Counted from the stretch's first letter, positions 1-64,000 are shown. The stretch is DNA of 64,000 nucleotides from Patescibacteria group bacterium (GCA_041665145.1 JBAYJK010000001.1:357629-421628); one strand, 5' to 3'. Notes: a model not told the origin generated them from the sequence alone. Program-made: numbers and translations.

Positions 1-1
1 A

Positions 2-1045
2 AGCGTTTTCGGGACATTCCATGTAACTTTTCATACGCTCCTCGAAGGGGAAGTGGGCGGTAAGGCCAGCAACGAAACATATGCGGCACAGTGGACGAGC
101 GAAGAATTGAAACGTCAGAAAATTTCACCGCTTTCGGCGATTGTAACCTCCTGTGACGCCGACAGCATTCTGGATCCCGAATACTGCGCGTATGTGGCAA
201 CGAAATATTTGGAGGATGCGGAGGGTAGATATAAATTCTACTGGGCGCCGGTACTGCTTTACAATAACTATTGGAGTCTGCATTTCTTTATCAGGTTCCA
301 GACAACCTTGTCATCCATAGTCCGTTTGGCATTTTTATCCGAAAAGTATAATCTCATCCAGATCTCTACGTACAGCATGAGCATGTGGCTTTTGGAATCG
401 ATCCATTATTGGGATACGGATATCATTCCGGAAGACTGGCATGTATTTTTGCAGGCTTTTTTCACGCACGGTGGAAAGGTGCAAACGAAGCCGATATATT
501 TGGTGACAACCCGTGATGGAGTTCGCGGAAAAAGCTTTTTGGATTCGTTCAAGAACAGATACGAACAGGAAAAACGGTGGGCATGGGGTGTCTCGGATAT
601 TCCATATGCTTTGAACCGTTCGTTTCACAGCAGTAATGTAGGTTTTTTTGACAAAGTATTCCGAGTCACTGCGTTGATCGAAACACATTTATTATGGCCG
701 GCATCTTTTTTCCTGTTAACCATTGCCGCCAATATTCCCGCTCTCATTAATCCCAATTTCAAGCGGACGGTGCTCGGATATTTACTACCCCAAATTGCGG
801 GAACCATCCTGACGTTGACCAGTGCGTTTGTATTGGTTATTGCGTATCTAGATTTTCAGGCAAAGCATCGGCTCTTAAAGCAGGAAGAGCTGAAAAAGGC
901 CCCACTTTTGGTTATGCAGTGGATTTTATTTCCGATTCTTTCGCCGATCGTGTCGGCATTGTTGTCGTCAATTCCTGCGCTTGAATCACACACGCGACTG
1001 TTAATGGGTAAAAAAATGGAGTATAAAGTTACCAAGAAGGTATGA
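2..1045 (+). CDS. Processive family-2 glycosyltransferase (cellulose-synthase/NodC-like), 5' end cut by window edge
   Basis: Reading frame is open from nt 2 (no stop upstream of the listed GTG at 53). Contains DADS (DxD), IPEDW (ED) and QEKRW (QxxRW, nt 566-580) motifs, then C-terminal TM helices. Confidence 0.75.
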   Translation, partial: SVFGTFHVTFHTLLEGEVGGKASNETYAAQWTSEELKRQKISPLSAIVTSCDADSILDPEYCAYVATKYLEDAEGRYKFYWAPVLLYNNYWSLHFFIRFQTTLSSIVRLAFLSEKYNLIQISTYSMSMWLLESIHYWDTDIIPEDWHVFLQAFFTHGGKVQTKPIYLVTTRDGVRGKSFLDSFKNRYEQEKRWAWGVSDIPYALNRSFHSSNVGFFDKVFRVTALIETHLLWPASFFLLTIAANIPALINPNFKRTVLGYLLPQIAGTILTLTSAFVLVIAYLDFQAKHRLLKQEELKKAPLLVMQWILFPILSPIVSALLSSIPALESHTRLLMGKKMEYKVTKKV

Positions 1046-1386
1046 CAGAAAAAAAACCAAAGCCATTTGAATACACGAAAATTCTGTTCAGTAAGTTTGC
1101 GTGGTTGTTATTGTTTCTCGTTACTTACGGGATATTCTGGTTTCGGTTGCCTCCGCAAGTCCCTTTGTATTATTCGCAGGCACTTCGGGAAGATCGGCTT
1201 GCAGACAGTTATGCGCTGCTGATTTTGCCCGCCGTTGTATTTATGACGTTTATCATATGTGAAAGGTTTTTGAGTAAGCTTGCGTTAAAAAACGGAGTCA
1301 TCCTGCGGGTGGTAGAAATTTCCAGCGTTGTCATGGCAGCGTTTGCATACGTCCTATTTTTAAAAATTCTCCTACTTGTGGCCTGA
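1042..1386 (+). CDS. Small multi-pass membrane protein, function unknown
   Basis: 114-aa ORF with about 3 hydrophobic helices. ATGA start/stop overlap with the upstream GT2 suggests translational coupling. Confidence 0.5.
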   Translation: MTEKKPKPFEYTKILFSKFAWLLLFLVTYGIFWFRLPPQVPLYYSQALREDRLADSYALLILPAVVFMTFIICERFLSKLALKNGVILRVVEISSVVMAAFAYVLFLKILLLVA

Positions 1387-1387
1387 T

Positions 1388-2449
1388 ATGATTTTTGCCA
1401 TGGTTTGTGCGGCCATTATCGCATTTTGTTGTACGCCGGTAACGATATATATCGCGAACAAACTGGGTATTACAACCGATCGGAAAACTCGCAAACATCC
1501 TGCACATACGCACACCGGTGTATTGCCCCGTCTTGGCGGAATACCGATCTTCATCGGTATTTTGATACCACTGCTACCCATAATTATTGCAAGCAAGATC
1601 GCTCTGTTCATTTTTTTGGGAGCCGGCTTGACTGTTGTTGTCGGTGTTCTTGATGACCGGTACGACCTTTCTCCGTATCTTCGTTTTTTTCTGAACGGAA
1701 TAGCAGCGATGCTTGCGGTTGCCGGCGGCGCAGGTATCCCGTTTATTACCGGAATCGGCGGAAATGCCGTGCATCTTGATATGTGGCGCGTGACGGTCGA
1801 TATATTCTCATGGCGCATTCATCTTTTACCATTCGCGGATGTTGCCGCAATTTTATGGATTGTCTGGTGCATGAATATGGTTAATTGGAGCAAAGGCGTT
1901 GATGGTCAACTTCCCGGATTTGTTGTTATTGCCGCATTGTTTCTGGGAATTTTGTCTTTCCGCTTCTCCCGTCACGACATTTCGCGGGAGGCAATTACCG
2001 TCATGGGTTTCGTAACCGCAGGTGCGTATCTCGGGTTTCTTCCCTGGAATTTCTACCCGCAAAAAATACTGACAGGGTATGCGGCAGGATCACTTGCAGG
2101 TTATTTATTAGCTGTCCTCTCAATCCTGTCGTGGGGCAAGCTCGGAACACTTCTTTTGGTTTTGGCATTGCCCCTCACCGATGCTCTTTTGGTTTTTGCG
2201 CGACGCATAGCACATAAACACTCGCCGTTTCGGGCAGACAGAACACACTTTCACCACACGCTTCTTGACATGGGTTGGGGCAGACGAAGAATCGCTGTTT
2301 TTTATTGGCTCGTATCACTCATCGTCGGATGTTTCTCATTATATGTGGGTTCGGAAAAGAAACTTGTCGGATTTGTTATGATCTTTTTTGTCATCTGCGG
2401 TATTGTTGTCGGAAGTTACCGCTTTGTGAAAAACCTGAAACATATATAA
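1388..2449 (+). CDS. Polyprenyl-phosphate sugar-1-phosphate transferase (MraY/WecA/TagO family)
   Basis: About 10 TM helices; motifs VLDDRYDLSP and NMVNWSKGVDGQLPG are typical of the MraY/WecA superfamily. ATG 1388 preferred over the listed TTG 1376. Confidence 0.8.
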   Translation: MIFAMVCAAIIAFCCTPVTIYIANKLGITTDRKTRKHPAHTHTGVLPRLGGIPIFIGILIPLLPIIIASKIALFIFLGAGLTVVVGVLDDRYDLSPYLRFFLNGIAAMLAVAGGAGIPFITGIGGNAVHLDMWRVTVDIFSWRIHLLPFADVAAILWIVWCMNMVNWSKGVDGQLPGFVVIAALFLGILSFRFSRHDISREAITVMGFVTAGAYLGFLPWNFYPQKILTGYAAGSLAGYLLAVLSILSWGKLGTLLLVLALPLTDALLVFARRIAHKHSPFRADRTHFHHTLLDMGWGRRRIAVFYWLVSLIVGCFSLYVGSEKKLVGFVMIFFVICGIVVGSYRFVKNLKHI

Positions 2450-2456
2450 TAGGTAT

Positions 2457-3356
2457 ATGAAGCAAAAATTGCGGGTGGTTTTATTTACCATCATTATCTT
2501 TATAGTCGTTTTTGCTGTCATGCAACTCGTCGCGCCTGATAAATTTCTTGAACGTGCACTCAAGCGGACCGGAACGCTTCGCGTCGACAGTACCCCTGCT
2601 GCAAGTGTTTTTGTAAACGACGCAATGGTCGGCCAGACGCCGCTACAGGTGACGTATAATGAAGGTGTATATACGGTAAAACTGGTGCCGACGACCAATT
2701 CCCAGAATATCGGGACATTCAAATCCAGCGTGCGGGTTTTCAAGAATATCACTACATATATAGATAGGGAACTTGCTGCAAGTGATCTGGATTCGTCGGG
2801 AGTCATGTTATCACTCGACAAAGGAACGGAAGGAAGCGGTCAGATTCTTATTTCCACAAAGCCTCCGGGTTTATTTGTTTCTCTCGACGGAGAAGAACGG
2901 GGGATATCTCCGTTGTTTATGGATAATGTGAATGCGGGAGAGCACGATCTCGGTGTGAGGGGTGAAGGTTTTTTGTCAAAATCGATTAAAATAAATGTCG
3001 TAAAAAGTTACAAGCTCCTTGCGGATTTTCAGGTAGCTTATGATCCGGAGTATAAGAAAAAGAAAGATGCCCAGAAAAATAAAAATAATCCTTCAGTTAC
3101 TCCGACACAGAAACAGGAATTAGAAATTGATGAAACAGATACCGGATGGTTGCGGGTGCGTGCGGAACCTTCATTAGGAGCATCTGAGTCGGCGAAAGTA
3201 AATACCGGAGACAAGTTTCCGTTCTTTGACTCAAAAGAAGGTTGGTATCAGATAGAATATCAGCAGGGTGAAAAAGGATGGGTAAGCGGAGACTATGTTA
3301 CCGTTCTTCCAACGCCAACAATTAATCCATCACCGACACCGATTACGGAAGAATAA
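2457..3356 (+). CDS. Membrane-anchored PEGA-domain / SH3b-domain protein
   Basis: N-terminal TM anchor; two PEGA-like segments (VDSTPAASVFVNDAMVGQTP, STKPPGLFVSLDGEERGISP); C-terminal SH3b-like GWLRVRAEPS...GWYQIEY...GWVSGDYV. Confidence 0.7.
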   Translation: MKQKLRVVLFTIIIFIVVFAVMQLVAPDKFLERALKRTGTLRVDSTPAASVFVNDAMVGQTPLQVTYNEGVYTVKLVPTTNSQNIGTFKSSVRVFKNITTYIDRELAASDLDSSGVMLSLDKGTEGSGQILISTKPPGLFVSLDGEERGISPLFMDNVNAGEHDLGVRGEGFLSKSIKINVVKSYKLLADFQVAYDPEYKKKKDAQKNKNNPSVTPTQKQELEIDETDTGWLRVRAEPSLGASESAKVNTGDKFPFFDSKEGWYQIEYQQGEKGWVSGDYVTVLPTPTINPSPTPITEE

Positions 3357-3510
3357 ACTCAAAACTCAAATTCACAAATAACAAATCAATCTCAAAATTC
3401 AAAGCATAAATTTACATTTAGATTTTTTGAATTTGATTTGAAGGTTGTCATTTGATTTTTGAATTTGACTTGTGAATTTGTCATTTGTTATTTGAATTTT
3501 CTCAAATTGT
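3357..3510. repeat. AT-rich direct/inverted repeat element built on GAATTT/AAATTC cores
   Basis: 22-nt direct repeat ttgtcatttgNtNtttgaattt at 3445-3466 and 3478-3499 (20/22 identical). An inverted related copy lies at about 3368-3389. Nested AT-rich hairpin arms 3393-3403 / 3426-3435 and 3407-3411 / 3416-3420. Confidence 0.6.
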
Positions 3511-3513
3511 CTC

Positions 3514-3542
3514 TTGCAAATTGATGGAGGCGTTTGTATAAT
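3514..3542 (+). promoter_or_regulatory. Sigma70-type promoter for tuf
   Basis: TTGCAA (3514-3519), 17-nt spacer, TATAAT (3537-3542), located 66 nt upstream of the tuf ATG. Confidence 0.6.
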
Positions 3543-3608
3543 GGCTTCGCGCGTAAAAATTTTTGGGCGCATATATTTTATTTATAAGTTATTTACAACA
3601 AGAAAAAA

Positions 3609-4793
<1,185 letters not shown>

Positions 4794-4824
4794 ATTGTAG
4801 TTACATTAATTATTAGCTCTTTAC

Positions 4825-5133
4825 ATGCCAACAGGAAAGATCAGAGTACGGTTGAAAGCATATGACCACAAAGTCCTTGAGGACACGTGTGAGAAGATTG
4901 TGCAAACGGCGATAAAGACCGGCGGAGCGGTGGTGGGACCAATTCCATTACCAACTCGTCGGAGTAGAATCACCGTGAACGCATCTCCGTTCACCGACAA
5001 GGATTCAAGGGAGCAATTCGAGATTCGCGAACACAAGCGGCTCATCGACATCGTCAACCCGACGCTGCAAACGATTGATGCTTTGACGCACCTCGATATT
5101 CCTTCTGGCATTGACGTAGCTATTAAAATGTAA
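4825..5133 (+). CDS. rpsJ: 30S ribosomal protein S10 (uS10)
   Basis: 102 aa, [16 protein letters not shown]-terminus; canonical position after tuf. Confidence 0.97.
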
Positions 5134-5139
5134 TATAAT
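5111..5139 (+). promoter_or_regulatory. Candidate internal promoter embedded in the 3' end of rpsJ
   Basis: TTGACG (5111-5116), 17-nt spacer, TATAAT (5134-5139). It would produce a ~110-nt leader ahead of rplC. Confidence 0.5.
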
Positions 5140-5219
5140 ATCGGCTCTTGCGCGAGTATTATGATGAACTCATTTACGGGAGCGCTATATTGTTAAAATT
5201 AACAGATTGGCAGTTAGGG

Positions 5220-5246
5220 AAAAAGACTCAATCTGAGTCTTTTTTT
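5220..5246 (+). terminator. Terminator/attenuator-like hairpin just upstream of rplC
   Basis: Perfect 11-bp stem aaaaagactca / tgagtcttttt (5220-5230 / 5234-5244) with 3-nt loop, running into a 7-T tract (5240-5246). The stem is AT-rich and therefore weak. Confidence 0.4.
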
Positions 5247-5256
5247 ATTGATCAAA

Positions 5257-5937
5257 ATGGCGGGATATATTTTAGGCACAAAAAGCACACAGTCACAATG
5301 GTTCGACGGGAATGGTATGCGTCGAAACAAAACAACAGTACTTGTTCGTGATTGCTATGTAGTTGCCTGTAAGACCGTCGAATCCGATGGGTATAATGCG
5401 TTTGTTCTCGGCATGCAAACCAAAGAACCACGCAACATTACCAAATCATTCTTGGGAAAAACAAAAAAAGCGGGAATAACAACCCCGCTCAATTTTTTTA
5501 AAGAGGTACGAATTCCTGATTCACTCGGAGCGACATTTGTAACCGAGGACGGAAAAACCGGATTCAAGATCGGTGATCAATTCTATTCTGTCGGTCTGAA
5601 ACTTTCTCCCGCAACCATTTTCAAAGCAGGCGATCTCATAAGTGTTACCGGAACCAGCAAAGGTAAAGGCTTTGCCGGTGTTGTAAAACGACACAACTTT
5701 CGAGGTGGTCCCCGCACTCACGGTCAATCAGACAGAGAACGATCTCCTGGTTCCATCGGAAACCGTACTATTCCCGGTAGAGTATTCAAAGGCAAACGTA
5801 TGGCCGGACGTATGGGAGCGGAACAGGTTACGGTACAAGGATTAAAGATTGTTGAAGCAACAGACACTCAAGTGGTAGTACAAGGTCTCGTACCGGGAAG
5901 CATCAAGACGTTACTTTTTATTAAATCACAGAAATAA
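5257..5937 (+). CDS. rplC: 50S ribosomal protein L3 (uL3)
   Basis: [27 protein letters not shown] and [11 protein letters not shown] motifs. ATG 5257 preferred over the listed TTG 5248. Confidence 0.95.
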
Positions 5938-5939
5938 TC

Positions 5940-6626
5940 ATGGCAACAGCAAAAATAAAGGCTAAAGTAGAAAGTAAAAAGTCTAAAGTGTCGGTAAAGA
6001 CAGAATCTAAGGTGGTTGAGACCAAAACAATCCAACTTCCAAAGGAATTATTCGGTGTAACCGCGTCCGACAAGCTACTCGCACAATATGTTCGAGTATT
6101 TCTGAATAACCTTAAACCGACGACCTCTTACTCGAAGACACGCGGAGAGGTTTCGGGTACAACCAAGAAACTCTATAAACAAAAAGGTACCGGTCGAGCA
6201 CGTCACGGTAGTGCAAAGGCTCCTATCTTCGTAGGTGGAGGTACAGCACATGGTGCGAAAAATGAAGTAGTCAAACTTAAAATGATGCGCGGCATGCGTA
6301 GAAAAGCACTGTTTTATGCGCTTACATTGAAAGCAAAAGCACACAATGTTCAGGTTGTGGAAGATACCGGATTGTCTACAGAAACAAAAACCGCAATTGT
6401 TCAAAAGAAACTTCTTACACTTTATCCTGAAAACAAAAAAACCCTCAAAGTTCTTACAATTTTTCCGCATGCTGCATCAGGTCGTAAAGCTGCTGAAAAT
6501 ATCGAGTACACAACGGCAATCGAACCGTGCAATTTGAATGCCTATCTTGTTTTGAATAGCGACATGTTAATAGTTACCGAACAAGCACTCGCCGAAATGG
6601 TTGAGCGCTTTGTCACAAAGAAATAA
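5940..6626 (+). CDS. rplD: 50S ribosomal protein L4 (uL4)
   Basis: KQKGTGRARHGS motif; operon position. Confidence 0.95.
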   Translation: MATAKIKAKVESKKSKVSVKTESKVVETKTIQLPKELFGVTASDKLLAQYVRVFLNNLKPTTSYSKTRGEVSGTTKKLYKQKGTGRARHGSAKAPIFVGGGTAHGAKNEVVKLKMMRGMRRKALFYALTLKAKAHNVQVVEDTGLSTETKTAIVQKKLLTLYPENKKTLKVLTIFPHAASGRKAAENIEYTTAIEPCNLNAYLVLNSDMLIVTEQALAEMVERFVTKK

Positions 6627-6627
6627 T

Positions 6628-6903
6628 ATGTATCGAGTATTGGAAAAACCATTGGTTACCGAAAAAGCCGTACGGACGAACAATGTGTACACTTTTTCAG
6701 TGAACCCACGATCAACGAAACATGATATTAAGAAAGCTATTGAATCAATGTATGGAGTTGAGGTTGAGGCTGTTCGCACTGTTGTCGTCAAAGGGAAAGT
6801 GAAGTCCGTAGGGCGCAAGCGAACTCGCAAAACATTACCTCTCCGAAAAAAAGCATATATAACATTAAAAAAAGGTGAAATACCGGATGTTAAAGTTCAA
6901 TAA
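6628..6903 (+). CDS. rplW: 50S ribosomal protein L23 (uL23)
   Basis: MYRVLEKPLVTEKA N-terminus. ATG 6628, 1 nt after the rplD stop, preferred over the listed upstream start 6601. Confidence 0.95.
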   Translation: MYRVLEKPLVTEKAVRTNNVYTFSVNPRSTKHDIKKAIESMYGVEVEAVRTVVVKGKVKSVGRKRTRKTLPLRKKAYITLKKGEIPDVKVQ

Positions 6904-6905
6904 CC

Positions 6906-7664
6906 ATGGATCAACACGAAACATCTATTAAGAAATTGAAAGTCTTTTTGCCTTCTCGTGGAGGACGTTCTCATCAAGGTGGCGTTACAACATGGCATCG
7001 GGGTGGACGTCATAAGCGTTTTTACCGCATTATCGATTGGGCGAGAAGCGTACGGGATGTTGAAGGTGTTGTCCGATCAATAGAATACGATCCGAACAGG
7101 AACGTTAACATTGCACTTATTGCCTATCCGGGCGGTACTCTTGCTTATATTTTGCATCCCATCGGTTTGGAAGTCGATCAAACGGTGATTGCCGGTGACG
7201 TTACTCCCATTAAGCCGGGAAATGCAATGCCGCTGAAGAACATTCCTATCGGTGTTCAGATTCATAATATCGAATTGACACCGGGAAAAGGTGGACAAAT
7301 CGTTAGAAGTGCAGGCACATCTAGTGTTATAATAGGAAAAGACGATTGGTACGCACACGTAAAACTTCCCTCGGGTGAAGTCAGAAAAGTACTTCTGAGC
7401 TGCATTGGTACGATAGGTCAGCTTGACAATGAAAACAAGAAACATGAAGAGATAGGTTCTGCCGGTCGTGCACGACACATGGGTCACAGACCGCATGTCC
7501 GTGGCGTAGCGCAGAATCCGCACTCTCATCCCCACGGTGGAGGTGAGGGACGCTCAAGTGAAGGTATGCATCCGAAGACGCCATGGGGTAAGCCGGCGAG
7601 GGGTGTAAAAACAAGAAAACCAAAACGATACTCGGACAGTTTAATAGTTTCGAGGAGAAAATAA
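6906..7664 (+). CDS. rplB: 50S ribosomal protein L2 (uL2)
   Basis: HRGGRHKRFYRIID and HPHGGGEGRS motifs. The N-terminus looks somewhat shorter than E. coli-type L2. Confidence 0.97.
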   Translation: MDQHETSIKKLKVFLPSRGGRSHQGGVTTWHRGGRHKRFYRIIDWARSVRDVEGVVRSIEYDPNRNVNIALIAYPGGTLAYILHPIGLEVDQTVIAGDVTPIKPGNAMPLKNIPIGVQIHNIELTPGKGGQIVRSAGTSSVIIGKDDWYAHVKLPSGEVRKVLLSCIGTIGQLDNENKKHEEIGSAGRARHMGHRPHVRGVAQNPHSHPHGGGEGRSSEGMHPKTPWGKPARGVKTRKPKRYSDSLIVSRRK

Positions 7665-7667
7665 CAT

Positions 7668-7952
7668 ATGTCACGGTCACTTAAAAAAGGTCCATACATA
7701 GACGAAAAATTACTGAAAAAGGTAATGCGTCAAAAAGAACAAAAGGTAAACGCCACTATTAATACCTGGGCACGTGCCTCACAGATTCCTCCGGAATTTG
7801 TCGGTCACAAGTTCGGTGTGTATAACGGAAGAAAGTTTATTGAAGTGTTTGTCAGTGAGTCGATGGTCGGACACCGTCTTGGTGAGTTTTCCGCAACTCG
7901 TACATTTAAGGGACACGGTCGTGTTACTAAGCGTGTAGCTCAAAAAACATAA
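7668..7952 (+). CDS. rpsS: 30S ribosomal protein S19 (uS19)
   Basis: SLKKGPYID and [12 protein letters not shown] motifs. One of the few genes here with an SD-like GAGGAG (7653-7658). Confidence 0.97.
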
Positions 7953-7953
7953 T

Positions 7954-8295
7954 ATGGAAAGAACTGTTGTTAGCAGATATATACGTATTTCGCCCAAGAA
8001 GCTGAATATGGTTGTGGCTGCAGTAAAGAATAAGAATGCGGAGGAAATATTGGCAATGATAAAACTGACACCGCGCAAAGGTACCAAATTTATCTTTGAT
8101 GCTATTAAGAGCTGCCTGGTACAGTTTGATAAAGAAGTTCAGAAAGAGGTTATTATCAAAGCCATTGTCGTTAATAAGGGTCCTGTTTTTAAGCGTTGGC
8201 GACCGGGTGGTCGCGGTATGGCTCATAAATATGTGCATCGAACATCACATCTATCAGTTACTTTAGGTGCAGAAACCAAGAAAAATGGGAAATAA
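7954..8295 (+). CDS. rplV: 50S ribosomal protein L22 (uL22)
   Basis: 113 aa; ISPKKLNMVVAAVKNKNAEEILAMI pattern; operon position. Confidence 0.95.
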   Translation: MERTVVSRYIRISPKKLNMVVAAVKNKNAEEILAMIKLTPRKGTKFIFDAIKSCLVQFDKEVQKEVIIKAIVVNKGPVFKRWRPGGRGMAHKYVHRTSHLSVTLGAETKKNGK

Positions 8296-8926
8296 AGTTA
8301 ATCCAAAAGGTTATCGTTTGGGTGTCTTGACAACGTGGGACAGTCGCTGGTTTTTCAGTGATCATAAAGCGTTCAGAACCGCACTTGTCGAAGACATTAA
8401 TATAAGAAAGTATTTGTTCAAGATGCTTCTTTCTGCCGGATTGACCCAAGTCGAGATTGAGCGGAATCTTTCGGGTATGACCTTAATACTTCATTCCGTC
8501 AGACCGGGTATTATTATCGGTCGGGGAGGAAAGGGACTTGAAGAGGTTAAAAACAAAGTGTTGGATCTTTTACACATCGAACAGAAACAGAAAAATAAAT
8601 ATAAATTGGACATTAAGGTCGAGCAAGTGAAAAAACCGTTTTTAAGTGCACGATATACTGCTGATTACTTGGCCGAGCGCATCGTAAAGAACTTCGCACA
8701 TCGAAGCATGGCACATTCTGTCATTACTAAAGTAATGGAGAGCGGTGCCCAGGGCGTTAAGATTCGTTTCGGCGGTCGTCTTCGCGGTGCAAATATCGCA
8801 CGTCAAGAGAAGTTTCAAACAGGGAAAGTTCCATTATCGTCTATCAGCGAAGATATAGATTATGCACAAGCGCCGGCACTTACCAGAAACGGATACGTTG
8901 GAATAAAAGTTTGGATTTGCAGATAA
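8285..8926 (+). CDS. rpsC: 30S ribosomal protein S3 (uS3)
   Basis: MGNKVNPKGYRLG N-terminus, KH domain. ATG 8285 preferred over the listed 8267; overlaps rplV by 11 nt. Confidence 0.95.
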   Translation: MGNKVNPKGYRLGVLTTWDSRWFFSDHKAFRTALVEDINIRKYLFKMLLSAGLTQVEIERNLSGMTLILHSVRPGIIIGRGGKGLEEVKNKVLDLLHIEQKQKNKYKLDIKVEQVKKPFLSARYTADYLAERIVKNFAHRSMAHSVITKVMESGAQGVKIRFGGRLRGANIARQEKFQTGKVPLSSISEDIDYAQAPALTRNGYVGIKVWICR

Positions 8927-8927
8927 T

Positions 8928-9341
8928 ATGTTAGCGCCTAAGAGGATGAAGCATCGCAAGCAGTTTAGAGGCATATGGCGTCGAATTGCGATAAAAGGAC
9001 ATTTGTTGAATATGGGTCAGTTCGGTTTGAAATCATTGGAACCAAAGTGGATTACCGATCGACAGATAGAAGCGGTTCGCGTCGTTCTTTCACGTGAGAC
9101 GCGTAAAATCGGAAGGTATTGGATGCGGATCTTTCCGCACAAACCATATACTAAAAAACCGTTGGACGTCCGCATGGGTTCGGGTAAAGGTGATGTCGCA
9201 TACTATGTCGCGTCCGTAGTTCCGGGCACGATTTTGTTTGAACTTGACGGCGTGTCGTTCGAAGAAGCACAGAGAATATTTAAAAAGGTGGGAAGCAAGT
9301 TACCAATTGCGACCCGTATTATAACCAAGGAAAATGAGTAA
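8928..9341 (+). CDS. rplP: 50S ribosomal protein L16 (uL16)
   Basis: MLAPKRMKHRKQFRG and RMGSGKG motifs. Confidence 0.97.
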   Translation: MLAPKRMKHRKQFRGIWRRIAIKGHLLNMGQFGLKSLEPKWITDRQIEAVRVVLSRETRKIGRYWMRIFPHKPYTKKPLDVRMGSGKGDVAYYVASVVPGTILFELDGVSFEEAQRIFKKVGSKLPIATRIITKENE

Positions 9342-9561
9342 ACAAAAACAAATAACTACAGCGGAGATTAGAAAAAAGAAAGTTGCCGAACTGCATACTA
9401 TGCTGAAAGCAACAGTCAAGATTCTTGCAAAGGGCAGAATGGAAATTAACACGAAGAAAACAAAGAATACGAGTGGCATGAGAGCAAACAGGAAATTGAT
9501 CGCACATATTAAAACAGTTCTTGCGGAAAAAAGATTATTACAAAAAGTTGAAGCGAAATAA
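9334..9561 (+). CDS. rpmC: 50S ribosomal protein L29 (uL29)
   Basis: 75-aa helical basic protein at the canonical position between rplP and rpsQ. Confidence 0.9.
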   Translation: MSKQKQITTAEIRKKKVAELHTMLKATVKILAKGRMEINTKKTKNTSGMRANRKLIAHIKTVLAEKRLLQKVEAK

Positions 9562-9563
9562 CT

Positions 9564-9800
9564 ATGGCAAAAATACTTGAAGGGGTAGTCGTATCGACAA
9601 AATTGGAGAAGACCATAACCGTGCGTGTTGAGGAACGTTATCGACACCCGTTATATCAGAAAGTCATTAAGAAACATAAACGGTATCTTGCGCACAACGA
9701 GTCGGTTAAAGTAGCCGACGGTGATACTGTCCGGATTGAAGAAACCCGGCCGTTATCGAAGAACAAGCATTTTAAAGTTATAGAAGTAGTAAAAAAATAA
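9564..9800 (+). CDS. rpsQ: 30S ribosomal protein S17 (uS17)
   Basis: EGVVVSTKLEKTITVRVE...HPLYQK pattern. Confidence 0.95.
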   Translation: MAKILEGVVVSTKLEKTITVRVEERYRHPLYQKVIKKHKRYLAHNESVKVADGDTVRIEETRPLSKNKHFKVIEVVKK

Positions 9801-9803
9801 ACC

Positions 9804-10175
9804 ATGTTGCAGTTACGTACAATGATCAATGTTGCGGACAACTCGGGACCCAAATTGGTTCAGATGGTCGGTATGCCCGGACGCGGAAATAAAAAAATTG
9901 CCCGAATTGGCGACAAGATTACTGTTGTCGTGAAAAAGGGAGCTCCGACAGGATCAGTAAAAGAGCATGAAATCGTAAAAGCAGTCGTTGTCCGGACCCG
10001 CAAAGAATTCCGTAGAAAAGACGGATCATACATACGGTTTGACGAAAATGCCTGCGTAATACTTGACGGTAATACAGAATTACCTAAAGGGAGCCGTATC
10101 TTCGGACCGGTCGCACGTGAAATTAAAGTTCTTGGCTACAGCAAAATTGCCAGTTTATCTAAAGAGATATATTAA
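9804..10175 (+). CDS. rplN: 50S ribosomal protein L14 (uL14)
   Basis: NVADNSGPK and RIFGPVAREI motifs. Confidence 0.97.
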   Translation: MLQLRTMINVADNSGPKLVQMVGMPGRGNKKIARIGDKITVVVKKGAPTGSVKEHEIVKAVVVRTRKEFRRKDGSYIRFDENACVILDGNTELPKGSRIFGPVAREIKVLGYSKIASLSKEIY

Positions 10176-10176
10176 T

Positions 10177-10485
10177 ATGAAACTGAGAGTAAAAGACAAA
10201 GTTATTGTTATCCGCGGTAAAGATGCGGGTAAAGAGAGCACGGTTGAGAAAACCTACCCGACGACTAACAAAGTCGTGGTAAAAGGACTGAATATTTATA
10301 AAAAGCATGTTAAGAAGTCTGAAGCCTTCCCACAAGGTGGAGTGGTAGAGATCAGTCGTTCGTTGCCAGCAGGAAACGTCATGCTCGTCTGTCCCAAATG
10401 CAAAGAGAAAACAAGAATCGGTTATAAAGTTACCGAGACCGGTAAAAAACGGATGTGCAGGAAATGCAAAGAAATTATTAGCTAA
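10177..10485 (+). CDS. rplX: 50S ribosomal protein L24 (uL24) with C-terminal CxxC...CxxC
   Basis: KOW motif VKDKVIVIRGKDAGKE; C-terminus VCPKCKEKTRIGYKVTETGKKRMCRKCKEII. ATG 10177, 1 nt after the rplN stop, preferred over the listed 10063. Confidence 0.93.
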   Translation: MKLRVKDKVIVIRGKDAGKESTVEKTYPTTNKVVVKGLNIYKKHVKKSEAFPQGGVVEISRSLPAGNVMLVCPKCKEKTRIGYKVTETGKKRMCRKCKEIIS

Positions 10486-10496
10486 AAAGTACTATC

Positions 10497-11051
10497 ATGT
10501 CAGACATAAAAAAAGAATTTAAAGAAACAATTATGCCCGTCATCATGAAAGAGGGTAACTATGCCAATGTGCACAGCGTTCCCCATTTGGTGAAAATAAT
10601 CGTCAATATGGGCTTAAATGATGCCGTTACCAATAAGGGCATTATAGAAAAGGTTTCCGAACAGATTGAAATTATCGCAGGACAAAAAGCATTAGTGACG
10701 AAAGCGCGAAAATCTATTTCAGCATTTAAAATCCGCGCCGGAATGCCGCTCGGACTGAAAGTCACCCTTCGAGGTAAGCGTATGTTTGATTTCTGGGAAA
10801 AACTTGTTAAAATAGTACTTCCTCGACAGCGAGATTTTAAGGGTGTTTTAGCGAATGGTTTTGATCGTCAAGGTAATCTAAATCTCGGGTTCAAAGAACA
10901 GACGTTGTTCCCTGACTTGGAATATGACCGTGTCGACAAAGTTCGGGGGCTTGAGCTTACGTTTGTAACGAGCGCTCGAACGGATAAAGAAGCTCAGGTA
11001 TTATTGGAAAAAATGGGAATGCCGTTTAAAAAAGTTATAAGTCAAAAGTAG
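10497..11051 (+). CDS. rplE: 50S ribosomal protein L5 (uL5)
   Basis: 184 aa; NVHSVPHLVKIIVNMGL and LVTKARKSISAFKIRAGMPLG motifs. Confidence 0.97.
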   Translation: MSDIKKEFKETIMPVIMKEGNYANVHSVPHLVKIIVNMGLNDAVTNKGIIEKVSEQIEIIAGQKALVTKARKSISAFKIRAGMPLGLKVTLRGKRMFDFWEKLVKIVLPRQRDFKGVLANGFDRQGNLNLGFKEQTLFPDLEYDRVDKVRGLELTFVTSARTDKEAQVLLEKMGMPFKKVISQK

Positions 11052-11054
11052 TTC

Positions 11055-11082
11055 GTAGGGAACAGGCATGCCTGTTCCGTAC
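11055..11082 (+). other. Near-perfect palindrome/stem-loop between rplE and rpsN
   Basis: gtagggaacaggcatgcctgttccgtac. Core GGAACAGGCATGCCTGTTCC (11059-11078) is a perfect 20-nt palindrome. No following T tract. Confidence 0.4.
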
Positions 11083-11098
11083 TAAATAAATAAAAAAC

Positions 11099-11284
11099 AT
11101 GGCGAAAAAAAGTAGTGTTGTAAAGTTCTTACACAAGCAGAAGTATCCTGTACGGATGGTGAACAGGTGTATGATTTGCGGTCGGAGTCGTGCATATATC
11201 AGGCGTTTTGGTTTATGTAGATTATGTTTCAGAAAAGCAGCGTTAGCCGGAGAAATTCCAGGCGTATTAAAATCATCGTGGTAA
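11099..11284 (+). CDS. rpsN: 30S ribosomal protein S14, short zinc-ribbon (type Z) form
   Basis: 61 aa, [22 protein letters not shown]. Confidence 0.95.
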
Positions 11285-11285
11285 T

Positions 11286-11675
11286 ATGACAGTCTCAGAT
11301 AACTTGGGCGATATGCTCACACAGGTAAAAAATGCGTACATGGCCAACAAACGGGTCATAGTACTTGAATTTTCGAAAGAAAAGGAAAGCGCGTTGAAAG
11401 TGTTGGAAAAACGACACGTTGTTGAAAAAGTAGAAATTATTGAGGCTGATGGTGAGTTTAAAAAAATGTCCGTAACCATCCCGCCTCGAACAGATCTTTT
11501 GATAATCAAGAGAATGAGTAAGCCGGGACGAAGAATGTATGTCAAGTCGAAGGATATCTACAATGTTAAGGGAGGCAAAGGTTTCCTTATTATCAGCACA
11601 TCACAGGGTATTATGGACAGTACTGATGCCCGAAAAAGTAAGTTAGGCGGCGAACTCGTCGCGGAAGTTTTCTAA
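11286..11675 (+). CDS. rpsH: 30S ribosomal protein S8 (uS8)
   Basis: DNLGDMLTQVKNA N-terminus, GGELVAEVF C-terminus. Confidence 0.97.
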   Translation: MTVSDNLGDMLTQVKNAYMANKRVIVLEFSKEKESALKVLEKRHVVEKVEIIEADGEFKKMSVTIPPRTDLLIIKRMSKPGRRMYVKSKDIYNVKGGKGFLIISTSQGIMDSTDARKSKLGGELVAEVF

Positions 11676-11680
11676 AAAAT

Positions 11681-12229
11681 ATGTCAAAAATAGGTATTAA
11701 ACCGATCATCATTCCAGCAGGAGTGAATGTGCAAATTGCGGGAAACCAGATGGTAACGGTAAAAGGCGCAAAAGGGGAAATCAGCACTGAGATCCCACGA
11801 CATATTACTGTTGCTAAAAACGAAAATATTATTTCGATAACTAGAAAAGGTGACGATAAAAAAATACGGGCGATTCATGGTTTGATCAGATCGCTTGTTG
11901 CTAATGCGGTATTGGGAGTAGAGACCCCCTGGGAAAAAGCACTCGAAATTCAGGGTGTCGGTTATCGCGCAGCTATTGAAGGAGGGAAGCTTGTTTGCCG
12001 TGTCGGATATTCACATCCGGTGACATTTGAATTTCCATCAGATGTTACTGTTGAGGTGAAGGGTAATCATATCATTGTTAAGGGTATTAACAAACAGAGA
12101 GTCGGCGAAATTGCCGCAAAAATTAAAGACATCAAGAAACCGGATAAGTACAAAGGTAAGGGAATCAGGTATTTGGGAGAAGTTATAAAGTTAAAGCCGG
12201 GAAAGAAGGCAAAGACAGGAGCAGCATAA
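11681..12229 (+). CDS. rplF: 50S ribosomal protein L6 (uL6)
   Basis: SKIGIKPIIIP start, two-domain length, KPDKYKGKGIRY motif. Confidence 0.97.
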   Translation: MSKIGIKPIIIPAGVNVQIAGNQMVTVKGAKGEISTEIPRHITVAKNENIISITRKGDDKKIRAIHGLIRSLVANAVLGVETPWEKALEIQGVGYRAAIEGGKLVCRVGYSHPVTFEFPSDVTVEVKGNHIIVKGINKQRVGEIAAKIKDIKKPDKYKGKGIRYLGEVIKLKPGKKAKTGAA

Positions 12230-12230
12230 C

Positions 12231-12593
12231 ATGAACATCAGCGGACAACAAAAGCATACGAACAATCAGAGAACACGCAGGGAAAAGCGGGTCCGATACG
12301 AGCTTTTGGAAAAGAAAACAGCTCCCAGATTATCTGTGTTCAGATCGGGAAAGTTTATCTATGCACAGGTTATTGACGACGTGAAGCGAGTAACTGTTGC
12401 TGCGTGCTCGGACAGAGTACTCAAAGAACCGAAAAGTCCGATAGAACGGGCAAAGATTGTCGGTAAAAAAATTGCTGAACTTGCAAAAGCAAAAAAAGTT
12501 GAAAAAGTAGTTTTTGACAGATCATGGTATAAGTTTCACGGGCGCATTAAAGCACTTGCTGATGCTGCACGTGAGGGAGGTTTGATATTTTAA
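12231..12593 (+). CDS. rplR: 50S ribosomal protein L18 (uL18)
   Basis: PRLSVFRSGKFIYAQVIDD and FDRSWYKFHGRIKALADAAREGGL motifs. Confidence 0.95.
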   Translation: MNISGQQKHTNNQRTRREKRVRYELLEKKTAPRLSVFRSGKFIYAQVIDDVKRVTVAACSDRVLKEPKSPIERAKIVGKKIAELAKAKKVEKVVFDRSWYKFHGRIKALADAAREGGLIF

Positions 12594-12595
12594 AT

Positions 12596-13099
12596 ATGGA
12601 AGGACAACAACAACAAAACAGAGGTAGACAGAATAACAATAGACAACCACGGGAACGCGAAACTGTTGACGGACTTATCGAAAAAGTGCTCGAAATCCGT
12701 CGTGTATCACGAAAAACCGTCGGAGGAAATCATGCTACCTTCTCAGTTCTCATGGCAGTCGGCGACGGAAAAGGCATGGTAGGATTAGGTCTTGCCAATG
12801 CCGGTGAAGTTCCTCAAGCGATTGCAAAAGCAGCCAAGCAGGCACGTAAACATATCTTGAGAATCAAATTGGAAGGCACATCAATTCCGTATGACATTCT
12901 GATCAAAGAGAATGCAGCAAAAATCCTGTTGAAACCGGCACCGAAAGGTACTGGTTTGAAGGTTGGTGGAGTTATCCGTCCTATTATGGAACTTGCCGGT
13001 GTTAAAGATGTTTCAGGAAAGATTTTTGGTTCGCATAATAAAATTAATTTGGCAAACGCAATTTATCAGGCGCTTACTCAGTTCAAAAATCATAAATAA
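12596..13099 (+). CDS. rpsE: 30S ribosomal protein S5 (uS5) with Gln/Asn/Arg-rich N-terminal extension
   Basis: IRRVSRKTVGGNHATFSVLMAVGDGKGMVGLG motif. The stop abuts the rplO start. Confidence 0.97.
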   Translation: MEGQQQQNRGRQNNNRQPRERETVDGLIEKVLEIRRVSRKTVGGNHATFSVLMAVGDGKGMVGLGLANAGEVPQAIAKAAKQARKHILRIKLEGTSIPYDILIKENAAKILLKPAPKGTGLKVGGVIRPIMELAGVKDVSGKIFGSHNKINLANAIYQALTQFKNHK

Positions 13100-13551
13100 T
13101 GACACTTTTACATCAATTACCTTCACTCGTCACCCGTCGAAAAAAACGTCTCGGTCAAGGATGGGCATCGGGCGCGGGTAAAACAAGCGGACGCGGAACC
13201 AAAGGGCAACACGCACGTGAAAAAGTGAAGTCGTTGTTTGAGGGAGGGCAGAATATACTCAGCAAACATCTACCTATGCTTCGCGGGAAACTTAAAAACG
13301 ATCCGATTGTTGCACATCTCTTACCTATTAGTTTGCGCACTCTTGAAGAAAATGCTAAAGTGAAGAGTGGTGCGACGATCGATAAAGATTTTCTTGTTTC
13401 AATCGGCTTAGTAAACCATACAAAAGCCAATCGCCATGGAGTAGTTGTTCTCGGTGGTGGTACTATCACAAAGAAACTCATCGTCAAAGTGAAAGCATCA
13501 CAGAGCGCGATACAAAAAATTAAACAGGCCGGCGGTGAATACCAATATTAA
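13099..13551 (+). CDS. rplO: 50S ribosomal protein L15 (uL15)
   Basis: KRLGQGWASGAGKTSGRGTKGQ motif. Follows rpsE directly with no rpmD (L30) in between. Confidence 0.95.
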   Translation: MTLLHQLPSLVTRRKKRLGQGWASGAGKTSGRGTKGQHAREKVKSLFEGGQNILSKHLPMLRGKLKNDPIVAHLLPISLRTLEENAKVKSGATIDKDFLVSIGLVNHTKANRHGVVVLGGGTITKKLIVKVKASQSAIQKIKQAGGEYQY

Positions 13552-14830
13552 AACTACTCTCAAGGAAATTTGGCGTAATACTACCCTCAGAAAGAAGATT
13601 CTCTTTACGGTTTTCATTTTGTTCGTTTTCCGGATGTTTGCGTTTCTTACCATTCCATCCGTCGATACGCTTAGACTGAAAGAATTGTTTTCAACAAACC
13701 AATTCCTCACACTTTTGGATATTTTCAGCGGTGGTACACTGGTTAATTTTTCCATTTTGGCAGTGGGACTGAATCCGTATATCAATGCATCCATTGCATT
13801 ACAGCTCATATCGATGATTTATCCTCCGCTCGAGGCGTTGTCGAAAGAAGGCGAATACGGACGATTTAAGATGAATCAATACACCCGCCTCATAACGTTG
13901 CCGATCGCTTTCGTGCAGTCTCTGGGAATGTATTTTTTTCTTCACGGTCAAGGTATTATCCCTGCATTGAATTTCGTACAACTGTTGGCCCTTGCACTAT
14001 CCCTCACCGCAGGAACGTTCATTCTGGTCTGGTTTGGTGAACTGATCTCAGAATTTGGTTTAGGAAACGGAATCTCATTTATTATCTTGGCAGGAATCGT
14101 CGGACGTATTCCCGTAGTATTGCTTCAATCGGCAGGCACGGTTACCGGAGAAAACATTTTTACCATGCTCTTTGTGCTGCTGATTGCTGCGGCTGTCATG
14201 TATACGGTTGTTGTACTTAATGAAGCCCAACGGAAAATTCCGGTATATTACGCAAAGCGTGTTCGGGGAGGAAAACTTTACGGCGGAGCAACCAATTATC
14301 TGCCGATCAAGTTATCACAAGCGGGAGTGATTCCCATCATATTCGCAGTTTCATTTGTGCTTTTTCCCCAGCTTATCGGAAACTTTCTTTCTTCATCCAA
14401 ACAAGTCGCCTTGCAGAAAGTCGGCGAGGTGCTCGTTTTGCTTTTCAATACGAACGGAGTGTTGTATAACATTATTTACTTCCTGCTTGTCGTTATATTT
14501 ACTTTTTTCTATTCTTCCGTCGTGTTTAATCCACAGAAAATTACCGAAGAAATTCAGAAGCACGGAGGTTTTATTCCCGGTATCCGTCCGGGCAAAAACA
14601 CACAGGAGTTTTTGCAGTCAACGTTGTATCGTCTAACCTTTGTCGGCGCGGTTTTTCTCGGTGTTATTGCAATCATGCCGAATATAATTTCAGGTCTGAC
14701 TGGCGTGCAACTGGTGTTTGTCGGAGGTACGAGCATTCTCATTGTAGTCTCCGTAATTCTGGAAACTTATAAAGTTGTTCAGGCACAACTGATGACTGAA
14801 CGTTACGAGAATCTCGACTCGCTCATATGA
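13535..14830 (+). CDS. secY: Preprotein translocase subunit SecY
   Basis: 431 aa, about 10 TM helices, canonical position after rplO. GTG start overlaps the rplO end by 17 nt. Confidence 0.96.
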   Translation: MNTNIKTTLKEIWRNTTLRKKILFTVFILFVFRMFAFLTIPSVDTLRLKELFSTNQFLTLLDIFSGGTLVNFSILAVGLNPYINASIALQLISMIYPPLEALSKEGEYGRFKMNQYTRLITLPIAFVQSLGMYFFLHGQGIIPALNFVQLLALALSLTAGTFILVWFGELISEFGLGNGISFIILAGIVGRIPVVLLQSAGTVTGENIFTMLFVLLIAAAVMYTVVVLNEAQRKIPVYYAKRVRGGKLYGGATNYLPIKLSQAGVIPIIFAVSFVLFPQLIGNFLSSSKQVALQKVGEVLVLLFNTNGVLYNIIYFLLVVIFTFFYSSVVFNPQKITEEIQKHGGFIPGIRPGKNTQEFLQSTLYRLTFVGAVFLGVIAIMPNIISGLTGVQLVFVGGTSILIVVSVILETYKVVQAQLMTERYENLDSLI

Positions 14831-15954
14831 AAATAGTACTTATCGGAATCCAAGGCTCCGGAAAATCAACCCAAGGAAATATGCTTTCGCATCAGTTGGA
14901 TATTCCGTATTTGTCGACAGGGCATATTTTCCGCGAGATTGCGAAAGAGCACACCGCGCTCGGACGATATGTCAAAGAGACCATTAATGCAGGAATTCTT
15001 ATCCCGGATGAAAAAGTTATTGCAATTGTTAACGAATACCTGCAACACGACGAATATCAAAACGGTTATATTCTGGATGGTTTTCCGCGCACAACCGTGC
15101 AGGCAAAAGAGTTCAGTAACAACGTCGACAGCGTCGTGTATCTTAAAGTACCCGACCAGGAAGCGTTGTGGCGTATCGCTCACCGTAACGATACTGCTCG
15201 CGAAGACGAAACGCTTATTGCCATAAAAAAAAGAATCGAAACGTTTCATAAAAGTACGACACCGGTGATCGAATACTACCGCAAACGCGGAAAGCTTCTC
15301 GAAGTAGATGGCACGAAGTCGATCAAGGAAGTGAATGAATACGTGCTGAAACAACTCGGCAAAACCGTCGGTAAACACGGAGTCACCAATTGGAGAAAAC
15401 GCAATAAGCTGGTTATGGGCATAGTAGGATTGCCTGGGGCAGGTAAGAGTTACGCCGCCACTTTTTTTAAGGAGAAGGGTCTTCCTGTTTTACGATTGGG
15501 AGCAATTACCGACGAAGAAATAAAGAAACGCGGTTTGGAGAATAATATTCATAATAATAGGGTTGTGCGGGAAGAGTTCAGAAAGCATCATGGAATGGAT
15601 GCGTACGTAAAGCTTAATATGCAGAATATCCGACAGTTATTGGAAGAAAATCAGGTGGTCATTCTCGATGGGTTGCGATCATTTGAAGAGTATCTTTCCG
15701 CCAAAAAACTGTTTAAAAACATTTTTGTTCTCGCGGTTGTCGCTGATAAAAAAATCCGATACGCACGGGTTGCTCGCAGAAAAGACAGATCCAACCTGAA
15801 AGGTGAAGAACGTGATGTACACGAAGTATTGGGGCTGAATATGGGACCAACCATCGCTTTTGCGGATAAGACCATCATCAATAACGGATCAGCCACGGAT
15901 TTTGAAGACAAACTGGAAGAAGTTTACCGTCAAGTTTACTACGGACTATCTTAG
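14827..15954 (+). CDS. adk: Adenylate kinase fused to a second P-loop nucleotide-kinase-like domain
   Basis: Residues 1 to ~190 are Adk (GIQGSGKSTQ, DGFPRT, short LID with no Cys). Residues ~197-375 carry a second Walker A (GLPGAGKS) and resemble archaeal UPF0200/dephospho-CoA-kinase-related kinases as I recall them. Single uninterrupted 375-aa ORF. Confidence 0.88.
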   Translation: MKIVLIGIQGSGKSTQGNMLSHQLDIPYLSTGHIFREIAKEHTALGRYVKETINAGILIPDEKVIAIVNEYLQHDEYQNGYILDGFPRTTVQAKEFSNNVDSVVYLKVPDQEALWRIAHRNDTAREDETLIAIKKRIETFHKSTTPVIEYYRKRGKLLEVDGTKSIKEVNEYVLKQLGKTVGKHGVTNWRKRNKLVMGIVGLPGAGKSYAATFFKEKGLPVLRLGAITDEEIKKRGLENNIHNNRVVREEFRKHHGMDAYVKLNMQNIRQLLEENQVVILDGLRSFEEYLSAKKLFKNIFVLAVVADKKIRYARVARRKDRSNLKGEERDVHEVLGLNMGPTIAFADKTIINNGSATDFEDKLEEVYRQVYYGLS

Positions 15955-15956
15955 AG

Positions 15957-16715
15957 ATGGGACACTACGAAGATATCTCCCTCAAACGGGACGCCATGAT
16001 TCGCGGTGGGAAAATCTTGAAACAGACGGTAGATAGTTTACAAAGCTCTTTGAAAGCAGGAATCACAACACGGGAAATCGACAAAATTGCCACAAGCCTT
16101 ATTAAGAAGTACGGGGGAGATCTCAGTTTTAATAAGGTGGAAGGATATCACTGGGCAACGTGCTTGTCCGTGAACGAAACAGTTGTTCACGGTATTCCCA
16201 ACGAATACGTCGTGAAAGACGGAGACATTCTCAAATTGGATATTGGTGTTTACTTCGGCGGCTACCATGTCGACTGGGGAACCACCTATGTCATCGGAGG
16301 GGTGGCAGACGAAAAAGTACGTCGGTTTCTTGAAATCGGACAAAGAACGCTCGATAAAGCAGTTGCCGCGGTGCGAGGAGGGGAATATATCAGCACAGTA
16401 ACGAACATTATTGACACGGGCATACATGGGGCAGGGTACAAAGTGATTCGTGAACTCACCGGTCATGCGGTTGGGCGCGAGTTACATGAGCCGCCCTACA
16501 TTCCGGGAAATAATGATGAACTTACGTCGAGCGCGGCTAAATTCAAAGTAGGAACGGCGTATGCGGTCGAAGTGATCTATTCTTTTTCTGACGATCACAT
16601 AACGTATGCCGGTGATGACGGATGGGGTTTGAAGACTGAAAACGGGAGCCTCAGCGCGTGCTTTGAACATAGTGTCTTCGTTGATACAGAAAGTAGTATT
16701 ATATTAGTGAAATAG
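15957..16715 (+). CDS. map: Methionine aminopeptidase, type I
   Basis: 252 aa, pita-bread fold pattern ([32 protein letters not shown]); canonical position after adk. Confidence 0.95.
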
Positions 16716-16738
16716 CACTTTTATTTTCGGCAAAAAGA

Positions 16739-16747
16739 TGTTATAAT
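16739..16747 (+). promoter_or_regulatory. Extended -10 element upstream of infA
   Basis: TGtTATAAT (16739-16747), 12 nt before the infA ATG. No good -35. Confidence 0.4.
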
Positions 16748-16759
16748 ACTCCTTCTTGT

Positions 16760-16975
16760 ATGAAAGATGGCAATTTAATTTTGATAGGTGAGGTTATTGA
16801 GAGCCTTCCGAATACGACTTTCAGGGTGAAAGTTGAAGGTGCCGAGGGAGAAGTGTTGTGCTATTTGAGTGGGAAGATGAGGAAGAATTTTATACGGATT
16901 TTGCCAGGTGATAAAGTTAAAATAGAAGTGACTCCGTACGATAAGCATCGGGGTCGAATTATATACAGAAACTAA
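16760..16975 (+). CDS. infA: Translation initiation factor IF-1
   Basis: 71 aa S1-like fold: [16 protein letters not shown]...[16 protein letters not shown]. Confidence 0.95.
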
Positions 16976-16976
16976 T

Positions 16977-17090
16977 ATGAAAGTCAGAGCATCAGTACAA
17001 CCAATGTGCGCAAAATGTAAAACAGTTAAACGCCGTGGACGATTACAAGTTATTTGTGAGAATCCAAAACACAAACAACGACAAGGATAA
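16977..17090 (+). CDS. rpmJ: 50S ribosomal protein L36 (bL36), zinc form
   Basis: Not in the ORF track (<60 aa). Hand translation gives [40 protein letters not shown] lies 1 nt after the infA stop. Confidence 0.9.
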
Positions 17091-17092
17091 TC

Positions 17093-17512
17093 ATGCCCGT
17101 ACGTATTACCGGTGTAAATCTTCAGGACAACGAGCGAATTGAATACTCATTAACGAGTATTTACGGGATCGGGTTTGCAGAAGCACGTAAAATATTGGCG
17201 GCAGTAGGTGTTGACCTTAATAAAAAAGTTAAAGATCTTTTGGATACGGATGTCAAGAAAATAACGGATTGGATCGAAAAGAACTATAAAGTAGAAGGTG
17301 ATCTCAAGGCACACGTTCAGGATAATATTAAAAGGTTAAAAGAAATCGGATCATATCGCGGTCTTCGACATGTTCGGGGTTTACCTGCTCGCGGTCAGCG
17401 CACTCGTTCGAATGCGCGCACCAGAAAAGGTAAGAAACGAACAATCGGAGCTCTGACAAAGGAAGCATGGGCAAAGATTGACCAAGTTCAAAATACGGCA
17501 CCAGTTAAATAA
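17093..17512 (+). CDS. rpsM: 30S ribosomal protein S13 (uS13)
   Basis: RITGVNL...IEYSLTSIYGIG...GSYRGLRHVRGLPARGQRTRSNART. Confidence 0.97.
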   Translation: MPVRITGVNLQDNERIEYSLTSIYGIGFAEARKILAAVGVDLNKKVKDLLDTDVKKITDWIEKNYKVEGDLKAHVQDNIKRLKEIGSYRGLRHVRGLPARGQRTRSNARTRKGKKRTIGALTKEAWAKIDQVQNTAPVK

Positions 17513-17521
17513 TAATCGAAA

Positions 17522-17920
17522 ATGGCTGACAAAAAACAACCTGAAAAAACAGAAAAAAAGAGGGTTCGTTACAGTACACGCGGACGAATTTATGTTGTCG
17601 CGACATTTAATAATACGCTGATAACCGTTACTGACGATCACGGACAAACCCTTTGTTGGGGATCATGCGGTAAATCAGGATTCTCAGGCACTCGTAAATC
17701 AACTCCTTTTGCTGCAACAAGCGCTATAGAAACAGTTTTGAAGAAAGCACAAGAAGTTCATGGTCTTATGGAGGCCGGAGTTTACTTAAAAGGCGCAGGC
17801 CCCGGAAGAGATTCATTACTTCGTGTTCTTCGAAATAGCCCGATTGATGTTACTAAGTTGGTCGACATGACTCCGATTCCACACGATGGAATTAGACCAA
17901 AGAAACGGAGGAGAGTCTAA
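17522..17920 (+). CDS. rpsK: 30S ribosomal protein S11 (uS11)
   Basis: FNNTLITVTD...GFSGTRKSTPFAA...DMTPIPHDGIRPKKRRRV. Confidence 0.97.
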   Translation: MADKKQPEKTEKKRVRYSTRGRIYVVATFNNTLITVTDDHGQTLCWGSCGKSGFSGTRKSTPFAATSAIETVLKKAQEVHGLMEAGVYLKGAGPGRDSLLRVLRNSPIDVTKLVDMTPIPHDGIRPKKRRRV

Positions 17921-18549
17921 TGGTACGAATTACATCTTCTAAAAACAAACTTGCCCGCCGAGAGGGAGTGGATTTATCGTTAAAAACACTCGGATCAAAA
18001 GCTAGTGCTCATTTGCAAAAACGTTTGCAGGTAATTCCGGGACAGAAACAGACAAAAAAGCGTCAGAGTAAGTTATCTGACTATGGTCGTCAACTTCGTG
18101 AGAAACAGAAACTTAAGAGAATCTATAATTTGTCGGAGCGTTCCATGGTTCACTACTATGATAAAGCCATGAAGATGAAGGGTGATACGACTCAGTTTAT
18201 CGTACAACTTTTGGAATCCCGTCTCGATAACGTCGTATACCGACTTCACTTTGCACCGACGAGAAATGCTGCTCGACAGCTTGTATCGCACGGTCATATA
18301 GCGGTTAACGGTAAGCGACTGAACATCCCGTCGTACTCTTTGGCACCGAAAGACGTGATAACATTCAGCAAAAAAGTCACTCCGGAAATTCCCTATATCA
18401 AAGAACTTTTGGACGAGAAAAATGTGGTTGTACCGGTATGGTTGAAACGGTCTCCTGCGCAGGGTGAGGTTATCGGTATCATCGCGCTTGCAGATTACGC
18501 TGAACCGGTGAGTGTCCCGTTGGTTATAGAATTCTATTCTAAATTATAA
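17920..18549 (+). CDS. rpsD: 30S ribosomal protein S4 (uS4)
   Basis: RLDNVVYRLHFAPTRNAARQLVSHGHIAVNGKRLNIPSY (S4 RNA-binding domain). Confidence 0.97.
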   Translation: MVRITSSKNKLARREGVDLSLKTLGSKASAHLQKRLQVIPGQKQTKKRQSKLSDYGRQLREKQKLKRIYNLSERSMVHYYDKAMKMKGDTTQFIVQLLESRLDNVVYRLHFAPTRNAARQLVSHGHIAVNGKRLNIPSYSLAPKDVITFSKKVTPEIPYIKELLDEKNVVVPVWLKRSPAQGEVIGIIALADYAEPVSVPLVIEFYSKL

Positions 18550-18555
18550 ATTTAA

Positions 18556-19488
18556 ATGAGTAGTATGAATAAAGCACAATTTCATCTTGAGACAATTTCG
18601 GAAACAAAAACAGAAGGAACCTATGCAGTCTATCCGTTACCTCGTGGTTTCGGAAACACGGTAGGAAACATGCTCCGCCGCATTCTCCTTTCTTCGTTGG
18701 AAGGCGCGGCAGTTACCCACGTGAAGATCAAGGGTGTCAGCCATCCATTTACAGCGGTAAAAGGGTTGAAGGAAGACGTTATGGCTTTTCTTCTTAATAT
18801 CAAGAGAGTACGCTTTGCGTTTACCGGCGACGAAACACAGAAACTCATATTAAAGAAAAAGGGCAAAGGCATTATTACTGCCGCTGATATCGAGGACAGC
18901 ACTTTGTGCAAAGTTATTAATACCGATCTTTATTTAGGTGAGCTCGCGGAAGACGGTTCAATTGAAGTAGAAATTTATGTTGCCAAAGGTGTGGGATACC
19001 AGCCTTCAGAAGAAAAAGAAACATCTGAATATGGCATGTTGCCTCTTGATTCGGTATTCTCTCCTGTTTTGAACGTTTCGATCAGTGTTGAAGGTGCGCG
19101 TGTCGGGAGCAAAACGAATTTTGATAAAGTAATTCTTAACGTTCTGACCGACGGAAGTGTTACCGGACTTGCTGCATTGAAAACTGCAAGTGCAATCGTG
19201 GTGAACTACTTCAATTTAATCGGCGCAGGCGGTCTTCCGATAGAAAAGAAAGAAGTCGATACACATCAGGCTCAAGTGACACAAAAAGAGCAAGATGACC
19301 GCGAAAACATGATGGTAGACGAATTGGATCTTCCGACAAGAGTCATTAACGCACTCATTAAGCATGGCGTAGAAACAGTCAAGCAATTAACCGCGATGCA
19401 GGATGAGGACTTTGCAAAAGTACGTGGACTCGGAAAGAAATCCGTTGAAGAATTAAAAGTCAAATTACATGAACTGAAGCTTGTATGA
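18556..19488 (+). CDS. rpoA: DNA-directed RNA polymerase subunit alpha
   Basis: PLPRGFGNTVGNMLRRILLSSLEGAA N-terminal domain; C-terminal domain ELDLPTRVINALIKHGVETVKQL. Confidence 0.97.
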   Translation: MSSMNKAQFHLETISETKTEGTYAVYPLPRGFGNTVGNMLRRILLSSLEGAAVTHVKIKGVSHPFTAVKGLKEDVMAFLLNIKRVRFAFTGDETQKLILKKKGKGIITAADIEDSTLCKVINTDLYLGELAEDGSIEVEIYVAKGVGYQPSEEKETSEYGMLPLDSVFSPVLNVSISVEGARVGSKTNFDKVILNVLTDGSVTGLAALKTASAIVVNYFNLIGAGGLPIEKKEVDTHQAQVTQKEQDDRENMMVDELDLPTRVINALIKHGVETVKQLTAMQDEDFAKVRGLGKKSVEELKVKLHELKLV

Positions 19489-19958
19489 AAAAGCATGTTA
19501 CCCGGCGCGTAATAAGTCGCCACGCTAAGGACAAAAGTACGATGCAGAACGTGATTCGCAGCGTATTTTTGTGGGGGAAAATTCAATTGCCCACAGCTCG
19601 AGCGAAAGAAATAAAACGCCAGGTAGATAAATTAATGTCACTTGCCTCAACCGACTCGGTGACAACGCTGAGACTCTTGACCAGCAAGATAGGAAGTGTT
19701 ATAACAGCGAAATCCATTATGAAATTTGCCGCTGTTGCAAGCAAAAAGAGAGCAACGGGATTCACTCGCGTTGTAAAAATAGGGCAACGTCGCGGTGACG
19801 GGACGGAAATCGCAAGCTTGGAGCTTGTGGATTATGAAGCACCGAAAAAGTTAGCAAAAGTGGAAAAAGATAAAAAGGAAGTAAAAGTTGCAAAGGACGA
19901 AAAAGCAGAGAAACCAGAAAAAGCAGAAAAGGTTAAGAAAGTTACCGCAAAAAAATAA
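19485..19958 (+). CDS. rplQ: 50S ribosomal protein L17 (bL17) with Lys/Glu-rich C-terminal tail
   Basis: Position after rpoA; GFTRVVKIGQRRGDG motif; tail KVEKDKKEVKVAKDEKAEKPEKAEKVKK. Confidence 0.95.
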   Translation: MKKHVTRRVISRHAKDKSTMQNVIRSVFLWGKIQLPTARAKEIKRQVDKLMSLASTDSVTTLRLLTSKIGSVITAKSIMKFAAVASKKRATGFTRVVKIGQRRGDGTEIASLELVDYEAPKKLAKVEKDKKEVKVAKDEKAEKPEKAEKVKKVTAKK

Positions 19959-19959
19959 T

Positions 19960-20424
19960 ATGTTAAAAAGAACTGTTTATACGAACACTATTTCGGCCAA
20001 GGACATTAAAACACAAATGGTCGTCATAGATGCGAAAGACCAGGTGCTTGGAAGATTGGCAACCAAGGTTGCACAAATTCTACAAGGCAAGCATAAGACA
20101 AATTATGTTGCAAATCTGGTCATGGGCGATCTGGTAATCATAACGAATGCAAAATATGTCAAGGTTACGGGTAGGAAAAACGAACAAAAAATGTACAGTT
20201 CGTACTCCGGGTATCCGGGAGGACTCAGGGAAGAGAATTACGCAACATTGCAAGGACGCCATCCGGAAGAAATTGTCCGCAGGGCAATCTCAGGTATGTT
20301 GCCGAACAACAAACTCCGTGATGTGAACTTGAACAGAATGCTTATTGTAGCTGAATCCAAATATGCAGTTCCGAAAGCATGGTTAGAAATTATTGAGAAA
20401 AAAGATGCCACGAGCAAAAAGTAA
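19960..20424 (+). CDS. rplM: 50S ribosomal protein L13 (uL13)
   Basis: VVIDAKDQVLGRLATKVAQILQGKHK motif. ATG 19960, 1 nt after the rplQ stop, preferred over the listed 19888. Confidence 0.95.
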   Translation: MLKRTVYTNTISAKDIKTQMVVIDAKDQVLGRLATKVAQILQGKHKTNYVANLVMGDLVIITNAKYVKVTGRKNEQKMYSSYSGYPGGLREENYATLQGRHPEEIVRRAISGMLPNNKLRDVNLNRMLIVAESKYAVPKAWLEIIEKKDATSKK

Positions 20425-20854
20425 ACTGAGTTATTTCGAAGCAGTCGGTCGTCGTAAAACTGCGGTCTGTCGAGTTCGCGTACATTTAGTAGCGGGCAAG
20501 GAATTGGTACTTGAGGGTAAAACATACACCAAAGGTGCCATTATGGTCAATGATATTGATGCAAAAACCTATTTTCAAGGCGCGTCTTCTAAAGAAGGCT
20601 ACATTGTTCCGTTAACGCTTACCAAATCCATGGAACGGTTCGTTATTACAGCATATGTCAATGGTGGAGGCAAGCGAGGACAACTCGTTGCATTCACTCT
20701 TGCACTTTCTCGAGCTCTTGAGAAGGCTGATGACACCGCACGCGCTGTATTGAAACCGGCCGGTATGTTATCTGTGGACGCACGTGCACGACAACGACGC
20801 ATGGCAGGTATGGCCGGAAAGTCACGCAAGAAACGTCAATCACCGAAGCGTTAA
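20405..20854 (+). CDS. rpsI: 30S ribosomal protein S9 (uS9)
   Basis: AVGRRKTAVCRVRV and C-terminal RKKRQSPKR. Start is 20405 or 20393; both overlap the rplM end. Confidence 0.94.
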   Translation: MPRAKSKLSYFEAVGRRKTAVCRVRVHLVAGKELVLEGKTYTKGAIMVNDIDAKTYFQGASSKEGYIVPLTLTKSMERFVITAYVNGGGKRGQLVAFTLALSRALEKADDTARAVLKPAGMLSVDARARQRRMAGMAGKSRKKRQSPKR

Positions 20855-20899
20855 CAATATCCAGGCATAATTTCACGAGAAAACTTTTGCTATACTTAT

Positions 20900-21799
20900 G
20901 TGGTGAATAAAAAAGCTTTCGGATTATTTTCTCTTGTTTCTGCGGCAGCACTGTATGGTTCATACGGGATATTTTCACGCCTGATTGGTGAGTCGTTTGG
21001 TGCTTTTGCCCAAAACTGGATACGTTCCGCTTTAATACTTTGTGCGTCTATAGTTTTAATCATCGTATTAAAAGTCAAATTTAAACCTTTTCAAAGAAAG
21101 GATGTAAAATGGATCGCCATATGGATATTATTCGGATCAACAGGATATTTGACATTCATCGCTTTTAATAACTTACCGCTTGGCACGGTCTATTTTTTGA
21201 CTTACGCCACCATGATTATGAGCAGTTATATGGCTGGCAAGTTTCTTTATAAGGAAAAACTAACCCTGGTAAAAGCCATATCGTTCTTACTTGCGCTTTT
21301 TGGTTTGTATCTAATTTATTCCTTCAGTATTCCTCAACATAGAGCAGCATTTGCGCTTATCGCGCTTCTTTCAGGATCAATTACCGGGTTATGGAATGTA
21401 TTGTCTAAAAAGTTTTCTGAGCGATATTCCGAGATACAGCTTATTGCGACCGATGGAGTGTTCTCAACGTGTATTGGTTTTGTTGTTTGGTTTTTTGTTC
21501 GTGATGCAATTCCACCCATAACTACTGCCACTGCCATCCCATGGATTTGGGTATGTGTTTTTGCGATTGCTGGACTAGGTACTACTGCACTGATGATTTT
21601 TGGTTTCAAAAACATTGAAGCACAAATTGGTAGTATCATTCTCCCTGTTGAAATAGTTTTTGCAATTATCTTTGGTTACTTTCTATTTGGAGAAACGTTA
21701 ACGGTTACTGCGCTTGTGGGGGGATTGCTTATAGGTTCTGCAGCAATCCTGCCGAGTGTAGTGCTTTTGAGTCAAAGAATGAAATCAAAAAAACGTTAA
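20900..21799 (+). CDS. EamA/DMT-family transporter
   Basis: 299 aa, 10 predicted TM helices in two EamA-like halves. Start is GTG 20900 or GTG 20903. Confidence 0.7.
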   Translation: MVNKKAFGLFSLVSAAALYGSYGIFSRLIGESFGAFAQNWIRSALILCASIVLIIVLKVKFKPFQRKDVKWIAIWILFGSTGYLTFIAFNNLPLGTVYFLTYATMIMSSYMAGKFLYKEKLTLVKAISFLLALFGLYLIYSFSIPQHRAAFALIALLSGSITGLWNVLSKKFSERYSEIQLIATDGVFSTCIGFVVWFFVRDAIPPITTATAIPWIWVCVFAIAGLGTTALMIFGFKNIEAQIGSIILPVEIVFAIIFGYFLFGETLTVTALVGGLLIGSAAILPSVVLLSQRMKSKKR

Positions 21800-23184
21800 G
21801 TTTTCTTTCCCACCAGGTAAATCGCTTTCCATGGACGGTATGTAGAGAAAAATTCTTTTTCAAAAAGGACCTGATTTTTTTTGGATACTTTATAGGTAAA
21901 CTTTGACGATCCACCGGCGGCAGCAAAATCTACTTGCTTCGTTACCCCTATGGGCAAGGTAAAATCATCTATATATTCAGAGGGAGGAGCCGGTTGCACA
22001 TTCCAGACTACCGGTTCCCCGATTTCTATTTGTCGGTCATCCTTGGTCCCGAACAGTTGAAAAGTCGCCGTCATATCTTCTTCATTAACGGTTGTCTGCA
22101 ATAAAAGAGCTCGGTCGTAGTTATTGGTAAATTTGAGATCCACTGATGGGGAAAATATCGTCGCGTCCAAACCAGGTTTTGCGTCCTGTTCATAGTAGCC
22201 GACCCGATATGCGTGAGCGTTACGCTCGACTATCGGCAGTCCTGCCCGAAGCGCCGTACGGAATAACGTCGTAGAAACCTGACAAATTCCGCCACCGTCT
22301 CCGAGAACTGTTTTTCCTTGGGAGATGACGAATGCAGGAACAAACCCCGTTGCTTGAGATATGTCTCCAACCGCCTTGACAAAAGAAAAAGTCTCTCCCG
22401 GTTTGATAATAATTCCATTTATTTTGGCGCTTCCGGTAATAATGTTATGAACGCGGTCATCATGAGAGCCGGCAAATTTGGAAGTTCCCTCAGCAACAAG
22501 TTCTGTTATGCCAAGATTATTTATATCCGCCAGTCGTATTTTTGGTTGCAGAGCAATTCTTTGTAATAACACTCCGATGGTGGGGTGAAACATTGTTTTC
22601 TGCAATTCCAGAGACTTTCGAAGCTGGGCCCATGCAAAATCGGTGTTCAATGTGATTCCCGGCTTATCTAATTGAAAGGCGGTAACTTTATTATCTTCAA
22701 ACACAAAACGTGCACTTTGCGGTTCGACATAATACACATTGTTTAAAGTAGACAGATGGTGATGAATAAAGGCCTCATCGTATTGGGCAGTCATTTCAAA
22801 ATTGTAGTGTTCCAAGCCGAGTATAAGGGTCACAAATTGATATAGTGAAGAAAGTGAGTGCGAATCTCTCCCGATCAGAAAAGCGTGATCAACAATGTCT
22901 TTGATCGGAAATCTGTATTGTATCTCGTGTGCGGAAAGCGTTGAGATATAATTCTGGTCAAGCAAAAATGATATGGAGAACGAATTCTTACCATTATGAA
23001 GCCGGTGGAGTAATGATGTCGCTTGCTCCTTTGTGAGGTTTCCAACAGAAACGGAATTGACAGTAATGTTTGGGAGTATTTTTGCCTGATAGTTTTTTGC
23101 CTGAAAGTACAGGTACACGAAAAAGACAAGGAAAATTGACACACACCCCAAGAGCGCGGAAAACAATATCCGTTTTTTATTCAT
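21796..23184 (-). CDS. VanW-domain protein, membrane anchored
   Basis: N-terminal TM helix; VanW-like core GKTVLGDGGGICQVSTTLFRTALRAGLPIVERNAHAYRVGYYE. ATG 23184 (MNKKR) preferred over the listed 23214. Confidence 0.8.
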   Translation of the reverse strand: MNKKRILFSALLGCVSIFLVFFVYLYFQAKNYQAKILPNITVNSVSVGNLTKEQATSLLHRLHNGKNSFSISFLLDQNYISTLSAHEIQYRFPIKDIVDHAFLIGRDSHSLSSLYQFVTLILGLEHYNFEMTAQYDEAFIHHHLSTLNNVYYVEPQSARFVFEDNKVTAFQLDKPGITLNTDFAWAQLRKSLELQKTMFHPTIGVLLQRIALQPKIRLADINNLGITELVAEGTSKFAGSHDDRVHNIITGSAKINGIIIKPGETFSFVKAVGDISQATGFVPAFVISQGKTVLGDGGGICQVSTTLFRTALRAGLPIVERNAHAYRVGYYEQDAKPGLDATIFSPSVDLKFTNNYDRALLLQTTVNEEDMTATFQLFGTKDDRQIEIGEPVVWNVQPAPPSEYIDDFTLPIGVTKQVDFAAAGGSSKFTYKVSKKNQVLFEKEFFSTYRPWKAIYLVGKKT

Positions 23185-23193
23185 GACGAATCT

Positions 23194-23224
23194 AGTATAC
23201 GATAATTGCGGCATTTATTATAAT
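23194..23224. promoter_or_regulatory. Divergent -10 elements for the VanW gene (minus) and the SBP gene (plus)
   Basis: Minus strand: TATACT (23194-23199) lies 9 nt before ATG 23184. Plus strand: TATAAT (23219-23224) lies exactly 6 nt before ATG 23231. Confidence 0.45.
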
Positions 23225-23230
23225 GAAGTT

Positions 23231-24799
23231 ATGGCAGACGTCCCCCAAAATCAAGACGAAAAGAAAGTACCGCAAACAGCGCCTCAGAATGGTGTAAATC
23301 CACCCTTGCAACCGCCTGCGGCGACCCCTCCGAAAGGCGCGGAATCAAATGTTGTTTTCAGTGGAAATCCTCAGTCGCCAATACCTTCACAAACAGCTCC
23401 CGTAGGCGACATCCCCGAAGAGTATCTTACGGATGAGGATTTGTATCCGGTTGCGCAGGAAAATCCGTCGCTCTCTGCCACTGCCAAGAAAAAAGGACCG
23501 CTCATTGCAATAGCAATCGGTGGGATAATCGTAGTGCTTTTGTTAGTTATCGCCCTCGGAAATATTCTGACCAAAAAAAATCCAAGTACCGAAAAAATTA
23601 CGCTCACATATTGGGGGTTGTGGGAAACGCAACAGGTTATGGATGAAATAATCAAACCATACCAAATCAACCATCCGAACGTGACCATCACCTATACCAT
23701 GATGGATGCGAAAGACAATTATTTGCAACGTCTTGTTGAACGTACAAAGAAAGGCACTGGTCCAGACATTTTCAGATTTCACAATTCATGGGTCCCCCAA
23801 ATCAAACAAATTCTCTCGGTTGCCCCACAGACAGTCCTGACACCTGACGAATATCAGAAGACATATTATCCGGTAATTGTTAAAGATCTAAATGTCGGTG
23901 GCTCGATAGTCGGAGTACCGCTGGGAATAGACGGAATTGTCCTTTTATACAACGACAAAATACTAAAGGCAGCCGGCTATAGCAACCCTCCGCAGGATTG
24001 GGAAACGCTATTGAATATGGTGCAGCCGGGCAAAGGAATTACTGTTGTTGATCAGGAGGGAAAAATTGCCACTTCGGGAATAGCACTTGGCGCAGCGGAA
24101 AACGTGAATCATTTCAGTGACATTGTTGCTCTGATGTTTCTCCAGAATGGAGTGAGTATGAAGTCTTTTGTGGGCAATCAAAATGCGCAGTCCGTTCTAA
24201 CGACCTATACGGATGCAGTTGTTTCGCCCAACAAATTCTGGACCGAGCAAATGGACGCGTCCCTCATTGCTTTTGCACATGAACAAGTAGCTATGATTTT
24301 TGCTCCCTCGTGGGAAATTGAAGTGATCCGTCATATGAACCCCGACTTGCAACTGGGGGTGGCGAGGGTGCCGCAGATTAAAGGAGGCCAACAGAAGAGT
24401 CTGGCGTCATATTGGGCAGAAGGGGTTTCTCGAACAAGTGCTCACCAACAAGCCGCATGGGAGTTTCTGAAATACCTTTCGGAAAAAGATACATTGACCA
24501 AATTCTATGCCGCTGCAGTAAAAAGCGGTCGTTTATTCGGCTACCCGTATCCTCGTGTAGACATGGCGCCGTTATTGTTACAGGATCAATATGCGGGACC
24601 GATTATTGCTGACGCACCGATTATGGATTCATTACCGTTATGCTCAAGCACCTATGATAACGGTCTGAATGATAAGCTGATTAGCTATCTCAAAGATACG
24701 GTAAACGGAGTATTGAATGGAAGCTCGGTTGATAATTCTTTGGTAACTATGGATAAGGGGTTTACGCAGGTCTACCAAGATTATCAAATCACGTATTGA
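23231..24799 (+). CDS. Extracellular solute-binding protein (ABC family 1, sugar type), TM anchored, no adjacent permease or ATPase
   Basis: Pro-rich N-terminus, TM helix LIAIAIGGIIVVLLLVIALG, then a MalE-like SBP pattern (YWGLWE...GPDIFRFHNSWVPQ...GIDGIVLLYN). ATG 23231 preferred over the listed 23183. Confidence 0.78.
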   Translation: MADVPQNQDEKKVPQTAPQNGVNPPLQPPAATPPKGAESNVVFSGNPQSPIPSQTAPVGDIPEEYLTDEDLYPVAQENPSLSATAKKKGPLIAIAIGGIIVVLLLVIALGNILTKKNPSTEKITLTYWGLWETQQVMDEIIKPYQINHPNVTITYTMMDAKDNYLQRLVERTKKGTGPDIFRFHNSWVPQIKQILSVAPQTVLTPDEYQKTYYPVIVKDLNVGGSIVGVPLGIDGIVLLYNDKILKAAGYSNPPQDWETLLNMVQPGKGITVVDQEGKIATSGIALGAAENVNHFSDIVALMFLQNGVSMKSFVGNQNAQSVLTTYTDAVVSPNKFWTEQMDASLIAFAHEQVAMIFAPSWEIEVIRHMNPDLQLGVARVPQIKGGQQKSLASYWAEGVSRTSAHQQAAWEFLKYLSEKDTLTKFYAAAVKSGRLFGYPYPRVDMAPLLLQDQYAGPIIADAPIMDSLPLCSSTYDNGLNDKLISYLKDTVNGVLNGSSVDNSLVTMDKGFTQVYQDYQITY

Positions 24800-24800
24800 T

Positions 24801-25193
24801 TTATTGCACCCTGAGACGTGTTCCCGGGTCAACGGTGTCGGGATTTGCAATGTTATTCAAATCCAAAAGCTTTGTATACTCGTACGGATTTCCGTATGCA
24901 CGGGAGGCAACGTCCCAGAGAGATTCACCTTCCTGTACCGTATAATATTTCAATTCTGCTGAGGTAGGGGTGATGACGATAGGTGGTGTCTTGAGTCGTA
25001 ATTGACTTTTTGGCTTCAAGGATGCGCGCGTTTTGATAACGCTGAAACCGGATGCTGCGACAAACAGTGTAACAACCACCACACCAATGGTGAACTGGAG
25101 CGTTTTTGTCCTGATTAATGCCAGAGCATACGACGGTTGTCGAGTTTTAACAGGTGTAAAATTTCTTGTTTTCTTGTGTGAATGTTTTTTCAT
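24801..25193 (-). CDS. LysM-domain membrane protein
   Basis: TM helix plus C-terminal LysM: YYTVQEGESLWDVASRAYGNPYEYTKLLDLNNIANPDTVDPGTRLRV. ATG 25193 preferred. Confidence 0.75.
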   Translation of the reverse strand: MKKHSHKKTRNFTPVKTRQPSYALALIRTKTLQFTIGVVVVTLFVAASGFSVIKTRASLKPKSQLRLKTPPIVITPTSAELKYYTVQEGESLWDVASRAYGNPYEYTKLLDLNNIANPDTVDPGTRLRVQ

Positions 25194-25211
25194 GTTGTCC
25201 TGATGGGGCAA

Positions 25212-25241
25212 ATTATATACTATTCTTCCCGAATTTTTCAA
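25212..25241 (-). promoter_or_regulatory. Candidate promoter for the LysM gene
   Basis: On the minus strand: TTGAAA (25236-25241), 18-nt spacer, TATAAT (25212-25217). Confidence 0.4.
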
Positions 25242-25259
25242 CAACTGCGGCTATGAGTG

Positions 25260-25288
25260 TTGCGATTTGAACGTACATATACTATACT
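25260..25288 (+). promoter_or_regulatory. Candidate promoter for tRNA-Asp
   Basis: TTGCGA (25260-25265), 17-nt spacer, TATACT (25283-25288), 14 nt before the tRNA 5' end. Confidence 0.45.
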
Positions 25289-25302
25289 TAGGTCTGACCT
25301 TT

Positions 25303-25377
25303 GGGGTTGTAGCTCAGTTTGGTTAGAGCGTCCGCCTGTCACGCGGAAGGTCGCGGGTTCGAGTCCCGTCAGCCCCG
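25303..25377 (+). tRNA. tRNA-Asp (anticodon GTC)
   Basis: Hand-folded cloverleaf. Acceptor GGGGTTG/CAGCCCC; D arm GCTC...GAGC; anticodon stem TCCGC/GCGGA with loop CTGTCAC; T arm GCGGG-TTCGAGT-CCCGT. CCA is not encoded. Confidence 0.95.
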
Positions 25378-25383
25378 CATTCA

Positions 25384-25410
25384 GGGTTAAACCCTTACAG
25401 GGTTTAACCC
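25384..25410. terminator. Stem-loop between the convergent tRNA-Asp and hydrolase genes (possible bidirectional terminator)
   Basis: Perfect 11-bp inverted repeat gggttaaaccc / gggtttaaccc with 5-nt loop. No U tract on either strand. Confidence 0.45.
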
Positions 25411-25420
25411 TCATAGACTC

Positions 25421-25954
25421 TCATAGGTTGAATATCGGCTGAATGATCTGCATTTCCTGTTGGTAGAAGCGGCTCAGGAAGAACTGCACATTCCGCGACC
25501 AAGTGGTCGAAGGGGGAGCGTATACATGCGCAATTTCTTCAATAGATGTCAGATTTCTGTTGATATAGTTAAAGCGTAAGCCTTTTGCGATCTGTAAAAA
25601 AGAATCTTCCCACGACTGAAACGCAATATACCCGCCACCCCAGCCGAAAACGTTATATGTCCCGACCAGGTATTGTTGGCCGAATGTCGATTCGACTCCG
25701 CTTATCGACGGCAGGAGGTAACAATCAATGCGATACGTCAGACACGCGTTCAGAAACGAATCCACTTCGTGGACAAGCGGCGAGTTGTAACGAGCCAAAA
25801 CATTATACATGGCAATTTTCTTCGATAGATACGTGCTGTCGACGACAACGTCCGGAGCGGGTATGTTTGGCGACTGTTTTACTCCAAAAAAATTGATCAA
25901 TATCACCGTAAAACAAAACGACAAGACGACTACCCAAAAAATATTTTTTGTCAT
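25421..25954 (-). CDS. Putative peptidoglycan hydrolase (glucosaminidase/GH73-like or lytic-transglycosylase-like), membrane anchored
   Basis: N-terminal TM helix. SGVESTFGQQ...YNVFGWGGG...FQSWEDSF pattern resembles a catalytic-Glu muramidase/glucosaminidase domain. Assignment is from motif memory only. Confidence 0.5.
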   Translation of the reverse strand: MTKNIFWVVVLSFCFTVILINFFGVKQSPNIPAPDVVVDSTYLSKKIAMYNVLARYNSPLVHEVDSFLNACLTYRIDCYLLPSISGVESTFGQQYLVGTYNVFGWGGGYIAFQSWEDSFLQIAKGLRFNYINRNLTSIEEIAHVYAPPSTTWSRNVQFFLSRFYQQEMQIIQPIFNL

Positions 25955-25990
25955 ATAATAGTGGTATTACCAGTTCATAATTAATTTACT

Positions 25991-26551
25991 ATGACAGTAC
26001 TACCTATCATTATACTGGTTTTTGTTGTTTTGTTTGTTCTCTATGTTTGGGGAACATACAATCAGCTCATTGTGCTTAAGAACCGATTGGATGAAGCCTG
26101 GAGTGGTATCGAAGTTCAGTTAAAGCGCCGGGCAGATCTCATTCCAAATCTGGTTGAGACAGTCAAGGGTTATGCCAAGCACGAAAAATCTGTGTTCGAG
26201 AATGTGACGAAAGCACGTGCGCAAATGATGTCGGCAGGTTCCGTGAAAGATATGCAGAAGGCTGACAATATGCTAACAGGCGCTCTGAAGTCTTTATTTG
26301 CCGTAGCGGAAGCGTATCCGGATTTGAAGGCAAATACAAATTTTCAGGATCTGCAAAAGGAAGTGGCAGACACCGAAGATAAGGTTGCATACTCAAGACA
26401 GTTCTACAATTCAAATGTTTTGAACTACAACAATCTTATTCAAATGTTTCCGAGCAATTTACTGGCCGCTCAGTTCCATTTCCAGCAGAAGGAGTTCTTT
26501 GAAGCTGATGTAAAGGATAGAGGACCCGTAAAAGTTAGTTTTAAGGAATAG
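25991..26551 (+). CDS. LemA family protein
   Basis: N-terminal TM helix plus [43 protein letters not shown], a typical LemA pattern. Confidence 0.85.
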
Positions 26552-27448
26552 GTGAACGTTTATAACGAAATCGCTGCCAATAAGGCAAAAACGTATTTTA
26601 TCGCCTCCATTTTTTTTGTATTTGCGGCTGTTACTCTGTTTATTATCAGCAAAGCCCTTGGGTACAGCGGGCCTTCGATATTTATTTTCGCGTTTGTACT
26701 CAGTTTTGCAACCAGCATCGGGGGCTACTTTTTTTCTGACAAGCTTGTTCTTACCATGCATGGTGCGCATGAGGCAGACAGGGAAACATATTTTGATGCA
26801 TATACAGTTACTGAAAATCTTGCCATAGCTTCGGGCTTACCGAAACCACGATTATATGTTATTGAAGACCCGTCTCCGAATGCATTTGCTACCGGAAGAA
26901 ACTACAAAAATGCGGTTGTGGTTGTAACGACCGGTATTTTATCACGGCTGGATCGGCGGGAACTGGAAGGTGTTATCGCTCACGAGCTTTCGCATATCAA
27001 AAACTATGACATGTTGTTGATGACGGTTGTTTCCATATTTGTCGGCAGTATTGCATTTATTACCGATTTTTTTATGCGTTCTCTGTGGTTTAGGAAAGGG
27101 GATCGTGAAGAAAAGGGAAGCGGTATTTTTATGATTGTGGGAATTCTGGTTGCGATAATGGCTCCTGTTGTCGCAACCCTTATGCAGCTTGCCATTTCCC
27201 GAAGGAGGGAGTTTTTGGCAGATGCATCCGGCGCATACTTAACAAGGTATCCCGAAGGTCTCGCACGCGCGCTTGAAAAAATTGCTTCTGATCCGCGCCC
27301 TATGCAATCAGCCAGCAATGCAACTGCACATTTGTTTATTGAAAGCCCCTTCAAAGCCGATGTCAAAGGCCAAACGTCGTGGATGCTTAATCTGTTCAGT
27401 ACGCATCCTCCTATTGAAGAGCGCATAGCCAAATTGCGAGCAATGTAA
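26552..27448 (+). CDS. htpX: M48-family zinc metalloprotease HtpX
   Basis: HELSHIKNYD (HExxH) between TM helices. GTG start abuts the LemA stop. Confidence 0.9.
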   Translation: MNVYNEIAANKAKTYFIASIFFVFAAVTLFIISKALGYSGPSIFIFAFVLSFATSIGGYFFSDKLVLTMHGAHEADRETYFDAYTVTENLAIASGLPKPRLYVIEDPSPNAFATGRNYKNAVVVVTTGILSRLDRRELEGVIAHELSHIKNYDMLLMTVVSIFVGSIAFITDFFMRSLWFRKGDREEKGSGIFMIVGILVAIMAPVVATLMQLAISRRREFLADASGAYLTRYPEGLARALEKIASDPRPMQSASNATAHLFIESPFKADVKGQTSWMLNLFSTHPPIEERIAKLRAM

Positions 27449-27450
27449 TG

Positions 27451-27459
27451 TGATACAAT
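27451..27459 (+). promoter_or_regulatory. Extended -10 element upstream of tRNA-Thr
   Basis: TGaTACAAT (27451-27459), 16 nt before the tRNA 5' end and 2 nt after the htpX stop. Confidence 0.35.
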
Positions 27460-27475
27460 TATCGCTACCAGGACT

Positions 27476-27548
27476 GCCTGCGTAGCTCAGTTGGTAGAGC
27501 AACGGTATCGTAAACCGTGGGTCGTCGGTTCAACTCCGACCGCAGGCT
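27476..27548 (+). tRNA. tRNA-Thr (anticodon CGT)
   Basis: Hand-folded. Acceptor GCCTGCG/CGCAGGC; anticodon stem ACGGT/ACCGT with loop ATCGTAA; T arm GTCGG-TTCAACT-CCGAC. CCA is not encoded. Confidence 0.93.
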
Positions 27549-27553
27549 CAGAT

Positions 27554-28249
27554 ATGAGACATGCAACACGTTTTAGAAAAACAGTGATAGTTTACGTAGC
27601 CATATTCGTGTTTCTTGTGTATTTGTTTTTTCGGTACGGTCTGCAACTTTTTATTGACACTGCGTTTTACTTATCAGGATCAAAACATAATACGACCGTA
27701 TCAACACAAAGCGGTAAGAATCAGAAATCCTCGATAAACGTCGATCCGATGCTTATGGATGTGCCGCATGCCACGAACGAAGCAACATTAACACTTCAGG
27801 GAAGAGCTAATTCCGGAAGCAAGATATATCTGTATCAGAATAATCAGCGGGTGGATACTACCGTCTCGGACTACGAAGGAAATCTTCAGTTTATCGTTAC
27901 CCTGAATGCAGGAGAAAATGACCTGTATATAAAAAGTATTGACGAAACTACGAAAAAGGGGTCGGATTCACCCGTATATCAGCTTCAATACCTGAATAAG
28001 GAACCGGAGCTGGAAGTCGATGAACCGACAGACGGAAAGCGCGTGTATCAATCAGACATCACGATAAACGGAAAAACAGACCGGGAAGTGTTTGTGACCA
28101 TTAATGGCGCTACTATCGTCGTGAGAGCAGATGGAACTTTTTCGCATCCATTCATGCTACAGAAAGGCGATAATACTCTCAATATAACAGCCGTTGATGT
28201 CGCTGGGAATAAGTCAGAGAGAAGTTTGAAAGTTACTTACGTTCAGTGA
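27554..28249 (+). CDS. Membrane-anchored protein with two Ig-like beta-sandwich repeats
   Basis: TM helix VIVYVAIFVFLVYLFF. Repeats resemble LQGRANSGSKIYLYQNNQRV...GENDLYIKSID and INGKTDREVFVTINGATIVVRADGTF...GDNTLNITAVDVAGN. ATG 27554 is used because the listed start 27491 lies inside tRNA-Thr. Confidence 0.55.
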   Translation: MRHATRFRKTVIVYVAIFVFLVYLFFRYGLQLFIDTAFYLSGSKHNTTVSTQSGKNQKSSINVDPMLMDVPHATNEATLTLQGRANSGSKIYLYQNNQRVDTTVSDYEGNLQFIVTLNAGENDLYIKSIDETTKKGSDSPVYQLQYLNKEPELEVDEPTDGKRVYQSDITINGKTDREVFVTINGATIVVRADGTFSHPFMLQKGDNTLNITAVDVAGNKSERSLKVTYVQ

Positions 28250-29366
28250 GTTTATATACGAGCATAAAATACAGGAATACGGTCGGTGTTAAAAAGCTGT
28301 TGGTAGAAAACGAGTGAATGAAGTAGGCAATTGTCAATGCAGTATGCAACGGACTGTTGATTCGAAGTAAACCCGCGATTACCGAAAAGTAACCCAAAAT
28401 TCCCAAAATCCCCGAAGTGACAAACAGTGTTAACACTGTGCTGTCCAGGCCATAAAAGCTGTTATCAGGTATTTTAATGGACGCTGCGGTCGGGCGGATT
28501 GTCGGCTTGTATAGTTGACTATTGTTAAACCCTATCCCAATCAACGGATTTTGGCGCCACAATCCCACTCCCAACTGCCACGCTTCAGTTTTTGCAACAA
28601 TACTATTTGTACGGAATAATTTGTTGCCTTCACCCAATTGTTTTGGAATAAAAACGAGCACCGATCCCACGATGGTTGCACATAGAAATAACATTTTGTA
28701 TGAAATCCGTTTTCCGATAAAAATAATTCCTACTCCGACAATAAGACTTAATATGCTGATGCGGGAAAACGTTAACGCAAGCGTTATGAGGGCTGCTCCG
28801 AGCATTAGAATCCGCACGGGACTTTTCGGGATGTGTATTAATAATAAAACAATAAAAACAAGCACCAAGCCCAAAAGATTTGGGTCCAAAAACAAGCCGA
28901 CAGCACGATAGTAATGCGAGTCATAACCCAGATAGAACAAATTCTGAATTGCCGGGTACAGGTAGTACTGAAAAACAGCAGAACAGATCAGAATGGCGCT
29001 GCCAATTTGCAATATTGTCAGCGTTTTTTTTCTGTTTATTGTTTTCATTAAACTGTCTAAGATAAGGGGTATCTGCAAATAGAGAATTGTTCTGAAAAGG
29101 TAGAGAGCAGACGACACCGTGCTGTTGTGAAACGACCATAAGTTGCTGACGATCAATATACCCGTGAAAAGCAAGACTGATTTATTCTTCTTGAGGGCGT
29201 CTTTGTAATCTGTATGTTTAAAGACAACGGTAAGGAAAAATAGGATGCCGACAAAGACATCAAGAACACGTAGAGCTGCATGAAACATCCAGGGAAACCG
29301 AAGCATTTCTCCAAATGGCAGAAATGCCACGAGTGAGTATAGGACTAAGTTAATGATTATGGTCAT
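28233..29366 (-). CDS. O-antigen ligase/polymerase-like (Wzy_C family) membrane protein
   Basis: 377 aa, more than 10 TM helices, with a central loop containing the TFSRISILSLIVG-type motif of the family. Confidence 0.6.
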   Translation of the reverse strand: MTIIINLVLYSLVAFLPFGEMLRFPWMFHAALRVLDVFVGILFFLTVVFKHTDYKDALKKNKSVLLFTGILIVSNLWSFHNSTVSSALYLFRTILYLQIPLILDSLMKTINRKKTLTILQIGSAILICSAVFQYYLYPAIQNLFYLGYDSHYYRAVGLFLDPNLLGLVLVFIVLLLIHIPKSPVRILMLGAALITLALTFSRISILSLIVGVGIIFIGKRISYKMLFLCATIVGSVLVFIPKQLGEGNKLFRTNSIVAKTEAWQLGVGLWRQNPLIGIGFNNSQLYKPTIRPTAASIKIPDNSFYGLDSTVLTLFVTSGILGILGYFSVIAGLLRINSPLHTALTIAYFIHSFSTNSFLTPTVFLYFMLVYKLTERK

Positions 29367-30102
29367 TGCTGAGTAAGTAGAGTTTGCTGCGGGTGAGGAA
29401 GGAGTGAAAACTCATCATAAAGCTGTATACAAACCCTGCGGGTCCATCGAGAAATCCTCTCCTCAGCAGATAGGTATATAAAAATTTTCCGATCGGGGTG
29501 ACGACAATGTCTAAAGCCGATGTCTGTTTGCCGCTATCAAAAAAGTAACGCGCGTTGAGGGTGGAGTATGTGTTTATTTTATTCAGAAATTCGCCAATTG
29601 TTTGATGCGGATAATGAAACAGAGGACTTGCCAATTTTTGTATTGTATTTGCCGACTTCCATACTTCGTGTACAGGGCGCATGAAACTTCCGGACTTTCT
29701 GTGAACAAGGCGTACAAAACGCGCGTGGTATACTTCTCCAAATCTTATTTCATGATTCCAGAAAAAATCAATACGTTTGAGCGCGTAATCAATTGCAACT
29801 TTGTCCTCAGGCAGGTCAATTATCTCATTTGCCAATTCTTTGGATACCCGCTCGTCCGCATCAAGATAGAGTATCCAGTCGTTTTGAGTAAGTTTTGCAG
29901 CAAAGTTACGCCTCTCAGCAAAATCATTCTTACCTTTATACTGTATTACTTTTGCATTCTGTTTACGGGCTATTGCTGCGGTTTTGTCTGTCGAAAAATC
30001 ATCGAGAACAATAATTTCATCTGCAAAACGCGCACTGTCAATTGCGTCAGCAATATTTTTCTCCTCATTTTTTGCGAGTATGACGACTGAAATATGTTTC
30101 AT
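29350..30102 (-). CDS. Glycosyltransferase family 2
   Basis: VVILAKNEEKNIADAIDS...IIVLDDFSTDKT and LDADE (DxD). Confidence 0.8.
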   Translation of the reverse strand: MKHISVVILAKNEEKNIADAIDSARFADEIIVLDDFSTDKTAAIARKQNAKVIQYKGKNDFAERRNFAAKLTQNDWILYLDADERVSKELANEIIDLPEDKVAIDYALKRIDFFWNHEIRFGEVYHARFVRLVHRKSGSFMRPVHEVWKSANTIQKLASPLFHYPHQTIGEFLNKINTYSTLNARYFFDSGKQTSALDIVVTPIGKFLYTYLLRRGFLDGPAGFVYSFMMSFHSFLTRSKLYLLSNDHNH

Positions 30103-31198
30103 ACAGTTTTAGTAGTTTGGATGCAAATATTTCACGGTTAAAATGCTTTACTGCACGATCTCTTCCTATTGTACCAAGTTTTTGACTTAGCGACTGATCC
30201 TCAATGAGAGTGATCAGTGAGTGTGCTATCTCTGTGCTGCTTTTTTCGGTGACATATAATCCCGCATTACCGACAATCTCGCCAATCGCACCCGAACGGG
30301 TTGTGACTATGGGTAATCCGGCGGACATTCCTTCAAGCAAGGCCATACCATATTGCTCTTCCCATGTTTTTGTTGTCACGGAGGGCAGCACAAAAATGTC
30401 TGCTTGTTGATATATTCCCGGCATGTTTTCATATGAAACTTTTTCAAATATTACGTGTTCTGTTATCTTGTGCTTGGTAGCAAATTCCCGTAGTGACTTT
30501 TCTTCAGGCCCGGAGCCCACGAGTCGCAACTTATAATCGGGATGAGTTTTGAGCACTTGTACGAATGCCTGCAGAACACTAAAGGGATCTTTCTCGGGAA
30601 CAAGTCTGCCGACAAATAGTATCTCTTTGGACGAGTGTGAACCGGGTATAAACAATTCCGTATCGATTCCGAGGCTCAAATGATGAATTTTGCTTGCCGG
30701 AATTTCTTCTTGAATCAGCGACTTCCATGCTTTCTTGGAGTAAGTAAGAAACACGTCTGTTTTGTTCATAACAAACCTTTTCAGCCGCTGTTTAACCGAG
30801 GTTGCTTCATTGTTGAACGGGATTGTTTCCCAGACGGAAGATATAAGCAATTTTTCGGGGAATTTTATTTTTACCTGTGCAGCTTGATAACTGTAATAAT
30901 AATACGGGTCGGCAGTATGAAGAATATCGAATTTTTCAAGTTGATGCTCAAGACCGAACAGGAGGTGCATGTCGCCGATACTACGGTTGCAAACATACTT
31001 AACATATCTATGTATCATGGGTATATCGGCAGGCGACAATAGCCCGATATGCGGTAAGTCGTGTGGAGTGTCGAGCGGCAACAAAGAGGAAAAAACCATG
31101 GTGTTTACATGGGTGCTCAGAGGTGAATAATTCTGCAGCTCATATCGGTTGGAGTACTTGCCTCTGATAAGAGCTATAGACGGTTTATTAAGACTCAT
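30065..31198 (-). CDS. Glycosyltransferase family 4 (GT-B, group 1)
   Basis: C-terminal EEQYGMALLEGMSAGLPIVTTRSGAIGEIV (E-x7-E). Confidence 0.8.
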   Translation of the reverse strand: MSLNKPSIALIRGKYSNRYELQNYSPLSTHVNTMVFSSLLPLDTPHDLPHIGLLSPADIPMIHRYVKYVCNRSIGDMHLLFGLEHQLEKFDILHTADPYYYYSYQAAQVKIKFPEKLLISSVWETIPFNNEATSVKQRLKRFVMNKTDVFLTYSKKAWKSLIQEEIPASKIHHLSLGIDTELFIPGSHSSKEILFVGRLVPEKDPFSVLQAFVQVLKTHPDYKLRLVGSGPEEKSLREFATKHKITEHVIFEKVSYENMPGIYQQADIFVLPSVTTKTWEEQYGMALLEGMSAGLPIVTTRSGAIGEIVGNAGLYVTEKSSTEIAHSLITLIEDQSLSQKLGTIGRDRAVKHFNREIFASKLLKLYETYFSRHTRKK

Positions 31199-32219
31199 AT
31201 AATTTAATTACTCTGCGGGCATAATTATCCCAGTCAAATTCTTTTTTTAATTGTGCCACATTAACAATCTTCGGTTGGCTGATTGAATGGGCGATGTGTT
31301 GAGCAAAAATTTGGGGTTTCTTTTCCGAAATGGTGACATACTCACTGAGCTCCGGAATTACGGCCTCAGGAGTGGCTACTACCGGTGTGTTTTGTGATGC
31401 GGCTTCGATAATCGGTAAGTTAAAACTTTCGTACAACGAAGCGCTTACCACGCAGTGAGCTTCAGCAAAATACTGGTGTAATTCCGATATGCTTTTTGTG
31501 TGACTGATGGGTAAAATTTTGTGGGACATGTTTCTCGGAATCGAAATAGTAGAGGGGTCAACGCCGACGAGTAAAAACTTGTACGAGGCATAACCCGGAA
31601 TTTTCAACAACTCGGTGAACGAGGATATCAAGAATGGAATGTCCTTAATTTTGTGATTCATACCGACGAATAATATAAAGTTTTTTCTTTTGTATTTTCT
31701 GTTATCCGTTAGAAATTCAGTTGGAATACCAAATGGTTGAACGATTACCTTATCCTCTACCCCATATATGTCGTTAAAGTGAGTTTTAACACGAGAGGAC
31801 GACACAATAATCTTTTCCGACCGGGACATAAGTTTTTTGATCTGACTACCCATCTTTCCTGCACTGTCCGGGTAAAGTTCCGGGAACTTAAGAAAAGACA
31901 AACCATGGTTAAAGGCAATTACCCGCGCGCGAGTGAATAATGGGAGCGCCTGGTTCAGGGCCAGAAAGACATCCGGATTTTTCATAAGCCCTTCCAAGGT
32001 TATGCGAACACTCATAAATCCACGCGCGGGTGTTATTTTCTTTACTTCAAAGTTTGCGGGTAATTTTATTGAAACATCGTTCAGCGCATATATCGTATAT
32101 GCGTTCGTGCGGTCAATGTTACCGAGTGCAGTGATAAGTTCTTTGGCAAACGTAAAATTGCCGAATTGTTTCGCACTGTCCGGAACTAATGCTCCACCGT
32201 CAATTGCGACGCGGTACAT
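31188..32219 (-). CDS. Glycosyltransferase family 4 (GT-B, group 1)
   Basis: YESFNLPIIEAASQNTPVVATPEAVIPE motif. Confidence 0.75.
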   Translation of the reverse strand: MYRVAIDGGALVPDSAKQFGNFTFAKELITALGNIDRTNAYTIYALNDVSIKLPANFEVKKITPARGFMSVRITLEGLMKNPDVFLALNQALPLFTRARVIAFNHGLSFLKFPELYPDSAGKMGSQIKKLMSRSEKIIVSSSRVKTHFNDIYGVEDKVIVQPFGIPTEFLTDNRKYKRKNFILFVGMNHKIKDIPFLISSFTELLKIPGYASYKFLLVGVDPSTISIPRNMSHKILPISHTKSISELHQYFAEAHCVVSASLYESFNLPIIEAASQNTPVVATPEAVIPELSEYVTISEKKPQIFAQHIAHSISQPKIVNVAQLKKEFDWDNYARRVIKLYES

Positions 32220-33432
32220 GTGAAATGTTGCAGAACAAATAACAGGCGAGCGAAAGCGTTTGTATTACTTCGCCGACTACCAGTACAATTGTCGGCGCAA
32301 AATAGCTGTATTGAGGTATATACAAAGTGTTAACAATAACATGCAAAACTGCTTGAAACGCAAAAAATAAAACAATGTATTTTTCTTTACTCATAGCATA
32401 GAGTGCGTTCAACCACAATGATGTAAATAGAATTGACGGAAGCGCAAGAATGAGAAGATTCAGAATGGGAATCGCAACTTGATATTTTGACGAGAAAAAA
32501 AGTCGAATAAGTGGCCCTCCAACAATAACAGTCGCAGAGACAGCACTAATTGAAACAATGGTCAGAAATATGAAGTCCGACTTGATTTTTCGGTAGAACA
32601 TCGGTAAATCCTCTTTAAAATATTTGGTTAATGACGGCAAAGAAGCAATGTTGTAACTCGATACCAGCATTAATGATGCCTCGAAAAAGTTAAATGCCGC
32701 AGCATATTCGGCAAGACTTGTTTTACCGCCGAATTTTGCCAGAAGCAAAAAATCACTGCGCGAAGGCAACGAGGCAAAGAAACCAATAAGAGAAAAAACA
32801 AATGATCGTTTGATAAGTCTTTTTACTTCGGCAGCATTCCATGTGAGCGAGAGTGGAAAAAAGTAACGGTGCGTCACAATAAGCAAAACAACAGCATATA
32901 GACCATATATAAGTGTTGTAATAAAAAGCATTATGTAAACATTTTTCGTAGATAATAGCGTAAGAATGCTGAATGCAACAAGGACAAAGTTAAATAGAAT
33001 TGAAAGAACAGAAGTTACCGTTAGTCGTTGCTTAATGGAAGTAATGATGAGAAAAAACCCGCTTACGGCATTGCTAAATATAACCGCTGAAAAGCACAAA
33101 ATAATTAGTAGCGTTGTGGGTGGATACCTGAATAGTAAGGCGAGGATAATTGTACCCAGACTTACCGCCAACGCAAGGAACAGTCGAAGAACAAGTAGGC
33201 TATGCAGGGAAGAATTATTATTCTTGTCTGTCTGAAGCATCCCTACAGAAGTAGTTCCCAGATCCTGCCACGAAGCTAGTATTCCAACATGAGCCCAAAT
33301 AAGTGTATATGTTCCATAGTCTGACTGGGAAACAAGTCGCACCAGTGCTACGACAAAAACAAAACTGAATACTTTATTAATAAATGCGGATACATTTAGA
33401 GCACTAAAGTTTATGAGAAATTTTTTTTCCAT
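32200..33432 (-). CDS. Polysaccharide flippase (Wzx/MOP superfamily)
   Basis: 410 aa, about 12 TM helices, in glycan cluster context. Confidence 0.65.
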   Translation of the reverse strand: MEKKFLINFSALNVSAFINKVFSFVFVVALVRLVSQSDYGTYTLIWAHVGILASWQDLGTTSVGMLQTDKNNNSSLHSLLVLRLFLALAVSLGTIILALLFRYPPTTLLIILCFSAVIFSNAVSGFFLIITSIKQRLTVTSVLSILFNFVLVAFSILTLLSTKNVYIMLFITTLIYGLYAVVLLIVTHRYFFPLSLTWNAAEVKRLIKRSFVFSLIGFFASLPSRSDFLLLAKFGGKTSLAEYAAAFNFFEASLMLVSSYNIASLPSLTKYFKEDLPMFYRKIKSDFIFLTIVSISAVSATVIVGGPLIRLFFSSKYQVAIPILNLLILALPSILFTSLWLNALYAMSKEKYIVLFFAFQAVLHVIVNTLYIPQYSYFAPTIVLVVGEVIQTLSLACYLFCNISHVPRRN

Positions 33433-34183
33433 GGATAAAATCTTTATATGCCTCTAATTGTAACGAATTTGCCGGCGTTGCGGATCTCATTAATTTCACG
33501 ATAACAAAAGGCGTACGGAGTAACTCTCTTACTTTTTTAACTAGCGACCCCTGCGAAAAAAGAAAGCGAAGCCTGTTATATGCAAGGTAGTATGATTTTT
33601 TGTCACTGGTGCGTGAAGTCTCTTCATGCTCGTAAGAAATGTTTGTTGAAATCCCCACTTTGAGACCCATTTGTATCGCAGTGGTGCAATAGTCAACGTC
33701 TTCGTAATACATGAAATATTTCTCGGGCAGGTAACCGATTGTATCGAACGCTTTCCTCGTAATGCACATGAAAGAACCCGAAACAAAATCGCACGAAACG
33801 TGTTTCTGTACTCGTGTACTTTCTTGCAGTCCTCCCGCCATGCTCCAATAATCAATAACTCCTCCGTAGTAGCGTCGCTTTTGTTGGATCATAACGCCGC
33901 CAAAAATGTCGTAACTCTTGATAGCGCTTATCAGACTCTTTTCTGAGCAATTGAGTGAATGTATATCAAGATTGCAGACGATTATTAAATCAAAATATTT
34001 TTTCAGTGCCTGTCGCATCCCGGTATTAACACCACCGGCGAAGCCCCGGTTATTATATGTGTTATCGATGCAATAAAAATCGAAAACCAATCTATTATTA
34101 GTGAATTCCGCTTTCAACTTATCAACCAATGACTGCGGATTTCGATATCTGACGCAAATTACGGCAATGTGCAGTTTACTCAT
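33404..34183 (-). CDS. Glycosyltransferase family 2 (rhamnosyltransferase-like)
   Basis: IAVICVRYRN...CIDNTYNNRGFAGGVNTG pattern and YEDVDY. Confidence 0.7.
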   Translation of the reverse strand: MSKLHIAVICVRYRNPQSLVDKLKAEFTNNRLVFDFYCIDNTYNNRGFAGGVNTGMRQALKKYFDLIIVCNLDIHSLNCSEKSLISAIKSYDIFGGVMIQQKRRYYGGVIDYWSMAGGLQESTRVQKHVSCDFVSGSFMCITRKAFDTIGYLPEKYFMYYEDVDYCTTAIQMGLKVGISTNISYEHEETSRTSDKKSYYLAYNRLRFLFSQGSLVKKVRELLRTPFVIVKLMRSATPANSLQLEAYKDFIHGKKISHKL

Positions 34184-34934
34184 GTTTTTTTGTCATACGC
34201 CGCACTGACAGTGCGAAATAAGTAAGAAATTCCATATACGCAAAACCGCCGTCAAGAATGATTCTTGATATACCGTCTTTGTAGCCTTTATCTTTGACGA
34301 AACGTGCCCAGAACATGTGAAGCGGATACAGAAAAATCTTTCTTACGCCTCCGTTCTCATTGTGTTTAAACTTGCTCTCTGCATCACGTAATGCGTAGTC
34401 GGTAAACTTCGAAAACATTTGTTTTAAAGACCGGTATGAATAATGATTTATTTTGTGCGCAGTCGTCGCGGTTCTTGCAGTGAGGGGAATAAATGCTTCA
34501 TGGACAGCGCTAGCGTGGATAACAACTTTCGACTTATCAAAAAAAACTAGTTTTTTATAGTTTTCTCCGCCGTAATGTAACGGCTTGCCGAACAAGTGGG
34601 TCTGAAACGGTACATAAAAGGCGTCGAATTGCGGATTTCTCAAAATCCGCTCCAATTCTTGACCAAATTTCTCGGTCACCGTCTCATCGCTGTCAAGCAC
34701 GAGTACCCACCGGTAACTGGTTAGAGAAACCGCGTATGCTTTTTGTTTGCCGAAATCTTTTTCGTGATGCGAAACGACACGCGCTCCACATTCTTCTGCA
34801 ATTTTCACTGTTTGGTCTGTTGAACCATCATCAACCACAAGTAACTCATCGGCTACTGTCTGTACGGAACGCAGGGTATTGCGGATGGTTTCCGCTGCAT
34901 TTTTAGTTATTATTGCAACCGAGAGTTTAGACAT
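34176..34934 (-). CDS. Glycosyltransferase family 2
   Basis: LSVAIITKNAAETIRNTL...LLVVDDGSTDQT and LDSDE. ATG 34934 (AGGA 5 nt upstream) preferred over the listed 34958. Confidence 0.8.
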   Translation of the reverse strand: MSKLSVAIITKNAAETIRNTLRSVQTVADELLVVDDGSTDQTVKIAEECGARVVSHHEKDFGKQKAYAVSLTSYRWVLVLDSDETVTEKFGQELERILRNPQFDAFYVPFQTHLFGKPLHYGGENYKKLVFFDKSKVVIHASAVHEAFIPLTARTATTAHKINHYSYRSLKQMFSKFTDYALRDAESKFKHNENGGVRKIFLYPLHMFWARFVKDKGYKDGISRIILDGGFAYMEFLTYFALSVRRMTKKHE

Positions 34935-35072
34935 AGTCCTCATATTATACTGCATCACTGGTACTAGTGTTATGACAATCAGGGTACTTTAAGCTTTTCC
35001 AACGGGATGTTGTTCATCAAATGAGGAATATAAGCAGTGGTTGTCATGCATGCTATTTCGTAAAGTGTAACG

Positions 35073-35972
35073 GTGGCACGGTGTCTAGTATGTCAAAGCT
35101 ATGAGACAAAAGCGTATGCTAAAAAAAACAATTATCGGTACTATTCTTGTGGTAACTGCGGCTCTATTTTTTTGTTTCCACCTCCTTCGCAACGTGTGAC
35201 TGCAACTTACTACAGAGAACTTCCGGTGCCTGATGATTCTTATGAAAGCAGCAGAATTCGGAGTAGAGCCGGGCATGTGGTTCAGGTATGCCGTGCTCTC
35301 AAAATAGATGCAAAAAGACTTATTGATATCGGATGCGGCAAAGGTATTCTACTGAATGAGGCGCGGTTACAGGGTCTTGAAACAACAGGAATTGAACTTT
35401 CCAGAGAGAGTTGCGAGTTTGCGAGAAAACATTATGCTCTGACGGTATTGCAAAGCAATTTCCCTTCATTCAAAACAAAGCGACTTTACAATCAAGCGGA
35501 CGTGGTTGTATTGTCTCATGTATTGGAACATATCCTGTACCCCGCTGTTTTTTTACGTGAGGCTGCCAAGTGTTTATCCAGAAAAGGTCTGTTAATAATA
35601 GAAACCCCGAATGTTGACAGTTGGCTGAATATGTTCGAGAAAAATAACTTTACCTTTCTAACACCGCCAGAGCATGTGTGTTTGTATTCAATAAAAAGCA
35701 TTCTTGTATTGCTGAACGTTGTTGATGTGAATGTAAGAATTGTGAAAAAAGAAACATTTACGGAACCGGAGCATGGTATGGGAATAATCAAACGAATGCT
35801 GCATTCTGACAACCCGACAAGCAATTCAGCTTCAGGAAGTCCCCAACACCCGGCTATCAAAAATCTCAAGACCGGTTTATTTGATAAATGGTTGATTAAA
35901 TTTCTTGTTCCGTTTTTTAATATCGGAAATAAGGGAAGTATATTGCGAGTATATATCCAGAAGAAATCCTGA
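35073..35972 (+). CDS. Class I SAM-dependent methyltransferase with N-terminal zinc-ribbon
   Basis: CLVCQS...CGNCGS, then SAM motif I LIDIGCGKGILL. GTG start. Confidence 0.8.
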   Translation: MARCLVCQSYETKAYAKKNNYRYYSCGNCGSIFLFPPPSQRVTATYYRELPVPDDSYESSRIRSRAGHVVQVCRALKIDAKRLIDIGCGKGILLNEARLQGLETTGIELSRESCEFARKHYALTVLQSNFPSFKTKRLYNQADVVVLSHVLEHILYPAVFLREAAKCLSRKGLLIIETPNVDSWLNMFEKNNFTFLTPPEHVCLYSIKSILVLLNVVDVNVRIVKKETFTEPEHGMGIIKRMLHSDNPTSNSASGSPQHPAIKNLKTGLFDKWLIKFLVPFFNIGNKGSILRVYIQKKS

Positions 35973-35992
35973 AGTAGTTATATACTATACGT

Positions 35993-36169
35993 ATGGCACA
36001 AGATAACGTAATTGTTTCAGTTGTTTCGATTGGTGCTATTCTGGTGTTCATTCTGTTTGCGTTGCGGTTTTTGTTTGGTGGTTCTGAGGATTCTTGGATA
36101 TGTGCGAACGGTGAATGGTTGCGACACGGCAATCCTACTATTTCAAAACCCGTTGAACCCTGCAACTAA
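35993..36169 (+). CDS. Small single-pass membrane protein (58 aa), hypothetical
   Basis: Not in the ORF track. Hand translation: MAQDNVIVSVVSIGAILVFILFALRFLFGGSEDSWICANGEWLRHGNPTISKPVEPCN. TATACT (35981-35986) lies exactly 6 nt before the ATG. Confidence 0.45.
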   Translation: MAQDNVIVSVVSIGAILVFILFALRFLFGGSEDSWICANGEWLRHGNPTISKPVEPCN

Positions 36170-36200
36170 CCGGACCTGGTATGTTAAAATATACTCGTAC

Positions 36201-36274
<74 letters not shown>

Positions 36275-36317
36275 CATTAGAGATTTTTAACGAGTACTCG
36301 AATTTAAAAACGTATCG

Positions 36318-37349
36318 CTATGCTTCTTTAAGTTTTTCCCCGATAGCCAGAAGCACATAGATAGTCAGTAGTGAAGATCCTCCATAGGATATAAATGGCA
36401 GCGGAACTCCAACCACGGGTAACAGCCTCAGATTCATACCGACATTAAATATAAACTGGATAAGTATAAACGCGAAAATACCGATGTGATAGAGGGTATA
36501 TAGGTCGTTATCTTGCTGCGCCTTAGATTTTTGTAACAGAGAGCGGAGAAATAGAAAGTAAATACCCAGCAGTATCGTATCACCGAATAGTCCGAATGTT
36601 TCCGTGAATGCGGCAAACACGAAATCGGTGTGTGCTTCTGGAAGAAATGATAACTTTGATTGTGAAGAGTGCAAAAATCCTTTCCCAAAAATTCCACCCG
36701 AACCGATTGCTATTTCGGCTTGAAATGAATTGTAATTCACCCCGTATTGATCATACTGCGGGTTCAGAAATGAAATGATCCTGTTTTTTTGATACGTTTT
36801 GAGAAATCGAGGTGCCATAATCACAATCGGCATGGCGAGCAGAAGTAACAGTATCAAATGACGCGCTTTCATTCGGGCAGCTATGAGAACGGCCATGAGA
36901 GTTGCGAATAACACGAGTGCTGTTCCGAGATCCGGTTGCTTGAATACTAGAAAAAGCGGAATGCCAGCAAGAAGCAATATCCGCACAACATTACCAAACT
37001 TCCTGGGTTTCAGAATAGTAAGCAACATAACAAGTGTTAAGAGAAAAAACGGAACAAACATCATGGAAGGTTGTAATCCGAAAGTACCGATAAAAAACCA
37101 CCTGCGTGCACCGCGAGTCATGTCTCCAAAACCCAATAAGATGATAAGGCTTATGAGACCACCGATGCTTAATGGTCTGCTTATGTTCATCAAGAACGTG
37201 GAATCGACGAATGTCGTGATCACAAAATATAGGAAAAGTCCAAATATAACAAAACCCAATTGATACAGCCCTCCTTGAACACTGAAAAGTGATTGGGTAA
37301 GTATGCCGATTACCGAAAGCGAAATGGCAAAGATGAGCGTTTTATTCAC
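36318..37349 (-). CDS. rodA: SEDS-family peptidoglycan glycosyltransferase (RodA-like)
   Basis: PEAHTDFVFAAF and PFISYGGSS motifs; second SEDS paralog in the window. Confidence 0.82.
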   Translation of the reverse strand: MNKTLIFAISLSVIGILTQSLFSVQGGLYQLGFVIFGLFLYFVITTFVDSTFLMNISRPLSIGGLISLIILLGFGDMTRGARRWFFIGTFGLQPSMMFVPFFLLTLVMLLTILKPRKFGNVVRILLLAGIPLFLVFKQPDLGTALVLFATLMAVLIAARMKARHLILLLLLAMPIVIMAPRFLKTYQKNRIISFLNPQYDQYGVNYNSFQAEIAIGSGGIFGKGFLHSSQSKLSFLPEAHTDFVFAAFTETFGLFGDTILLGIYFLFLRSLLQKSKAQQDNDLYTLYHIGIFAFILIQFIFNVGMNLRLLPVVGVPLPFISYGGSSLLTIYVLLAIGEKLKEA

Positions 37350-40341
37350 GATTCACTACAAAAGAATCGCCCTTGTAATGTATGGTCTGGGCAAGTACTT
37401 TTTGCTTCAACAGCGTTTCGGATTTTTCTGAAATCCGTGGGTTTTCAGGTATTGTTAAGTCAATAGTATCCGTAACATCAAGTCCCAATTTCTTTCTTTC
37501 GTCTTGGATTTTCCTCATGTATTCTCGCACAAGACCTTCCTCCAGAAGCTCGGGAGTCATGGTTACATCAAATTCTGCGTGTGGGACTTGTGTCTTGCCC
37601 GACGTGAAAATAACACTTTTCACATTTAGTTCTTGCGCCATCAGTACAGAATATGAGCTTGTGTTCTCGGGAATTAAAAATTCCTGCTCGGCTGATAGCG
37701 TGACTTTAAGCTCTCGTAGTGGCTGGCGTACCTTTATTTGCAGAGCCTTCCGTGCACTATGGGAAATTTCCGTCAGCGACCGGACAAGATCCATATCTGA
37801 AACTAATGCACCGTTTTGCAACTGTTTTGGAAGTTGTGGCCACTCGGTTAAATGAACAGAATTATTTTCGTCCCGTGATAGTAATGTAAACAATTCTTCC
37901 GCAAAAAATGGGAGCATTGGTGACAGCACAACTGAAAGAGTTGTCAGGACAAACCCAAGTGTTGTATAAAAAGCATTTTTGTCTTCGAGATTATTACTAT
38001 TGCTCCCGACGCGTTCTCGAGACAATCGGATGTACCACTGCGAGACGTCATTAACCAGGCGTTCCATGGCAAGGGCAGCGTGTTCAGAATCAAAATCCGT
38101 CAGGCGCTCTTTAACTTCTTCAACAGTATTCCATAATCGACCGAGTATCCACATATCTAATAATGACAGCTTGCTCTTCAATAAACTCTTTTCCGTAAAG
38201 TTTTCCGGAAAAATCCCCTCTTTCTCAAGGCCCTCATAGGTAAGCAGATATTTAAGGCTGTTCCACAAAGGCAGATGAAATTGCCGTTTCACTTCATCCG
38301 TGATTTTGTACCCGAATAACAGGTTTTTAGTCGGATCTTGGCGACAATATAGCCAGCGCATAATATCAACACCGATTTTATCCGCGCCTTCGCTGAATTC
38401 TATGGAATTGCCCCACGACTTATGCATTGGTCTGCCATCTTCCGCGAGGCAGCTGCCGTAACCAAGCACCGTTTTGAACGGGGGAGTTTTCTCGAGAGCA
38501 GTACTCATTGCAATCAGGGAGTAAAACCAGTTCTTAAACTGACCCGGGAAAGACTCGGTAATAAACGTCGCCGGAAACCAGTCCTCCCAGTATTTTTTGT
38601 CAGAAGTATAGCTGAGTTTTTTAGTCTGAGGATCAACGAGTGTTGAGAAGGGAACGATTCCTGCATCTAACCACACGTTGCCTACATCAGGAAGGCGCGA
38701 CAGTGGCGTGTGACACTGAGGACACGAAATTTTTACTTCATCAATCCACGGTTTATGCGGTGTGTGTCCCTCAAATTTTTCCCACCCTTCACACGCACGA
38801 TCTTTTAATTCTTCCTTGCTGCCGATGATGGTAAAAGATTTGCATTTTTTACACTCATAGATAGGTAAGGCGAGACCCCAATACCGATTCGGTTTGCTGA
38901 TGAGCCAATCATGCATGTTATTCAGCCAATCGAGTTCACGTTCCAAGCCGAAACTGGGTAACCAGTTAATCGAGCGAGCCACATCAATCATTTGCTCTCG
39001 GTATGTGCGTTTCTTTTTGTCTGTCGGATCTGCCGTGTCCATGGCAATGTACCATTCGTCCGCTACCTTCCATACAAGTTCTGTTTTGCATCTCCAACAT
39101 GCCGGATAGCGATGCTTATATTTAACGACCTTAAGTAGGCAAGCCTTTCCTTCTTGTTCTTGTTGTTTAAGATAATCAATAATCAGTTCCGGGTGTTTTT
39201 TTGCGTTTTTACCCGAGAGAAAACCGAGATTATCCATGTAACTTGCGTCATCATTAATTACTGGGATCATGGGTAAACCGTATTTTTTACCCAGTTTAAA
39301 ATCTTCAACACCCGCAGAAACTGCCGTGTGCACCAATCCAGTACCTTCGGTAGTCGTAATCGGCAAAATCAGATCATCTGTTGCGACAACCGTATGGAAT
39401 TTCGGATGCGAGACAACCTTCTGTACCGCAGGAAGAGTATCAAATGGTGCGGTGTATTTTAAACCAACAAGTTTTGTTCCAGAAACTGTCTTAACAATTT
39501 TCTTATAATCTTTTCCAAAAACACTGCTGACTGCGTCAGCTGCTATCCATAGCAACCGGCCGTTCATATCCTCAACCAGCGAGTAATTCAGTTTTGCATC
39601 TATCGCAACCGCAATGTTTGCTGGAATAGTCCACGGAGTAGTTGTCCATACGACAAGAAACTCGTTTGTAGCATCTACTACAGGCAGTTCCAGATACACT
39701 GAATCATGCACAATTTCCTTGTAATCTTCCGTAAGCATTTCGTGTTGAGAGATCGCTGTTTGACATCGAGGGCACCAGGGAACAGATTCGGCACCCTTAT
39801 AAATCCACCCCTTTTCGTAACAGACCTTAAGGAAATGCCAAATCATATAGTTGTTCTCATCCGACATGGTGTAGTATGAGTGATCCCAGTCCATAAAGTA
39901 ACCGAGTCTCTTACTTTGTTCCGATTGTATTGACGAGTATTTTTTTACCCGTTCTTTGCATAACTCCACAAATTTTGCGATTGAAGCGAATTTGTCTCCA
40001 GGAACCAAATTTTCAATGTCTTTTTTGCTTCTGAGACCAAGCTCTTTTTCAACCTCAACCTCTACCCACAGTCCTTGACAGTCAAACCCGTTTTGGAAGC
40101 GCTGAGCATAACCTTGCAGATTATAGAATCGTTGCCATAAGTCTTTATATGTTCTACCCCAGCCATGATGGACCCCCATCGGGTTATTTGCTGTGATCGG
40201 GCCATCTATGAAGGAGAACCTTTTTTTGGAACCGTTATTTTTGGATAAGTACTTTTCTATTGTTCGGTTTTTTTTCCACAAATCCAACCATTTCTTTTCA
40301 ATTTCAGGGAAATTTGGTATGCCAGGTAAGCTATGGTTCAT
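37342..40341 (-). CDS. ileS: Isoleucyl-tRNA synthetase
   Basis: 999 aa class Ia synthetase. ANNPMGVHHGWGRT (HIGH-type), WCPRCQTAIS, YPACWRCKTELVW, MHKSWGNS (KMSKS-type), internal CPQC zinc knuckle. Ile assignment over Val/Leu rests on motif recall. Confidence 0.82.
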   Translation of the reverse strand: MNHSLPGIPNFPEIEKKWLDLWKKNRTIEKYLSKNNGSKKRFSFIDGPITANNPMGVHHGWGRTYKDLWQRFYNLQGYAQRFQNGFDCQGLWVEVEVEKELGLRSKKDIENLVPGDKFASIAKFVELCKERVKKYSSIQSEQSKRLGYFMDWDHSYYTMSDENNYMIWHFLKVCYEKGWIYKGAESVPWCPRCQTAISQHEMLTEDYKEIVHDSVYLELPVVDATNEFLVVWTTTPWTIPANIAVAIDAKLNYSLVEDMNGRLLWIAADAVSSVFGKDYKKIVKTVSGTKLVGLKYTAPFDTLPAVQKVVSHPKFHTVVATDDLILPITTTEGTGLVHTAVSAGVEDFKLGKKYGLPMIPVINDDASYMDNLGFLSGKNAKKHPELIIDYLKQQEQEGKACLLKVVKYKHRYPACWRCKTELVWKVADEWYIAMDTADPTDKKKRTYREQMIDVARSINWLPSFGLERELDWLNNMHDWLISKPNRYWGLALPIYECKKCKSFTIIGSKEELKDRACEGWEKFEGHTPHKPWIDEVKISCPQCHTPLSRLPDVGNVWLDAGIVPFSTLVDPQTKKLSYTSDKKYWEDWFPATFITESFPGQFKNWFYSLIAMSTALEKTPPFKTVLGYGSCLAEDGRPMHKSWGNSIEFSEGADKIGVDIMRWLYCRQDPTKNLLFGYKITDEVKRQFHLPLWNSLKYLLTYEGLEKEGIFPENFTEKSLLKSKLSLLDMWILGRLWNTVEEVKERLTDFDSEHAALAMERLVNDVSQWYIRLSRERVGSNSNNLEDKNAFYTTLGFVLTTLSVVLSPMLPFFAEELFTLLSRDENNSVHLTEWPQLPKQLQNGALVSDMDLVRSLTEISHSARKALQIKVRQPLRELKVTLSAEQEFLIPENTSSYSVLMAQELNVKSVIFTSGKTQVPHAEFDVTMTPELLEEGLVREYMRKIQDERKKLGLDVTDTIDLTIPENPRISEKSETLLKQKVLAQTIHYKGDSFVVNRE

Positions 40342-40350
40342 AGAGTAGCA

Positions 40351-41415
40351 TTATACTACTTTTTTTCTGAGGAAAGCAGGTATCTCGAGCTCTTCATAGT
40401 CATCATTCGACCTTTCAGGAAGCTCTGATGTAATGCTTGAAACGCTGTCTTTATTAATGCGGCTCTCATCAAACTTTGTGGCCACAAGCGTAATTTTGAT
40501 GTCGTCGGTTAACGAAGGATCTATAGCCGCTCCAAAAATGATCTGAGCATTCGGATCGGCATTCTTTGTAATAAGTTCTGCAGCTTCGTGCACCTCGCTC
40601 ATCGTTAGATTCTCGCCACCGACGATATTGAACAATACCCCTTTTGCTCCGTCAATCGAGAGTTCAAGTAGGGGAGAAGTCATGGCCTGCTTCACCGCCT
40701 GCACAGCACGACGTTCACCCGTTCCCATGCCGATACCCATAATGGCTGTCCCGGCGTTTTGCATAATTGCTTTAACGTCGGCAAAGTCTACGTTTATGAG
40801 TCCTGGTAGGGTGATTATCTCCGCCAGACCCTTTACGCCCTGTGTTAAGACCGTGTCTACTTCACGAAATGCACTGAGCAACGTGAGCTTCTTGTCGCCG
40901 ATATCAATGACTTTCTGATTGGGAATGGTTATGAGGGCATCAACTTTTTCTTTCAGATTCTTAATACCGTCGGTTGCGACAACCATTCTTCTGGAGCCTT
41001 CGAAACCAAACGGTTTTGTAACAACAGCAATGGTCAATGCACCGCTTTCTTTTGCGACTTCAGCGACAATGGGAGATGCTCCTGTTCCGGTTCCACCGCC
41101 CATACCGGCTGTAATGAAAACAAGATCAGCACCGTCTAAGTATTCTTTCAACCGCTCACGGGATTCTTCAGCTGCTTGTTTTCCAATCTCCGGGTTACCG
41201 CCTGCTCCGAGCCCCTTGGTTACTTTGTCGCCAATTTGCACCTTAGTTTCGGCCTTATTTATAAGCAACGCTTGAGCGTCTGTATTGATAGCAATAAACT
41301 CGACACCTTCAATACGTTCTGTTCCGATCATCGTTGCGACGGCATTACATCCACCACCGCCGACACCGACAAGTTTAATCTTTGCTATTTTTTTAGCGTC
41401 CGGTTTGATAAGCAT
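40351..41415 (-). CDS. ftsZ: Cell division GTPase FtsZ
   Basis: GVGGGGCNAV and GMGGGTGTGASP tubulin signature. Confidence 0.97.
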   Translation of the reverse strand: MLIKPDAKKIAKIKLVGVGGGGCNAVATMIGTERIEGVEFIAINTDAQALLINKAETKVQIGDKVTKGLGAGGNPEIGKQAAEESRERLKEYLDGADLVFITAGMGGGTGTGASPIVAEVAKESGALTIAVVTKPFGFEGSRRMVVATDGIKNLKEKVDALITIPNQKVIDIGDKKLTLLSAFREVDTVLTQGVKGLAEIITLPGLINVDFADVKAIMQNAGTAIMGIGMGTGERRAVQAVKQAMTSPLLELSIDGAKGVLFNIVGGENLTMSEVHEAAELITKNADPNAQIIFGAAIDPSLTDDIKITLVATKFDESRINKDSVSSITSELPERSNDDYEELEIPAFLRKKVV

Positions 41416-41417
41416 GT

Positions 41418-42713
41418 TTACTTAGATCCTGGTACGAAACTTTTAAAGAAGTCTACTACTTTCCCGAAATTATTTTTGAAATCCACATTTTTAAAAAACT
41501 GTGGAAGTTGGGGAATATTGAATGGCTTGTCCGACGGTCTTTCTTCCTGTGAATAGAGAAGCGCTCCAACGAGCGGTGAATAACTGGGGTCATGGAGCTC
41601 GTCGGAAATGCCCGAAAGTTCCATAGGCATACCGATCCGTACGGGAACACCCAGTTCTTTTTTCAGTACCTCGACCAGGTACGGAGTCATGGAACCTCCG
41701 CCGGTAGCAATAAGTCCTGCTGGAACCTGATCTTTCAGGTTGTAGTCGGTAAGCTCTTTCTTGATATACTCGGCAATCTCCTCCAAACGAGGTTTAATAA
41801 TACCGCTTACGACAACTTTTTGGGAAATCGAATCCATTTTTTCCGGAAGCGCAAGGCTGGCTATAGAGATTTCATCGATATTGTCATCGGCCTTTTTATG
41901 CAACAATTTTGAGGACTTCGGGTTTTGTCGCTCTCCCAAAAACAGCTTTATTTTTTCTGCCGACGGGAGTGAAATACGTAAGCCCGCTGCAATATCACTG
42001 GTGACATTTTTTGACCCGAGAGGTACTGAGGCCGTGTGTGCGACCGAACCGTCAATGTACACACATAACTCGGTTGTGCCGGCTCCGATGTCGAGTACCA
42101 CGCAACCCAATTCTTTTTCGGTCTCATTGACTACGGCGTATGCCGCAGCCAACCCCGAAAATACATACGCACTTACGTCAACACCTAACTGACTGCAAGC
42201 TTTTTGAATATTACTGAGATTGGTGGCATTAGCGGTGATAATATGAGTATCTACCTCCAGTCGCACACCATTCATTCCTACGGGATTCTTAATTCCCATC
42301 TGGCCGTCAACAATAAATTCCTTCGGGAGTACATGTATAATCTGCCGGTTTGCCGCCAAAGATATGGCTTGGGCTGATTCAATAGCTCTTCCAACATCCT
42401 CTTCACCGATTTCCTTATTCTGAACATTAACGGCAACTATGCCATGTGACGTCTGCGAAGCAATATGAGGCCCTCCTGTAATAACAACGGCGTGATTTAT
42501 CCTGCTTCCTGCCATTCGTTCTGCCTGAGTAAGACAGAGTTCCAGACTTTTCACCGTTTCCTGGATATCAATAATCTGCGCCCGTTTTACACCTTTGCTG
42601 GGGACAGTGGAAAAGCCCGTAATCCTAACGGACGTGTCGTGATCAATATTGACTGTTGCAACTGCACATGCGATCTTGGATGAGCCCAGTTCTATAGCTG
42701 CTATTGTATTCAT
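41418..42713 (-). CDS. ftsA: Cell division protein FtsA
   Basis: Actin-like ATPase motifs (LDIGAGTTELCVY, GGGSMTPYL); adjacent to ftsZ. Confidence 0.93.
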   Translation of the reverse strand: MNTIAAIELGSSKIACAVATVNIDHDTSVRITGFSTVPSKGVKRAQIIDIQETVKSLELCLTQAERMAGSRINHAVVITGGPHIASQTSHGIVAVNVQNKEIGEEDVGRAIESAQAISLAANRQIIHVLPKEFIVDGQMGIKNPVGMNGVRLEVDTHIITANATNLSNIQKACSQLGVDVSAYVFSGLAAAYAVVNETEKELGCVVLDIGAGTTELCVYIDGSVAHTASVPLGSKNVTSDIAAGLRISLPSAEKIKLFLGERQNPKSSKLLHKKADDNIDEISIASLALPEKMDSISQKVVVSGIIKPRLEEIAEYIKKELTDYNLKDQVPAGLIATGGGSMTPYLVEVLKKELGVPVRIGMPMELSGISDELHDPSYSPLVGALLYSQEERPSDKPFNIPQLPQFFKNVDFKNNFGKVVDFFKSFVPGSK

Positions 42714-43462
42714 ACGGTTATTATTGGTTTATCGAACTCAAGGTTTATGGACGAAGGCTTAACCCCCTTACGTTCAAGGCCCTTAATGATATTGTGCAAA
42801 ATAAAAAGAATTTTAGCAATGTCTTTTTCAGTTCCGAGCGTCACGGTGAGCGGTTTTTCTTTAAATGTTACCAATAGTTTTCCGGGTTGCGCTATCGTGA
42901 TTTTTTCAAGCGGAAACGGTAGTCTCGAACGAAGGCGGACAATCTCGATAGACTTCTGAATCTCAAGCGCGGTGAGCATGGTTCCCGGTTTGGTTTCGAA
43001 GGAACGAAGGTGTTGGAAGTATTCAACCGTAATGAGACTCTCTGTCGTTAACGTCTCAGTCTTCATAATCCTGCCGAACTCTGATACTATGAGGAAACTG
43101 TGATTGTTCGGTATCTGGACAAGGGGTCTGGCTTTTTGAGCAGTAATCACGACGGAGTTCGGGTAGGATTTCCGAACGGTTACTGCCTGAAGTTCCGGCG
43201 AGCGATTCAAAATAAATGCGGCCTCTTTGTGCTCATTCAGCAGCAGCAGGTTTTTGCCTGAAATATTCGAAAGACTGTTTTTGGGTATAAGAGGTGAGGC
43301 GATAATTGTCTCAATCCGGCAAAGATATGCAATTGCTAAAATTATGATAACTTCCGAGATTATGATAGCTGCGGAAAAGAAAGATAATTTCTTATATCCC
43401 TGCTTGTTCGATAATCGTTCTCCCGGAAACCATGAGTTTTTTGTAGGTGTTAAGCGTATCAT
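42710..43462 (-). CDS. ftsQ: FtsQ/DivIB-like cell division protein
   Basis: Single TM helix plus POTRA-like region, positioned between murG and ftsA. Overlaps the murG 3' end by 71 nt. Confidence 0.7.
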   Translation of the reverse strand: MIRLTPTKNSWFPGERLSNKQGYKKLSFFSAAIIISEVIIILAIAYLCRIETIIASPLIPKNSLSNISGKNLLLLNEHKEAAFILNRSPELQAVTVRKSYPNSVVITAQKARPLVQIPNNHSFLIVSEFGRIMKTETLTTESLITVEYFQHLRSFETKPGTMLTALEIQKSIEIVRLRSRLPFPLEKITIAQPGKLLVTFKEKPLTVTLGTEKDIAKILFILHNIIKGLERKGVKPSSINLEFDKPIITV

Positions 43463-44456
43463 ATTTATGTATCAATCTGAGCCGTTGTTCATAGGCTTTT
43501 ACTATTATAGAATAAAGTGTGTTCTGCTGTTCTTGGTTGTAAATGTATCCGACACCGGCTTTGCTGAGAATTTCCGCGAGCGCTTTTTGTTCACCGTGTG
43601 CAGACCAGGGAAGCGGGATGAGAACGCACGGTGTTAATTTCTGCAGAACCAAAAAAAATGTGTTTGCACCGGATCTTGTAACGAGAATACCGACATGATC
43701 CATGAGATAATCCAGTTCACTCGGGGTGATAAACTCCCTGACTGTATAATCGTGCGACTCCCTTGCACGGAGTCTGCCGAAGTCATGATATATATTATCT
43801 CCGGTTTGGTGTACGACTCGGAATTGTGGGGAAAGTTTGTCAATTATTTCTTCGATGCGTATGTTAACACTATGCGAACCTGAACTTCCACCCAGTACGA
43901 GAAGGAGAGGCTTCTTTGAAGTACTCAACCAAAGAGGCGCGTCCGGCTTTTGTTCTTCGTGATAAATAGGAATTCCGGTATGCACTACTTTCTTTTGTGG
44001 GAAAAATTTCTCTGTTTCCGGAAACGTAATGAATATCTTTTTGGCAAAACGGGCGAGTATTCTGTTTGCAGTCCCCGGAATGATTGTCTGTTCATGTATC
44101 ACTACGGGAATGTGCAAAAGCCAAGCGGCAGTGCATACGGGTATGGACAAATAACTCCCGAATGAAAGCACATACGACGGACGAGTTTTACCGAAGGCAA
44201 TAAGGGATTGGATCACCCCTAAAACCATATCAACACTGTTCTTTAAACCCCGTCCACTCTCTATGTTGTGCCATTTGATGTGTTGGTTCTCACTCAACAT
44301 CCGATACTCAAGGCTCACGTCTTTTTTGTCTGAAAATGCATGTTTACGGCCAAAAAACAGAACACGCTTCCCTGCATCCAATGCTGCGAGTGCACACGTA
44401 TATCCGGGTGCAAAATGCCCGCCTACTATCGCTATTGTCTCCGAATTGTTAGTCAT
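43392..44456 (-). CDS. murG: UDP-GlcNAc:lipid I N-acetylglucosaminyltransferase MurG (GT28)
   Basis: GGHFAPGY N-terminal G-loop, LVLGGSSGSHSVN, dcw cluster context. Confidence 0.85.
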   Translation of the reverse strand: MTNNSETIAIVGGHFAPGYTCALAALDAGKRVLFFGRKHAFSDKKDVSLEYRMLSENQHIKWHNIESGRGLKNSVDMVLGVIQSLIAFGKTRPSYVLSFGSYLSIPVCTAAWLLHIPVVIHEQTIIPGTANRILARFAKKIFITFPETEKFFPQKKVVHTGIPIYHEEQKPDAPLWLSTSKKPLLLVLGGSSGSHSVNIRIEEIIDKLSPQFRVVHQTGDNIYHDFGRLRARESHDYTVREFITPSELDYLMDHVGILVTRSGANTFFLVLQKLTPCVLIPLPWSAHGEQKALAEILSKAGVGYIYNQEQQNTLYSIIVKAYEQRLRLIHKYDTLNTYKKLMVSGRTIIEQAGI

Positions 44457-45550
44457 GCTCTTTTTTGTTGTTGATTTAGAATATTAACAAGAATTCCAAG
44501 CAAAATATAGAACGTCACAAGAGATGAGCCTCCATAGGAAATGAACGGTAACGGAACACCGGTCAACGGAAGCAATTGAACCATAGCTCCAAGATTTATG
44601 AGTGTTTGGAGGCCTATAAGGAATATAATCCCGGAAGCGAGTAAGTATCCCAGGCGGTCACGGATTTCACCAAATCGCTTATATGCGAGATAGAGCAGTG
44701 ACATGTAAGAAACTGCTATGAGGGAAGTTCCTATAAATCCAAAGTTTTCTCCGATAATTGCAAAAATAGAATCAGTATGTGCTTCCGGAAGAAACTGGAA
44801 TTTTTGTCGGGAATTTCCGAATCCCACACCTCCGACACCTCCCAATGAGAGGGCAATATTTATTTGTTTAACGTGGTAACCGATGCCTTGCGGATCGGAA
44901 TCGGGGTTTGCAAAAGTTACAAGGCGTTGAAATCTGTATGGGGAAGAAATAGCAAGGAATCCTACCACAACGAATGCTACCGGAATTATGAACCCGAGGT
45001 GATATAAGGGGGCACCAGAAACAAAGTAAAGAAAAACGGCCATGATGCCGAGTATTACTGCGGTTCCAAGGTCGGGTTGTATCATGACCAGGCCGATAAC
45101 AACGCTTGCGAGAAATAAGAACGCAACAAATCTGCTTCGCTCTTTGAAGGAAAACCATGCGGATAAATAAATTATCAGACTCATTTTAGTTAATTCTGAT
45201 GGTTGGATATTTATAAACCCAATGTGCAGCCAACGCTTTGCACCGAGTGCAGTGGTATACAGTCCGGGAACAAAGACGATCATAAGTAAAAATAGGTTGC
45301 CAAGCAGTATGGGTAACGCAAGGCTGTAAAGTAAATGGTAGTCGAGCATGGAGAAAAAAACGAAGGCAATCATGGCAACGCCAAACCATCTTAATTGGGC
45401 CTTTACAAAGTAAAAGGCATCTCCGTATATACGAATCGCGGAAATAGATGACGCTTCGTAAATCATAAAGATACCGAATATGGTCAGAAGCAATGAAATG
45501 ATCACGAAGGGATGAGTGAACGGTAAGCGAAACAGGGGTTTACGTGCCAT
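44453..45550 (-). CDS. ftsW: SEDS-family protein FtsW
   Basis: PEAHTDSIFA and PFISYGGSS motifs; positioned between murD and murG. Confidence 0.88.
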   Translation of the reverse strand: MARKPLFRLPFTHPFVIISLLLTIFGIFMIYEASSISAIRIYGDAFYFVKAQLRWFGVAMIAFVFFSMLDYHLLYSLALPILLGNLFLLMIVFVPGLYTTALGAKRWLHIGFINIQPSELTKMSLIIYLSAWFSFKERSRFVAFLFLASVVIGLVMIQPDLGTAVILGIMAVFLYFVSGAPLYHLGFIIPVAFVVVGFLAISSPYRFQRLVTFANPDSDPQGIGYHVKQINIALSLGGVGGVGFGNSRQKFQFLPEAHTDSIFAIIGENFGFIGTSLIAVSYMSLLYLAYKRFGEIRDRLGYLLASGIIFLIGLQTLINLGAMVQLLPLTGVPLPFISYGGSSLVTFYILLGILVNILNQQQKRA

Positions 45551-46898
45551 ATTTCTTCTGAAAACTCACAAACGTGTTAGTAAACTGATTTCCACGATCA
45601 AATTCGTTTTTGAAAGTGGCAAAAGATGTTGCAGCAGGGGAAAAAAGAACAACATCCTGCGGTGTAAGTTTGGGGATGAGAGATTCGAATAACCGTTCGA
45701 ATGCGGAATATGTTTCATCGGATACAAGCGGTTTTGACAGACTGCTTTTAACCTCGTCGGTCATGGTTCCTGCAAGAAGCACTATTCGTGATGCGTATGT
45801 GCCGATGTTTTCTAACAACTCTTCAGTCGGGAGATTTTTACTATTGCCTCCTAAGATGAGAATAATCGAGCGGCCATTTTCCTGCTTGCTGATGGCTTTG
45901 AGAGCGGTTATGCACGCAATGGGAGTTGTGCTGGTAGAATCATTGTAAAAGGGAACTTGATGTATGGTTCCCAACTTTTCCAAACGGAAATGCAAGCCTT
46001 TGAAATCAGCTATGGTGGAAAGAGCTTCTTGTTCCGGGATTTTACAGAGACGTGCTACAGCAAGAGCCAGTGCTGCATTGTTGTAGTTATGTTCTCCGAA
46101 AAGATGTTTTAGTGTAAGATTAAAGTCTTTCTTCGAGGCGATAATCACGGTACTTTTAACTGCGCTTTCAGCGGGAAGCAGACCCATGATATGGGACGTT
46201 GTTACCAGAGAGTCTGTAGGTTCTTGAAAACGGAAAATATTTATTTTATCTTGAAGATACGCATCCATAGACCCGTGATAGTTAAGATGATCCGGATAGA
46301 AATTCGTAAATACCGCTATGTTCGGACGTGCTTTAAGTTCCTCGAATGAGTGTAATTGGTATGAGGACAGCTCTAATACCGTAATATCATTTTCAGTCTG
46401 TTGACCAAGCAGTCTGATAGCTGCATGGTCGGGGACATTTCCGGCAAGTTCAACCCGCTTTCCTGAGTGTTTTCGCAATACGTCATAAATCATAGCAGTC
46501 GTGGTGCTCTTTCCCCGCGTGCCGGTAATACCAATGGTGAATGAAGGTGTGTACTTCATGAATATTGCTATTTCCATAGTCACTTGCTTTTGCAATTTGC
46601 GTGCGAGTATCAAGAGTGGGTGATCAAATTTTACTCCCGGATTCTGAATGATGACGTCTGCCCATCGGATATCTTTTTCGGTATGTTCTCCGAGTGTATA
46701 ACTTACGTTTGCGAAGGTATTGAGTTTCTCAATTGAAGCAGCGAGTGTTTCGGGTGTTTTTTGATCTGTTACCCGTACTTCGCATCCGAGTGTTGCGAAA
46801 AAAAAAGCGGTTTCTACACCCCCGCCTTGTATACCGAGACCGAATATTAGAATTTTCTTGTTTTTGTATTGTAGTTCGAAGTCCTTTGATACTGCCAT
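45540..46898 (-). CDS. murD: UDP-N-acetylmuramoyl-L-alanine:D-glutamate ligase MurD
   Basis: ILIFGLGIQGGG Rossmann N-terminus, GITGTRGKSTT P-loop; position after mraY. Confidence 0.92.
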   Translation of the reverse strand: MAVSKDFELQYKNKKILIFGLGIQGGGVETAFFFATLGCEVRVTDQKTPETLAASIEKLNTFANVSYTLGEHTEKDIRWADVIIQNPGVKFDHPLLILARKLQKQVTMEIAIFMKYTPSFTIGITGTRGKSTTTAMIYDVLRKHSGKRVELAGNVPDHAAIRLLGQQTENDITVLELSSYQLHSFEELKARPNIAVFTNFYPDHLNYHGSMDAYLQDKINIFRFQEPTDSLVTTSHIMGLLPAESAVKSTVIIASKKDFNLTLKHLFGEHNYNNAALALAVARLCKIPEQEALSTIADFKGLHFRLEKLGTIHQVPFYNDSTSTTPIACITALKAISKQENGRSIILILGGNSKNLPTEELLENIGTYASRIVLLAGTMTDEVKSSLSKPLVSDETYSAFERLFESLIPKLTPQDVVLFSPAATSFATFKNEFDRGNQFTNTFVSFQKKYGT

Positions 46899-46905
46899 AG
46901 GCGTG

Positions 46906-47946
46906 TTATTTTATGAAAGCAATCCATAAACCGATAAATGAACAGATGATGGTAACGAGCCACAAACGATTAACAATTTTTGGTTCTTCCCATTTTTTCA
47001 ATTGAAGATACAGGTGAAGCGGTGCAACGGGGAAAAATTTTTTCTTGAGAAATTTTTTTGAAAGGAGTTGTATGAATGAGGTTGAAATCTCCGCAACAAA
47101 TACCATCCCGATAAGCGGCAAAAGGAGAGCTTTACCTAACAACAGACCGATGACCGCGAATGTCGCTCCGAACGCAAGCGCTCCCGTATCTCCAAGCATG
47201 ATGCGGGCAGGGTACACATTGAAGTACAGAAATGTCAATAATCCTCCAACCCAAATAGCAATAAACACCGAAAGCAGCGTGTCTAATGAAGAAGAAGAGA
47301 TTACCCAAAACGTGATTAGCGAAATCAAAAGTACTCCCGATGAAAGCCCGTCCAATCCGTCAGTAATATTATACGCATTAGCAAACGCCACAATAACAAA
47401 AACTGCAAACACAATATATAACGGGCCGATAGGTATGACGCCCACAAACGGAATATGAATAAAATTAATACCGAGCCACACATACATCATTAAACCGATA
47501 ATGAACGCAACAAGAAGCTCGATAATAAGTTTGTGTCTCATTCGCAGTCCGAAGAATCCCTTTTTAGCTACGTTGAAGATTTTGTGCCAATCGTCGTAAA
47601 AGCCGAGCAGTCCGAAAGCAAACGGAGTAAAGAAAAGAATAACCGCCTCTTTCTTTATGTCTTTAAAACCGGAAATAATAGGAACGTTGAAAAGAAAAAA
47701 GAGGAATAAAAAAAAACTGAGCATGGCGAGTGTCGTAGCGATAATCAGAATTCCTCCACCGATTGGGACACCTGCCTTATGTTTATGAAAGTAATCGAAG
47801 ATGGGGGTAAGTTTATTGAACGGGTCTTTCGTGGTCTGCTTTTGACGTTGAAAATGTGCCTGATACAGGAAATTGATAAACGGGATCATGAGAAACGAGT
47901 TTACGACAAACGAAAACAATAATATGCCCAGATATAAACCTATCAT
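46906..47946 (-). CDS. mraY: Phospho-N-acetylmuramoyl-pentapeptide transferase MraY
   Basis: 10 TM helices; NAYNITDGLDGL and MLGDTGALAFG motifs. Confidence 0.95.
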   Translation of the reverse strand: MIGLYLGILLFSFVVNSFLMIPFINFLYQAHFQRQKQTTKDPFNKLTPIFDYFHKHKAGVPIGGGILIIATTLAMLSFFLFLFFLFNVPIISGFKDIKKEAVILFFTPFAFGLLGFYDDWHKIFNVAKKGFFGLRMRHKLIIELLVAFIIGLMMYVWLGINFIHIPFVGVIPIGPLYIVFAVFVIVAFANAYNITDGLDGLSSGVLLISLITFWVISSSSLDTLLSVFIAIWVGGLLTFLYFNVYPARIMLGDTGALAFGATFAVIGLLLGKALLLPLIGMVFVAEISTSFIQLLSKKFLKKKFFPVAPLHLYLQLKKWEEPKIVNRLWLVTIICSFIGLWIAFIK

Positions 47947-48305
47947 AATTTCGGTACGAATATCATAATTCCAATGAGCAACGCGTACATGGCGTATATA
48001 AATACAGCGGCGGCGGATACGTCTTTTGCATGTTTAATGGTCGGGTTGTAATCGGTGGTGATAGCATTTGTTGTTTGTTCAAGGCTGGTATTGATGAGCT
48101 CAAGAACAATTGTGGTGAAAATGACCGAAAAGACCATCATCCATTCATATTGGGAAATCTTCAAAAATACTCCCAAACTGAGTGCGGCGACGGTCATGAT
48201 GATATGAATCCGTAAATTAAGCTGTGATTTTGCAGCCCATAGGAAACCTTGAATAGCATATCTGAAACCGTTCAATAGTCCTGTGTGTTTCCGAAAAATA
48301 CTCAT
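47943..48305 (-). CDS. dgkA: Diacylglycerol/undecaprenol kinase (DgkA family)
   Basis: 120 aa, 3 TM helices, ELINTSLEQ motif. Confidence 0.8.
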   Translation of the reverse strand: MSIFRKHTGLLNGFRYAIQGFLWAAKSQLNLRIHIIMTVAALSLGVFLKISQYEWMMVFSVIFTTIVLELINTSLEQTTNAITTDYNPTIKHAKDVSAAAVFIYAMYALLIGIMIFVPKL

Positions 48306-48308
48306 AAT

Positions 48309-49298
48309 TTATTTAAAGAAGAGGTGTCTCAATAACTTGCCAACTTTGTGACCATCGTGCCTCAATAAGCTTCTATCAAGTATATCACCTTTACCAATCC
48401 CATAGATATGATCGCTTATGAAATCGTTTTTGTAAATAGTCATTTGCTCACTTGAGCGAATATCGCATTTTACCGAGCTTTCCTTACTCTCTGCGTAGAG
48501 TGAAATGATAGTGCGCGGAATTTCTCGATCATTAACTAAGGCGTGTGTAAACGGTTTTGGCCCAAGATATTTCTCATAGACTTTAATATAATCTGATAAA
48601 GCGAAATCATCGGTTTGACCAATTTTATTCATCAGATTTGCAACAAGTACTTTGGAAGCAGTGCTTTTTTTGAATGCCTGCACAATATCTTTGAACATGA
48701 AGTTCGGAAGAATGCTTGTATACAAATCCCCGGGGGCAATAATAATAAGATCAGCCTTTTCGATGGCGCTGACTGCTTTCGGATTACCTTTGGTTTGGCG
48801 AATGAGCGCAAGATTCACAATGCGTGGTCGCTGTTCCTTGACGTCTATAAATGCCTCTGTTTTAATGACAGTTCCGTCCGCAAGTGTGGCAACGAGATGA
48901 GTCTTGTTTAACGTAACGGGAATTACGGATCCGCGCGTATTAAGAATTGATTCTGCCGCTTCAATCGAACGTTCGAAATTTCTGGTAACTTTTTCTAGTG
49001 CAGCGAGCAGAATGTTGCCGAAATTGTGTCCCTGCAGATCCCCGGTCTCAAATCTGTACAAAAACAGTTTTCTCCATATTTTGTCACTATCGGACAACGC
49101 GACAAGCGCTTGACGGACGTCCCCAGGTGGGAGTACTCCGTACTGATCCCTCAACCTACCGGTACTTCCACCGCTATCCGTCATATTGATGACGGCAGAT
49201 ATATCTAACGGGTAATGTTTCAATCCCGACAATATGGCGAATGTCCCTGTTCCACCGCCGATCACCACAACTTTTTTATTTTGCGGAGTATTAGTCAT
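48309..49298 (-). CDS. YvcK/CofD-family protein (UPF0052, gluconeogenesis-factor-like)
   Basis: VVVIGGGTGTFAILSGLK...MTDSGGSTGRLRD motif. ATG 49298 preferred over the listed 49340. Confidence 0.85.
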   Translation of the reverse strand: MTNTPQNKKVVVIGGGTGTFAILSGLKHYPLDISAVINMTDSGGSTGRLRDQYGVLPPGDVRQALVALSDSDKIWRKLFLYRFETGDLQGHNFGNILLAALEKVTRNFERSIEAAESILNTRGSVIPVTLNKTHLVATLADGTVIKTEAFIDVKEQRPRIVNLALIRQTKGNPKAVSAIEKADLIIIAPGDLYTSILPNFMFKDIVQAFKKSTASKVLVANLMNKIGQTDDFALSDYIKVYEKYLGPKPFTHALVNDREIPRTIISLYAESKESSVKCDIRSSEQMTIYKNDFISDHIYGIGKGDILDRSLLRHDGHKVGKLLRHLFFK

Positions 49299-50526
49299 TT
49301 CGTACGTCCTTAGTGACAGTCGTGTTGGCCATGACGACAACTTTTTTGCCTATCTTCACCCCAGGCATAAAGCTTACCGCAACACCGGTTGACGTATGAG
49401 AGCCGATGATAGCACCTAGCTTTCTCTTGTGAGTCGAAGTTTTTTTATGTTTGATGGGTGAAGAGATATTCTCCTGGTCAAATCGTCTGTTTGCGGTTAC
49501 TGTGTTTGCTCCAAGTCGGACCCCGGATGCAAGAATACTGTCACCGACATAATTTCTGTGCAGTTTGACATTATTATCAAGGTAGCTGCGTGCAACTTCA
49601 GAAAAGCCTCCAATCACGCATTCTTCGCCGATGTGCGATTCGCGTACGAGAGTGTAATCTGCGATGGTGGTATTTTTACCTATATATGTGGGACCGATAA
49701 TCTTGGAAAAGCTCCCGATTTTTACTCCATCTTCAATATAGACGGGACCAAGTATTTGTGCCGTGGAATCAATGTCTGATGTTTTAATAGTGCTTTCTTT
49801 AATGTTATTGAAGAAAAGCTGAACAGCGTCAAGTACATGCCACGGATACTTAAGGCTGACAAATTGTTCATTATTGAGCGTGTATTCTGCTGCTGTTGTG
49901 GCAAGCAAGTTATTTATGGAATCCTCATAAGAAAGGTTTTGTTGTGTTTTCAGCATGGCTTGCAACAGCGCGTTTGGCTGAGGAAAATAGTCGAATACGT
50001 GCTTATAAATAGAAAGATTTGCAGGTACTTCAACTTCCGGAGGGTATTCCCAGATTTTGGTAACCTGTTGGCTTTGATTGTTTACGACTAAGTAACCGCC
50101 CGGAAAATACTCCTTTACCGGAGTTCCACAGAAGACAATCTTATCCATACCCATTCTTCTGATCATTTGGTCAATTAATTTCTCGGTAAAAATTCCGTTA
50201 CTGTTGAGGACAAGAACAGGATTCTGCAGAGACACTTCTTTGAGACCCGCTAACACAGCACCATACTGATTGGCCAACGATTGAATTATGAGCTTAAATG
50301 ATAGCCCTTCCGTACTGACGAGAGCGTTTCTGACGAGTTGATGATTATCATTATTTGTGATAACTATAAACTTGGGCTTTATCCCTTTTTGTTTAAAGAA
50401 ATGAGTATAACGACGAAGTTGGTAAACGATCAGGGGGACGCCAAAAAAGTTAAGAAGGTTCTTTTCTTCAAGTGGCCAGAATCTGCTGCTCCGTCCACCT
50501 GCCAATATGATGACGGATAATTCCAT
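49291..50526 (-). CDS. Sugar-phosphate nucleotidyltransferase with C-terminal left-handed beta-helix (GlmU-like architecture)
   Basis: N-terminal VIILAGGRSSRFWPL (NTP-transferase G-loop); C-terminal hexapeptide-repeat region (IGKNTTIADYTLVRESHIGEECVIGG...). Confidence 0.65.
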   Translation of the reverse strand: MELSVIILAGGRSSRFWPLEEKNLLNFFGVPLIVYQLRRYTHFFKQKGIKPKFIVITNNDNHQLVRNALVSTEGLSFKLIIQSLANQYGAVLAGLKEVSLQNPVLVLNSNGIFTEKLIDQMIRRMGMDKIVFCGTPVKEYFPGGYLVVNNQSQQVTKIWEYPPEVEVPANLSIYKHVFDYFPQPNALLQAMLKTQQNLSYEDSINNLLATTAAEYTLNNEQFVSLKYPWHVLDAVQLFFNNIKESTIKTSDIDSTAQILGPVYIEDGVKIGSFSKIIGPTYIGKNTTIADYTLVRESHIGEECVIGGFSEVARSYLDNNVKLHRNYVGDSILASGVRLGANTVTANRRFDQENISSPIKHKKTSTHKRKLGAIIGSHTSTGVAVSFMPGVKIGKKVVVMANTTVTKDVRND

Positions 50527-50536
50527 AAGTCTTATT

Positions 50537-50566
50537 ATTATACGTCAAAGTGTCGCATATTGTCAA
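50537..50566 (-). promoter_or_regulatory. Promoter of the dcw-like operon
   Basis: On the minus strand: TTGACA (50561-50566), 18-nt spacer, TATAAT (50537-50542), 10 nt before ATG 50526. Confidence 0.5.
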
Positions 50567-50572
50567 AAACCT

Positions 50573-50601
50573 TTGATATTTTAGTTTTGATACTGTACAA
50601 T
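50573..50601 (+). promoter_or_regulatory. Promoter of rplU-rpmA, predicted leaderless
   Basis: TTGATA (50573-50578), 17-nt spacer, TACAAT (50596-50601), exactly 6 nt before ATG 50608. Confidence 0.6.
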
Positions 50602-50607
50602 ACAACT

Positions 50608-50940
50608 ATGAAAAACAGTTTTGTAGTTATTGAGACAGGCGGCAAACAGTATATTGCGGAAGAAGGAAAGACACTGGTTGTAGATCATCTTCAAGCTCCA
50701 GAAAAGGAAACGGTCACTTTTGATAAGGTACTCCTATATGCCAAGGATGACGACACAGTTTTTATAGGTAAGCCGTACCTACCCGGTGCGAAAGTTACTG
50801 CTGAGATCGTGAAGCAGGATAAGGGTGAAAAAATCCGAATAGCCCGTTTTCGAGCGAAATCACGGTATCGAAAAGTTACCGGGTTCAGAGCACTTTTGAC
50901 AGAAGTAAAAGTAGTAAAAATTAAAGTTAGCAACGCATAA
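50608..50940 (+). CDS. rplU: 50S ribosomal protein L21 (bL21)
   Basis: FVVIETGGKQYIAEEGKTLVVDHL motif. ATG 50608 preferred over the listed 50560. Confidence 0.95.
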   Translation: MKNSFVVIETGGKQYIAEEGKTLVVDHLQAPEKETVTFDKVLLYAKDDDTVFIGKPYLPGAKVTAEIVKQDKGEKIRIARFRAKSRYRKVTGFRALLTEVKVVKIKVSNA

Positions 50941-50943
50941 TAC

Positions 50944-51189
50944 ATGGCACATACCAAAGCGGGAGGCGCATCGAGAATAAACAAAGACTCTGAGTCGAAG
51001 AGGCTTGGTCTTAAAAAGTTCGGAGGCGAAAAGGTTATTTCCGGTAATATTATCATCCGACAACGGGGTACGAAAGTACACCCTGGAGCAGGAACCATGA
51101 TGGGCACGGATTTCACTATATTTGCAGTAATCACCGGATCTGTCACTTACTATACCAAGTTTGGTCGAACGTACGTTAAAGTTGTCTGA
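50944..51189 (+). CDS. rpmA: 50S ribosomal protein L27 (bL27)
   Basis: [24 protein letters not shown]...[13 protein letters not shown]. No N-terminal propeptide. Confidence 0.95.
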
Positions 51190-51748
51190 ACTTCCACAAC
51201 AAACAAGTGAGCTGGTGGTCCGCATCGCGGACAGGTCCACAAATCCCCTTGAGAGAGCTCGAATTATTCAGGAATTGTTATCGAAACATAACCTCAACAA
51301 AACAGAACTTTCTCGCACATTAGAGAAAAGTCCGAGCTATGTTTCCAATTATCTTCGTTTGTTGGCGTTGCCGGATGTTATTCAAGACGCGATTCTTTCA
51401 AATATTCTATCCGAAGGTCACAGTCGGGCACTTTCTTTTCTTCCTCAGCAATCAGATATGATTTATTTGTTCGAAGAAATCCTACGCCATGGCTATTCTG
51501 TTCGCGCGACAGAGCACTTGGTGGATAAACTTCGTACCTCAAAACGGACATACGGCAAAGTAAGCTCAGAGATAAAAAATGTTGTCGCAGAAATGTCAAA
51601 AGTATTGGAAACCTCTGTAACCGCCCAACGCAAAGAAAAGGAAATTGTGGTGACTATGCGGTTGCCTGCGGGTGTGGTATCACTGAATAAGCTGAATAAA
51701 CTTGCCCAGGTAATTAAAGCTCATTTCCATACTGAGCCGGCGAAATAA
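51161..51748 (+). CDS. ParB/Spo0J-like HTH protein lacking the N-terminal ParB (CTP-binding) domain
   Basis: [30 protein letters not shown] and GHSRAL motif, but only about 30 residues precede the HTH. Start codon is uncertain (TTG 51161, TTG 51182 or GTG 51215); upstream space is fully occupied by rpmA. Confidence 0.62.
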
Positions 51749-52355
51749 TACCCACTCTGTCTACGGGGAAGTATCTGAAGATCACATGACCGATAATATG
51801 CGAGGAGGGGACGAAACCGAACTCCCTTGAGTCTGATGATCCGGGACGATTGTCTCCCATGACGAAGTAATTATCGTCAGGGACCACTACTTCGTTGTCT
51901 TCTTGCAGAAAACCTCCGGGAAATGTATGTGTTTCCATTCCTTCTAAGTAAGATTCTGAAATCTGTTTGCCGTTAATGAACACCGTGCCACCTGAAACGC
52001 GAACATGTTCGCCAGGGAGTCCAATAACACGCTTAATGTAATCGATGTCTGCGTTTGCAGGTGACTGTAATATAATAACCTCCCCACGTTGCGGATTGCG
52101 GAACTTATACGAAATTTTGTCGGTAAGTATGTACTCCTTATCTTTGAAAGTCGGGAACATTGAGCTTCCTTTCACCTGGTGAGGTTGAATGATGAATAAG
52201 TAGAAAACAACAAAGAAAGCACCTCCCAGTGCAATGCTCTGAAGAAAGTCAAAAAACAGATCGACCGTTTTTGCGATTGTGGATCGTGGTACTCCTGTTG
52301 CCGGGGTATCGTCAGGTCGAACCCATACTTGAGAATCAAGTTTAGCGTCACTCAT
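51714..52355 (-). CDS. lepB: Signal peptidase I
   Basis: GSSMFPTF (catalytic Ser), KRVIGLPGE, GDNRPGSSDSREFG boxes. ATG 52355 preferred; TTG 52385 is an alternative. Confidence 0.9.
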   Translation of the reverse strand: MSDAKLDSQVWVRPDDTPATGVPRSTIAKTVDLFFDFLQSIALGGAFFVVFYLFIIQPHQVKGSSMFPTFKDKEYILTDKISYKFRNPQRGEVIILQSPANADIDYIKRVIGLPGEHVRVSGGTVFINGKQISESYLEGMETHTFPGGFLQEDNEVVVPDDNYFVMGDNRPGSSDSREFGFVPSSHIIGHVIFRYFPVDRVGIISPAQYGNEL

Positions 52356-52411
52356 AGTAACCCATACTACTGTATTTTTAATCAAAACTCAAGGATAATT
52401 TGCCGTACCTT

Positions 52412-52441
52412 TTGCAAAACTAGCGTAAAGTAGTATACAAT
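52412..52441 (+). promoter_or_regulatory. Promoter of topA, predicted leaderless
   Basis: TTGCAA (52412-52417), 18-nt spacer, TACAAT (52436-52441), exactly 6 nt before ATG 52448. Confidence 0.55.
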
Positions 52442-52447
52442 ACCAGA

Positions 52448-54511
52448 ATGGATTTAATTATCGTTGAGTCTCCGACGAAGGCGCGTACCTTCGGCAAGTT
52501 TCTTGACAAGGACAATTACACAATAACTTCAAGCATGGGTCATGTGAGGGATTTGCCTGAAAAGAAACTCGGCGTTGATGTCGATCATGATTTTGAACCG
52601 GAATATGTCGTAATGCCAAAGAAAAAGAAACTGGTAGACGAATTGGTTACCGCCTCAAGAAAAGCGAAACGCATCATATTAGCGACAGACCCAGACCGTG
52701 AAGGTGAGGCAATAGCGTTTCACATCAGTAAAATTTTACAAGATAAACTTAAGGGTAAAAAGGAATTTATTCGGATTGCGTTTCATGAAATCACTCTTGA
52801 CGCACTTCAGGAGGCTTTAGCCGAACCACGGGAGGTGGATATACGATTATTCGATGCACAACAGGCGCGGAGAATAATTGACCGAGTTGTGGGTTACAAA
52901 GTGTCCCCATATTTATGGAAACGCTTTTCTAAGCGTTGGCTTTCCGCCGGACGGGTACAGACCGTTGCGTTACGACTCATTGTTATGCGGCATAAGGAAC
53001 GTGAAGCGTTTCCGGTATCGGACTATTTTACTTTTAAAGGAATGTTCGATTCGGCGTCACAAGTAATGGAGGCAAAACTGTTGGAGCTTATGGGGCAAAC
53101 CTTTTATCAGAGCACCAAAATTGTCTTGTTTGACGGCGAATATCAGTATCAATTCACGATTGTTAAGGACGAAGTCCAATCGGAAGCAGAGAAATCCCGT
53201 TTACTCAGTGAGGTCTATGTTGTGCAGGATGTAACTGAAAATTCTTCGGTACGCTCTCCCAGTGGGCCGTTTACCACCTCAACTCTTCAACAGTTTGCCT
53301 CAAACAATTTTGGGTACAGTCCGAAACGGACGATGCAAATAGCCCAGAGCCTGTATGAGCAAGGTCTTATAACCTATCATCGTACTGACTCGCTGAATTT
53401 GTCAGAGAAGTTTATATCGGAATGTCGAACATATATCGAAAAAAAATACGGTAAAGACTATGTTGTGTCTGAAGCGCGTAGATATAAAACCAAATCAAAA
53501 CTTGCCCAAGAAGCTCATGAAGCCATTCGTCCCACAGGGCTTAAAAATACTGTTGACGGCGAAACCATCAGTGCTCTTCCCAAGGATCAGATGACGTTGT
53601 ATCGTGCAATTTATAATCGCAGTCTGGCCACTCAGTGTTCCGAAGCAAAAATATTGAAGCAAAAAATTACGATTGTTTCGCAGGCACGCGACTTATTTTT
53701 GGCAGAGGCTGAAGAAGTACTATTTCCCGGATTTCTGATTGTCGACGGGGTTAAGGATAAAGGAAAGGCAAAACCCAGGAAAGTAAGTAAGGGATCATCT
53801 GTCTCACTTAAAGATCTTATTGCGGAGAAAAAAGCAATCCAGCCCCCACCATATTATTCCGAGGCAAGTCTGATCAAAGCCTTGGAGGAAAAGGGTATCG
53901 GGAGGCCTTCTACCTATGCTCCTATTATCTCACTTATTCAGGAACGCCAGTATGTGCGCAAGGAAGTCCGTAACTTGATACCGACTGATCTTGGTATACA
54001 GATTTCGATTATTCTTTCGGAAAAATTCAAAGACCTCTTCAATATTGATTTTACGGCACGGATGGAAGACGAACTTGATCAGGTGGCTCTCGGTGAGAAA
54101 GCATGGCGCGATGTTGTGAGGGGATTTTACGGTCCGCTCGTAAAGGAACTCGACGCAGCCTATACAGATCAGGAAAAAATCAAGGTAGAAGAGAAAACAG
54201 ACGAAAAGTGTCCGACATGCGGTGCTCCTCTGGTAATAAAAATGTCACGATTTGGGAAGTTTTATGCCTGTTCCACGTTTCCGACGTGTAAGTTTACCAA
54301 GAGTTTTCTGCAGTCAGTTGGTGTGAAATGCCCGAAATGTATCGAAGGTAATGTAGTTGTTCGTTTCTCCAAAAAGAAGAGACGGTTTTATGCATGTGAC
54401 CGATATCCTTTGTGTGATTTTACCTCCTTGTGGTTGCCGAAAGCCAAATCGGACTCACCAGATAAAGCCGATGGCCAGGAAGGCAATGCTCCCGAGAATA
54501 AAAATTCCTAA
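52448..54511 (+). CDS. topA: DNA topoisomerase I
   Basis: Toprim LIIVESPTKA and DPDREGEAI; active-site ITYHRTDS; two C-terminal C4 zinc fingers (CPTCGAP...CSTFPTC; CPKC...CDRYPLC). Confidence 0.97.
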   Translation: MDLIIVESPTKARTFGKFLDKDNYTITSSMGHVRDLPEKKLGVDVDHDFEPEYVVMPKKKKLVDELVTASRKAKRIILATDPDREGEAIAFHISKILQDKLKGKKEFIRIAFHEITLDALQEALAEPREVDIRLFDAQQARRIIDRVVGYKVSPYLWKRFSKRWLSAGRVQTVALRLIVMRHKEREAFPVSDYFTFKGMFDSASQVMEAKLLELMGQTFYQSTKIVLFDGEYQYQFTIVKDEVQSEAEKSRLLSEVYVVQDVTENSSVRSPSGPFTTSTLQQFASNNFGYSPKRTMQIAQSLYEQGLITYHRTDSLNLSEKFISECRTYIEKKYGKDYVVSEARRYKTKSKLAQEAHEAIRPTGLKNTVDGETISALPKDQMTLYRAIYNRSLATQCSEAKILKQKITIVSQARDLFLAEAEEVLFPGFLIVDGVKDKGKAKPRKVSKGSSVSLKDLIAEKKAIQPPPYYSEASLIKALEEKGIGRPSTYAPIISLIQERQYVRKEVRNLIPTDLGIQISIILSEKFKDLFNIDFTARMEDELDQVALGEKAWRDVVRGFYGPLVKELDAAYTDQEKIKVEEKTDEKCPTCGAPLVIKMSRFGKFYACSTFPTCKFTKSFLQSVGVKCPKCIEGNVVVRFSKKKRRFYACDRYPLCDFTSLWLPKAKSDSPDKADGQEGNAPENKNS

Positions 54512-55258
54512 ATACCACGGAAATCCCGCCTCAGGAATAACTTGTTGCGTTGCAGCAGGACTTGTGGTTGTGGGTACGGTTGATGGCGATACGACAGACG
54601 GGGATACACCTGCGGAAATCTTTGCAATTAATATGGGAGTTGGGGTCATGGAAGGAATGAATTGACTTGGTATGGTAGAAGGAGTGCTTGTTGCAGCTAT
54701 CCCCGGTTTTTGAGCTTGAGCTTTTACCGTGGGAATCGGTGTCGAAATGGTTTGTGAAGTTGTTGGTATTGTCGTTGGAATCGGGATTGCGGTTACTGTG
54801 GGTATAGTTGTTGTCGGCGATATTTCTAATACGTCAGACGCAGAAGTGTCGGGAGAAGCGGTTCCCGGTGAGGGCAAGCTGTTGAGCGGATCCAATTGAC
54901 TTGTCGGTTGTGGACTATTTGCACGGGGTATTGATGCCAAATTCTGACTGCGAAAAACATACACGATCCCCATTGTTGAAACAAGTACCAATAGCAACAG
55001 TAAAACGGATAGCATTTGGACAATGGGACCATACCTTTTTTTGGCATCTACACTCTGTGGGGAAGTGCTTTTTTTAATCTCGGGAACGACCAATTTTGCC
55101 GGACGAACACCTGCGGTTTGTACTGCCATATTGGGCAATTTGGGGGTAATCTTTTTCCGCCTTTCTTTCAAAAGCAGATGGAGCTGGTATGCAAAAAAAG
55201 CAACGATCAGCAAGAATGTTATTCCGGGGATAACAGGATATTCGGTGAATAGATTCAT
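54455..55258 (-). CDS. Pro/Thr/Ser-rich membrane/surface protein ending in IPEAG + hydrophobic tail
   Basis: Two N-terminal TM helices and a long PT-rich linker. C-terminus is QQVIPEAG followed by FPWYLGIFILGSIAFLAIGFIW. Overlaps the topA 3' end by 57 nt. Confidence 0.5.
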   Translation of the reverse strand: MNLFTEYPVIPGITFLLIVAFFAYQLHLLLKERRKKITPKLPNMAVQTAGVRPAKLVVPEIKKSTSPQSVDAKKRYGPIVQMLSVLLLLLVLVSTMGIVYVFRSQNLASIPRANSPQPTSQLDPLNSLPSPGTASPDTSASDVLEISPTTTIPTVTAIPIPTTIPTTSQTISTPIPTVKAQAQKPGIAATSTPSTIPSQFIPSMTPTPILIAKISAGVSPSVVSPSTVPTTTSPAATQQVIPEAGFPWYLGIFILGSIAFLAIGFIW

Positions 55259-55269
55259 GTAGTTTTATT

Positions 55270-56586
55270 CTAGTATAAAACAAGTAATAAGCCAAGAAGA
55301 CTTAATCCGGATGCTGCAACAATTGCGAATGTATTTACACTTCCCGCACTCGGGAGCCGTTGCACAACAACAGTTGGGGTCGGGAAGACGGGTGCCTCTG
55401 TCGGTAAAACAGTTGGTGTTAGTAGCGTGGGGGTCAGCTGGGTTACGGATATGGCTGGGGTTGCAGTCGGTGCAAACGTAACTGTGGGAGTTAGTGTGGC
55501 TGATCCTGTAGCATCACCAAGAACAGATTCCCCGCTTTTCCCGATCATGAAAGCGACGCTTTGTGTCTGTCCAGTTACTTTACTGGTTACTGAAAGCGTG
55601 TAATTTCCGGGCAACAGAGGCGTTTTGTGTACTAGTTTCCATTCACCATAGCTATTTGTCATTAACACGGCTGAACTTGACGGCGGGTTGAGGGATACCA
55701 TTACCAAACTGCTTGGCTTAGTGATACCTCTGAACACTGGAAACTGTGAAGCGACTGACGTGCCATTTCTCGGAAAAACGATTAGTTGATTCTGAGTTTC
55801 TTGTGTTTGATTGTTTTCACCCAACACTGCATTCGGGTCGGTAAAATCTGCATTCGAGCCGAGGATAACCGATTTCATGGGACCGGCGTCTTTGTAACGT
55901 ACCGTTACGTGTGAGACCAAACCACCTTTTCTGAATGTAACCGACATAATATCCTCTTCTTTCAACGTAATCTGTTGCGTACGGGTGTCTACAATAAGCG
56001 GAAACGTTACGATCCATTCGCCGCCCTGCTTACTGAGTGTCGTGAATGGGGCATATAACTGGTGTTTCTTGGACGTGATGGTGATCAGCACATCCTCAAT
56101 CGGCTGAAGCTTGCTGTTAAGTATTTTACCGAACATTGGAGGGTGGGTCGATTGGGAATTCACTTGAGCAAGAGTTCTGAGAATAATCGGTTTCAGGGCA
56201 TCGTTATACTCTTTTCCGTTAATGACAGGTACGATCAAATATGATGTATTGGGCTTGAGTTGTTCAAGTGTGATGTAGTGAACATTTCGGGCGGTTGGAG
56301 CTGAATTATCACGATCATCAAACCGAACCATATCGAGATTATTCTCGGTGCCGTACTTCAGGAAAACCGTTGCTTTTTGTGATGTGGTAAATGAAATGGT
56401 GCCGGCAGAGTCGGTAACGTTCCCAAATTGCATGTTGGAGGGCGAAACTGTAAGAGAAGCTTTGGAAGTGTACGAAGTTCGACCGGACGTGAAGACGAAG
56501 CCTACGCCGAAAAGCATAAAAACAATGAGGGTGTATGCAAGGACACTCGATATTTTTTTTGGCTGGTATAAAAAGTAATAACTCAT
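55270..56586 (-). CDS. Surface protein with FN3-like and Ig-like domains, PT-rich stalk and LPSAG + hydrophobic C-terminal tail
   Basis: N-terminal signal anchor; FN3/purple-acid-phosphatase-N-like segment (GNVTDSAGTISFTTSQKATVFLKYG...LKPNTSY); Ig-like segment (LLPGNYTLSVTS). C-terminus is QRLPSAG followed by SVNTFAIVAASGLSLLGLLLVLY. Confidence 0.55.
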   Translation of the reverse strand: MSYYFLYQPKKISSVLAYTLIVFMLFGVGFVFTSGRTSYTSKASLTVSPSNMQFGNVTDSAGTISFTTSQKATVFLKYGTENNLDMVRFDDRDNSAPTARNVHYITLEQLKPNTSYLIVPVINGKEYNDALKPIILRTLAQVNSQSTHPPMFGKILNSKLQPIEDVLITITSKKHQLYAPFTTLSKQGGEWIVTFPLIVDTRTQQITLKEEDIMSVTFRKGGLVSHVTVRYKDAGPMKSVILGSNADFTDPNAVLGENNQTQETQNQLIVFPRNGTSVASQFPVFRGITKPSSLVMVSLNPPSSSAVLMTNSYGEWKLVHKTPLLPGNYTLSVTSKVTGQTQSVAFMIGKSGESVLGDATGSATLTPTVTFAPTATPAISVTQLTPTLLTPTVLPTEAPVFPTPTVVVQRLPSAGSVNTFAIVAASGLSLLGLLLVLY

Positions 56587-56777
56587 TTTCGTTGCTCCAA
56601 TTTTTTCAATAAATCGATTCCCACTAATGGTTTGATGACTACCGTTGAGCTTTTTTGATAATCAACCACGAAATTCGTATTATTCTGAATATGATACAAA
56701 TCGACAACAATCCACGCAATTACCGTCATCATAATAACGAGTGACAGTATAAATAGCTCTTTATTTTTTGAATACAT
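56583..56777 (-). CDS. Small single-pass membrane protein (64 aa) in the PilN/PilO-like operon
   Basis: ATG 56777 lies 1 nt after the PilO-like stop. Its own stop overlaps the next start as ATGA. TM helix LFILSLVIMMTVIAWIVV. Confidence 0.4.
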   Translation of the reverse strand: MYSKNKELFILSLVIMMTVIAWIVVDLYHIQNNTNFVVDYQKSSTVVIKPLVGIDLLKKLEQRK

Positions 56778-56778
56778 G

Positions 56779-57336
56779 TTATTTGTCAACGAAATAGTAA
56801 CTGTTCACCGTCGCGCTAAATCGTAATTCGGCACTTGAACTGGTGCTTTCCCCCTGTCCCAAATCGATACTTTTCATATAGAAAAGTCGCGGAGAAATAT
56901 ACAAATTGCGAGCATAATCTATCAGGTCTTTATATGAAGCTTTACCGCCGAGATTGATGGGGATGACGACAAGCCCTTGTGCTGCAACTGGCTTGAGTTG
57001 GATTTCCGCAAGTCCGAACGTACTTAGTTGCATTCTCTGATCGAGTAATACATCCATATCCTGAAGGTTGAGGGATGCCGGAATTGCGAGATCGATGAGT
57101 TCTTTTTTACTGAGCAGGCGCATGTAGTCTGCCTGAAGTGTAATGATTTGCTGGATTTTTGCTTCAAGATCCGTATTTACTTTTGTGTACAGTGTTTTTT
57201 CATGAAATAACGTCAATATGAGTGCAAGGGATGGGCGCACGGCAAAAAAACCAAAGAAAGCTATCGTCAGTAACGTGAATGCCAGTGTTTGATAGTCACG
57301 TATTGATCGCTGTGTTTTCTTTTTGGACTCTCTCAT
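56779..57336 (-). CDS. PilO-like pilus-assembly (alignment complex) protein
   Basis: Short cytoplasmic N-terminus, one TM helix, coiled coil, then alpha/beta domain. Architecture and motif (IDLAIPASLNLQDMDVLL) resemble PilO. No sequence search was done. Confidence 0.5.
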   Translation of the reverse strand: MRESKKKTQRSIRDYQTLAFTLLTIAFFGFFAVRPSLALILTLFHEKTLYTKVNTDLEAKIQQIITLQADYMRLLSKKELIDLAIPASLNLQDMDVLLDQRMQLSTFGLAEIQLKPVAAQGLVVIPINLGGKASYKDLIDYARNLYISPRLFYMKSIDLGQGESTSSSAELRFSATVNSYYFVDK

Positions 57337-57338
57337 GG

Positions 57339-57854
57339 TTATTTCACGGACAAATCAAACGAATATATGTTTTTTTCTTTACTCACTCTATCAATAGTTA
57401 CTGATCCAAGCTTTATTTTTTGCAGACGAAGCTGCAGGCGTTTAATATCAACTGACTCGAACGTGTGACCTGAAACCGTTAACCCTTTCGCTCCGATAAC
57501 AACATGATCAAGAGTAACCGACTGGGGAATATTCTTCAACGTAGCCGTGAGCAGCTGGTACTGACGAACGGTTTGGTCGACAAGGCCGTTCATCAGTTCC
57601 ATTTTTTGAGACAATTGCGTGCTGTTATTGATCATGGGAATGGCAGCCAATATTATCTGGTTTTTCTGGTCAATACTTTCCTTCAGATCAATGATCGATT
57701 GATCAAGTACTATCTTGATAAAAAAGACTGATAAAACAACAAGCTGGGTTATTATAATAATATACTTTGCGTAGGTATTGAAAAACAATACAGCATCTGC
57801 AATAAAAGAACCCCCCTTCTTATGGAAAAGGTTAAACCTGAAGTTTTTAGCCAT
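57339..57854 (-). CDS. PilN-like pilus-assembly protein
   Basis: N-terminal FRFNLF (INLLP-like) peptide, TM helix, coiled coil, C-terminal ferredoxin-like region (VTLDHVVIGAKGLTVSGHT). Start is 57854 or 57869; either overlaps the rpsT 3' end. Confidence 0.5.
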   Translation of the reverse strand: MAKNFRFNLFHKKGGSFIADAVLFFNTYAKYIIIITQLVVLSVFFIKIVLDQSIIDLKESIDQKNQIILAAIPMINNSTQLSQKMELMNGLVDQTVRQYQLLTATLKNIPQSVTLDHVVIGAKGLTVSGHTFESVDIKRLQLRLQKIKLGSVTIDRVSKEKNIYSFDLSVK

Positions 57855-58092
57855 TTTTACCTTTGACACGCTTACCGAGCTTGGACTTTAAGCGGGCAGC
57901 AGTGTTTTTGTGCAATATTCCTTTTTTGACAGACTTATCAACTAGAGAAAAAGCTTTCTGCAACAATTCTTTGGTACCTTTCGCTACAAATGCAGTAACA
58001 GCTTCCCGGTACTTTTTCTTGTACGCGCTGTTTAATACTCGCTTCTTCTTGTCTTGGCGCAATTTCTTTTTTGCGGATGTAATATTTGGCAT
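57847..58092 (-). CDS. rpsT: 30S ribosomal protein S20 (bS20)
   Basis: MPNITSAKKKLRQDKKKRVLN...HKNTAARLKSKL. ATG 58092 preferred over the listed 58161. TATAAA lies 6 nt upstream. Confidence 0.92.
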   Translation of the reverse strand: MPNITSAKKKLRQDKKKRVLNSAYKKKYREAVTAFVAKGTKELLQKAFSLVDKSVKKGILHKNTAARLKSKLGKRVKGKNG

Positions 58093-58135
58093 GAAACCTT
58101 TATAATAACTGGTAATTAATACTAAAATTATACTC

Positions 58136-59815
58136 ATGATGACACGTGTTTGGCAAGGCATAAAAAAGCTCTACCAGGGAAAACAGGCGACTTTGTATAC
58201 ATCTACCATCGTTGTTGCCCTTACTTTGCTCTTGGTGAGGTTGATAGGGGTTGTCAAACTGAGAATATTGACCGGCTATTTCAACAAAAGCCAGTTGGAT
58301 ATATTCTTTGCCGCCTTCAGATTACCGGATTTCGTTTTTGAGATTATGGTTGCGGGATCGATCGGAGCTTGTTTTATACCGATGATCAGCGACCTTTTAT
58401 CAAAAAAAGGTACTGCCCGAAAAGAAATAATGGAGTTTACCCAGGCTTTGTCGGTAATTTTTTTGGCGGTGTGGGGAATTCTGTTTATATGTATGCTTCC
58501 TTTTTTTCCCCAGATAATTAGATTTATGTTACCGGGCTATAGTGCGAGTGAGGTGACACTCGTTAGTACGATCTCATTGTGGATACTTTTTTTCCAAGTA
58601 CCGTTTCTGCTTGTCGGAAACCTTGCATCGACAGTGCTCCAGGCCGAGAAGCAGTTTATGATTCCGGGGCTCGCCCCTTTTTTCTATAATGTGGGAATTA
58701 TTTTCGGTGTAGTTTTATGGTCACAAAGCGCCGGATTATATGCAGCACTTTACGGAGTTATTTTGGGTGCAGTTATGTATGTGTTGATTCTCATTCCCGG
58801 ATTATGGTGGTTCGGGTATCGATTTGTTCCCAAAATAACGCTTGTCAGTGTACGAATCAGACAATTTTTTAAGCTTTTTTTCCCCCGAATGTTCAGCTCG
58901 CTCGTATCTCAGATTGATGCGACGGTTGATTTATCGCTTGCGTCTCTCAGCGGACTTGGTAGTTACTCATCGTTTTATCTTGCACGTAGCCTACAGCTTC
59001 TGCCGGTCAGTTTTTTGGGGATTGCACTTTCTGAAACTGCCTTGCCATTTTTTACGGATGTGAAAAATGAAGGAAACACCGGAAGGCTGCTTGACATGAG
59101 TATCAGATTAATCGCACAGATATTTTTTATCATGGGGCCGATAATAATTGCATTTACCGTTCTCAGGATTCCACTGACCCGGTTGGTATTCGGAGGAGAT
59201 AAATTTGACTGGACGCAGACTGTTCAAACTGCCCAGATCCTCTCCGTGTTTGCCCTATCTCTGCCGTTTCATACTGTCTATTACATAATTACCCGTGTGT
59301 TTTTTGCGCTCGAAGATACACGCACCCCGTTTGTTACCGGTGCGCTATGTACCGCGCTTAATACGGCTCTCAGTATCGTGTTTATCGTGGTCCTCAAGCT
59401 CCCCGTATGGTATTTGGCGCTGGCGTTCGGTGTTTCCATGACGATTAATTCAACGGTGCTGTTCTATATTTTGCTGAAACGCCTTGATCATGTGAGACTG
59501 TTACCTTTCTTAGTACGAATCACTGCAATTTTGATAGTAACTGTTGTTACCGGGGCAATTGTGCTCATGGTACGGAAAGTGCTTGACGGGTTGATATTTG
59601 ATACGACACGGACAATAAATCTTTTCTTTCTCAGTTCATTCTGTGTTTTGGTTGAAGGGCTTGTGTATATGTATCTTTCTTGGGTAATTATTCCGAGCGA
59701 ACTGTCGGAAACGCTCAGTTTGTTAACCCGATTATCAATTGTTAAAAAAACTGTCTCGAAGTATAGACAGATGTTTATACCCGCTCAGAACCTGAGCGAA
59801 GAGGAGAAAATATAA
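58136..59815 (+). CDS. murJ: Lipid II flippase MurJ (MviN)
   Basis: 559 aa, about 14 TM helices. N-terminal pattern LLVRLIGVVKLRILTGYF...FFAAFRLPDF is typical of MurJ. Confidence 0.88.
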   Translation: MMTRVWQGIKKLYQGKQATLYTSTIVVALTLLLVRLIGVVKLRILTGYFNKSQLDIFFAAFRLPDFVFEIMVAGSIGACFIPMISDLLSKKGTARKEIMEFTQALSVIFLAVWGILFICMLPFFPQIIRFMLPGYSASEVTLVSTISLWILFFQVPFLLVGNLASTVLQAEKQFMIPGLAPFFYNVGIIFGVVLWSQSAGLYAALYGVILGAVMYVLILIPGLWWFGYRFVPKITLVSVRIRQFFKLFFPRMFSSLVSQIDATVDLSLASLSGLGSYSSFYLARSLQLLPVSFLGIALSETALPFFTDVKNEGNTGRLLDMSIRLIAQIFFIMGPIIIAFTVLRIPLTRLVFGGDKFDWTQTVQTAQILSVFALSLPFHTVYYIITRVFFALEDTRTPFVTGALCTALNTALSIVFIVVLKLPVWYLALAFGVSMTINSTVLFYILLKRLDHVRLLPFLVRITAILIVTVVTGAIVLMVRKVLDGLIFDTTRTINLFFLSSFCVLVEGLVYMYLSWVIIPSELSETLSLLTRLSIVKKTVSKYRQMFIPAQNLSEEEKI

Positions 59816-59816
59816 T

Positions 59817-61076
59817 ATGCAGGAAGAACGGATCATTGCGCTTGAAGCAATAAAAAAGAAACTGGTCGGCAGGGCATTGACATATGAGGATTCATATGCC
59901 GTAATGAACCAATTTTCCAAAAAAGAATTAGGTGATATCTTTGTCGCATATTTTGCCGCCGCATCATTCAAGGAGGGTTTTACAGATGACGAACTGTATT
60001 TTTTAACGAAAGCCATGGTGGAAACAGGAAAGAAGTTCGATTTCGAAGGTATTGTCGCAGACAAACATTCAATTGGCGGTATGCCGGGAACCCGCGCAAC
60101 GATGATTATCGTGCCGATAATTGCAGCCGCCGGGTTCTTGATCCCGAAAACATCCTCGCGTGCCATTACAACGCCGGCAGGTACGGCAGATTGTATGGAA
60201 GTCTTTGCCCCAGTTGACATACCGTTTGACAAATTGCGCGGAATTGTCGAACGCACGGGGGGTTGTATCGTATGGGGTGGGCACCTGGGAATTGCTCCTG
60301 CTGATGATATTATTATTCGTGTTGAAGAGCCTCTCGCGTTTGAGTCGTTTGATAAAATCATGATTTCCGTATTGGCAAAGAAAGTCGCAGCGTCTTCCAA
60401 ATTGCTTGTCCTCGACATTCCTGTCGGACCAACAATGAAAGTAAAATATGTAAAGGACGCGCTTGCTTTTTCAGAACGTTTCGTACGACTTGCGCGGAGA
60501 TTCGATATTACCGTGAAGCCTGAAATAAATTTCCAATTCGAGCCTGCAGGCCGAGGTATTGGCCCGCTCCTTGAGGCAAACGATGCATTACGGGTTTTGG
60601 AACAGACTGCGGATCGTCCGATAGCGCTTGAAGACAAATCGCTTAAAATTGCGAGCAGGCTCTTGGATATGTGTTTTCAAAAATCCGGAAGGAAAGATGA
60701 TGCGTTACGGGTCACCGAAGAAATACTTCGATCCGGGAAAGCCCTCAAGAAGTTCAAAGAGATAATCGAAGCTCAGGGCGGTGATCCTTCCGTAACCTCA
60801 ACAAGCATTCCGCTTGCTCCACACAAGTACGATGTCCTGTCAACAGAGACGGGAACAATTACCGGAGTCAACAATTATAATATTACTGCACTTGCAAAAG
60901 TACTGGGAGCACCGGTTCAAAAGAAATCGGGAATGTTGCTGCGTACCCGATATAACGCAAAAGTTTCAAAAAATGATATACTTTTCACGTTGTATTCCGA
61001 AGACGAAGGAAAACTGAAGGAAGCATTGGATATTTTGCCAAAATTACCAGTTTATGAGTTTAAAAAAGAACAATGA
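59817..61076 (+). CDS. Thymidine-phosphorylase-family enzyme, archaeal AMP-phosphorylase-like subgroup
   Basis: DKHSIGGMPGTRATMIIVPIIAAAG, SSRAITTPAGTADCMEV and AGRGIGPLLEANDALRVLEQ motifs resemble archaeal AMP phosphorylase rather than E. coli DeoA (KHSTGGVGD, GRGLGHTGGTLD). Confidence 0.8.
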   Translation: MQEERIIALEAIKKKLVGRALTYEDSYAVMNQFSKKELGDIFVAYFAAASFKEGFTDDELYFLTKAMVETGKKFDFEGIVADKHSIGGMPGTRATMIIVPIIAAAGFLIPKTSSRAITTPAGTADCMEVFAPVDIPFDKLRGIVERTGGCIVWGGHLGIAPADDIIIRVEEPLAFESFDKIMISVLAKKVAASSKLLVLDIPVGPTMKVKYVKDALAFSERFVRLARRFDITVKPEINFQFEPAGRGIGPLLEANDALRVLEQTADRPIALEDKSLKIASRLLDMCFQKSGRKDDALRVTEEILRSGKALKKFKEIIEAQGGDPSVTSTSIPLAPHKYDVLSTETGTITGVNNYNITALAKVLGAPVQKKSGMLLRTRYNAKVSKNDILFTLYSEDEGKLKEALDILPKLPVYEFKKEQ

Positions 61077-61285
61077 TCGTATCTAAATTCAAGCCGCTTA
61101 TTGCGCCATTGCAACTATGGCTTTTGTCGATGTCCCGATGTGTCGGTTGCGGTAAGGAGCTTACGAAAGTGCAGCGCGCTCCCCACGGAAAGGGTGAAGA
61201 ATTAGTCACCTGCGAGTGTAGTCGTATCTATGTATACGATATCAAAAATAAGAGCTACCGAAGGGCGCTTGTCAAAGAAGTCTAA
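61073..61285 (+). CDS. Small Cys-rich (zinc-ribbon-like) protein, hypothetical
   Basis: 70 aa, CVGCG...CEC. ATGA overlap with the upstream phosphorylase gene. Confidence 0.45.
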   Translation: MIVSKFKPLIAPLQLWLLSMSRCVGCGKELTKVQRAPHGKGEELVTCECSRIYVYDIKNKSYRRALVKEV

Positions 61286-61288
61286 AGC

Positions 61289-62245
61289 ATGAAAAAACGT
61301 TACGTCGGTCCACTAGTAGTGATTATCCTCATGGCTGCAGGTGTTTTTTTGTGGTTCAAAGAAGGACAGCTTCCCGTCAATCCCACTGATAAGACAATCC
61401 ATTCGTTTGTCATTGAACAGGGGCAGTCGATGAACGTAATTATTAATGATTTACAGAAGCAGGATCTTATCCGTAATAGAGTCGTATTCTATGCGCTGAT
61501 TAAGAAGCTGGGAATCGAGCGTTCGATTCAGGCAGGCGAGTATCGGCTAACCAAGGCTATGACAGCAACAGAGATAGCAGAGAATCTTACTCACGGCACT
61601 CGAGACACGTGGGTAACGGTAGTTGAGGGGTTGCGCAAAGAAGAAATAGCGCAGTTGTTTGCGAAATCTCACAATATTAAGGAACTGGATTTTATTCTTG
61701 AAGCACAAGAAGGAATGCTTTTTCCAGATACCTACCTATTGCCGTCGGGGATTACTGCTAAAGATGTTGTTGCTACCCTGTTGAGCAATTTCGAACAGAA
61801 GGCCCGTCCGGTGTTGCGACAAGCAGGAGTCAAGAATTTAAATTCCGATGAAATACTCGTACTCGCGTCGCTTATTGAGCGGGAAGCAAAAAGCTATGAA
61901 GATCGGCAAATGGTTGCGGGAATCCTGCTGAATCGTATTGACGACGGCATGCCTTTGCAGGTTGATGCAACCGTGCAGTATGCTCTGGGATTTGACGAAA
62001 CCACGAATTCGTGGTGGAAAAAAGACCTCACATTCGAAGATCTGAAAGTTAACTCCCCATACAATACCTATGAAAACGCAGGCTTGCCTCCGGGCCCGAT
62101 TTGTAATCCCGGACTCGATGCCATTAGGGCTGTCATTAATGAAACGCCATCAGACTATCTGTACTATCTCACCGACGAAAAAGGTGTCATGCATTACGGC
62201 AAAACGCTTGAAGAACACAATCAGAATATAAAGAAGTATTTGTAA
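61289..62245 (+). CDS. mltG: Endolytic murein transglycosylase MltG (YceG family)
   Basis: N-terminal TM helix; LASLIEREAKS and YNTYENAGLPPGPICNPG motifs. Confidence 0.9.
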   Translation: MKKRYVGPLVVIILMAAGVFLWFKEGQLPVNPTDKTIHSFVIEQGQSMNVIINDLQKQDLIRNRVVFYALIKKLGIERSIQAGEYRLTKAMTATEIAENLTHGTRDTWVTVVEGLRKEEIAQLFAKSHNIKELDFILEAQEGMLFPDTYLLPSGITAKDVVATLLSNFEQKARPVLRQAGVKNLNSDEILVLASLIEREAKSYEDRQMVAGILLNRIDDGMPLQVDATVQYALGFDETTNSWWKKDLTFEDLKVNSPYNTYENAGLPPGPICNPGLDAIRAVINETPSDYLYYLTDEKGVMHYGKTLEEHNQNIKKYL

Positions 62246-62247
62246 GA

Positions 62248-63102
62248 TTATCTCAATCCCTCGAGAAGTTTCCGTTGTTGGTGAGTGATTGATGTGGGAA
62301 TTTCAATTTTGACCACAACATACAAGTCTCCCTTGTTCTTTGAATTAGGGAAGGGAATACCGAAGCCTTTCAATCGTATAACCGTGTTAGGTTGAGTCCC
62401 CGGCTTAATAGCTATCCGCACGTCTTTCTCAAGCGTCGGAACCATCAGCGTCGTTCCAAGAATCGCATCCACATAATGGACTTTTTGATCGATAAAAATA
62501 TTTTGGCCTTCACGCCGGTACGTTTTGCTGGGGGCAACCTCCACCTGGATATCAAACTCCTCAAAGCGGATTCTGTTTCCACTGTCAACACCGGCAGGGA
62601 TTTTGATCTTGCGATTGTGCCCTTGAATAACGAATTGCTTTTCCGTACCCCGGGCCGCCTCATCGAACGTAAGGTTTAGTTGATAAATGTTGCGTCGTTT
62701 CTGTTGTCTCCCGCCACCATAAGGTGAACGGAAACCGAAAAAGCTTTCAAAAATGTCAAACGGATCAACCTGCCCACCATTTCCTCCAAAACCGAATTGT
62801 TCAAAAATATCATTAATATTTCCTGAGTATTGGTATGAACCTCCGGCTTGTCCACCGCCGCCAAATGGAGATTGACCACTTACTCCGGCATGCCCGAATT
62901 GGTCATATGCTTGTCGTTTTTTTTCGTCGTGTAGCATTTCAAACGCTTCGTTTATCTCCTTAAACTTCTCCGTGGCGTTTGCTGATTTATTGCGGTCGGG
63001 ATGCCATTCGAGCGCAAGTTTACGATAGGCACGCTTAATCTCATCGGCGGATGCCGTCTTTGATACTCCCAAAACTTCGTAGTAGTCGCGCTTGGTGGTC
63101 AT
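62248..63102 (-). CDS. J-domain co-chaperone, DnaJ/CbpA type without the Cys-rich zinc-finger domain
   Basis: J domain DYYEVLGV...HPDRN, G/F-rich region, then C-terminal substrate-binding domains. No CxxCxGxG repeats; 284 aa. Confidence 0.85.
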
Positions 63103-63109
63103 TGTTGAT

Positions 63110-63139
63110 AAAAAAACATGGGCCGGGAAACCCGGCCCC
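63110..63139 (-). terminator. Intrinsic terminator between dnaK and the J-protein gene
   Basis: On the minus strand: GGGCCGGG-TTT-CCCGGCCC stem-loop 17 nt after the dnaK stop, then AUG and a 7-U tract. The tract ends 7 nt before the J-protein ATG. Confidence 0.6.
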
Positions 63140-63156
63140 TACGTAATTTCTTTATT

Positions 63157-64000
63157 TTAATTAACGACTTTTCCTTCTTCTACTTTTTCATCCTTTTTAT
63201 CAGCGGCTGGTTCTGCTGCCTGTTGTCCGTCGTTGGAAGCTTCTTGGCTCTGCTCGGGACTTTGCTTATCCGCGGCTTTCTGGTCTTTGTACATATACTG
63301 ACCGATTTTTGACAAAGTCTCATTAAGCTCCTTAACAGCCGTATCAAGCGTGTCCTTATCCTCGCTGTCTTTGAGTTTTTTGACCGCATTGATTTTGCTT
63401 TTAACTTCTTCAACAATTTCTTTCGGCGCTTTGTCACCGGCATCTTTCAAAGATTTCTCCGCGGTGTAGATAAGCGACTCTGCCTGGTTTTTTACTTCGA
63501 TGAGTTCCTTTGCTTTTTGGTCTTCTTCGGCATGTTCCTCAGCGGCCTTTTTCATTTTTTCGATTTCATCTTTCGTAAGACCAGTTGAGCCGGTTATCTT
63601 GATGCTTTGTTCCTTGCCCGTTGCTTTATCATGAGCAGTAACGGTCAAGATTCCGTTCGCATCAAGATCAAACTTAACTTCAACTTGCGGGACACCCCGA
63701 GGTGCAGGTGGAATTCCTTCAAGAATGAACCTCCCGAGTGATTTATTGTCCTTCGCAAGAGGTCGTTCACCCTGCAGAACGTTAATTTCGACCGAGGTCT
63801 GATTATCAGCGGCAGTACTGAACGTTTCCGCTTTCGATGTAGGAATAGTGGTGTTTCTCTGAATGAGTGGTGTCATCACACTACCCATCGTTTCTACACC
63901 GAGTGTTAACGGCGTAACATCCAACAGCACTACGTCGCGGACTTCGCCGCTGATGACACCTGCCTGAATCGCTGCACCAATTGCGACCACTTCATCCGGG
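63157..64000 (-). CDS. dnaK: Chaperone DnaK (Hsp70), C-terminal part; 5' end beyond the window
   Basis: [10 protein letters not shown]...[16 protein letters not shown]...substrate-binding domain and helical lid. Frame is open to the window edge. Confidence 0.97.

Follow-up and report, generated by a model that had tools for sequence, protein, structure and literature searches.

Gene organization of the locus

The window, that is, the whole 64,000-nucleotide stretch of Patescibacteria group bacterium DNA analyzed here, which derives from an uncultured member of the Microgenomates (CPR), contains on its minus strand a cassette with the conserved order S20–pilN–pilO–small transmembrane (TM) protein–FN3/Ig protein–Pro/Thr (PT)-rich protein. 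The genes and features considered are as follows.

57339..57869, minus strand: PilN-like protein, 176 aa, with which the conserved cassette begins and which keeps this place in all syntenic loci; BLASTP E = 2e-11 to the orthologue of locus L005
56779..57336, minus strand: PilO-like protein, 185 aa; Pfam PilO 19.2 bits, E = 0.0014, just under the cut-off of 22
56583..56789, minus strand: small protein of 68 aa with a single TM segment, positionally conserved and without a family match
55270..56586, minus strand: FN3/Ig protein, 438 aa, secreted; three FN3/Ig-like beta-sandwich domains precede a PT-rich stalk, and the C-terminal tail resembles a sorting signal
56458..56586, minus strand: its N-terminal signal sequence, residues 1-43, with conserved MSYYFLYQPKK, a 22-residue hydrophobic core, and a putative S-K-A signal peptidase I site
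55357..55530, minus strand: its Pro/Thr-rich disordered stalk, residues 353-410, 41% P+T, pLDDT <50
55342..55356, minus strand: its LPSAG, residues 411-415, LPXTG-equivalent motif with P412 and G415 invariant in close orthologues
55273..55341, minus strand: its terminal hydrophobic helix, 23 residues, without a basic tail (translation, model helix 416-437, true stop)
54455..55258, minus strand: PT-rich protein, 267 aa; its two TM segments are N-terminal, its P-R-A site is conserved, 128 residues form a PT-rich region, and the tail resembles a sorting signal
54524..54538, minus strand: its IPEAG, residues 241-245, LPXTG-equivalent motif, aligned with orthologue motifs at the same site
54458..54523, minus strand: its terminal hydrophobic segment, 22 residues, without a basic tail (translation, orthologue tails, stop-codon check)

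The upstream genes encode PilN and PilO homologues: the PilN orthologue of L005 scores 38.7 bits, above the Pfam PilN gathering threshold of 22.8, and positional orthologues of the PilO-like protein lie above the Pfam cut-off (30.3, 35.5, and 52.7 bits). The slot of the 68-aa protein is occupied by a TM protein of 64-134 aa in L002, L005, L006, L040-L042, and L057, and the PT-rich protein is always encoded directly downstream of the FN3/Ig protein in the orthologous loci. As in the PilMNOPQ alignment complex of type IV pili, the operon-like cassette continues past pilN and pilO with genes for other envelope proteins. In contrast to PilMNOPQ, the cassette contains no PilM, PilP, or PilQ homologue, and its downstream genes encode FN3/Ig and PT-rich proteins with sortase-type tails; a functional analogy between the two would be speculation.

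In the AlphaFold2 model of the FN3/Ig protein, the three domains span residues 48-140, 145-245, and 270-350, residues 353-415 are disordered, and residues 416-437 form a helix; the Foldseek matches to this model are generic FN3/Ig triples. The homologue alignment revealed conservation of neither the sequence nor the length of the stalk. By inspection, the N-terminus has the parts of a Sec signal peptide, namely a KK n-region, the 22-residue core (model helix 14-34), and S-K-A43, at which signal peptidase I may cleave. A43 does not vary among the 11 aligned homologues, nor do M1-L6, K10, A17, Y18, and I21 among the 8 closest. In the PT-rich protein, inspection points to the second TM segment and the conserved P-R-A after it.

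C-terminal tails of the two proteins

According to ORF translation, the FN3/Ig protein ends in PTPTVVVQR-LPSAG-SVNTFAIVAASGLSLLGLLLVLY and the PT-rich protein in SPAATQQV-IPEAG-FPWYLGIFILGSIAFLAIGFIW, each followed by the stop codon. An earlier note on this DNA had described LPSAG at nt 55342-55356 followed by 23 hydrophobic residues and IPEAG at nt 54524-54538 followed by 22, with which the recomputed coordinates agree; the Pro/Thr-rich stalk that it placed ahead of each motif is also present (41% and 38% P+T, respectively), and both tails run, as it stated, to a genuine stop without a basic tail. The hydrophobic segments start right after the motifs and consist of 23 and 22 uncharged residues, the former predicted as helix 416-437, and the chains end in LVLY and GFIW, respectively, with no charged tail. 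Across orthologues, no in-frame basic continuation was found past the stops, which are TAA, TAG, and TGA with no read-through pattern. Nothing about these signals is more unusual than this lack of a basic tail. Furthermore, neither motif in the window is an LPXTG pentapeptide with Thr4 and Gly5, since LPSAG and IPEAG both have Ala4 and the latter also has Ile1.

When all six frames of the window were scanned for [LIVMFA]P.[ATSG][GASN] at most 45 residues from a C-terminus, only these two proteins had an all-hydrophobic tail after the motif. Two FtsW/RodA proteins, which have LPLTG and LPVVG near their C-termini, gave false positives inside their final TM region. The tail signal was seen on only two protein families; they have no detectable homology to each other (BLASTP E = 0.63), but in both the motif occurs with a spacing of 22-24 residues before the stop.

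Variation of the motif among orthologues

Approximately 45 Microgenomates loci hold orthologues of the two proteins, with LPKTG, LPQTG, LPETG, IPTTG, IPKTG, PPVTG, or LPKSG at the same site; orthologues with a true LPXTG there have LPKTG, LPQTG, LPETG, or LPATG. By family, the FN3/Ig motifs include LPKTG, LPQTG, LPATG, LPVTG, LPPTG, IPTTG, IPITG, IPSTG, PPVTG, PPATG, PPTSG, LPKSG, and LPGSG, and the PT-rich motifs include IPEAG, IPQAG, IPVVG, IPETG, IPSTG, IPKTG, LPETG, LPQSG, LPKSG, MPKSG, and LPQAG. Pro is absent in a few orthologues (IQQTG, LLKTG, IAATG, and TLVAG). Of the 61 distinct FN3/Ig tails, 52 show xPxxG positioned precisely where the last hydrophobic segment begins; position 4 is T in 22 tails, S in 14, L in 6, A in 5, P in 4, and V in 1. 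This placement, together with the invariance of P412 and G415 in the 8 closest FN3/Ig orthologues amid an unconserved PT linker, indicates that the motif is more than chance.

A chance likeness of two ordinary C-terminal TM helices could be argued from the fact that short motifs arise by chance beside such helices, as the LPLTG and LPVVG of the FtsW/RodA proteins illustrate. This explanation is already refuted by the conservation of motif and spacing in dozens of orthologues of both proteins (Roizman-, Gottesman-, and Woesebacteria), and its probability is negligible.

Deep-branching homologues have full canonical signals (P0095, LPPTG...FFFVSRRVNS; P0149, LPATG...VLSRGIPL). K/R after the helix, present in deep-branching members, is absent from 46 of the 61 FN3/Ig tails and from every PT-rich tail, which argues against a sortase signal; a charged tail helps to hold the precursor for sortase in model systems (PMC5569036). 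In the sub-clade of the window, P and G are invariant (15/15) and motif position 1 is I or L with an entropy of 0.57 bits, compared with 1.9-2.8 bits at the flanking and inner motif positions. The motif of this sub-clade is [IL]-P-x-x-G with T, S, A, L, or V at position 4; the basic tail has been lost and position 4 has been relaxed from T/S to T/S/A/L/V, with [IL], P, and G kept. As for the PxAG core emphasized earlier, the motif site is conserved, but Ala4 is only one of the five residues found there and the core is [LI]PxxG. To our knowledge, a scissile-position Leu or Val, as in IPELG, IPQLG, and IPVVG, is without precedent. Position-4 residues other than T/S tend to pair within a genome, as A/A (the window and L041), V/A (L044), and L/V (L002, L009, and L048); T/T pairs occur in L007, L008, L045, and L046, with L/T in L042 and L047 as exceptions.

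Sorting-signal models and class assignment

The curated cut-off of the NCBIfam model TIGR01167 (LPXTG_anchor) is 15.9 bits. The LPQTG tail of an orthologue passes it at 18.1 bits; the LPSAG tail of the window stays 2 bits short at 13.9 (E = 0.067), and an IPTTG tail scores 13.6. The IPEAG and IPELG tails and the full-length window proteins gave no match to this model. Because the scored tails align to model positions 1-28 of 34 (2-26 for the window tail), only the basic tail is missing relative to TIGR01167. The sole sorting-domain models giving matches are of the sortase type (LPXTG_anchor, EF0750_LPXTG, and Microco_LAVTG), and PEP-CTERM, PGF-CTERM, VPXXXP-CTERM, IPTL-CTERM, and other exosortase/archaeosortase models gave no match at E ≤ 10 with full proteins or tails.

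Three known signal types were considered and rejected. An exosortase/archaeosortase signal was dismissed given the lack of a PEP/PGF motif, of an Arg-rich tail, and of a multi-TM exosortase-like gene among the annotated neighbours. A rhombosortase/GlyGly-CTERM signal was dismissed given the lack of a GG motif, a basic tail, and a model match in either protein. A sortase-assembled pilin (class C substrate) was dismissed given that no cassette contains a sortase and neither protein contains YPK, the part of the YPKN motif with its Lys.

A separate sorting class, in which another enzyme (exosortase/archaeosortase-like, rhomboid/rhombosortase-like, or an unknown CPR enzyme) reads [IL]PxxG and the helix, would account for the lack of a charged tail, the variable position 4, the lack of any curated sorting-signal model above threshold on the window proteins, and the sortase search described below (~84 kb of the genome and ±10 kb of ~45 cassettes). 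It is nevertheless very unlikely: the motif grades continuously into canonical LPXTG plus basic tail within one orthologous family, all sorting-domain matches are sortase-type, the proteins lack PEP, PGF, and GlyGly motifs, and neither the cassette nor the window encodes a multi-TM exosortase-like protein.

The tripartite, sortase-type architecture recognized in the earlier note is present, comprising an N-terminal signal sequence, a Pro/Thr stalk, a short motif, and a terminal hydrophobic helix. Its assertion that the tails fit no class does not hold in view of the LPXTG-bearing orthologues, one of which passes TIGR01167, the 13.9 bits of the LPSAG tail, the known LPxAG motif (PMC3436756), and the PPxTG and NVQTG precedents (PMC5569036). 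Since the tails are a worn-down LPXTG signal, they are a lineage-specific variant of the known LPXTG sortase system and not a new sorting class.

Search for a sortase and possible function of the terminal helix

No sortase (His-Cys-Arg transpeptidase, PF04203) was found in ~84 kb of this 919-kb genome (the window, for which the same had been reported earlier, plus ~20 kb beyond it, L038 and L039) or within ±10 kb of ~45 orthologous cassettes (0.9 Mb of loci). On the other hand, sortase is reported to be near-ubiquitous in Microgenomates (PMC6744442) and is encoded in a closed Microgenomates genome (PMC7143001). The organism makes peptidoglycan, since MurJ, FtsW, MurG, MraY, and MurD are encoded in the window.

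The lack of a sortase near any cassette is also compatible with a relic LPXTG signal that is uncleaved in the sub-clade of the window, where the helix would be a plain membrane anchor packed against the TM helices of PilN, PilO, and the 68-aa protein, and IPxxG a cap or hinge at the membrane surface. That the basic tail has disappeared and the scissile position no longer holds Thr agrees with such an anchor, as do the adjoining genes, whose products are pilus-platform proteins with a single membrane pass. The helix of the FN3/Ig protein also shows much stronger conservation than a dispensable stop-transfer segment would require, which speaks against a sortase signal: the small or specific residues A425, S426, S429, L430, G432, and Y438 are invariant in close orthologues of the sub-clade, and the N-terminal TM/signal region of the FN3/Ig protein is conserved to a similar degree. 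However, [IL], P, and G are fixed in two proteins without detectable homology while positions 3 and 4 drift, a pattern that fits a recognition motif better than a hinge. In addition, hydrophobic regions that are G-rich and fairly conserved belong to the generic LPXTG_anchor model as well, with which the tail aligns; positive charges on the cytoplasmic side, normal for a stable type I anchor, are absent from the sub-clade tails of both proteins; and the 58-128-residue PT stalk resembles a wall-spanning spacer. An uncleaved relic is regarded as the main alternative, but as rather unlikely.

Comparison with known systems

Like LPXTG anchors (TIGR01167; substrates of class A/E/F housekeeping sortases), the two proteins have a signal sequence, a Pro/Thr stalk, a pentapeptide with Pro2 and Gly5, and ~23 hydrophobic residues. 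Unlike these anchors, the window tails lack a positively charged end and carry Ala4 (T/S/A/L/V across the sub-clade), Ile or Pro is frequent at position 1, the curated threshold is not reached, and no sortase gene was seen in ~84 kb.

In Staphylococcus aureus, two LPxAG surface proteins are listed beside 19 LPxTG proteins (PMC3436756). These share with LPSAG the replacement of Thr by Ala at position 4, although neither their organism nor their protein families and sortase are related to those discussed here. Staphylococcal LPxAG proteins retain the charged tail. The putative substrates of Clostridium difficile SrtB include (S/P)PxTG, PPKTG, and NVQTG (PMC5569036), and class B sortase motifs are given as (N/S/P)PXTG (PMC8225981); in C. 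difficile, anchoring failed for substrates whose hydrophobic domains were weak and whose tails were short (PMC5569036). A non-Leu position 1 is found both there (PPKTG) and in FN3/Ig orthologues (PPVTG, PPATG, and PPTSG), and the Pro position varies in both (NVQTG there; IQQTG and LLKTG here). In contrast to the present tails, the C. difficile SrtB/class B signals keep Thr and a charged tail. Dedicated systems of one sortase and few substrates also exist, such as the proteobacterial "marine" sortase with a single LP[QK]TG target described in TIGRFAMs. The present case resembles them in its small genome, whose visible substrates are one or two conserved proteins instead of a large set of adhesins; in those systems the sortase adjoins its target, whereas none was seen within ±10 kb in the ~45 loci here.

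Proposed sorting mechanism

The layout of signal sequence, invariant Ala at the putative cleavage site, beta-sandwich domains, disordered PT stalk, and helix right after Gly resembles that of a sortase substrate. The tails of the FN3/Ig and PT-rich proteins are probably derived sortase-dependent sorting signals, with both proteins being substrates of an unlinked housekeeping sortase. Each precursor would be exported by Sec, and signal peptidase I may then cut the N-terminal signal at the conserved x-R/K-A site. The terminal helix could keep the C-terminus in the membrane with [LI]PxxG just outside. Next, the housekeeping sortase, encoded elsewhere in the genome, would cleave before the invariant Gly and could join the Pro/Thr-rich stalk to lipid II/peptidoglycan. 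This derived form of the signal is typical of a Microgenomates (CPR/Patescibacteria) lineage. The FN3/Ig and PT-rich proteins are most likely wall-anchored accessory or surface components, which, as synteny suggests, may be associated with the type IV pilus platform.

Architecture of the two surface proteins and their C-terminal tails

The two adjacent surface proteins, the 438-aa FN3/Ig-like protein (fam1) and the 267-aa PT-rich protein (fam2), each carry a short motif followed by a hydrophobic C-terminus, and the tails, motif positions and Pro/Thr-rich stalks described in the earlier note were recovered at identical positions on recomputation.

Window features of fam1, fam2 and a nearby peptidase gene
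55270-56586, minus strand: fam1, ending in QR-LPSAG and then 23 hydrophobic residues
56458-56586, minus strand: N-terminal region of fam1, residues 1-43
55273-55341, minus strand: terminal helix of fam1
54455-55258, minus strand: fam2, ending in QV-IPEAG and then 22 hydrophobic residues
54920-54928, minus strand: P-R-A site of fam2
51714-52385: type I signal peptidase gene (Peptidase_S26)

Upstream of the motif, the Pro plus Thr content reaches 41% in fam1 and 38% in fam2, and a six-frame scan of the window found no further tails of this kind. The stop codons after the tails are genuine: orthologues end in TAA, TAG or TGA, and none has a basic in-frame extension past the stop. Because all three stop codons are used with no basic continuation, read-through or recoding was ruled out as an artefactual source of the missing basic tail.

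Over 387 residues fam1 is identical to an NCBI entry (hypothetical protein WC775_01685 [Patescibacteria group bacterium]) encoded on a contig of 918,908 bp, and Pfam gave weak matches only, to Pur_ac_phosph_N/fn3 and Big_13. Its AlphaFold2 model (mean pLDDT 71) retrieved generic FN3/Ig triples and nothing else from the PDB with Foldseek.

Segments of fam1 in the AlphaFold2 model
Residues 14-34: N-terminal helix
Residues 48-140, 145-245 and 270-350: three beta-sandwich domains
Residues 353-415: disordered stretch
Residues 416-437: terminal helix, beginning directly after the motif Gly

fam2 begins with two hydrophobic segments; the conserved P-R-A site, 128 PT-rich residues and the tail follow. 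No homology between the two proteins was detectable (E = 0.63), and the idea that fam2 arose by duplication of the C-terminal part of fam1 was rejected for lack of significant similarity. An x-R/K-A site is conserved in both, about 8-10 residues past the TM segment; the signal peptidase gene lies two genes away, a placement that is syntenic in two of the compared loci (L002 and L042).

Two parts of fam1 are conserved to an unusual degree. The N-terminus, MSYYFLY..KKIPS..LAY, is near-invariant in close orthologues, a degree of conservation uncommon in signal peptides, and the terminal helix is far more strongly conserved than the ectodomains, with A425, S426, S429, L430, G432, L433, L435 and Y438 invariant among sequences 37-61% identical overall. 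The small residues of this helix are spaced 3-4 apart, a pattern that suggests helix-helix packing.

Variation of the motif across orthologues

Orthologues were collected from the protein database, GTDB genomes (31 loci, from a search seeded with an alignment of the 8 closest fam1 sequences), JGI metagenomes (14 loci) and a profile search. The whole-family profile gave 14,849 matches among 1.84 billion representatives, mostly giant Ig-repeat adhesins from other phyla whose C-termini are of unrelated types (T1SS, MYXO-CTERM, actinobacterial LPXTG), and about 30 single-stretch full-length orthologues were usable. Relatives of fam1 occur in MAGs labelled Roizmanbacteria, Gottesmanbacteria, Woesebacteria and Microgenomates. 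Many cassette-bearing GTDB records (L008, L009, L014-L016, L018, L021-L023, L026, L033, L035 and L037, from binchicken/SRP co-assemblies) are titled "uncultured Gammaproteobacteria bacterium"; these titles look like placeholder mislabels, since the content and synteny of the records indicate Microgenomates.

At the site of LPSAG, fam1 orthologues carry LPKTG, LPQTG, LPATG, LPVTG, LPPTG, IPTTG, IPITG, IPSTG, PPVTG and PPATG, and further PPTSG, LPKSG, LPGSG, IPRSG, IPSAG, IPVAG, IPELG, IPQLG, IPSLG and IPIVG. At the site of IPEAG, fam2 orthologues carry LPETG, IPKTG, IPSTG, IPETG, LPQSG, LPKSG, MPKSG, LPQAG, IPQAG and IPVVG. Among 61 distinct fam1 tails, xPxxG stands exactly where the last hydrophobic segment begins in 52, position 4 (the Thr slot of LPXTG, Ala in both window proteins) is T in 22, S in 14, L in 6, A in 5, P in 4 and V in 1, and Lys or Arg after the helix is absent in 46. 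Within the sub-clade of the window protein, P and G never change (15/15), I or L occupies position 1, and positions 3 and 4, like the flanks, vary freely. The conserved core is thus [IL]PxxG instead of the PxAG that the earlier note had put forward.

The deepest-branching fam1 members keep a textbook signal, for example LPPTG-(hydrophobic)-SRRVNS or LPATG-(hydrophobic)-SRGIPL, and the family therefore forms a graded series that passes from full LPXTG with helix and basic tail, through LPXTG or PPxTG with helix and without tail, to the [IL]-P-x-x-G with helix and without tail of the window's sub-clade. A position-4 residue other than Thr or Ser tends to co-occur in fam1 and fam2 of one genome (A/A, V/A and L/V versus T/T, with L/T exceptions). 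A 2×2 table counted by hand over all genomes (roughly 4/3/2/9) is not significant, and because the genomes are few and phylogenetically non-independent the co-occurrence is only suggestive. A lengthened profile of 46 tails gave no match at E ≤ 10 among 5.8 billion sequences, a search space in which a 40-residue profile is too weak.

Comparison with known sorting signals and sortases

NCBIfam sorting-domain models did not match full-length fam1 or fam2 of the window. When tails alone were scanned against TIGR01167 (LPXTG_anchor, cut-off 15.9 bits), the LPSAG tail scored 13.9 bits, an orthologous IPTTG tail 13.6 bits and an orthologous LPQTG tail 18.1 bits, above the cut-off, and the IPEAG and IPELG tails gave no match. 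These alignments span model positions 1-28 of 34, that is, all but the basic tail. The only other sorting-type models matched were EF0750_LPXTG and Microco_LAVTG, both sortase-type, and the model scans revealed no likeness to PEP-CTERM, PGF-CTERM or GlyGly-CTERM; that a different processing enzyme reads the tails is poorly supported and improbable. The window tails thus escape all curated models scanned, with LPXTG_anchor scores below threshold or absent. Two FtsW/RodA (SEDS) proteins of the window (44453-45550 and 36318-37349, both minus strand) carry LPLTG and LPVVG with hydrophobic residues behind the motif, close to the C-terminus; these are pattern-scan false positives inside the last TM region, with a charged tail after the FtsW one.

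Deviating motifs have precedents, since LPxAG is listed for two S. aureus surface proteins next to 19 LPxTG proteins (PMC3436756), PPKTG and NVQTG are found among putative SrtB substrates of Clostridium difficile (PMC5569036), and class B sortase motifs have been summarised as (N/S/P)PXTG (PMC8225981). No precedent was found for a position-4 Leu or Val or for a wholly absent charged tail, and work in C. difficile suggests that anchoring can fail when hydrophobic domains are weak and tails short (PMC5569036).

The absence of a sortase-like gene from the window, already reported from the sequence, was borne out by Pfam on called genes and by extra scans. No sortase was found within 6.5-10 kb past each window end, nor in 0.9 Mb of orthologous loci searched over all ORFs with phmmer (an S. 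aureus SrtA sequence as query) and a TLxTC-type active-site regex; matches such as ribosomal protein L2 and EamA were spurious. Sortases require the peptidoglycan pathway, and its genes in the window include those for MurJ, FtsW, MurG, MraY and MurD. A sortase family is reported for over half of CPR genomes and has been called "near ubiquitous in Microgenomates" (PMC6744442), and one closed Microgenomates genome carries a sortase gene (PMC7143001).

In the best-supported reading, both tails are probably derived forms of the sortase signal that an unlinked housekeeping sortase recognises, because the same orthologous family runs continuously into canonical signals, LPXTG_anchor matches lie near and above threshold, purifying selection hits exactly [IL], P and G in two proteins without detectable homology, and non-T/S residues at position 4 tend, suggestively, to pair within a genome. 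Pure chance resemblance is poorly supported and highly improbable. The main rival, a sorting signal decayed into a permanent membrane anchor, is a possibility to which we give limited credence; speaking for it are the missing basic tail, the lost Thr and the lack of sortases near by, together with the fact that the terminal helix (invariant A, S, S, L, G and Y) and the N-terminal signal region are unusually well conserved. The conservation of the helix and the N-terminal region is unexplained by the sortase reading, and a simple picture of disposable signals does not account for that of the helix. As for the earlier proposal of a non-canonical sorting signal outside the named classes, the sortase-type architecture and a conserved motif hold, whereas the unnamed class gives way to a tail-less LPXTG signal with a relaxed position 4.

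The pilN-pilO cassette and its surroundings

In every related contig examined, the gene order is murJ (opposite strand), rpsT (S20), PilN-like, PilO-like, small TM protein, fam1, (fam2) and topA; in the Microgenomates loci the cassette is divergent from murJ.

Features of the cassette and its surroundings
54455-58161, minus strand: cassette, in the same order in L002, L005, L006, L040-L042, L057 and the GTDB/JGI loci; its small TM protein has 64-134 aa
52448-54511, plus strand: topA
27491-28249, plus strand: 252-aa Ig-domain protein

Positional orthologues exceed the Pfam gathering scores, at 38.7 bits for PilN and 30.3-52.7 bits for PilO; the PilN-like protein of the window matches one PilN positional orthologue at E = 2e-11, and its PilO-like protein scores 19.2 bits, slightly below the Pfam cut-off. 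No pilM, pilB/C/T or pilin genes adjoin the cassette. fam1 is widespread and fam2 is restricted to a narrower set of lineages. A possible role for the cassette is that of a wall-linked accessory module in the type IV pilus platform. A link to the CPR "Pam" donor-strand-exchange pili (bioRxiv 10.64898/2026.03.03.709456) was discarded with no evidence of relatedness; unlike the fam1/fam2 cassette, Pam pili occur in an ATP synthase neighbourhood with chaperone-like genes.

The 3' ends of fam2 and topA overlap convergently by 57 nt (54455-54511), and the called genes overlap likewise in L002 and L042. Between fam1 and fam2, several lineages encode a third conserved protein, about 220 aa long, that ends in ...IEAQLHSxEDGWLG; the window lacks this protein, which carries no hydrophobic tail.

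Loci encoding the third protein of about 220 aa
L012 9020-9673
L013 11286-11963
L015 11305-11979
L018 8901-9569
L029 3090-3752
L030 11152-11829

In the approximately 10 kb directly upstream of window position 1, L039 (1-6000) holds five ORFs of 204-443 aa with no Pfam match and no signal peptides; a Crp-family regulator comes next, along with a membrane-anchored thioredoxin/DsbA-like protein that may belong to the MdbA-like family, described as CPR-enriched (PMC6744442). The 252-aa protein, with a C-terminal Glucodextran_B/Big_6/Big_13-type Ig domain (Pfam E = 6e-20), adjoins an O-antigen/polysaccharide cluster (Wzy_C, glycosyltransferases, flippase) and is likely a further surface protein; it bears no sorting-signal-like tail.

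Implications

These findings overturn nothing in current understanding. The conserved pilN-pilO linkage is a hint of a wall-anchored pilus accessory. In a speculative and rather unlikely extension, a Microgenomates sortase would have drifted from LPxT|G to [IL]Pxx|G without needing a charged retention tail, and its conserved substrates would be the two proteins of the pilN-pilO cassette, linked to peptidoglycan as the membrane-to-wall part of a type IV pilus machine in a cell that has no outer membrane and therefore no PilP/PilQ. If true, this would mean a sortase with a relaxed scissile-site residue and a previously undescribed wall-anchored pilus accessory module. The graded series within a single orthologous family represents a natural experiment on the signal parts that sortases really need. 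From this family, a Microgenomates-type signal can be defined in usable form as [LIP]-P-x-[TSALV]-G, a run of 22-24 hydrophobic residues and then the stop, and such a definition could better surface-proteome prediction for a large uncultured group.
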